Shown piece by piece: positions 1 to 32,242 of a stretch of DNA of 32,242 bases; positions within the stretch are counted from its first letter, which is position 1; the number at the start of each line of letters is the position of its first letter. Below the pieces are notes generated by a model, which searched no databases, was not told the origin of the DNA, and was given only the letters and a program-made list of their open reading frames with translations. The translations under genes and the position numbers were made by a program. The DNA is taken from sequence record SRR31156797_864; one strand, written 5' to 3'.

Positions 1-28
1 AACGCTCTATCCGCTGAGCTACAAGTGC
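1..28 (-). tRNA. 5' part of a tRNA, probably tRNA-Arg (runs off the window start)
   Basis: Reverse complement GCACTTG-TA-GCTC-AGCGGATA-GAGC-GTT gives an acceptor stem and a D-arm typical of tRNA-Arg. The anticodon lies outside the window. Confidence 0.8.
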
Positions 29-46
29 ACACAGTAATACTGATGT

Positions 47-74
47 ATTATATCACATTGCAGTAAAAAGTAAA
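47..74 (-). promoter_or_regulatory. sigma-A promoter of the tRNA gene
   Basis: Minus strand reads TTTACT-16nt-TATAAT with an extended -10 (TGaTATAAT), about 19 nt upstream of the tRNA. Confidence 0.6.
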
Positions 75-167
75 AGATTAATTCTGCCAAGTTTTGTGAT
101 ATCGCTGTCATAAAGCACATAAGAACATAAGCCAATATATCATTAGTATGCACTGCTTAAACAATAG

Positions 168-329
168 TTAATATTTTTTTGTAGTAATATCATCATATTG
201 TGCTATCACTTCCTCTTTTTCCCCCTCCTCAATCGATAAGCTCTGTACTAGTTTTCTAAAACCACCCAAAACATTTATTTTACTTGTTGGTATCACAAAA
301 GTTCTAATTGTTCTCTTGTTATTGCTCAT
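168..329 (-). CDS. Small hypothetical protein, 53 aa (MSNNKRTIRTFVIPTSKINVLGGFRKLVQSLSIEEGEKEEVIAQYDDITTKKY), not in the ORF track
   Basis: ATG at 329 with GGGGAG 7 nt upstream (337-342); the frame is open to TAA at 168-170. Confidence 0.55.
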   Translation of the reverse strand: MSNNKRTIRTFVIPTSKINVLGGFRKLVQSLSIEEGEKEEVIAQYDDITTKKY

Positions 330-435
330 AATTAAACTCCCCTATAAAAATATATTAATACAATCTATGCAAAAATGATGATTTGTATGCAATTTTATGA
401 AGCACAAAAAACATCCATAATATTGAAAACTAAAA

Positions 436-464
436 TTTACGAAAACATTTTCGTATGCTAACAT
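436..464 (+). promoter_or_regulatory. sigma-A promoter with an overlapping LacI-type operator, upstream of the GH94 gene
   Basis: TTTACG-17nt-TAACAT with a TG extension. The palindrome TACGAAAA-CA-TTTTCGTA (438-455) overlaps the -35 and spacer. Confidence 0.6.
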
Positions 465-494
465 AACTTCATATTAATTATACGAGGTATAAAT

Positions 495-2903
495 ATGAAT
501 TACGGATATTTTGATAATGAAAAACGTGAATATATTATCACTGACCCAAAAACTCCAACAAAATGGATTAACTACTTAGGAACACTGGACTTCGGAGGAT
601 TTGTCGACCATACAGGCGGTACCCTGATTTGCAAAGGGGATCCTGCAATAAATCGAATCACAAAATACATCCCACAGATGCCCGATTCAGATTTTAAAGG
701 CGAAACAATATACATAAGGATAAAAAAAGATAATGAATATAAAGTCTTTTCTCCTTTTTACGTTCCATGCCTGAATGAATACGAATTATTCGAGACTCAT
801 GTAGGTTTAAGCTACACTACAATATTGTCTATAGTATATGGTATCAAGACATCATGTACATTCTTTGTACCAACTGACAGTAAAAGATTAATTAAAGATA
901 TTACAATTGAAAATACTAACGACTATCCTATTGAAATTGACATAATTCCAGTCACTGAATATACCCACTTCGAAGCTCTTAAGCAGTTTAATAACAACGA
1001 CTGGGTTCCGCAGACTATGCAGTCAAAATGTCATTATGAAGATAATGGATATAAATGTATCTTACAATACGCATTCATGAAAAAAGATGTAGGAATGAAT
1101 TATGTAACATCAAATAAACCAATATCGTCATTTGAAACTGACCGAAAAAATTTCCTAGGTAATGGTGGCTACGGTTCATGGAGACAACCTAAATCATTAG
1201 ATGAAGAGGAATTTAACAATTATGAAGCGCTTAGAGGGGATAATGTCTGTGCTCTAATGCATCATATGGGCATAGTTGCACCAAATGATAAAACAAGATT
1301 AATCATTCAGCTTGGTCAATGTGCAGATATTAATAAAGAAATAAATGAGATAAAAAAATATAGAGATGAAGCTGCAGTCGACAATGCATTATCAGAGCTA
1401 AAAAAATACTGGGACGAATTTCTAGACAATATGCAGGTCGAAACACCTGACATTAATTTCAATACAATGGTCAACATCCACAACCCACGTCAATGCTTTA
1501 TGACAAAGAACTGGTCAAGATATCTGTCTCTCTACCAGCTGGGCTTAGGAGCCAGAGGCATAGGATTCAGAGATAGTTCACAGGATGTACTTGGCGTTCT
1601 ATATTTTATGAAAGATAGTGCAAAGAAATTAATAAAGCAACTCCTTAGCGAACAGCTGATTAACGGAAGTGCCATGCATCAGTTCAATCCTGTTACAATG
1701 GAAGGCAGTCATGGAGATTCTGCAGAAATGGAAGACAGACCAGATTATTATGGTGATGACCATCTGTGGATTATACTTTCTGTATGTGAATATATCAAAG
1801 AACACGGTGAATTTTCATTCCTTGACGAAGAAATTGACTTCTACGATAAGGACAAGAACGAGGAACCGATTGAAAGCGGCTCAGTACTAGAACATCTAAT
1901 TAGAGCAATTGAATTTACTCACGACAATGTAGGACAGCACAAGCTGCCTCTTCTAGGCTTCGCCGACTGGAATGATCCTACTAATTTGCCAACCGGTGCA
2001 GAGTCTGCTTTTCTTGCAAATCTCTATGGTGTAGCATTACAGAATATAATTGAGCTTTTTGAATATCTAAGCGATGAAAACAAAGTGAATAAGTACAAAG
2101 AGTATTATGAAGATATGAAAAGCACTTTTAACCAAGTCTGCTGGGATGGTGATTGGTTTATAAGATATTTTAATCATGACGGCACTTCAATAGGTTCAAA
2201 AGATAACGAGTACGGCAAAATATATACCAATGGTCAGTCATGGCCTGTAATGAGTGGATTTGCATCACCTGAAAATGCAGAACATGCACTAGACAGTGTA
2301 GCAAAATACCTTAATACAGCAAACGGAATAAAATTATCACATCCAGGCTACAATGGTTTCGACCCAGCAAAAGGCGGCATCACTACATATCCACCTGGAG
2401 CAAAAGAAAACGGTGGAATATTCCTGCACGCCAATCCTTGGGTAATGATTGCTGAAACAATACTTGGCAGGGGCAATAACGCCATTAAATATTATAATCA
2501 AATAAATCCTGTTACAAAGAATGATATAATGGAATCCTATGAGCTGGAACCTTATGTCTATGCTCAGAATATTTTGGGTAACGAACATCCTCAGTTTGGT
2601 TTGGCGAGAAACAGCTGGCTCTCAGGTACAGCAAGCTGGACATATCAAGCAGCAACTAAATATATTCTCGGTATTAAGCCAACATTCAGCGGACTATCAA
2701 TTAACCCGTGCATTAGTGAAAACTGGGATAAAATGAACATCAAGAGAAAATACAGAGGCATTAAGTACAACATTAACATCACAAATCCTAAAGGAGTACA
2801 AAAAGGAATCAAGGAAATTACAGTTGACGGAAAAGTAATCAGCGGAAACATCCTGCCAATATCAGATGCTGAGTCCTGTGAAGTTAATGTAATCATGGGC
2901 TAA
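495..2903 (+). CDS. GH94 glycoside phosphorylase (cellobiose/cellodextrin/chitobiose phosphorylase family)
   Basis: N-terminal YGYFD..REY.I..P.TP..W.NYLG, GFRDSSQD, catalytic-loop ADWND, KENGGIF.H and SWLSGTASW motifs; about 800 aa. Substrate cannot be determined from the sequence. Confidence 0.93.
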   Translation: MNYGYFDNEKREYIITDPKTPTKWINYLGTLDFGGFVDHTGGTLICKGDPAINRITKYIPQMPDSDFKGETIYIRIKKDNEYKVFSPFYVPCLNEYELFETHVGLSYTTILSIVYGIKTSCTFFVPTDSKRLIKDITIENTNDYPIEIDIIPVTEYTHFEALKQFNNNDWVPQTMQSKCHYEDNGYKCILQYAFMKKDVGMNYVTSNKPISSFETDRKNFLGNGGYGSWRQPKSLDEEEFNNYEALRGDNVCALMHHMGIVAPNDKTRLIIQLGQCADINKEINEIKKYRDEAAVDNALSELKKYWDEFLDNMQVETPDINFNTMVNIHNPRQCFMTKNWSRYLSLYQLGLGARGIGFRDSSQDVLGVLYFMKDSAKKLIKQLLSEQLINGSAMHQFNPVTMEGSHGDSAEMEDRPDYYGDDHLWIILSVCEYIKEHGEFSFLDEEIDFYDKDKNEEPIESGSVLEHLIRAIEFTHDNVGQHKLPLLGFADWNDPTNLPTGAESAFLANLYGVALQNIIELFEYLSDENKVNKYKEYYEDMKSTFNQVCWDGDWFIRYFNHDGTSIGSKDNEYGKIYTNGQSWPVMSGFASPENAEHALDSVAKYLNTANGIKLSHPGYNGFDPAKGGITTYPPGAKENGGIFLHANPWVMIAETILGRGNNAIKYYNQINPVTKNDIMESYELEPYVYAQNILGNEHPQFGLARNSWLSGTASWTYQAATKYILGIKPTFSGLSINPCISENWDKMNIKRKYRGIKYNINITNPKGVQKGIKEITVDGKVISGNILPISDAESCEVNVIMG

Positions 2904-2936
2904 ATACTCAACTGTCTATAGTTTATAATTCAAATT

Positions 2937-2972
2937 ACACTGTATAGTATTCAATATGCTGTACAGTGTTTT
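2937..2972 (+). terminator. Probable intrinsic terminator of the GH94 gene
   Basis: ACACTGTATAGTATT-c-AATATGCTGTACAGTGT hairpin followed by T residues. Confidence 0.6.
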
Positions 2973-3096
2973 CCTATATTTGTAATCTATAGATTTATGA
3001 TGTTTTATGTATAAATATTTGTTTAAACTCTCTCAAACATGGTTATATTTATACCATATCTAGAGTTCATTTTTTTAGGTGTATAAATAGATCGAG

Positions 3097-4665
3097 GTGG
3101 ATGCTATGGAAAAAAAAAGCAAGAAACAAACTTCTGTTAAACAAAAGGCTATATTTAGCTTTATAAGAATTTTCTTGTTATGTATGTTCTTAACTGTTGG
3201 TCTAACTGTAATAGTCACAACATTAATTCAAAACGGTATGAAACGAGATGTTAATGATAAGTTAACCACAAATCACGATATAGCTCAAATACAGATTGCT
3301 ACCCAGTTTAATAATATAGTAAATGATGCCTTAGTAGTAAAAGGAATTACAACAGAATCCCTTAAGTATTATGATATTGAAGATTCACTCATAAATGTAG
3401 AACTAATCATACAAAGCATGTATGAAGATATTATTGAGAGTACCAGCAAATATGCTTCAATTTCTTACATTGGCATTAATGATGATTATTACTATGCAGG
3501 AAATCCGAAGACCCATGAAGTATCACAATATATGATTGATTTATATCAAAGCAATGCAACAGATGAAGTACCACTTTGTGCATATATCTCCAGATTCAAG
3601 TATTCTTCAGAAACTAAGTCCACAACTTTCACAGTAACAATTCCTGTTTTTGATAAGGATGATGTTTTAGTAGGATATGTAATGATGGAGCCGTATATGA
3701 AATTCATTGTTGACAGTATCAAGGAAGCCATTTCCGATTCCGGGCTTTACTATGACCTTTTTGCAATTGAGAATAGTAATACATATTACGTGTACTCAGA
3801 TTTACATCCCGAGAGAGCAAGTATCTATGACGCTGCTTACGGATATCTCGGACATGAAGTAGATACTATGTTAATCACACAATCAAGCGGCAGCTACAGT
3901 GCCGATAACGGCAAGTCATTCTTTAATATTTTTTCTATTCCAGTATCCAACTACACAGGCGAGAGGCATCAGTATATTGCTCACGGCAATTACGTTATTG
4001 CTATTACTCTATCTAATCAGCAGTACATTGAAAACAGCAGTATTGACAGAACCATTTTGTATCTACTGCACGGAATAATGTTATTAATAGGTATTATATC
4101 TTCTGCAATTCTAACACTTTCATCTTCCCGCAGACGTAAGCAAGCAGCTAAGACTACTAGAATGGCTCAAATTGACAACCTAACAGGTTTATTAAACAGA
4201 GCGTATTTCACAGAAAACTTTGAAAAAGCAATAGAAGATAATCCAAATAATAAATATGCAATACTATTTATGGACCTTGATGGTTTCAAAAATATCAACG
4301 ACTCTTATGGACACGACATGGGTGACAGAGTACTCCACATTGTTGCTAACAGATTGGTTATGTCAGCTAGACGTGATGATTTGATTGCTCGATTCGGCGG
4401 CGATGAGTTTGCAATGCTGATTAGTTACAACAGCATTGATCAAGTAAAATATGTTTCAAATAAGATTGTCAAGGCAATTGGAGAACCAATGATAATCGAC
4501 GAAAATGAGTATCAGATTGGTGCATCTCTTGGTGTCGCAATCTACCCAGATCATGCCAGAACAGTTGACGAACTTTATAAAATCTCTGATAATGCTATGT
4601 ACCGAGTTAAGTATTCCACCAAAAATGCTTACTATATCAGTAAAGGTGACGATGATAACCATTAG
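3097..4665 (+). CDS. Membrane-anchored sensor diguanylate cyclase (extracytoplasmic Cache-like domain plus GGDEF)
   Basis: Two TM segments flank a sensor region. D.LTGL.NR, DLDGFK.INDSYGH..GD and an intact GGDEF preceded by an RxxD I-site (RRDD). The true start may be ATG 3106. Confidence 0.92.
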   Translation: MDAMEKKSKKQTSVKQKAIFSFIRIFLLCMFLTVGLTVIVTTLIQNGMKRDVNDKLTTNHDIAQIQIATQFNNIVNDALVVKGITTESLKYYDIEDSLINVELIIQSMYEDIIESTSKYASISYIGINDDYYYAGNPKTHEVSQYMIDLYQSNATDEVPLCAYISRFKYSSETKSTTFTVTIPVFDKDDVLVGYVMMEPYMKFIVDSIKEAISDSGLYYDLFAIENSNTYYVYSDLHPERASIYDAAYGYLGHEVDTMLITQSSGSYSADNGKSFFNIFSIPVSNYTGERHQYIAHGNYVIAITLSNQQYIENSSIDRTILYLLHGIMLLIGIISSAILTLSSSRRRKQAAKTTRMAQIDNLTGLLNRAYFTENFEKAIEDNPNNKYAILFMDLDGFKNINDSYGHDMGDRVLHIVANRLVMSARRDDLIARFGGDEFAMLISYNSIDQVKYVSNKIVKAIGEPMIIDENEYQIGASLGVAIYPDHARTVDELYKISDNAMYRVKYSTKNAYYISKGDDDNH

Positions 4666-4710
4666 GTATAAGATTAATAGGTTAATAGGTTAATCAGTTA
4701 ATAAAATTTA

Positions 4711-4739
4711 AGGACAGCTATAAAATGACTGTCCTTTTT
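4711..4739. terminator. Terminator between convergent genes
   Basis: AAGGACAG...CTGTCCTT hairpin followed by a T run. Confidence 0.7.
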
Positions 4740-4760
4740 AGTGCAAATTAATACTTTAAG

Positions 4761-5405
4761 TTAATAAACTTCTCTTTCTGATTTCCACGCTAGATATATT
4801 CCATTTGTCTTCTTTTCACTTCCAATAGTTGATGAATTACCATGTCCCGGATGAATGGCTGTATTTTCATTTGTATTGTCAATTATATCGATTACGGAAG
4901 ATTTAAGCATTTCTAAATTACTGGTTGGCAAATCCCACCTGCCTACAGAATTTTCAAATAGAGTATCTCCTACAAACATATCATTTAAATATGTATAGCA
5001 TACGCCGCCAATAGTGTGCCCTGGAGTATACTTGATATATATTCTTTTATCATCTAAGTACAGCATGCTGTTTTCATTAATGGTTCGAACGTCAATCTTG
5101 TCAAAGCTAAATTTTCTTTTAATACCAAAATTATTAAACCCATTCAAATTATCATCAAGCAGTACATCTCTTCCCTTTTCATGGACATACACGGGTACTT
5201 CGAATGCATCAATAGCACCGATGTGATCAAGATGAGCGTGAGTTAATAGTATGCCTTTAACCTTCAGCCTACGACTCTCAACAAAATTTATTATCCGTTC
5301 TTTCTCGCTGCCAGGATCAATTATATAACATTCCGAGCCATTATCAATTATAAAACAGTTTACAGGAATCGCTCCAAACAAAACCAATTTATTCATATTC
5401 TTCAC
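4761..5405 (-). CDS. MBL-fold metallo-hydrolase (glyoxalase II/YcbL-like)
   Basis: THAHLDHIGA, TPGHT, GDTLF..SVGR.DLP and PGHG motifs. Confidence 0.92.
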   Translation of the reverse strand: MKNMNKLVLFGAIPVNCFIIDNGSECYIIDPGSEKERIINFVESRRLKVKGILLTHAHLDHIGAIDAFEVPVYVHEKGRDVLLDDNLNGFNNFGIKRKFSFDKIDVRTINENSMLYLDDKRIYIKYTPGHTIGGVCYTYLNDMFVGDTLFENSVGRWDLPTSNLEMLKSSVIDIIDNTNENTAIHPGHGNSSTIGSEKKTNGIYLAWKSEREVY

Positions 5406-5494
5406 CTTTCAAAGTTTAAATCATTCTATCACTAAATAATATAATAAGTAAAGAAAATAAATAACTAGCAACCTGCCGATGGTTTTCTTTAACT

Positions 5495-5530
5495 AAAAAA
5501 AGAGTTAACTTGCAAATCGCAAATCAACTC
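5495..5530 (-). terminator. Intrinsic terminator of hppA
   Basis: Minus strand GAGTTGATTTGC-gattt-GCAAGTTAACTC followed by a 7-T run. Confidence 0.75.
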
Positions 5531-5546
5531 CTTGTAAATACTTAGT

Positions 5547-7712
5547 TTAGAAAAGAAGACTCCACAAATTGTAGTGACCAAAGATTGAAACTCCAATCAA
5601 TGAAACGGTAGCCATAATTTTAATTAATATATCTAGTGATGGACCTACTGTATCCTTTAATGGATCACCTACTGTGTCACCGATTACTGTAGCTGCGTGT
5701 GTATCACTTCCCTTTTCGTGACCATCAATCTCTCCTGATTCAACATACTTTTTGGCATTATCCCAAGCACCGCCTGCGTTAGCAGTAAACAATGCAAGCA
5801 TAATACCGGAAAGCGTTGTACCGATTAGCAATCCCCCTACGAAGTTGGCTCCAAATATAAAGCCACAGATAATAGGTGTTAAGATTGCAATAAGTGCTGG
5901 AGTTCTCATTTCACTCAATGCACCAGCTGATGATATTTCTATACATGTCTTGTAGTCAGGCTTTTCTTCACCGGTCATAATACCTTTGATTTCTCTGAAC
6001 TGACGACGTACTTCCTGCACCATTTTCCTTGCTGCTTTTGACACAGCATCTATTAGTATACCAGAGAAGAAGAATGGTAGTGCACCACCAACCAAAGCAC
6101 CTGCCAAGGTCAATGGCTCAATGATGTTTAACATCATCTCGTGGGCGTCTACATGTATTGTTGCCTGTGAATGAAGAAAAGAAACCAACAGACTTAGTGC
6201 TGCAAGTGCTGCTGAACCGATAGCGAACCCTTTACCAACAGCAGCAGTTGTATTACCTACTGAGTCTAGTTTGTCGGTTATCTCACGCACTTCAGGGTCT
6301 AGTTTTGCCATCTCGCTGATACCACCTGCATTATCTGCAATTGGACCGTATGTATCAACAGCAACTGTAGCTGCTACGAAGCTAAGCATTCCGATAGCAC
6401 CCATTGTTACACCATAGATACCAGCTAATTTATATGAAATTATTATAACTGCTGATAAAATTATTACAGGGAAAAGTGTTGATCTCATACCAACTGCCAA
6501 GCCGTCAGTAATTGTCAATGCTGCTCCTTCAATAGATGATTTAGCAATCCTTCTGGTTGGTTCAAAGTCATAAGATGTATAGTACTCTGCAATTGCACCG
6601 ATTGCGATACCAGCAACTATTCCAAGCACTGATGCAATCCAAGGTGAAAGCGGACCAGCCGCAAAGCCGATGTTCTTTAGAGCTGCACCATCAACTTGAC
6701 CGAAGAACAAATATGAGAAGATACCATTTGCTACAATAGTAACTGCTGCTGCTGTCCATGTAGCAGTATTCAGCTCTCTGTGAGGCTTGTCAGATACCTT
6801 CTTGAATACCAGGTATAAAATACCTATAACACAGGATAATAAACCAATAGCCGCAAAAATAACTGGGTATTTTATAAGCTTTGTTGTTAAATCATATGTG
6901 TACTTACCACTTTCAATTACAAAATTGTATGCTGCCAGAGCAATACATGCTACGATTGCTCCTACGAAAGATTCCAATAGGTCAGAGCCTAAGCCTGCAA
7001 CATCCCCTACGTTATCACCTACATTGTCAGCAATAGTTGCTGGGTTTCTTGGATCATCTTCTGGAATATGTGCTTCAGTTTTACCAACTAAGTCAGCCCC
7101 CATATCTGCTGCCTTTGTGTAAATACCACCGCCAACACGATTGAACATCGCTATTAATGAGCAGCCAAGTGCATAACCTGAAACTGTCATTGCAAATGGA
7201 ATAATACCGATTCCTAACCAGTTCTCGATAAGTTTCATTTTATCAATATCCAATTGTCCCATTAAGTTACCGAATACAAAGAAAACTATCAGTAATCCAA
7301 GCAATGCAAATCCGCCTACACATAGCCCCATTACTGAACCGCCTTGGAATGCCACTTTTAATGTCTTTCCTAGACTTTTTGTAGTTCTTGCTTCGTTTGA
7401 TACTCTTACGTTTGCTATTGTTGCTATCTTCATACCAACAAAGCCCGCTGTTGCGCTCATTAATGCACCGATTAAAAATGCTACGCCTACATACCAATTG
7501 ACTACTACAGCCAGTAAAATAAATACTACTGCTGCCACGATTGAAATAACTTTGTACTCATGAGAAATAAATGCATTCGCTCCCTCCTGGATAGCTTCTG
7601 CTATTTCCTTCATCTCGTCTGTTCCTGCATCACGTTTTTTAACACTGAAGTAATTATATACTGCTGTCAAAAGCGCAATAGCTACTGCTGCAAATACTAT
7701 TAATGTAAACAT
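5547..7712 (-). CDS. hppA: Membrane-bound ion-translocating pyrophosphatase, K+-dependent, probably Na+-pumping
   Basis: GGGIYTKAADMGADLVGK.E, DNVGDNVGD, GGAWDNAKK and GDTVGDPLKD motifs. GNTTAA (Ala) is the K+-dependence signature. DLLESFVGAIV resembles the Thermotoga Na+-PPase gate. Confidence 0.95.
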   Translation of the reverse strand: MFTLIVFAAVAIALLTAVYNYFSVKKRDAGTDEMKEIAEAIQEGANAFISHEYKVISIVAAVVFILLAVVVNWYVGVAFLIGALMSATAGFVGMKIATIANVRVSNEARTTKSLGKTLKVAFQGGSVMGLCVGGFALLGLLIVFFVFGNLMGQLDIDKMKLIENWLGIGIIPFAMTVSGYALGCSLIAMFNRVGGGIYTKAADMGADLVGKTEAHIPEDDPRNPATIADNVGDNVGDVAGLGSDLLESFVGAIVACIALAAYNFVIESGKYTYDLTTKLIKYPVIFAAIGLLSCVIGILYLVFKKVSDKPHRELNTATWTAAAVTIVANGIFSYLFFGQVDGAALKNIGFAAGPLSPWIASVLGIVAGIAIGAIAEYYTSYDFEPTRRIAKSSIEGAALTITDGLAVGMRSTLFPVIILSAVIIISYKLAGIYGVTMGAIGMLSFVAATVAVDTYGPIADNAGGISEMAKLDPEVREITDKLDSVGNTTAAVGKGFAIGSAALAALSLLVSFLHSQATIHVDAHEMMLNIIEPLTLAGALVGGALPFFFSGILIDAVSKAARKMVQEVRRQFREIKGIMTGEEKPDYKTCIEISSAGALSEMRTPALIAILTPIICGFIFGANFVGGLLIGTTLSGIMLALFTANAGGAWDNAKKYVESGEIDGHEKGSDTHAATVIGDTVGDPLKDTVGPSLDILIKIMATVSLIGVSIFGHYNLWSLLF

Positions 7713-7793
7713 TAATATCCCCCTTATTAAATTTATTAAAAATAAAATTTATTTGTAAAACATATAATCCTGCGTGAGTACGCACCATTTTTA

Positions 7794-7822
7794 ATTATAC
7801 ATAAACCTGTATATGTTTTCAA
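7794..7822 (-). promoter_or_regulatory. sigma-A promoter of hppA
   Basis: Minus strand TTGAAA-17nt-TATAAT. Confidence 0.7.
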
Positions 7823-7935
7823 TACAGTATTTTTGCCAAAAGGTCAAATTTGTTAACAGTTTGAGTTAAATTAGTTATATTATGATATTTTGTGGCAATT
7901 GATTGCCACATATTTCTATTTACAATAGGTAATTT

Positions 7936-8832
7936 TTGTATTATTATTATGGAATGGTAAAATTAAGTGATAAAAATAACATATTAAAAAAGAGTTTATA
8001 TTCTATAAACAAATATATCCAAAAGTTTAATAGTTATCGAGTATTCAACAAATCTGCTGAACTGGCATATTATATGATAATCGGTTTGCTGACTATGTTA
8101 GTAACCTTAGTTTATGCGGCTCACTTTATACCCAATATTATTCAGAATGTAGACCAGCAGTTTCTTACACTGCTGCCAGACCATATAAAGGATATAATGC
8201 TTGATGCACTGCTGCAGATAAAAATTCCTAAGTCTATTTCAGTTATTGCAGCAACCAGTATAATGTCAATATGGTTTGCTTCCAGAGCAATACATTCTGT
8301 AATGATGTCTTTTGATGAAATCTATGGCGGACCAAAAAAACACCAAGTTGGCTTTAAATCAAAAGGATTATCAATTATCTTTACAATCGCATTGTATACC
8401 GTCTTTATCTTGATATTTTCTCTAAGTTTAATAGAGTCATCTATATCCAATTTTATTGAAGAATATTTTAACGTCAAATTCTTCAGCTTTGTAATAGATA
8501 CAAATATCAGCATACTGGTTTCCGTAGGCGTATTAATAATAGTATTCTCATTGATGTATAGGTATCTGCCAACCAGACAGGTGAAAATGCTGGGCTCAAT
8601 CCCTGGTGCAGTTTTTGCCACAGCAGCATGGATATTAATGTCCAAAGGATTTACATTCTACGTAAACAACATTAATAATTTTTCATGGATTTTAGGCTCA
8701 TTTGGCTCAATTTTTATATTTCTAATATGGATATACTACAGTTCATTATTTATTCTTTTAGGTGCAATGATTAATTCATGGATTATGTCATATATTGATA
8801 AAAAAAAGACTAAGGATTCACCCCAGTCTTAA
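7936..8832 (+). CDS. YihY/virulence factor BrkB family inner-membrane protein
   Basis: SAELAYY, about 6 TM helices, YRYLP, PGAVFAT..W and GSFGS...FLIWIY.S....LLGA..N motifs. The start is probably ATG 7954. Confidence 0.88.
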   Translation: MYYYYGMVKLSDKNNILKKSLYSINKYIQKFNSYRVFNKSAELAYYMIIGLLTMLVTLVYAAHFIPNIIQNVDQQFLTLLPDHIKDIMLDALLQIKIPKSISVIAATSIMSIWFASRAIHSVMMSFDEIYGGPKKHQVGFKSKGLSIIFTIALYTVFILIFSLSLIESSISNFIEEYFNVKFFSFVIDTNISILVSVGVLIIVFSLMYRYLPTRQVKMLGSIPGAVFATAAWILMSKGFTFYVNNINNFSWILGSFGSIFIFLIWIYYSSLFILLGAMINSWIMSYIDKKKTKDSPQS

Positions 8833-8857
8833 TTTATTCAAGTTATAAAAGCAATGA

Positions 8858-9040
8858 CTAATCATCCAACTCAACAATTTTTGCTTCAGGAGCATTCTTC
8901 TTGATTGATTCAATACCATTCATGCATGCTGCTTTTGTAGTATAACCTTCACCTGTAGCGATAACTTGTCCGTTACCTGCTTTTAGTCTAAAGCGAAATT
9001 CGCCTCTGCCGTCTTTATAAACTTCAAATTTTCCAGCCAT
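8858..9040 (-). CDS. YegP/DUF1508 family protein (single domain)
   Basis: KFEVYKD..GEFRFRLKA.NGQVIA.GEGY..KA.C.NGIESIK.NA signature; AAGGAGG RBS. Confidence 0.93.
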   Translation of the reverse strand: MAGKFEVYKDGRGEFRFRLKAGNGQVIATGEGYTTKAACMNGIESIKKNAPEAKIVELDD

Positions 9041-9119
9041 TGTGCTGCCTCCTTAAGTTTTTGCTTATACGCCCATTATACCATATATTGATAATTATAA
9101 ACATATATTTTACAAAATA

Positions 9120-10313
9120 TTATAATCTTGATGCAATAGCTTCCATGAATTCAGTTGAATTCACCTTGTTTGTCTCACCAGTTGCCAGGGCTAATAGATC
9201 ACCTGTCATGGTGCCTGATTCTATTGTATCAATAGTAGCCTTTTCTAAGTTTTTAGCAAAATCTACTAATTCAGGAATGTTGTCAAGCTCTCCTCTCTTT
9301 GCCAAGGCTCCAGTCCAAGCATAGATAGTTGCAACGGGATTTGTTGAGGTTGCCTGTCCCTTTAGATGTCTGTAATAGTGTCTGGTAACCGTACCGTGAG
9401 CAGCTTCATATTCATAGTATCCATTTGGTGAAATTAGAACAGATGTCATCATAGCAAGTGAGCCAAATGCTGTAGCAACTAAGTCACTCATTACATCGCC
9501 GTCGTAGTTCATACATGCCCACAGCATACCACCGTCAGATTTAATTACACGTGCAACGGCATCATCAATCAATGTATAGAAATATTCAATACCTGCTTCT
9601 TCGAATTTCTCCTTGTAATCAGCTTCATAAATATCTGCAAACACATCCTTAAACTTATGGTGATAAATCTTGCTTATTGTATCTTTTGTACCAAACCATA
9701 GGTCAATCTTGTTTTCCAAAGCATACATAAAGCAAGCATGAGCAAAGTCATTAATTGAACCTGTATCATTATGCATTCCACGAACAATACCGCCATTATC
9801 CTTAAATTCATAAATTAACTGACGTTCTTCTTTTCCGTCTTTAGTGAAAACCAATTCTGCTTTTGTGCCAGCAGGAACTTCTCTTTCTTCACAGTTATAT
9901 ATATCACCGTATGCATGACGAGCCATTACTATTGGTGAGGTCCACTTTGGAACATAACATTTAATATTTTTAGTCAGGATTGGTGCACGAAACACTGTAC
10001 CGCCTAAGATACCTCTGATAGTACCGTTAGGGCTTTTCCACATCTCCTTAAGTTTATATTCTTCCATTCTTTGTGCATTAGGAGTAATTGTAGCGCACTT
10101 TACACCAACACCGTATTTCTTTATAGCTTCTGCACATTCTATGGTAACTTTGTCGTTGGTTTCATCTCTGTTTACCAACCCTAAATCATAATACTCTGTC
10201 TTTAAGTCAACAAAAGGAACAATCAGCATGTCCTTTATCTGCTGCCAAAGTATTCTAGTCATCTCATCCCCGTCCATTTCGACAATTGGAGTTATCATCC
10301 CAATTTTGCTCAT
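9120..10313 (-). CDS. icd: NADP-dependent isocitrate dehydrogenase (type II)
   Basis: [35 protein letters not shown] and [11 protein letters not shown] motifs. Confidence 0.96.
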
Positions 10314-10579
10314 AAAAAACCTCCGTTTATATAAATTTAAAAATATTAGTTACTATTAATATTATGCACTAATAAGTATACATGAATAAAAGCTGCTTCG
10401 CAAGTTTTCGTAACCCGGTGAGTAATCCGGTGAGTAACTGTTCACTCAAAACATTTGTCAGTATACAGTATTTGTTTTTCTTTGATGATTAGTCACATAT
10501 TTTAGTATTCCAATAATAAATAGTAATTATTTTCTTGTGAGATAAATATAAATATATATGTCACTAATGCATAAGGAAT

Positions 10580-11053
10580 TTGAAAGGACAACAAATGAAA
10601 TACTTACTAATGATAATCATGTTCGCATCGTGCATTATAATTTCATCATTATTTAATAAATCAAAGAGAGACAGAGGCTGTGTATTAAGTGCTATAAAAG
10701 ATTCTACCAAAACGTGTGAAATCTCTCTTTATTTCGAGAATCTTAGCTCTGGCAGCAGTAAATACCTGATTTCTATGAGGAAATATCTTTCTAAACTAAT
10801 ACAAGGGAAGTCAACCGTAGTAGAAGCTCATGATGAAATAATAAAATCCATGCCAAATATATTTAATAAAAGCAATGACTCTGCATTCTTGATGAAATAC
10901 TTAAATGCAGTTATTGATTCTGCAGACAAAAAAATGCGTGAAAGCATTTCCTTAAGGTGCGAAAAACTAATCATGCAGAACAAAGATGAGATTAAGACAA
11001 ACCTCTATATAGCAATCGCAATCGCAGTAATTCTGGTAATTCTGGCTATATAG
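10580..11053 (+). CDS. spoIIIAB: Highly diverged SpoIIIAB-like protein
   Basis: N- and C-terminal TM helices around a soluble helical domain, about 155 aa, immediately before spoIIIAC. Assigned mostly by topology and position. The start may be ATG 10595. Confidence 0.6.
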   Translation: MKGQQMKYLLMIIMFASCIIISSLFNKSKRDRGCVLSAIKDSTKTCEISLYFENLSSGSSKYLISMRKYLSKLIQGKSTVVEAHDEIIKSMPNIFNKSNDSAFLMKYLNAVIDSADKKMRESISLRCEKLIMQNKDEIKTNLYIAIAIAVILVILAI

Positions 11054-11092
11054 CCAGCTAAACTAACAAAGGATAGATATAAGGTAAAATTA

Positions 11093-11290
11093 ATGGACAT
11101 CTCACTAGTATTCAAGATAGCCTCTATAGGGATAGCTGTTGCTGTTCTAAATATGCTGCTAGAAAATGTAAACCGCAAGGAAATAGCTACCATCACATCA
11201 ATGGCAGGACTAATAGTCGCACTATATCTAATCATACAAATGATTAATCAGCTGATTAATGAAGTGCAGAATGTATTCTATCTGCAATGA
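11093..11290 (+). CDS. spoIIIAC: Stage III sporulation protein AC
   Basis: MDISLVFKIA.IGI.VAVLN.LL....R.E.A....AGL signature; 65 aa. Confidence 0.93.
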   Translation: MDISLVFKIASIGIAVAVLNMLLENVNRKEIATITSMAGLIVALYLIIQMINQLINEVQNVFYLQ

Positions 11291-11676
11291 CTTTTATTAT
11301 CAAGATGTTTGGTGTTTCCATCTTTGCAGCATTTATTAGTGCAGTACTAAAGAAGTCCAATCCTGCCCTAGCCAATCTTGTACTTTTAGCCTCTGCACTT
11401 ACGATACTTCTAGCACTAATTTCTCCAATAGTTGTTCTTATCAATTCAATAAAAGAAATTTCTAATACAGCTGGCATTGACAATGAATATATATATGCCA
11501 TGCTGCAGGTCACAGGATGCGGAATTATTCTTAAGCTGCTTTTGGCATTTCTGGGAGACACAGGAGGCGAAAGTCTGAAATTCGCAGTAGAGATAGGAGG
11601 AAGAATTTGCTTAATACTAATTGCTTTGCCCTACATTATGCAGGCATTAAACATATTAGGCTCATTACTACAGTAG
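11287..11676 (+). CDS. spoIIIAD: Stage III sporulation protein AD
   Basis: 129 aa with LKK.NP, GID.EY, D.G..SL...VEIGGR..LI.IALP; ATGA overlap with AC. Confidence 0.88.
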   Translation: MTFIIKMFGVSIFAAFISAVLKKSNPALANLVLLASALTILLALISPIVVLINSIKEISNTAGIDNEYIYAMLQVTGCGIILKLLLAFLGDTGGESLKFAVEIGGRICLILIALPYIMQALNILGSLLQ

Positions 11677-12791
11677 CCACTATTATCCTACTATCTTTCT
11701 TTTCACCATCAGCCAAAGCAGAGGACGATGAAGGTCCTGATATCGATAACGCAATGGAGATTATTGATTTCGAAGACGCTGACAGATACATTAGTGATAT
11801 GAATTTATCAGAAGATATCTCTTTGAAGGAAATAATAAAACAGGTAATTGAATCTGGTTATAGCATGGATGTCATTGTACAGCAGCTAAATATAAGAGAA
11901 AATATAAAAAACTTAAGAACGACCTTCATTTCTTTGACTTGTACCTTAATATTTATTATGCTTGCGTGCAATTTGGTGAACAGCATTTCCGTAAGCGGTA
12001 ATAATATTGTAGAGTTCATATCAATTATCTTTGTAATATTAATTTCACTGCCGGCTATCAGAGACTGCGCCAATGCCGCTACCTTAATCTATAATGAAAT
12101 CTCACGATTTTCTTCGGTTATGATGCCTCTTTTATGCACTATTTTAACTATCATGGGCGGAATAGGTTCAGCAGGATTAACCAGCGCTTTGGTTCTATTG
12201 GTTGATACTACTTTAATGGAAATAATTATAAATATTATTATGCCTCTTATAACTATTGCTGTGGCTATTGCATTAGTATCACCATTATCAAGCCGTACAT
12301 ATTTAGCTTCTATCAGTTCCTTAATATCATCTGTAATAAAATGGGCATTAGGAATATGCGTAACAATAATCACTACAGTGTTTTCTATTCGGGCAGCATC
12401 TCTCGCAGCAGCCGATGGTATTATGCTCAAAACAGCAGAATATGCCATCGGTGATTTAGTTCCTGTTGTTGGCAGGAGTATTTCAAAGATTACAGGAGTG
12501 ATGATGGGAGGCATTGTAATGGTTAAGAATGCTTTTGGTTCAATATCAATTATTATATTAATATCCAGATGCCTTTATCCTATTGCTATTATTCTTTTAT
12601 ATCTTTTCGCTTACAAAATCGCTTCCTCAATTGCCCTTTTATTCGACAACAAAAAAATACATCAATTATGCACATCTATATCAACGGGAATAACGCTGTA
12701 CTTAGTGGTTGCAGTCTCAGTAGTTGTTATCATAATTGTTATTATTATAACTTCAGTATCAGCAGCAAACAGAATTATGACATATATTTAG
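11607..12791 (+). CDS. spoIIIAE: Stage III sporulation protein AE
   Basis: Polytopic membrane protein with KTA.Y.IG..VPVVGR.IS and VKNAFG motifs. TTG start with AGGAGG at 11595-11600 and a 70-nt overlap with AD. Confidence 0.9.
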   Translation: MLNTNCFALHYAGIKHIRLITTVATIILLSFFSPSAKAEDDEGPDIDNAMEIIDFEDADRYISDMNLSEDISLKEIIKQVIESGYSMDVIVQQLNIRENIKNLRTTFISLTCTLIFIMLACNLVNSISVSGNNIVEFISIIFVILISLPAIRDCANAATLIYNEISRFSSVMMPLLCTILTIMGGIGSAGLTSALVLLVDTTLMEIIINIIMPLITIAVAIALVSPLSSRTYLASISSLISSVIKWALGICVTIITTVFSIRAASLAAADGIMLKTAEYAIGDLVPVVGRSISKITGVMMGGIVMVKNAFGSISIIILISRCLYPIAIILLYLFAYKIASSIALLFDNKKIHQLCTSISTGITLYLVVAVSVVVIIIVIIITSVSAANRIMTYI

Positions 12792-12798
12792 GTGAAAT

Positions 12799-13077
12799 AT
12801 GCTATATAAGATTATTATGATTATTGTTGGCTTTGAAATAATTGATTTTATAATCAGAGCAATACTGCCAGACAATAAATTAGATTCATCAATAAATAAT
12901 GCTGTTAATATGATAATTTTTGCCAGCATCGTAATCCTTTGCACAAATATTATTATGAACAACAGCTTCAATCTCTTCTCACCTGATAGCATCTCTTGGT
13001 CAGATGATATTCACTTGGCAGATTTTCAGGATTATATCAATACATATAAGAAAATAATATCAAATGCATTGGAATAG
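12799..13077 (+). CDS. spoIIIAF: Truncated SpoIIIAF-like protein (92 aa)
   Basis: Two N-terminal TM helices separated by ILPD.K, the typical AF N-terminus; located between AE and AG. Confidence 0.6.
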   Translation: MLYKIIMIIVGFEIIDFIIRAILPDNKLDSSINNAVNMIIFASIVILCTNIIMNNSFNLFSPDSISWSDDIHLADFQDYINTYKKIISNALE

Positions 13078-13132
13078 TTTCATATACGTCATACATATAT
13101 ATACATATGTAAGTCACTAAATGGAGAAAGTA

Positions 13133-13534
13133 ATGGATATACTAAAGAAAATTTCGTCTCTGGTCGGCAGCGAGAATAAGACTGTAATTGCTGTCTTAAT
13201 AGCCATAGTAATACTTTGCTTTGGTCTGATATTTTTTGCTGGTGACAGAGGCATAGATACCAGTAATTCATTAAACACTGTAAAATCATCAAATAATGTC
13301 AATGACGATGATTTTGCAAATGTTCTCTCCAACATTGATGGAGCTGGACAGGTGAGCCTTTTTGTGACTTATGTAGATGCTGACAATACTCAGGTAAAGG
13401 GGGTAATCATAGTAGCAGAGGGAGCAGATGATATTGATGTAGTTATTAAGCTCCAGTCAGCTGCTGCTACTGCATATGGTATCAGCGTCGACCAAATCGA
13501 AGTATTTCAAATGAAAGGGGTAAGCACACAGTGA
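13133..13534 (+). CDS. spoIIIAG: Short SpoIIIAG-like protein
   Basis: A TM helix followed by VLS.IDGAG.V.LFVT and V.GVIIVAEGAD motifs. GGAG RBS before ATG 13133 (the ORF track start is 13121). Confidence 0.85.
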   Translation: MDILKKISSLVGSENKTVIAVLIAIVILCFGLIFFAGDRGIDTSNSLNTVKSSNNVNDDDFANVLSNIDGAGQVSLFVTYVDADNTQVKGVIIVAEGADDIDVVIKLQSAAATAYGISVDQIEVFQMKGVSTQ

Positions 13535-14070
13535 AAGTTACAGTACTTAATAAAAAGACATTAACAATTATAGGACTTGTTGCAATGCTGATAGTTGCAG
13601 CTATTATAAACGTTGCCATGAAAGGGAAAAAGGTTAATCAATCCGGAAGTGGAAGTATTACAGACCCTGAATCCCAAGGTATTGAAAATGAAGAAGTTGA
13701 AACCGCCTCAAGTATATCCTCATCATTAGCTCTTGAAAAATATGAGCTGGAGAGAAAAAGCAGGATCGAGGAAGAAATTCAATATCTGGATGAACTGATT
13801 AACAACGAAAGCACTGATAAGGAAACATTGAAAACTGCTACTGAGCAGAAAATGCTCTTGATGAATAACCTTAATACTGAGCAGACTATTGCCGAGCTTT
13901 TAGTTGCAAAAGGCTTTGCTGGCGTTACTGTTGTCTGCGGCAGTGAGACAGTAAATATTATAGTAGCTGACAGCAGTCTGGACGATTCCAAAGTGGCTCA
14001 GATATTAGACGTAACAACAAGGGAGACTTCGATACTGCCGGAAAACATAAAGATAATACCTTTGGATTAA
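13531..14070 (+). CDS. spoIIIAH: Stage III sporulation protein AH
   Basis: N-terminal TM, then LER...I..L.E.IN, E..I..LL.AKGF and V.IIV....L....VAQI.D...RET....NIKIIP ring-building motif. Confidence 0.9.
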   Translation: MKVTVLNKKTLTIIGLVAMLIVAAIINVAMKGKKVNQSGSGSITDPESQGIENEEVETASSISSSLALEKYELERKSRIEEEIQYLDELINNESTDKETLKTATEQKMLLMNNLNTEQTIAELLVAKGFAGVTVVCGSETVNIIVADSSLDDSKVAQILDVTTRETSILPENIKIIPLD

Positions 14071-14113
14071 TATGTTATTTAGTTTATCCAAAGTAATTGC
14101 TGTTATATCTTCC

Positions 14114-14142
14114 TTGATAAAATGTGCTTATTTGTATATAAT
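14114..14142 (+). promoter_or_regulatory. sigma-A promoter of the DsrE-like gene
   Basis: TTGATA-17nt-TATAAT. Confidence 0.7.
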
Positions 14143-14218
14143 ATACATTATAAATTCAGTTGATTATGATGCTCAACTTTGCTGCTAAAGTTGAGCAAAA
14201 ATTACGTAAGGTGCAAAT

Positions 14219-14557
14219 ATGAGTACATTAAACCTACTGTGGACATCAGATTCACCGGATGCAGCCATGCTTTTTATCAGAGAGTACGCCACTCAATCCT
14301 CAGCTTATAAATGGTGGGACAAAGTAAGAATCATCATATGGGGCGGCTCTGTCAGGCTGATTAAAGACAACAAATACATACAAGTCAGTATCATGCAAAT
14401 GATTCAATTGGGTATTGAGGTAGTAGCTGACAAAAACTGTGTAGAGTCTTTGGATGCTGCCGCTTTGTTTGATAACCTTGAAATAGATATTAAATATATG
14501 GGGAAAGAATTAACTGATTTAATAAATGATGATACCCAAAAAATAATTACGATTTAG
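14219..14557 (+). CDS. DsrE-family protein
   Basis: L.LLWTS, Y......WWD.V.IIIWG.S.RL and KYMG..LT pattern of small clostridial DsrE-like proteins. Confidence 0.75.
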   Translation: MSTLNLLWTSDSPDAAMLFIREYATQSSAYKWWDKVRIIIWGGSVRLIKDNKYIQVSIMQMIQLGIEVVADKNCVESLDAAALFDNLEIDIKYMGKELTDLINDDTQKIITI

Positions 14558-14855
14558 TTGTTTTGTTAATCATTCTCAATGTATAAAATTTTGCTGCCTA
14601 ATAATATCCACCACCTAATATTACCTATTATTTTTTAATATACTTAAGGCGTATTATCTAAACCTGCAATTGTATAATCAACTTATGTGTGTTTGAAATA
14701 AGATTCTCTAAGAATATTATTATATATAATGCTTTCTTACTCATTAACTATGAATTATTTGCGCACCATTTCTTTCAATTATATAATTTATGGTATACCA
14801 TTTGCTTTATTTTCGACTAATTATGTTAATTATATGAAATTTTTCTTTTTCGTTC

Positions 14856-14884
14856 TTGCATATTTATGTAAAAGCAAGTATTAT
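14856..14884 (+). promoter_or_regulatory. Probable sigma-A promoter of the aminotransferase gene
   Basis: TTGCAT-17nt-TATTAT. Confidence 0.5.
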
Positions 14885-14918
14885 AATCTAATATAATAAT
14901 CAGTAAAGGAAAAGTAAA

Positions 14919-16202
14919 ATGCCGAATTTCAAATCAAAAACAAAAGCTGAGTTATTGGAACTTCGTAGTCATACTCAAAAAAGATACGACAATTTCAAAT
15001 CAAAAAATCTACAGCTTGACATGTCAAGGGGCAAACCAGGCGCTGATCAGTTGGATATATCTATGCCTATGCTGAATACTCTTTCATCAGAGGAAATATC
15101 CAAAAGTCAGAACGGCTTTGATTGCCGTAATTATGGATTGCTAGATGGTATAGAGGAAGCCAAAGAGCTGTTTGCCAATCTTCTTTATGTTGAATCAAAC
15201 GAAATTATGATAGGCGGAAATTCCAGTCTGAACTTGATGTTTGATACTATTGTAAGAGCTATGAACTTCGGTACTTCAGAGAATTCACTTCCTTGGTCAA
15301 AACAGGGAAAAATAAAATTCTTGTGTCCAAGTCCTGGATATGACAGGCATTTTGCTATTTGTGAGCTATTTGATATAGAGATGATATTAATTGATATGCA
15401 CAGTGATGGTCCTGATATGGATGCAATAAGAAAGCATGTGGAAACCGACTCTAGCGTTAAAGGTATATGGTGTGTACCCAAGTATTCTAATCCTGATGGC
15501 ATAACATATTCTGATAAAAAGGTAATTGAGTTTTCTCAGCTAAAACCTGCAGCAGATGATTTTCGGATATTCTGGGACAATGCCTATTCAGTTCATGACC
15601 TGTACGATGATACTGATGATGTGCATAATATTTTGAAAGCTTGCAAAGAAAACAGTAATCCTGATATGGTATATATATACGCTTCAACATCAAAGATTAC
15701 ATTCCCAGGCAGCGGTATTGCTATTATGTCCACCAGTGAGAAGAATATTGAATATACTAAGTCCATAGTCTCCAAGCAGACAATAGGATCAAACAAGCTA
15801 AATCAATTAATGCATGTGAAATTCCTAAAAGATGTTGAAGGCATAAAGTGTCATATGAAAAAGCACGCTGAAATACTTAGACCAAAGTTTGAAGCTGTGC
15901 TAAACAGACTAAGTGAGGAACTATCAGGTACAGGATTAGCCCAGTGGAATAAGCCAAGAGGCGGATACTTTGTCAGCCTCAATGTCCTAGATAATACTGC
16001 TAAAAAGATAGTTGCAATGGCAAAAGATGCTGGAGTGAAGCTAACACCTGCTGGCGCTACCTTCCCATATGGCAATGACCCTAAGGATAGAAATATTCGT
16101 ATTGCTCCAACATTCCCTAGCTTGGATGAATTGAATATGGCTATTGAATTGCTATGTATATGCGTACTAATTTGTGGAATTGATAAACTGCTAAGCGAAT
16201 AG
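14919..16202 (+). CDS. PLP-dependent aminotransferase, class I/II fold (AspT/Rv3722c-like aspartate aminotransferase family)
   Basis: LDMSRGKP, PGYDRHF, WCVPKYSNPDG, FWDNAY, STSKITF (PLP lysine) and NIRIAPT motifs. Confidence 0.9.
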   Translation: MPNFKSKTKAELLELRSHTQKRYDNFKSKNLQLDMSRGKPGADQLDISMPMLNTLSSEEISKSQNGFDCRNYGLLDGIEEAKELFANLLYVESNEIMIGGNSSLNLMFDTIVRAMNFGTSENSLPWSKQGKIKFLCPSPGYDRHFAICELFDIEMILIDMHSDGPDMDAIRKHVETDSSVKGIWCVPKYSNPDGITYSDKKVIEFSQLKPAADDFRIFWDNAYSVHDLYDDTDDVHNILKACKENSNPDMVYIYASTSKITFPGSGIAIMSTSEKNIEYTKSIVSKQTIGSNKLNQLMHVKFLKDVEGIKCHMKKHAEILRPKFEAVLNRLSEELSGTGLAQWNKPRGGYFVSLNVLDNTAKKIVAMAKDAGVKLTPAGATFPYGNDPKDRNIRIAPTFPSLDELNMAIELLCICVLICGIDKLLSE

Positions 16203-16292
16203 ATTCTGATACAAATATTTAATATAAATTAATTGCTTTAACTGCTATTAATGCTGTTATAAAATGGACTATACTAGTTGTATTATGGAATT

Positions 16293-16330
16293 AAAAAGTG
16301 AACTATCAATTTTATAAGATAGTTCACTTT
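16293..16330. terminator. Bidirectional terminator between the aminotransferase gene and adhE
   Basis: AAAGTGAACTATC...GATAGTTCACTTT, 13-bp stem. Confidence 0.8.
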
Positions 16331-16411
16331 ATGTTTATTTCTGCGGTTATGGTTTTGTACAAAATTATTTCAGTTTACATATAAACAAGGCTTTAGTTAA
16401 TTATCCTATCT

Positions 16412-18979
16412 CTAACCTTTAAAAGCATTAATGTACATTTGTTTTATCTCGCTTATCAGAGGATAGCGTGGATTTGCACCTGTACATTGGTCATCAAACG
16501 CCTGCTCGCACATATCATCTAGGTTAGCATAGAATGCTGCTTCGCTTACTCCAGCAGCTTCAATTGATTTAGGAATATCCACTTTGTTTTTCAAATCATC
16601 TATAGCTTTTATTAATAATTCTACTTTGTCATCCAGTGTTTTTCCGCCTAATTGAAGATAATCAGCAATCTTTCCATAGCGCATTTTAATATCAGGATAC
16701 TTATACTGAGGGAATGCTGCCTGCTTCCTTGGGTTATCTACTGCATTAAATCTGATCACCTCATTTATCAGCAATGCATTGGCTATGCCATGAGGAATAT
16801 GATGCATTGAACCTAATTTATGAGCCATTGAGTGACATACTCCCAAGAATGCATTGGCAAATGCCATACCTGCTATACATGATGCGTGCGCCATCTTCTC
16901 ACGAGCCTTAATATCATTAGTTCCATTCTCATACGCAGCAGGCAGATATTTGAAAATTAATCTAATAGCTTCTAGTGCCTGACCATTTGTGTATTCTGAT
17001 GCCATAATAGATACCATAGCCTCTATAGCATGAGTTAGTGCGTCAATACCTGATGCTGCTGTTAAGCTCTTTGGCATATTCATCATCAATGCAGCATCTA
17101 CAATTGCCATTGTTGGCATTAGTTCATAGTCTGCTAATGGATACTTAATACTAGTTTTCTCATCTGTAATTACAGCAAATGGAGTAACTTCACTGCCAGT
17201 ACCTGCTGATGTTGGAACAGCTACAAAATCCGCCTTCTGCCCCATTTTCGGGAATTTGAACACTCTCTTTTTGATATCCATGAATCTCATTGCCAAGTCT
17301 TCGAATTTGACATCTGGATGTTCATACAGCAACCACATGATTTTTGCTGCATCCATTGGTGAGCCGCCGCCTAAGGCAATGATTACATCAGGCTTAAATA
17401 CTGCCATTTCCTCCGCACCTTTTCTGGCAGTTTCTAGGGTTGGGTCAGGATTAACATCGTAGAATATCTTTGAATCAATATTCATGTCTCTTAACGTTTC
17501 TTCTATGCTGTCTGTGAATCCAAGGTCAAAAAGAGTCTTGTCAGTTACAATAAAGGCACGTTTTTTGTCATCTTCCTTCAGTTCTTCCAGTGCAACTTCC
17601 AGACAACCATATTTAAAATATACCTTCTTCGGCACTCTGTACCACAACATATTCTCCCGCCTTTCTGCTACATTCTTTATATTCAGCAAATGCTTAACTC
17701 CGACATTCTCACTAACTGAGTTGCCTCCCCATGAGCCGCAGCCAAGTGTCAGAGATGGTGCTAATTTGAAGTTGTACAGGTCACCGATGGCACCTTGCGA
17801 TGACGGCATATTAATAATAGTTCTGCCAGTTTTCATAGCAGAAGAGAATTTATCAATCCTGTCCTGATTTTTTGTCTGATCAGTATAAAGTACTGATGTG
17901 TGTCCAAGACCACCTAATTCGATTAGGCGAACTGCTTTCGCAATAGCTGTATCAAATGTCTTTGCTTTGTACATTGCTAGGATTGGTGAAAGTTTTTCGA
18001 ATGAGAAAGGCTCATCAGATTCTGTTGATGTAACTTCTCCTATTAATACTTTGGTATCATCTGGTATAGTAATGCCTGCCATCTTTGCCAAAGTCAATGC
18101 ACTCTGTCCTACTATTTGTGCGTTTATCTTTCCATCTTTTAAGATTATTGCACGAACTTTGTCTATCTCATCTTTCTTTAGGATATATCCGCCTCGTGCA
18201 CTAAATTCCCTTTTAACCTGTGTGTAAACTTTATCCATCACTATAACTGCCTGTTCGGACGCACATATTACTCCATTATCAAAACTCTTTGATAAGAGAA
18301 TAGAAGATACTGCCATCTTAATATGAGCTGTTTCATCAATAATAGCTGGTGTATTGCCCGCGCCTACCCCTATAGCTGGTCTTCCTGATGAATATGCAGC
18401 CTTTACCATGCCTGGTCCGCCTGTAGCAAGGATTAAATCAGCACTTTGCATTAAGTAATTAGTTGCATCAATACTAGGCTTATCAATCCAGGAGATAATA
18501 TTTTCTGGAGCACCAGCATTTACAGCAGCATCATATACTACCTTTGCTGCTGCAATCGTGCAATCCTTTGCTCTGGGGTGTGGAGAAAAAACTATTGCAT
18601 TTCTTGTCTTAAGTGCTATCAAAGCCTTAAAAATTGCTGTAGATGTTGGATTCGTAGTTGGTATAATACCAGCTATCAATCCTATTGGGTCAGCTACCTT
18701 TGTAATGCCAAATGCAGTATCTTTTGATATTACTCCACATGTTTTTTCATCCTTGTACTTGTTGTAGATATATTCAGAAGCAAAGTGGTTTTTTATAACC
18801 TTATCCTCCACCAGCCCCATCTTAGTCTCCTCAACTGCCATTTTTGCAAGTATTATACGGTTGTTATTAGCTGCCATCGCTGCTTCAGTAAATATTGCAT
18901 CCACTTGTTCCTGAGAGAAGGTTGAATATTCTTTCTGTGCTTTTCTTACTGCTTCTAATTGCTTTGCTAGTTTTTCCAT
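16412..18979 (-). CDS. adhE: Bifunctional acetaldehyde-CoA/alcohol dehydrogenase
   Basis: ALDH half ([19 protein letters not shown]), linker [14 protein letters not shown] and Fe-ADH half ([25 protein letters not shown]...HIPHG). Confidence 0.97.
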
Positions 18980-19067
18980 ATTTATTTCCTTTCATATATT
19001 CGCAGTGGTCACTTCTAATAGTTGTATCTAGTTAATTTACCATTCGATATATTTTTATCTGTATATC

Positions 19068-19104
19068 TTGTTTATACATTAGCATACATAATTTTAATAG
19101 TCAA
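19068..19104 (-). promoter_or_regulatory. adhE sigma-A promoter with a degenerate Rex box over the -10
   Basis: Minus strand TTGACT-17nt-TAATGT (TG-extended). TTGTTTA-TACA-TTAGCAT at 19068-19085 has 3 mismatches to TTGTTAA-N4-TTAACAA. Confidence 0.55.
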
Positions 19105-19110
19105 TAGATA

Positions 19111-19128
19111 TTGTGAATTATTTCACAA
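19111..19128. promoter_or_regulatory. Rex operator
   Basis: Perfect TTGTGAA-TTAT-TTCACAA between divergent adhE and rex. Confidence 0.9.
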
Positions 19129-19221
19129 TTTATTATGTTACTTTTTATTTTCCCATTTTTTGTCCGTACATATACTAAAAAAAGATCTTTCAAATCAAGG
19201 CAAAATGGATGAATATTACCA

Positions 19222-19250
19222 TTGACAAAAAATTAACAAAAGAGTATAAT
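19222..19250 (+). promoter_or_regulatory. Consensus sigma-A promoter of rex-hydCBA with an overlapping Rex box
   Basis: TTGACA-17nt-TATAAT. 19222-19239 reads TTGACAA-AAAA-TTAACAA (2 mismatches to the clostridial Rex box). Confidence 0.8.
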
Positions 19251-19290
19251 CTTATCGATAACATTTTATCTATATAAAAAGGAGCCTTAT

Positions 19291-19935
19291 ATGTCATATA
19301 GCCAACTTGATAATATTTCAGATGCAACACTCAAAAGGCTACCACAATATTATAGAGAATTGTTGGATATAAAGAAGGAAGGCAAAGAGTTCTTCTCATG
19401 TCCTACATTATCTGAGAAGACAGGATTTCAAAGTATCACTGTACGAAAAGATTTGCAGAAAGCTGGAGCGATTGGCAAGCCAAAGATAGGCTACTCGGTA
19501 AATGATATTCTTAGTTTGCTTTCCATCGTACTTGGTCTAAACAATGACAACAAGGCTGTATTAGTCGGTGCAGGAAATCTTGGCAATGCAATATTAGGAT
19601 ACAGAGGTTTTGTTAACTGCAGCTTAAACATTGTTAATGCATTTGATGTAGATGTAAAGAAAATTAATAAAGAGTACTACGGGAAGAGAGTACTTCCGCT
19701 ATCATCATTAGAGGAAACAATCAAAAAGATCAATGTGAAAATAGGAATAATAACAACACCTCCTAAATATGCTCAGGGAATTACAGACACAATGATTGAC
19801 TCTGGTATCACAGGTATATGGAATTTTTCCCCCCTTAAAATCAGTGTTCCAGAGTCGGTTATAGTTGAAAACGTTGATTTATCTGTATCATTATCAGTAT
19901 TAACCACAAAGCTCAGCGGCAATGCAAGCAAATAA
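19291..19935 (+). CDS. rex: Redox-sensing transcriptional repressor Rex
   Basis: I...TLKRLP.YYR.L, VRKDL...G..GK...GY, LVGAGNLG.A and GIWNFSP motifs. Confidence 0.93.
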   Translation: MSYSQLDNISDATLKRLPQYYRELLDIKKEGKEFFSCPTLSEKTGFQSITVRKDLQKAGAIGKPKIGYSVNDILSLLSIVLGLNNDNKAVLVGAGNLGNAILGYRGFVNCSLNIVNAFDVDVKKINKEYYGKRVLPLSSLEETIKKINVKIGIITTPPKYAQGITDTMIDSGITGIWNFSPLKISVPESVIVENVDLSVSLSVLTTKLSGNASK

Positions 19936-19982
19936 TTTATTTAAATAAGTTAATTAATAATTTTTTATAGAAGGGAAAACAC

Positions 19983-20474
19983 ATGAAAAAACTAAGAAAA
20001 TTTCAAAAGGTTTGCGACATAATCGAATCATACGATTATAAGGCAGAGAAATTAATTCCAATCCTACAGGAAATACAGGATGAATACAGATATCTGCCGG
20101 AAGAGGTAATGAACTTCGTTGCGACATCACTAAACATCCCTCCAGCCAAAGTTTTTGGTGTAGCATCATTTTACTCACACTTCACTTTGGAGCCAAAGGG
20201 AAAATACGTCATTAAGATTTGTGACGGTACTGCTTGTCATGTAAAAAACTCTATGGGTGTGATGAAAGCAATGCAGGATAATTTGGGCTTGAGTGATGAA
20301 AAACACACAACAGACGATATGATGTTTACCATTGAGGTAGTTTCATGCCTTGGAACATGCGGTCTCGCACCTGCGATTATGGTAAACGACAAAGTGTATG
20401 GACTGCTTGATGCTGAAAAAGTAGTCAAAATCCTAGACGAGATCAGAGCAGCCGATAGCAGCAGCGAGGAGTAA
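19983..20474 (+). CDS. hydC: Bifurcating [FeFe]-hydrogenase subunit gamma (NuoE-like, 2Fe-2S)
   Basis: LIPILQ.IQ..Y.YLP, CDGTACH and CLGTCGLAP motifs. Confidence 0.92.
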   Translation: MKKLRKFQKVCDIIESYDYKAEKLIPILQEIQDEYRYLPEEVMNFVATSLNIPPAKVFGVASFYSHFTLEPKGKYVIKICDGTACHVKNSMGVMKAMQDNLGLSDEKHTTDDMMFTIEVVSCLGTCGLAPAIMVNDKVYGLLDAEKVVKILDEIRAADSSSEE

Positions 20475-20478
20475 TAAT

Positions 20479-22368
20479 ATGTGTTTAAGTTATAGAGAAA
20501 TAGAAAGTATTAAAAAAGAATACACAGATAATTCAAAAGATAATAGAAAGCGTATAGTACTGTGCGGCGGTACAGGCTGCATTGCAAATGGTTCACTAGT
20601 ACTTCGTGACAAATTTGTAGAAGTCTTAAATGAAAAGGGGATAGATGCAATAGTTAAGGTAGGCGGAGATAGCGGCGTACATGTATCAATCTCTGGATGT
20701 CAGGGCTTTTGTCAGAAGGGTCCTCTGGTTGCTATTTATCCTGCATCAACACTATATTGTGGTGTTAAGTTGGAAGATATTGAAGAAATCATTGAAACAT
20801 CTATAGTTAAGGATGAAGTTGTTGAAAGACTAGTGTACAAAACAGTAGAAGATGAGAAATCCTGCGAAACTTATAATGATATTCCATTCTACAAGGGTCA
20901 GCTGCGGATGGTTCTGGATAAATGCGGAAGAATTGATCCAGAAGATATTAATGAATATATTGCTCTTGGCGGATACAAGGGTGCCAAAGATGCATGTACG
21001 ACTCTAAAGGATACTGAAATCTGTAATATCATCTCTGATTCAGGACTAAAGGGCAGAGGCGGCGGCGGATTCCCTACAGGCTTAAAGTGGGACTTAACCC
21101 GCAAAAGTGAAAGCGAAAAAAAATACGTAATCTGTAATGGTGATGAGGGTGACCCGGGTGCATTTATGGACAGAAGCGTTATGGAAGGTAATCCTCACAG
21201 CGTAATCGAAGGTATGATTATCTGCGCTATGGCAATCGGTGCAGATGAGGGATATGTATACGTTCGTATGGAATACCCTCTTGCAGTTGAGAGAATGAAG
21301 CTGGCTGCAAAGCAGGCAGAGGAAGCTAAAGTGCTGGGAGACAATATATTCAACTCAGGGAAACACTTCAAACTAACTATTATGGAAGGTGCAGGAGCGT
21401 TCGTATGCGGTGAGGAAACAGCACTGATGTCATCCATTGAAGGCAAGCGTGGTATGCCTATGCCAAAGCCTCCATTCCCAGCGCAAAAGGGTCTTTTCGG
21501 TAAGCCAACAGTCATTAATAACGTAGAAACACTATCAACCGTACCACTTGTCATGGAATTAGGTGCTGATAAATACAAAGAAACGGGTGTAGATACTGCA
21601 ACTGGGACTAAGACATTTGCGATTACAGGTCATGTTGCTAATACTGGGCTTATTGAGGTACCATTTGGAACAACACTTCGTCAGATAATAGCAAATATTG
21701 CAGGTGGGGTAATTGATAAAAACGGAAAAGTAGACGGTTCGAATTTCAAGGCTGTTCAGATTGGCGGTCCATCAGGCGGCTGCCTGACACAGGAGCACTT
21801 GGATTTGCCATTAGATTATGATTCTCTGAAATCTGTTGGTGCAATGGTTGGTTCAGGAGGACTTGTAGTCATGAACCACGGAACATGCATGGTTGAGATG
21901 GCAAGATTCTTTATGCAGTTCACTCAGGCAGAATCATGCGGTAAATGTATTGTATGTCGTGAAGGAACAAAGCAGATGCTAAATCTTTTAACTGATATAA
22001 CTGAAGGCAGGGCAACTATGGAAACCCTTGACTTACTAGAGGAGCTGGCTAACGTTGTAAAGAATGGTTCCCTCTGCGGACTTGGCAAAACTGCTCCAAA
22101 TCCAGTATTGTCAATGCTTAAGTATTTCAGAGATGAATATGTAGAGCATATCGTTGACAAAAAATGCCGTGCAGGCGAATGCGATGCTCTGAAAGTATAT
22201 AAAATTCTGGACGATAAATGCATAGGATGTGGATTGTGTTCTAGAAAGTGTCCAGTTGGTGCAATTACAGGAGAAAAAAAGAAACCTCATACAATCGATG
22301 TAAGTAAGTGTATTAAGTGCGGTGCATGTATTGACGCCTGTAAGTTTAATGCAGTAATCACTGAATAA
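20479..22368 (+). CDS. hydB: Bifurcating [FeFe]-hydrogenase subunit beta (NuoF-like, FMN/NAD)
   Basis: N-terminal thioredoxin-like FeS domain, GRGGGGFPTG, NGDEGDPGAFMD, GAFVCGEETAL, GGPSGG, ESCGKC..CR and C-terminal 2x[4Fe-4S]. AFM, F and GGPSG are signatures associated with bifurcating enzymes. Confidence 0.93.
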   Translation: MCLSYREIESIKKEYTDNSKDNRKRIVLCGGTGCIANGSLVLRDKFVEVLNEKGIDAIVKVGGDSGVHVSISGCQGFCQKGPLVAIYPASTLYCGVKLEDIEEIIETSIVKDEVVERLVYKTVEDEKSCETYNDIPFYKGQLRMVLDKCGRIDPEDINEYIALGGYKGAKDACTTLKDTEICNIISDSGLKGRGGGGFPTGLKWDLTRKSESEKKYVICNGDEGDPGAFMDRSVMEGNPHSVIEGMIICAMAIGADEGYVYVRMEYPLAVERMKLAAKQAEEAKVLGDNIFNSGKHFKLTIMEGAGAFVCGEETALMSSIEGKRGMPMPKPPFPAQKGLFGKPTVINNVETLSTVPLVMELGADKYKETGVDTATGTKTFAITGHVANTGLIEVPFGTTLRQIIANIAGGVIDKNGKVDGSNFKAVQIGGPSGGCLTQEHLDLPLDYDSLKSVGAMVGSGGLVVMNHGTCMVEMARFFMQFTQAESCGKCIVCREGTKQMLNLLTDITEGRATMETLDLLEELANVVKNGSLCGLGKTAPNPVLSMLKYFRDEYVEHIVDKKCRAGECDALKVYKILDDKCIGCGLCSRKCPVGAITGEKKKPHTIDVSKCIKCGACIDACKFNAVITE

Positions 22369-22420
22369 TAGCTTTATAGGTAAGCTAATAAAACCTAAAT
22401 AAATAATAGGCAGTTAAGTT

Positions 22421-24424
22421 ATGAAAAATAATAATACATTAACAATTAATAATATGACAGTCCCTATTGAGGGAGAGAAAAATCTACTTGAAGTTATTAG
22501 GAAAGCAAAAATTGAATTACCTACATTCTGTTATCATTCAGAGATGAGTGTATATGGTTCATGTAGGCTGTGTACAGTAGAGATAGAAGGACGTGGTCTG
22601 CAGACTTCATGCTCAACTATTCCTCAGCCAGGGATGGTAGTCAGAACAAATACTCCGGAAGTCATGTCACTGCGAAAAATGATAGTTGAGTTGCTATTGG
22701 CATCTCACGTTGGTGACTGTCAGACATGTCAAAGCTCCACAAGCTGTCAGTTGCAGTCATTAGCACAGAGCGTAGGTCTTACCAAGGTTCGCTTCAATAA
22801 GAAAGAGGATATAGTACCAGTTGATTCCTCTTCACCAGCTATTTTGCGTGATCCAAACAAGTGTATCCTGTGTGGTGACTGCGTACGTATGTGTAATGAA
22901 ATACAGGGTGTAGGAGCTATAGACTTTGCATTCCGTGGTTCTGATACTACAGTTGCTCCCAGCTTCAATAAAGACTTAGGAGAAGTAGAGTGCGTTAACT
23001 GCGGACAATGCGTCAGGGTATGTCCAGTAGGTGCACTGGTACCTAAGTCAAATATCAGACAGGTATGGGATGCAATTAACAATCCCAATAAGCATGTAAT
23101 CGTTCAGGTTGCACCTGCTGTACGTGTATCAATCGGTGATGAGTTCGGTATGGAAGCAGGTACTATTAGTACTGGTCGCATGGTAGCGGCACTTAAGCGA
23201 ATGGGCTTTGATGGCGTATACGATACATCATATGCAGCTGACCTTACAATCTTTGAGGAAGCAAATGAATTTATCAACAGATATCAAAACAAAGAAAAGC
23301 TTCCAATCTTTACTTCCTGCTGTCCTGGCTGGGTAAAGTTTGCAGAGCAGTATTATCCTGAATTTTTGCCGAATCTGTCAAGCTGTAAATCACCACAGCA
23401 AATGTTTGGAGCTCTGACCAAGAAGCAGATTATTGATGAAAAAGGCTTAAATCCTGATGATGTAATTGTTGTATCAGTCATGCCATGTACAGCGAAGAAA
23501 TTCGAGTGTGACAGAGAAGAGATGACATCTAAATATGGTAAAGACGTGGATATAGTAATTACTACTCAGGAACTAGCACTGATGATTAAGGAACTAGGCT
23601 TGAAATTCAGCCAATTAGAGCAGGCTTCCTTTGACATGCCTTACGGTTTCAAGACTGGCGGCGGAGTAATATTCGGTAATTCAGGCGGTGTTTCAGAGGC
23701 TGCTATCCGCTATGCTGCTGAAAAAATCACAGGCATAAAAAGCGAGAACTATGTAGTAAATGCAGTTCGTGGTGATGAACCTATTCGTGAGGCAAACATC
23801 AAAGCAGGTGATTTAGACTTCAAATTCGCAGTTGTCTCAGGACTTGGCAATGCTCATAAAGTAATGCAGGACATAAGAGACGGCATTGCGGATTACGATT
23901 TTGTGGAAATCATGGCATGCCCCGGCGGATGTATCAATGGCGGCGGTCAAATAGTATCTGATGACAGCGATGTAAAGAAAAAGAGAACAGACGGACTGTA
24001 TGACAATGATAAAATGCTTCAATTGCATAATTCACAGGAAAATCCGTATGTGAATGATTTATACGAAAAGCTATTAAAAGCACCTAACTCACATATGGCA
24101 CATGAACTGCTGCATACCACCTATCAAAATAGAAAAAGAATTGCATCAGAGGGTGTAACATTAGGCGAAAGTCATGGTCCTGATGCAATGAAAGTATCAA
24201 TATGTTTTGGCACATCCTGCTTTATAAAGGGTTCACAAAAGCTCCTGCAGGCAATCACAGACTTTATCCATGAAAATGGTATTGAGGAAAGGATTGAAGT
24301 CTTGGCAACATTCTGCTTCGAAGAATGCGACCACGGTCCTGTAATCAAAGTAGGCGATGAATTAATACAGAAGTGTACTGAAGAAATGGCAATAAAAGCC
24401 ATCAAGAAAGAGTTGAAAATCTAG
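22421..24424 (+). CDS. hydA: [FeFe]-hydrogenase catalytic subunit (group A3) with a C-terminal thioredoxin-like 2Fe-2S domain
   Basis: H-cluster motifs TSCCPGW, MPCTAKKFE and EIMACPGGCINGGGQ; N-terminal FeS domains; C-terminal CFGTSC...CFEEC. Confidence 0.95.
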   Translation: MKNNNTLTINNMTVPIEGEKNLLEVIRKAKIELPTFCYHSEMSVYGSCRLCTVEIEGRGLQTSCSTIPQPGMVVRTNTPEVMSLRKMIVELLLASHVGDCQTCQSSTSCQLQSLAQSVGLTKVRFNKKEDIVPVDSSSPAILRDPNKCILCGDCVRMCNEIQGVGAIDFAFRGSDTTVAPSFNKDLGEVECVNCGQCVRVCPVGALVPKSNIRQVWDAINNPNKHVIVQVAPAVRVSIGDEFGMEAGTISTGRMVAALKRMGFDGVYDTSYAADLTIFEEANEFINRYQNKEKLPIFTSCCPGWVKFAEQYYPEFLPNLSSCKSPQQMFGALTKKQIIDEKGLNPDDVIVVSVMPCTAKKFECDREEMTSKYGKDVDIVITTQELALMIKELGLKFSQLEQASFDMPYGFKTGGGVIFGNSGGVSEAAIRYAAEKITGIKSENYVVNAVRGDEPIREANIKAGDLDFKFAVVSGLGNAHKVMQDIRDGIADYDFVEIMACPGGCINGGGQIVSDDSDVKKKRTDGLYDNDKMLQLHNSQENPYVNDLYEKLLKAPNSHMAHELLHTTYQNRKRIASEGVTLGESHGPDAMKVSICFGTSCFIKGSQKLLQAITDFIHENGIEERIEVLATFCFEECDHGPVIKVGDELIQKCTEEMAIKAIKKELKI

Positions 24425-24439
24425 TTTTCCCCCTTATAC

Positions 24440-24462
24440 AGGCTGCTCTTAATGGGCAGCCT
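24440..24462 (+). terminator. GC-rich hairpin after hydA (terminator or mRNA-stabilising stem)
   Basis: AGGCTGCTC-ttaat-GGGCAGCCT. No U-tract follows, so termination may be weak. Confidence 0.45.
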
Positions 24463-24545
24463 ACTAAACAAACACCTTAAACTTGTTTATATCAGCATTA
24501 TATGTATAATGCTAGTATAAGCAATGTATACATTTGGAGGCAATT

Positions 24546-26261
24546 ATGAGTACACGCTCTTCAACAGATATTATAAAAACAGCCAAGGCAAAATGCCGCG
24601 ACTGCTACAAATGCGTCCGTGCATGTCCTGTAAAGGCTATTGGCATAAAGGATAATCAAGCATATATCGACACAGAGAAATGCATTTTGTGCGGCACTTG
24701 TGTTCGTGAATGCCCTCAGCATGCCAAGCGATATAGAATGGATATCGAAAATATCCGTGAACTACTTCATAATAATAAAGTAATTGCTACAGTTGCTCCT
24801 TCATTTGCCGGGGTTTACAACGGCTGGAAAGCGAAGCATTTCGCCTCCGCACTTCGTAAGCTGGGTTTCTTTCGTGTAGAGGAAACCAGTATAGGTGCAG
24901 ATATAGTAGCCAAGGAAAGCATACATGCTATTAAGGATAATGACTACGGCGGTGTGTGCTCAGCCTGCCCTGTTGTAGTCAGCTATGTGGAAAAGTATTT
25001 AAGCGATAATATTGATATACTAACCCCTGTAGTGTCGCCAATGATAGCTCATGGAATGAAGATAAAAAAGAATCATCCTGATGTAAAGGTAGTATTCATC
25101 GGACCATGTATTGCAAAAAAACATGAAGCTGAACTTCCAAAATACAGCGGTATTATTGACGGTGTAATTACTTTTGAAGAATTAGATTTATGGCTTAAAC
25201 AGGAAGAAATCAAGCTAAAAGACTGCCCTGAATCAAACTTTGATGGGATTGGAAAAACAAGAGGCGCAAAGCTATTCGCTCTGCCAGGTGGTCTATTGGA
25301 AACAGCAGGAATTTCAAATAATCTTCTAAGCCCTGCAGTACTTCACACTAGCGGACCAGAGAATACTATTATGCTTCTAAACGCCGCTCTGTCATCCAAT
25401 GAAATGGAAGTAATTGAGCCTCTCTTCTGTGAAGGAGGATGTATAAACGGAGCAGGAATTGATGCTGAAACTAATATTTTTGAGCGACGCGGTGCAATTA
25501 TCCACTATGCAAAAAACAGCAGTGAGATTGAACCAGAAAATGTTATTACTGGCGAAATAGCAACTGCTACTAATTTCAATCCTGAATATATTAAAACTCG
25601 TGAAATCTCTGAACAGCAGATAAATGAGTATTTTGAAAAAACTGGCAAGGCAGATCCTGCCCAGAGACTTGACTGCTCTGCCTGTGGTTACAAAAACTGC
25701 AGAGAGAATGCAATAGCTGTACTTAGCGGTATGGCTGAGCCGACTATGTGCTTGCCTTATGTTCGTTCGTTGTCAAAGAAGAAAATGGACAAGATATTAG
25801 AATCTTCACCAAATGGAATAGTTGTTCTGGATGAATCCCTTACAATTGTATCTATGAATTCATCATTCAGAAAGTATTTCCTATGCTCGGATACAATTAT
25901 CGGTAAAGAATTATCATACCTTTGCGATGACAGTAATTACAAAAAACTCCGTGAATTAAACACTGGTGAAAGAGAGAATTCCAAAAGAAAATCAGTAATA
26001 AAGTGTTATGGAAAGCAGTTTCACAATATTGTATACTATCTGCCAAATGATAAAGAATACGTAGGTATTTATGTCGATATTTCTGAAGTTGCCTTAACGG
26101 AGGAAAAGCTATCTGCTATGAGAGAAAAGACCATAGCACAAGTTGAGAAGCTCCTCCAGCACCAAGTAGATATGGCACAAAAAATGACCATGTTCTTAGG
26201 TGAATCAACAGCCGAAAGCGAAGTTCTGATAGAAGCATTAATAAACGAAAGCAGTGATTAA
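24546..26261 (+). CDS. hydS: Putative sensory [FeFe]-hydrogenase (group C) with a C-terminal PAS domain
   Basis: N-terminal 2x[4Fe-4S]; variant H-cluster motifs CSACPVVV, GPCIAKKHE and EPLFCEGGCING; C.ACGY..C FeS domain; PAS (ILESSPNGIVVLD). GGAGG RBS before ATG 24546. Confidence 0.88.
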   Translation: MSTRSSTDIIKTAKAKCRDCYKCVRACPVKAIGIKDNQAYIDTEKCILCGTCVRECPQHAKRYRMDIENIRELLHNNKVIATVAPSFAGVYNGWKAKHFASALRKLGFFRVEETSIGADIVAKESIHAIKDNDYGGVCSACPVVVSYVEKYLSDNIDILTPVVSPMIAHGMKIKKNHPDVKVVFIGPCIAKKHEAELPKYSGIIDGVITFEELDLWLKQEEIKLKDCPESNFDGIGKTRGAKLFALPGGLLETAGISNNLLSPAVLHTSGPENTIMLLNAALSSNEMEVIEPLFCEGGCINGAGIDAETNIFERRGAIIHYAKNSSEIEPENVITGEIATATNFNPEYIKTREISEQQINEYFEKTGKADPAQRLDCSACGYKNCRENAIAVLSGMAEPTMCLPYVRSLSKKKMDKILESSPNGIVVLDESLTIVSMNSSFRKYFLCSDTIIGKELSYLCDDSNYKKLRELNTGERENSKRKSVIKCYGKQFHNIVYYLPNDKEYVGIYVDISEVALTEEKLSAMREKTIAQVEKLLQHQVDMAQKMTMFLGESTAESEVLIEALINESSD

Positions 26262-27432
26262 GATGCCGTTAGGTAATTCCATTGAAAAAACATTATATGT
26301 TGACTGCATAGTAGAAAGCGAGAATAAGAAGCTGAATCCTGTCTGTGGTGACTACACAATGATTAAACGCTACAAGGATCATACAGATTTCATACTATGC
26401 GACGGTATGGGCTCAGGACCAAAGGCAAATATGTATGCAGTGCTGTGTGCTTCTAGGATACTTAAGCTCTTAGAAGCTGGAGTGAGCCTGAAGCAGGCTG
26501 TCAAAAAAACCGTTGAAGTAATGCATAAGGCACGTACGGAAAGTGCTCCATTTGCAGCATTCTCACTTATTCGCATACAAAAAAACGGACAATACACTAT
26601 TCTATCCTACGAAATACCTGAACCTATAATGGTTTACAATGGATACGCTGAGGTAATACCCCAGAAGCACTACCCTCTAGCTAATGAAATAATAGCTGAA
26701 TCAAGCGGAGTGTTCCCCAAAGGCGGATACATCATTCTGTGCTGCGATGGAGTCACTCAAGCTGGACTTGGAATTATAAAACCCTTAGGATGGGGTATTG
26801 ATGGTTTTTGCCGCTACCTGAACAAATACTTAGGACGTGGATACGATGTCCAGAAACTATTGAAGTCAACAATTGATCATACATACAGATTATCAAACAA
26901 TAAATATCAGGATGATACTACAATTGCATGCCTTTCAGTAAGAGAAGCAAAAACAGTAAATATACTAACAGGACCTCCCCATGATAAATCAATGGACAAG
27001 GAATTCGTGAATAACTTCATTAATCAGGAGGGACAAAAACTGATATGCGGATCTACAACATTGGAGATTGCCGGACGTGAGCTGAATGAAGAAATCAAGA
27101 TACTGAACTTAGGAAAGGGATTCAACGAACCTCCAAAGTACAGCATAGAAGGAATTGACGTTGCCAGTGAAGGGGCTGTTACTCTCAATCAGGTATATAA
27201 TCTGCTGGATATTGATGAGAGTCTTCTGACAGGCGGTACTGTAGTTTTTGATATTGCAAAAGCTTTGCTTTCCAGCGATATTATTAAATTCTATGTTGGT
27301 ACAGCAACAAATGATGCGCACAGCGATTTGACTTTTAAACAGTTAGGGGTAATGGAGCGGCAAAAGGTCATAATGCATATAGTGGATAAACTAATTGAAT
27401 TAGGAAAAGTCGTAGATATTAAATACTATTAA
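26254..27432 (+). CDS. SpoIIE/PP2C-family Ser/Thr phosphatase of the type found next to HydS
   Basis: VCGD, LCDGMGSG.KAN, CDGVTQAGLG and DDTT motifs; C-terminal TGPP...CG.TT domain; overlaps hydS. Confidence 0.85.
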   Translation: MIKMPLGNSIEKTLYVDCIVESENKKLNPVCGDYTMIKRYKDHTDFILCDGMGSGPKANMYAVLCASRILKLLEAGVSLKQAVKKTVEVMHKARTESAPFAAFSLIRIQKNGQYTILSYEIPEPIMVYNGYAEVIPQKHYPLANEIIAESSGVFPKGGYIILCCDGVTQAGLGIIKPLGWGIDGFCRYLNKYLGRGYDVQKLLKSTIDHTYRLSNNKYQDDTTIACLSVREAKTVNILTGPPHDKSMDKEFVNNFINQEGQKLICGSTTLEIAGRELNEEIKILNLGKGFNEPPKYSIEGIDVASEGAVTLNQVYNLLDIDESLLTGGTVVFDIAKALLSSDIIKFYVGTATNDAHSDLTFKQLGVMERQKVIMHIVDKLIELGKVVDIKYY

Positions 27433-27508
27433 TACATCTTTTGTTATTCGCATAAAATAAAAAATATGTTACAATTTATAAACTACAATATTCAATGTGA
27501 GAAAACAA

Positions 27509-27985
27509 ATGAGCAAAGTACAAAAAGTATTAGATTATTTAGCCCTGTATATTAATAAGCCAGACTTTAATGAAATGCACTACATGTATTTAATGCACAT
27601 GCATGGCGTAGCTGACTTCGCATCAATGATTGCCTTAAGACGGGGATTAGACAGCGAAATAGCTATTATCTCAGCACTCCTCCACGATATTCACACTCTT
27701 ACTACATTGGACTCTGCAAAACATGCAAAAAGAGGTGCTGTATTGGCTAGAAAAATCCTATCTGAACTAAATATAGTAAATCGACAAGAATTGGATATCA
27801 TATGCTCTGCAATTCATAATCACAGCAACAAAAAGGACGTTCATTCACCCTATGACGAATTGCTTAAGGATGCTGACGTCCTACATCATTGTCTGTATGA
27901 TACAAGTTTTCCTCCATCTCAAAAGGATAAAAAACGATTTAAATCTTTAGCAAAGGAATTTTCACTTTCTAATCCTAAATATTGA
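27509..27985 (+). CDS. HD-domain metal-dependent phosphohydrolase
   Basis: H..GV, ALLHDI, HA..GA, AI.NHS and LKDAD motifs. ATG 27509 is preferred over GTG 27497. Confidence 0.88.
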   Translation: MSKVQKVLDYLALYINKPDFNEMHYMYLMHMHGVADFASMIALRRGLDSEIAIISALLHDIHTLTTLDSAKHAKRGAVLARKILSELNIVNRQELDIICSAIHNHSNKKDVHSPYDELLKDADVLHHCLYDTSFPPSQKDKKRFKSLAKEFSLSNPKY

Positions 27986-28055
27986 AAATCATGTACAAAA
28001 AAAGAAAATTCTGATAAAATAAGTATATTAATTTACATTTATAAAAGAGGTTATT

Positions 28056-29006
28056 ATGATTAAGAAATCCTTTCAAACAATATTTAGAAACCGTACAGTA
28101 CTAATTGGTTTTGCAATATTAATAATAATACCAACAGTTCTCTATATGGCAATGCTATTTTCTGTAACTCCTACATGGTTGGAAACATTAATCAACATTG
28201 ATAATGCTACTGAAGCAGAAATACTACAATTCATCGGTGTTTATTTTGCATTTATATCTGCCAGCATGCTGATAACGTTAATAGTTATGGTACTTGGATT
28301 AAGCCCCCTACTCCACTATATAGGTGAAGTTTGTCAGGGTATTGATACTAAAGGCTGGTATAAACGAGGGTTAAAAAAGTGCTGGTGGCGTTTATTGGTC
28401 TATAATATTATCGCAACTATATCGATAATTCCTATAATGATTTTATCAATGATTTTTGTACTTCTAATACCTTTTGCAGGCATAATTCTGTATTTTCTGT
28501 TACTGATTGCATGGACTGTATATATGACTATAGGTTTAAATATTGTAATAGTAGAAAATAATTTCGGCAGAGCGTTAGGCGATATTTTCAGAGTAGGTAC
28601 GAAATATTTTTTCAAAATGTTAGGAGTCACTATTGTAGGATATCTGCCAACCATAGCATTATCATTTATCCCTATGATCTTTATGCCTATAACAAACTAT
28701 ACAGAAAGTTTTAATGAAACTTCATTTATGACTACTGACATCTTGATAATATATGCATTTACAATGTTTTTTGTGGGTGTGTACAATGTATTTTTTATTC
28801 CATTTCTTATGACATATAATACATATAATTACCTGAAATATCGAGATCTTGTACAACGTCCACAATACAATATACCAAACCAAAGTCAACAAAATCATCA
28901 GGGCTCTTCAATTAATACATTGGCTGAACCTCAGCAAACTATACCAAATGAAGCATCTGATACGGATAAACCTCAGAATACAAACGAAAAGGAATCTGAG
29001 GATTAA
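28056..29006 (+). CDS. Hypothetical polytopic membrane protein with a Q/N/E-rich disordered C-terminal tail
   Basis: About 6 hydrophobic segments; AGAGG RBS. Confidence 0.75.
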   Translation: MIKKSFQTIFRNRTVLIGFAILIIIPTVLYMAMLFSVTPTWLETLINIDNATEAEILQFIGVYFAFISASMLITLIVMVLGLSPLLHYIGEVCQGIDTKGWYKRGLKKCWWRLLVYNIIATISIIPIMILSMIFVLLIPFAGIILYFLLLIAWTVYMTIGLNIVIVENNFGRALGDIFRVGTKYFFKMLGVTIVGYLPTIALSFIPMIFMPITNYTESFNETSFMTTDILIIYAFTMFFVGVYNVFFIPFLMTYNTYNYLKYRDLVQRPQYNIPNQSQQNHQGSSINTLAEPQQTIPNEASDTDKPQNTNEKESED

Positions 29007-29072
29007 GATACACCATATGTAATAAATGAAGTATAATAAACCATTTTAGTAGTTTTATATTATTGAAAAGAC

Positions 29073-29097
29073 AGGGCTGGCATTCGCCAGCCCTTTG
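29073..29097. terminator. Terminator between convergent genes
   Basis: AGGGCTGGC-attc-GCCAGCCCT followed by TT. Confidence 0.75.
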
Positions 29098-29167
29098 TAG
29101 TGTATAATATCTTTAGGAAATAAATTTTATAATATTCGTACATTAATTCTATACTAATTCATCAATA

Positions 29168-29614
29168 TCATTGAGGAAACACTGAATGCTTTTCTTTAAT
29201 AGTAGATAGAGCAACTATTGTCTTAGTCCGCAGGAATTCGTGAGTATTTCTGATTCTTGATATCAATTGTTCCAATGACAATGTATCTTTTGTTACAATC
29301 TGAATCATATAGTCAAAATCACCTGTTAAATAATAACATGCTAATATATCATTCTCTCTGTTAATCATATCTTTAAAATTATCCGATGCTCCAGTATTGC
29401 GCAATGTTAAGAACATAAACGCCTGAAGGTTCTTGCCCAAAACCTGCGGCTCCAGAATAGTAGTGAACTCACGTATAAGTCCGCTGGCTATCATTTTGTT
29501 AATGCGTTCTTTTGTTGCCGGTGCAGATAAACTTACTTTTTTACTGATATCGTTGACCGGTGTTCTACTATTCTTTTTTAGAATATTTAGGATTTTTACA
29601 TCTGTTATGTCCAT
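29168..29614 (-). CDS. Lrp/AsnC family transcriptional regulator
   Basis: MD.TD.KIL..L..NSR......S..V.LS.PA..ERI HTH and CY.LTGDFDY. AAGGAG RBS before ATG 29614. Confidence 0.92.
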   Translation of the reverse strand: MDITDVKILNILKKNSRTPVNDISKKVSLSAPATKERINKMIASGLIREFTTILEPQVLGKNLQAFMFLTLRNTGASDNFKDMINRENDILACYYLTGDFDYMIQIVTKDTLSLEQLISRIRNTHEFLRTKTIVALSTIKEKHSVFPQ

Positions 29615-29848
29615 TATCTTCTCCTTGAATATATTATAATACAAACTTCTTAAAAGTTAATATGTTTGGAACAATTAACTTATATATTAAAGTATAGCAT
29701 ATATTTTAGTAGAACAATGAACATAATATTAAATATTGATTAATTATATTAAGTTGCACTATAAATGATACAATTTGATGTTCTAATGGATAATAGTGCA
29801 AAACAATGATAAAATAAAATAAAAATATTAGTAGGGAGAAAAATTACA

Positions 29849-30214
29849 GTGGAACAAATTATCAGAAAATGTTTTAGGGCATGGATTGATAAAGATATTG
29901 AAGTGATTAAACGATACTTTGCAGATAACATTACTTATACTGAGTGCTATGGACCAGTTTATTTAGGCAAGACACAATGCCTCATATGGTTTGAAGATTG
30001 GAATAGAGACAATTCTGTGCTGGTATGGGACATAAAGAGAATAATAGAAAATGATAGTACTTGTATTGTTGAATGGTACTTCGAATGTAACTTCGAGGGG
30101 AATATTGCAGGATTTGATGGGGTTAGTATATTTGAATTTAATGAGGATATGCTGATTACATCAGTTAAGGAATTTCAGAGTAAGAGTGAGCATGTATATC
30201 CTTATGGGGAGTAA
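29849..30214 (+). CDS. NTF2/SnoaL-like protein
   Basis: F....Y.ECYGP.Y.G......WF..WN, VEWYF.C and FDGVS motifs; GGGAG RBS. Confidence 0.85.
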   Translation: MEQIIRKCFRAWIDKDIEVIKRYFADNITYTECYGPVYLGKTQCLIWFEDWNRDNSVLVWDIKRIIENDSTCIVEWYFECNFEGNIAGFDGVSIFEFNEDMLITSVKEFQSKSEHVYPYGE

Positions 30215-30456
30215 GAGGATGATTATAATTTAGCTGTATGTGGAACAATTACAACTTTGACATTCACTACTTATGAGCTATTTAGCTATGATGAATCTGA
30301 TATACCAACTTAAAAAGCAAACAGTGGCTTATTGTGTTTACAGAGAATACAGTAATTATTGATGCACTACAATATTCATTTAATTATAAAATTTTTATGC
30401 CGTGGTTAGATTAACGCACAATATAGATAAATTCAAAAAATTAAAGGAGTAGATAA

Positions 30457-31035
30457 ATGAATACAATATACAACGAACTATCAAATAATGAAAAAATCCT
30501 GTGGGAGGGGCAGCCTAATAACAAACTATTTGTTCTAACAGATTTATTAATTATTCCCTTTAGTATAATGTGGACAAGTTTCGTAGTTGGTTTTGAAATG
30601 ACAACATTTAGAGCAGTAGACACACCATTGTTTTTCAAGCTTTGGGGTGTTCCATTTATACTTGTAGGCTTATACTTGTTATTTGGAAGGTTCATTTACA
30701 AAAGCTATATTTCAAGAAATACCTACTATTATGTTACAAATAAAAGAGTTATTATTAGGAAAGAACTACAAAAACCACAAACAACCAGTATTTATTTGCT
30801 TGAGATAGATGAAATACATAAACGTATATGCCGAAATGATAAGGGAACAATAAGATTAGGATCGTCACTAGGTTTATTCAGCCTTTATGAGAATACAGGC
30901 TTGGAACCATTTGCACGTGGCAGACTAATAAATAATCCGCCAGTGCTCTATAATATAGATAATGCAGAGGATGTATACAAACTTATCTTAAATGCAAAGG
31001 AAAAGAATAGGCTGAATGAGACTTTGATACTATAA
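30457..31035 (+). CDS. Membrane protein with a bacterial PH-like domain
   Basis: EKILWEGQP, IPFS..W, GVPF..VGLY...GRF and T.Y.VTNKRVII motifs; AAGGAG RBS. Confidence 0.8.
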   Translation: MNTIYNELSNNEKILWEGQPNNKLFVLTDLLIIPFSIMWTSFVVGFEMTTFRAVDTPLFFKLWGVPFILVGLYLLFGRFIYKSYISRNTYYYVTNKRVIIRKELQKPQTTSIYLLEIDEIHKRICRNDKGTIRLGSSLGLFSLYENTGLEPFARGRLINNPPVLYNIDNAEDVYKLILNAKEKNRLNETLIL

Positions 31036-31118
31036 TAGTATATATCATTGTTATGCTAGATAAATTGTTATCAATATTTATTATTATTTATTGCAGAGAT
31101 ATTCCAACACGAAATTAT

Positions 31119-31147
31119 TTGACTCCCAAAAAATCGTATGATAGACT
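31119..31147 (+). promoter_or_regulatory. sigma-A promoter of the Thr leader
   Basis: TTGACT-17nt-TAGACT with a TG extension. Confidence 0.65.
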
Positions 31148-31173
31148 TACGTCAATAGATTTGGGAGTAAAAT

Positions 31174-31230
31174 ATGTACAAATCATTGAATATTACCACA
31201 ACCACCACCTATGAGGACTTATCTTTGTAA
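31174..31230 (+). CDS. Threonine-rich leader peptide MYKSLNITTTTTYEDLSL
   Basis: GGGAG RBS at 31163-31167; ACC ACA ACC ACC ACC at 31195-31209; overlaps the first hairpin of an attenuator. Confidence 0.8.
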   Translation: MYKSLNITTTTTYEDLSL

Positions 31231-31339
31231 TTAGCTAATTTAGCAATTAACAGCAAAGACTTAAGTCCTATTGTTGTTGGTTGCAGGGATAGATTATAAA
31301 CACCTTGCATACTGAATATAGTACACAGGGTGTTTTTTT
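31199..31339 (+). promoter_or_regulatory. Ribosome-dependent transcription attenuator (protector, antiterminator, terminator)
   Basis: 1:2 pairings CAACCA/TGGTTG, AGGACTTA/TAAGTCCT and TCTTTG/CAAAGA. 2:3 pairing TTGGT-TGCAGGG/CCTTGCA-t-ACTGA. 3:4 pairing AAACACCTTG/CAGGGTGTTT followed by a T run. Confidence 0.8.
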
Positions 31340-31363
31340 ATATGAAAGGGGGTGATTGTCTCA

Positions 31364-31447
31364 ATGAAATATGGAATTGAAGTAAACTTAATGCTTTTTA
31401 TCAAACCTAAGAGACAGCTAACCATTAACTTCTGCATCAATAATTAA
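31364..31447 (+). CDS. Possible 27-aa small ORF (MKYGIEVNLMLFIKPKRQLTINFCINN)
   Basis: Strong SD AAAGGGGGTGA at 31345-31355 directly after the attenuator terminator. Confidence 0.35.
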   Translation: MKYGIEVNLMLFIKPKRQLTINFCINN

Positions 31448-31468
31448 TAAAAATGATAGGAGTTAAAA

Positions 31469-31618
31469 ATGGAAAATTTCAAAAAAGAGTTGGTATAGAG
31501 ACTAGACATTGCGACTAAAGATATATTTCCTGATGTAAAACTTATAAATTGGGAAATTAATAACGAAGGATTTTACTGCGACTTTGATATGAGCTCAAGC
31601 AAAATAATAAGCATTTAA
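31469..31618 (+). pseudogene. 5' fragment of a threonyl-tRNA synthetase-like gene (N2/editing-domain start) with an internal TAG
   Basis: AGGAG RBS. MENFKKELV*RLDIATKDIFPDVKLINWEINNEGFYCDFDM resembles ThrRS LA.AVKELFP.AKL.IGP.IENGFYYDFD. Confidence 0.7.
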
Positions 31619-32016
31619 TTGAGAAAACATTAAATAGGATAAAAACTCAATTAGGTGCAGTTGATGCCGAATTAGATAAACACAAAAAGGCAAAAGGTTT
31701 CTTATATATGAATTTAATTAATAGAGATATTTCAGAAGATGATTATAGGTTTATGAAAACAGATTTTGAAACAAAATGTTTTGATCTGCAGAAGGAGAAA
31801 GAAAAGCTTAATAATGAATTGAATGATTACAATGATAGAGATTTGTTTGGTAATCCTATAATCAGCACATATACTAAGTATAAAGGCATCGAAAAGCTTG
31901 ATAGAAGGGTAGTTGCTTCACTTATTGATAGTATTATCATTGATGAGACTAACTCGATTAAGATATTATTCAAATTTCAAGATGAAATAAAAAAACATCA
32001 ATTCAAAAATTTGTGA
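31588..32016 (+). pseudogene. C-terminal remnant of a large serine recombinase (TnpX/DUF4368-like tail)
   Basis: Frame is open from 31588 without an RBS or start. Coiled coil, LY.......IS.DDY..MK and Y..I..LDR..V..LID.I.I.....I.I.FKFQDE pattern; no catalytic domain. Confidence 0.75.
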
Positions 32017-32041
32017 TTCAAAATGCTTTTTGATAAAATTA

Positions 32042-32068
32042 AAGCAGGTGATATATACTCACCTGCTT
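32042..32068. terminator. Terminator-like hairpin between the recombinase remnant and the convergent tRNA operon
   Basis: AAGCAGGTGA-tatatac-TCACCTGCTT, perfect 10-bp stem. Confidence 0.7.
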
Positions 32069-32113
32069 AAATTTCCCGTTCTAGGACTAAATCTTTTGTT
32101 TAATCCGAACTAA

Positions 32114-32198
32114 TGGTGGAGGGAGGTGGATTCGAACCACCGAAGTCGTCGACAACAGATTTACAGTCTGCCCCCTTTGGCCACTCGGGAACCCCTCC
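32114..32198 (-). tRNA. tRNA-Tyr(GTA)
   Basis: Reverse complement GGAGGGGTTCCCGAGTGGCCAAAGGGGGCAGACTGTAAATCTG...GGTTCGAATCCACCTCCCTCCACCA; long variable arm; encoded CCA. Confidence 0.97.
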
Positions 32199-32202
32199 AT
32201 AT

Positions 32203-32242
32203 TGGAGCTGATGATGGGACTTGAACCCGCAACCTGCTGATT
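32203..32242 (-). tRNA. 3' half of a tRNA, probably tRNA-Thr(TGT) (runs off the window end)
   Basis: Reverse complement AATCAGCAGGTTGCGGGTTCAAGTCCCATCATCAGCTCCA; common Thr-Tyr gene order. The anticodon lies just outside the window. Confidence 0.8.

Follow-up and report, generated by a model that had tools for sequence, protein, structure and literature searches.

Described leader-peptide attenuators and the element at 31119-31339

Attenuation by leader peptides is a textbook mechanism in Proteobacteria and is rare in Firmicutes, where T-boxes serve. The thrL leader of the E. coli thrABC operon combines a short ORF, led by a Shine-Dalgarno (SD) sequence and carrying a run of Thr codons, with alternative hairpins and an intrinsic terminator, and the stalling ribosome is its sensor. 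In pheM-pheST of E. coli, a leader-peptide attenuator controls an aminoacyl-tRNA synthetase through the codons of its own amino acid. The his operon leader of Salmonella and E. coli has more than four pairing segments, and the position of the ribosome decides a chain of alternative helices.

Naville and Gautheret reported that His leader peptides in Firmicutes precede hisS paralogs (hisZ and hisS*) in bacilli, replacing the T-box of their relatives; these paralogs serve histidine biosynthesis or charging (2010, PMC2965389). In Streptomyces lividans TK24, a thrL leader with two Thr codons was predicted before thrS, without report of a clear terminator (PMC8079986).

The window analysed here, a stretch of 32,242 nucleotides, carries at 31119-31339 a promoter-like site, a GGGAG word, an ORF with a Thr run, a long hairpin and a strong terminator. 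This region is very probably a copy of a conserved and uncatalogued family of ribosome-mediated transcription attenuators, which in relatives precedes a short paralog of threonyl-tRNA synthetase (ThrRS). All of its parts lie on the plus strand. The sigma-A promoter proposed in a first-pass annotation of this DNA is borne out as a promoter-like site at 31119-31147, consisting of TTGACT (-35, 31119-31124), a 17-nt spacer, TG and TAGACT (-10, 31142-31147), which scored 9/12 with the TG in a promoter scan. A match of at least 9/12 was found within 90 nt 5' of the leader ATG in 29 of 35 related leaders, against 14.6% of shuffled sequences. The ribosome site and the ORF of that annotation are confirmed from the sequence and the ORF list: GGGAG (31163-31167) stands 6 nt before the ATG of an 18-codon ORF (31174-31230) that encodes MYKSLNITTTTTYEDLSL followed by a stop codon, and an Ile codon directly precedes its five Thr codons (ACC ACA ACC ACC ACC, 31195-31209).

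The five Thr codons form segment 1a, whose partner is segment 2b (31271-31288), and the end of the ORF including its stop codon forms segment 1b (31214-31232), which pairs with segment 2a (31245-31269) in the fold and in the alignment. Segment 2a overlaps segment B (31243-31256), the 5' arm of an alternative helix, B:2b, which fold and covariation support and which we propose as an anti-antiterminator. Segment 2b has three alternative partners, namely 1a, B and the 5' arm of the terminator, the last giving the antiterminator. The intrinsic terminator (31298-31339) is an interrupted hairpin of 15 bp with seven T and an energy of -15.6 kcal/mol. Directly 3' of it lies a purine-rich SD-like word, GAAAGGGGGTGAT (31344-31356), which is conserved and present in most leaders, and a putative second short ORF of 27 codons (31364-31447) is found inside a conserved spacer that separates the terminator from the start of the synthetase.

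The family resembles E. coli thrL in its short SD-led Thr-run ORF, its alternative hairpins and its intrinsic terminator, and sensing by ribosome stalling, as in thrL, is predicted for it. It differs from thrL in host, which belongs to the Clostridia class, in the controlled gene, which is a synthetase paralog and not threonine biosynthesis, and in its codons, which are for Thr alone, with no more than a single Ile ahead of them, whereas thrL mixes Thr and Ile. The thrL covariance model of Rfam (Thr_leader, RF00506) matches neither 30900-31800 up to E 10 nor the 16 family loci searched. The likeness to pheM-pheST lies in a synthetase placed under a leader peptide with codons of its own amino acid; pheM-pheST is proteobacterial and controls a housekeeping enzyme. 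The S. lividans TK24 leader is similar in being a Thr-containing small ORF before thrS that was proposed to act as a Thr-dependent leader, but it belongs to an Actinobacterium, precedes a full-length thrS and has only two Thr codons (PMC8079986). The hisZ and hisS* leaders share with the family a Firmicute leader peptide before a synthetase paralog, at a place where relatives use a T-box (PMC2965389). They concern another amino acid and gene family, and the paralog here is a ThrRS without its editing half.

The first-pass annotation saw no T-box motif, and the Rfam searches agree. T-box (RF00230) and Thr_leader are absent over the whole window at the Rfam gathering score, neither gives a match up to E 10 in 30900-31800, no other Rfam family matches the leader, none matches in the 16 family loci at E <= 0.01, and the leader family is absent from Rfam 15. 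That Firmicute thrS genes are normally under T-box control holds for the nearest family, in which the canonical thrS carries a T-box in 15 of 15 loci (E <= 2.5e-6). A T-box also stands at the same place in some N-terminally shortened paralogs, namely at loci L153 and L140 (557 and 588 residues) and L149, L148 and L138 (about 590-610 residues), with 97.7-134 bits. The T-box of thrS and thrZ has the same purpose as proposed here, more ThrRS when tRNA-Thr is uncharged. Unlike it, the window shows no specifier loop or T-box sequence, and the predicted sensor is a translated ORF. The earlier statement that no Thr leader attenuator was described in Clostridia stands as far as our search went, since we found no published description of one in Firmicutes, but the His leaders before hisS paralogs are a published precedent (PMC2965389).

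Conservation of the leader family

A covariance model, R1, of 198 positions was built from 35 related leaders with the window left out and was searched against 24 sources. It matches the window at 31152-31352 on the plus strand with 69.2 bits over model positions 1-198 of 198, at an E-value of about 4.5e-12 that is rough because the calibration was shortened. All parts of the family's leader are present in the window and in order. The leaders counted (n = 43) are those upstream of a short ThrRS paralog without TGS and editing domains. Conservation of the Thr run in homologous leaders had been set as a test of the first proposal, and it is seen: the longest run is at least four in 35 of the 43, exactly three in 2 and two or fewer in 6, and in the control, 31 regions upstream of canonical thrS, no small ORF with at least three consecutive Thr was found. 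Thr accounts for 207 of the 642 leader-peptide residues. The homologous ORFs have 11-20 codons, and 22 of the 43 have exactly 14. Among the 40 metagenome loci in which the sequence 5' of the paralog start extends for at least 300 nt, a small Thr-run ORF is present in 36; L185, with a weakened Thr-run ORF, was found by R1 as the 37th locus with a leader, and ORF inspection and the R1 search found no leader at L168, L174 and L231. The degenerate pattern of the window's own leader peptide had no match in metagenome contigs or in viral contigs, and the tail of the peptide appears to be private to the window copy.

RNAalifold predicted 30 pairs, 18 of them with compensatory changes. The Thr codons pair with the GTCGT.GG columns, and helix 1b:2a corresponds to the pairing of alignment columns 96-105 and 179-189, which shows compensatory changes. 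The terminator columns (237-246 with 264-273) show many compensatory changes over 37 leaders. In the same number of leaders the B:2b columns are 97.9% paired, with a covariation score that none of 500 shuffles reached. The first-pass annotation had read the element by the 1:2, 2:3 and 3:4 logic of enterobacterial leaders; it recognised the kind of element, a Thr leader-peptide attenuator, but missed this covarying fourth helix. The antiterminator duplex has a median energy of -18.8 kcal/mol compared with -9.45 for shuffled segment 2, and its z is below -2 in 32 of 36 leaders. Its columns show no covariation above shuffles, and their paired share was reached by 264 of 500 shuffles, so the case for the antiterminator helix is one of energy.

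The pairing of the Thr codons with segment 2b could also be explained by a structured leader that is read by a protein, a tRNA or a small molecule, with the Thr-run ORF being a side effect of pairing between an ACC-rich and a GGU-rich strand. As this pairing constraint would lead one to expect, ACC and ACT make up 150 of the 179 Thr codons. The spacer 3' of the terminator, conserved over about 100 nt, has a fold that hides the ribosome site of the synthetase in 27 of 28 cases, so the leader holds more than an attenuator. We nevertheless regard this reading as improbable. A start codon with an SD-like word at -4 to -17 is present in 36 of 37 leaders, and the frame is always the Thr frame. In all eight alignment rows with length differences, the indels in or just after the run come in multiples of 3 nt. 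Residues ahead of the run are free to vary, and the run and the position of the stop codon are retained. Moreover, no T-box or riboswitch matched, and the folding switch described below was seen only with a ribosome on the Thr codons.

Folding and dependence on ribosome position

The fold of 31150-31345 has an energy of -54.1 kcal/mol compared with -35.1 +/- 4.0 for 200 shuffles (z -4.73), and no shuffle was as good. It contains the protector that had been proposed to run from the Thr codons to segment 2, computed as 31196-31232 with 31245-31287, in which the 1a:2b duplex contributes -10.2 kcal/mol. It also contains the terminator with the earlier proposed pairs, 31298-31307 with 31326-31335, together with 31310-14 with 31319-23 and followed by seven T at 31333-31339. 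The alternative helix B:2b is a 14-bp helix of 31243-31256 with 31271-31284 at -18.3 kcal/mol. The antiterminator, first drawn as 31277-31288 with 31303-31315, emerges in the computed fold as 31277-81 with 31311-15 and 31282-88 with 31303-09 (-13.3 kcal/mol) when the Thr run is masked and the 3' arm of the terminator is omitted, but it does not appear in the full-length equilibrium fold. Its energy in the window has a z of -1.78 against shuffles, 6.5% of which were equally good.

The first-pass annotation had expected RNAfold to show a change from terminator to antiterminator when 31180-31215 is forced single-stranded. This did not happen: the terminator persists in the minimum-energy fold of the window under this and every other mask, and its equilibrium pair probability is 0.92-0.94 in all ribosome states. 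The window shows the same three states as its relatives on a transcript cut before the 3' arm of the terminator, that is, in the kinetic version only.

Across 36 relatives, no leader showed a terminator pair probability below 0.5 in any of three states, namely ribosome-free, initiating, and ribosome at the stop codon. The probability fell below this value in 11, 12, 9 and 4 of the 36 when the A site was placed on Thr codon 1, 2, 3 and 4, respectively; the equilibrium terminator was retained in 26 of 36 leaders even when the ribosome was stalled. On transcripts cut before the 3' arm of the terminator, half or more of the 5' arm is paired with segment 2 in 34 of 36 leaders when the ribosome is stalled, versus 13 of 36 when it is at the stop codon. 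The antiterminator also forms in 25 of 36 leaders when the cut transcript carries no ribosome, and the rule that no translation leads to termination is therefore valid only for full-length folds.

From these helices, which are observed together with their conservation, we infer the following switching logic as the best explanation. A leader free of ribosomes would form the long hairpin (1a:2b and 1b:2a) and the terminator. A ribosome at the stop codon would cover 1b, B would then pair with 2b, and the terminator would form; in this terminating fold, B:2b would re-trap segment 2 as in his-type leaders. A ribosome that stalls as the first Thr codons enter its A site would cover the Thr run only, so that 1b:2a would form and exclude B:2b; the terminator's 5' arm would then be captured by the free 2b, and transcription would read through. 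A shortage of charged tRNA-Thr would thus switch on the spare synthetase, with the purpose of the thrS/thrZ T-box and the ribosome as sensor. The family is similar to the his leader in having more than four segments and one extra helix that would relay the signal to the terminator. It differs in the layout of the segments, with B:2b predicted here to trap the antiterminator strand at the stop codon.

The gene stub in the window and the possible role of the short paralog

Downstream of the leader, a remnant of the short ThrRS paralog (codons 1-40) lies at 31469-31618 on the plus strand, with an in-frame TAG at 31496-31498 (codon 10) and homology that ends after 31591. The frame 31469-31591 matches the homologous site of canonical ThrRS in 20 of 20 comparisons (best 50% identity over 26 residues, E 1e-4) and scores 10.9 bits against a ThrRS profile, where the best of 2000 shuffles reached at most 5.5. 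In 11 of 11 short paralogs it aligns to residues 1-40 only (31469 or 31475 to 31591; best E 3.4e-6), and it keeps the N-terminus of the family, which begins about 32 residues before GFYCDFD. Nothing of residues 41-515 was found within the window. A word-index protein search gave no candidate for the 49-residue stub among longer proteins, a PDB sequence search gave ThrRS only at E 1.2, and Pfam and NCBIfam gave no match. The first-pass annotation had supposed read-through into a ThrRS-like gene; the frame is indeed ThrRS-like, but it is only a 40-codon stub with a TAG, followed by a recombinase remnant. To judge from this frame, the controlled gene is dead, and read-through would therefore reach nothing functional.

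The recombinase or integrase remnant (31588-32016, plus strand, 142 C-terminal residues) is joined directly to the stub. It matches 'recombinase family protein' genes at E 4e-11 to 3e-7, the phrog_95 integrase profile at E 7.3e-5 (positions 437-578 of 651) and DUF4368 at E 5e-4, the last below the cut-off; no match was found in viral contigs or in the flanks of 107 related loci. A tRNA-Tyr gene (32114-32198, minus strand) stands at the end of this decayed island. The stub is likely to have arisen by an internal deletion in an island. A search of genome contigs anchored on the neighbouring ORF 30457-31035 brought up no relative. One DNA sequencing run contains 0.34 of the sampled words of the window; low-depth contigs from it are pieces of the same sequence and show no alternative form, although some bins are without cover. 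The sequencing-run search listed no RNA run matching the window. The window cassette appears from its sequence to be a relic whose leader looks intact and whose gene does not, and this leader copy may itself be decaying, given that the gene it regulated is dead.

Such surroundings, where stub, recombinase remnant and tRNA gene share a decayed stretch of 29% GC compared with 35.7% for the whole window, might suggest that the element itself is debris, either a short ORF that arose by chance next to the upstream gene's terminator or an inverted repeat at the end of a mobile element. In keeping with this, a blastn search with 31100-31640 gave no hit among plasmids or phages, and its matches in 301 genomes of the nearest relative's order were all short, AT-rich, attributable to chance and located outside the leader. 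This reading is already contradicted and is the least probable that we weighed: the window matches over its full length a model built without it, with the family parts in order, and the stub 3' of the leader belongs to the same gene family that the leader precedes elsewhere. The conserved attenuator is the reading we retain.

In relatives, the controlled protein has 513-516 residues and comprises the catalytic core and the anticodon domain, without the TGS and tRNA_SAD (editing) domains. These proteins are not free of threonine: each contains 15-22 Thr, a share of 3.7% compared with 4.4% in canonical ThrRS. The hosts of the paralog are other Clostridia-class genomes and metagenome contigs. It might belong to an inducible back-up or resistance module, in which an editing-less ThrRS would be unaffected by whatever knocks out the housekeeping ThrRS, for example oxidation, a lack of zinc or a natural inhibitor of the enzyme. 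This interpretation is consistent with the missing domains and with the position of the paralog as a second thrS copy alongside a T-box-controlled full-length thrS. The distribution is patchy (2 of 399 class-level genomes sampled, both carriers in very small orders of 1 and 3 genomes). tRNA genes lie near the cassette in 7 of 41 loci, and the recombinase remnant adjoins the window copy. The nearest plasmid-borne relatives of the paralog are cyanobacterial second thrS genes with 51-54% identity. One report describes a duplicated cyanobacterial ThrRS with impaired editing that is induced under zinc shortage (PMC4787780). In such a module, which we consider less likely than not, the leader would report a fall in charged tRNA-Thr and not threonine supply as such. 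The sensing step, however, is identical to that of the attenuator proposed above, and the two are for this reason inseparable by sequence.

A further and equally tentative reading is that the leader and the editing-less ThrRS might form a mobile, self-inducing rescue cassette with a second, translational lock in the spacer, giving a two-tier switch, and that the window might record the loss of such a cassette from an island beside a tRNA gene. Poisoning or inactivation of the housekeeping ThrRS would make ribosomes stall at the Thr codons and induce an enzyme that is spared by the insult.

Returning to the attenuator itself, the family of 43 leaders, whose structure covaries and whose Thr run has four to six codons, would fill the role that T-boxes have in Firmicutes. 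It occupies the exact place of the T-box in N-terminally shortened relatives, which suggests a clean natural swap of sensors, and it offers a compact sensor of tRNA-Thr charging for testing and reuse. For annotation, the window copy may be read as a fossil in which the leader survives and the gene is lost. For the biology of the family, the conditional expression of a ThrRS paralog without the proofreading half would raise the question under which conditions a cell tolerates error-prone charging with threonine.

The leader and its relatives

The first-pass annotation had proposed a threonine leader-peptide attenuator at 31119-31339, and its observation was confirmed. The promoter-like site (TTGACT at 31119-31124, 17 nt, TG-n-TAGACT ending at 31147), the Shine-Dalgarno GGGAG (31163-31167) and the 18-codon ORF MYKSLNITTTTTYEDLSL (31174-31230, stop codon included) with five Thr codons (31195-31209) are all present on the plus strand. 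The computed fold of 31150-31345 gave a long hairpin (31191-31291) and an intrinsic terminator, a 15-bp hairpin at 31298-31335 with seven T directly after it, at -54.1 kcal/mol versus -35.1 +/- 4.0 kcal/mol for shuffles (z -4.73). No T-box had been seen here by eye, and the Rfam scan of 30900-31800 agreed, as neither T-box nor Thr_leader was found up to E 10; at the gathering score, the sole Rfam match across the whole window was a tRNA-Tyr. Upstream of the leader, the ORF at 30457-31035 encodes a predicted membrane protein of 192 residues with no Pfam family and no relative in the genome contigs; its match to PuhB-type assembly proteins was sub-threshold (E 1.3e-8, 34.9 bits, cut-off 110 bits).

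Two strong thrS matches were found in 15 of 399 scored class genomes. In two of these 15 (L134 and L135), there is a ThrRS of 513-515 residues, with its start about 32 residues ahead of GFYCDFD and neither a TGS nor a tRNA_SAD (editing) domain; in a canonical enzyme, all four Pfam domains are present. The short enzymes of this clade contain 15-22 Thr per protein (3.7%, versus 4.4% in canonical ThrRS) and are therefore not threonine-free. The leaders upstream of both visibly resemble the window leader. A metagenome scan with these two proteins as queries gave 75 loci, and the leader count took in the 40 whose match begins near residue 1 with 300 nt or more of upstream sequence. A small Thr-run ORF was located within 520 nt upstream in 34 of the 40 and farther up in two more, L185 carries a weakened Thr leader detected by a covariance model, and at three loci (L168, L174, L231) neither the ORF scan nor the covariance model gave a leader upstream of the short paralog.

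A typical leader peptide is 14 codons long: M, four variable residues, M/I, N, T-T-T-T, T/M, T/Q, S. Over 43 leader peptides (42 distinct), Thr accounts for 207 of 642 residues, and the longest run of Thr reaches four or more in 35 peptides, exactly three in two and at most two in six; the control, 31 regions upstream of canonical thrS, held no small ORF with three consecutive Thr. The conservation of the Thr run expected in homologous leaders was thus borne out. An SD-like word precedes the leader ORF in 36 of 37 leaders, length differences in or after the Thr run are multiples of three in all eight rows having any, and a promoter-like site (at least 9 of 12) was seen in 29 of 35 leaders versus 14.6% of shuffles.

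A covariance model built on 35 leaders, with the window left out, matched window 31152-31352 full-length at 69.2 bits (E about 4.5e-12, a rough value owing to a shortened calibration). The same model recovered seven further leaders and gave no match before canonical or T-box-controlled thrS genes. The leader at L169:1231-1469 still scored 112.6 bits with about 40 nt inserted into its long hairpin at the apical loop. Extra sequence is tolerated in this apical region.

Ribosome position and terminator folding

RNAalifold on 37 leaders gave the long hairpin and the terminator with 30 pairs, 18 of them with compensatory changes. Within this hairpin, the GTCGT.GG strand is the partner of the Thr codons (segment 1a), and GTGTTAGCTC that of the last part of the ORF with its stop codon (1b, 31214-31232). 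Masking the ORF revealed an additional helix in the window, 31243-31256 with 31271-31284, between segment B and segment 2b (31271-31288). Pairing in the B:2b columns amounts to 97.9% over the family, with a covariation score reached by none of 500 shuffles, and one pair occurs as CG 16, UA 10, AU 6, UG 3 and GU 1. Segment 2b therefore has three partners, namely the Thr codons, segment B and the terminator 5' arm. The duplex of 2b with the terminator arm had a median of -18.8 versus -9.45 kcal/mol for shuffled partners (z below -2 in 32 of 36 leaders), and its covariation in the family alignment was no higher than in shuffles.

Folding with ribosome footprints was performed on 36 leaders, scoring a terminator pair probability below 0.5. 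This was observed in 11, 12, 9 and 4 of the 36 with the A site on Thr 1, 2, 3 and 4, respectively, and in none with no ribosome, an initiating ribosome or a ribosome at the stop codon; in minimum-energy folds, the whole terminator was lost in 10 of 36, in the stalled state only. When transcripts were cut before the terminator 3' arm, segment 2 held at least half of the 5' arm in 34 of 36 leaders stalled on Thr, 25 without a ribosome and 13 with the ribosome at the stop codon. It is suggested that a ribosome stalled at the beginning of the Thr run would cover the run alone, with 1b paired to 2a (31245-31269), B:2b excluded and 2b bound to the terminator 5' arm. With the ribosome at the stop codon instead, 1b would be covered, so that B would trap 2b and the terminator would form. 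The 25 antiterminator folds without a ribosome would speak against an arm in which absence of translation leads to termination, unless timing decides.

In the window copy, the equilibrium switch was absent: the terminator was kept under every mask with a probability of 0.92-0.94, and it did not give way to the antiterminator in RNAfold with the Thr region forced single-stranded, contrary to what had been predicted. The antiterminator pairing drawn by the first-pass annotation did form on the window transcript cut at 31318, for which three states agree with the proposed model. The stalled state showed 1b:2a and the antiterminator (31277-31281 with 31311-31315, 31282-31288 with 31303-31309), the state at the stop codon showed B:2b with only 3 bp at the terminator arm, and the free state showed the long hairpin plus 6 bp. 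The window energies were -18.3 kcal/mol for B:2b, -15.6 for the terminator, -13.3 for the antiterminator and -10.2 for 1a:2b. This antiterminator is among the weakest of the family (z -1.78), which may reflect a habit of its subclade (L158, L159, L203 and L135 are alike) or early decay.

The spacer, the synthetase stub and the recombinase remnant

The terminator and the synthetase start are separated by a conserved spacer, about 100 nt long, in the window (31344-31468), L134, L135 and 25 metagenome loci. At its beginning stands a long SD-like word rich in purines, GAAAGGGGGTGAT. Of 28 minimum-energy folds, 27 have the ribosome site of the synthetase base-paired to a CUCUCC-like strand farther upstream (AGGAG with UUCU in the window), the partners co-varying in some rows, such as GUUCUUC with GGAGAAC. 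The spacer is spanned by a frame of 20-35 codons, whose start codon is ATG in the subclade of the window and CTG or TTG elsewhere. Because the differences in this frame between members show no concentration at third positions, conservation at the RNA level seems likelier than conservation as protein. The spacer could be a second, translational lock.

The ThrRS-like frame, with its own AGGAG ribosome site, starts at 31469 on the plus strand and reads MENFKKELV, TAG, RLDIATKDIFPDVKLINWEINNEGFYCDFDM, nine residues (SSSKIISI...) without any match and then a stop. Library searches of this stub were weak, as the PDB sequence search gave ThrRS at E 1.2 and Pfam and NCBIfam gave no match, but direct comparisons settle its ThrRS likeness. 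The frame aligns at one site, the start of the editing domain, in 20 of 20 canonical ThrRS of the nearest family (best match 50% identity over 26 residues, E 1e-4) and scored 10.9 bits against the profile of these 20, where the top of 2000 shuffles reached 5.5. Moreover, residues 1-40 of 11 of 11 short paralogs match window 31469/31475-31591 (best E 3.4e-6).

Short-paralog residues 41-515 were not found in the window. The plus strand from 31588 onwards encodes, by its protein matches, the C-terminal 142 residues of a large recombinase. These residues matched genes named "recombinase family protein" on plasmids of the Clostridia type (E 4e-11 to 3e-7), the phrog_95 integrase at positions 437-578 of its 651-position profile (E 7.3e-5) and, under the family cut-off, DUF4368. 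Since only residues 1-40 are left and the recombinase tail follows, the synthetase gene, as judged from its sequence, is a stub. A deletion from synthetase codon 41 into the recombinase gene would be the simplest reading. The "ThrRS-like gene" of the first-pass annotation therefore holds for the likeness but not for a working gene, given the few residues and the TAG.

The remnant is followed by the tRNA-Tyr (32114-32198, minus strand). At 32199-32242, also on the minus strand, the last 40 bases resemble a further tRNA gene of which only the 3' portion falls inside the window; ARAGORN gave no call there, and contigs from many organisms pile up at this stretch in the sequencing run. tRNA genes (Pro, Arg, Gly, Thr, Ser, Ser) are located at most 1.5 kb from the cassette in 6 of 41 loci (L157, L160, L166, L170, L194, L225). 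This proximity, including that of tRNA-Tyr to the stub and the recombinase remnant, would fit an island-like insertion near tRNA genes. The nearest plasmid-borne relatives of the short paralog are cyanobacterial thrS genes (51-54% identity).

T-box control and known leader systems

The window hydrogenase gene has its best relative, 72% identical and with shared gene order, in a MAG titled Eubacteriales bacterium, and the neighbouring genes (AdhE, Rex-like, HydABC) are in keeping with Clostridia. One full-length thrS is present in 22 of 23 genomes of the family of this relative. A T-box was detected at all 15 tested canonical thrS loci of the nearest family (E <= 2.5e-6, 43.7-91.4 bits), all of them under the 93-bit gathering score of the Rfam copy used. 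At that score, a T-box is visible at only one of 20 thrS loci (L097-L115), so a gathering-score scan alone would falsely imply its absence in the nearest family. T-boxes above the curated cut-off (97.7-134 bits) precede other N-terminally shortened ThrRS paralogs (L140, L153, L138, L148, L149), which comprise 557- and 588-residue forms without TGS and others of about 590-610 residues. There the T-box occupies the same position as the Thr leader of the 513-516-residue form, and a similar SD-like word is located 3' of the T-box terminator at L140 and L153.

According to PMC2965389, His leader peptides precede hisS paralogs in bacilli, and regular leader peptides stand in for T-boxes in some Firmicutes. 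A predicted thrL with two Thr and no clear terminator is given upstream of thrS in Streptomyces lividans (PMC8079986), and a cyanobacterial ThrRS duplicate whose editing is impaired is described as serving when zinc is short (PMC4787780). The open full-text literature gave no Firmicute or clostridial Thr leader ahead of thrS. Rfam gave no match on 16 family loci at E <= 0.01 except tRNAs, and this leader family is uncatalogued.

The comparison systems are thrL, pheM-pheST, the his leader and thrZ. Taken together, the family data strongly back the kind of element proposed for the window, a Thr leader attenuator, but the gene behind this copy is dead and the copy itself a fossil. For the family, the folding model points to classical attenuation, to which the extra helix would add a feature like that of the his leader.
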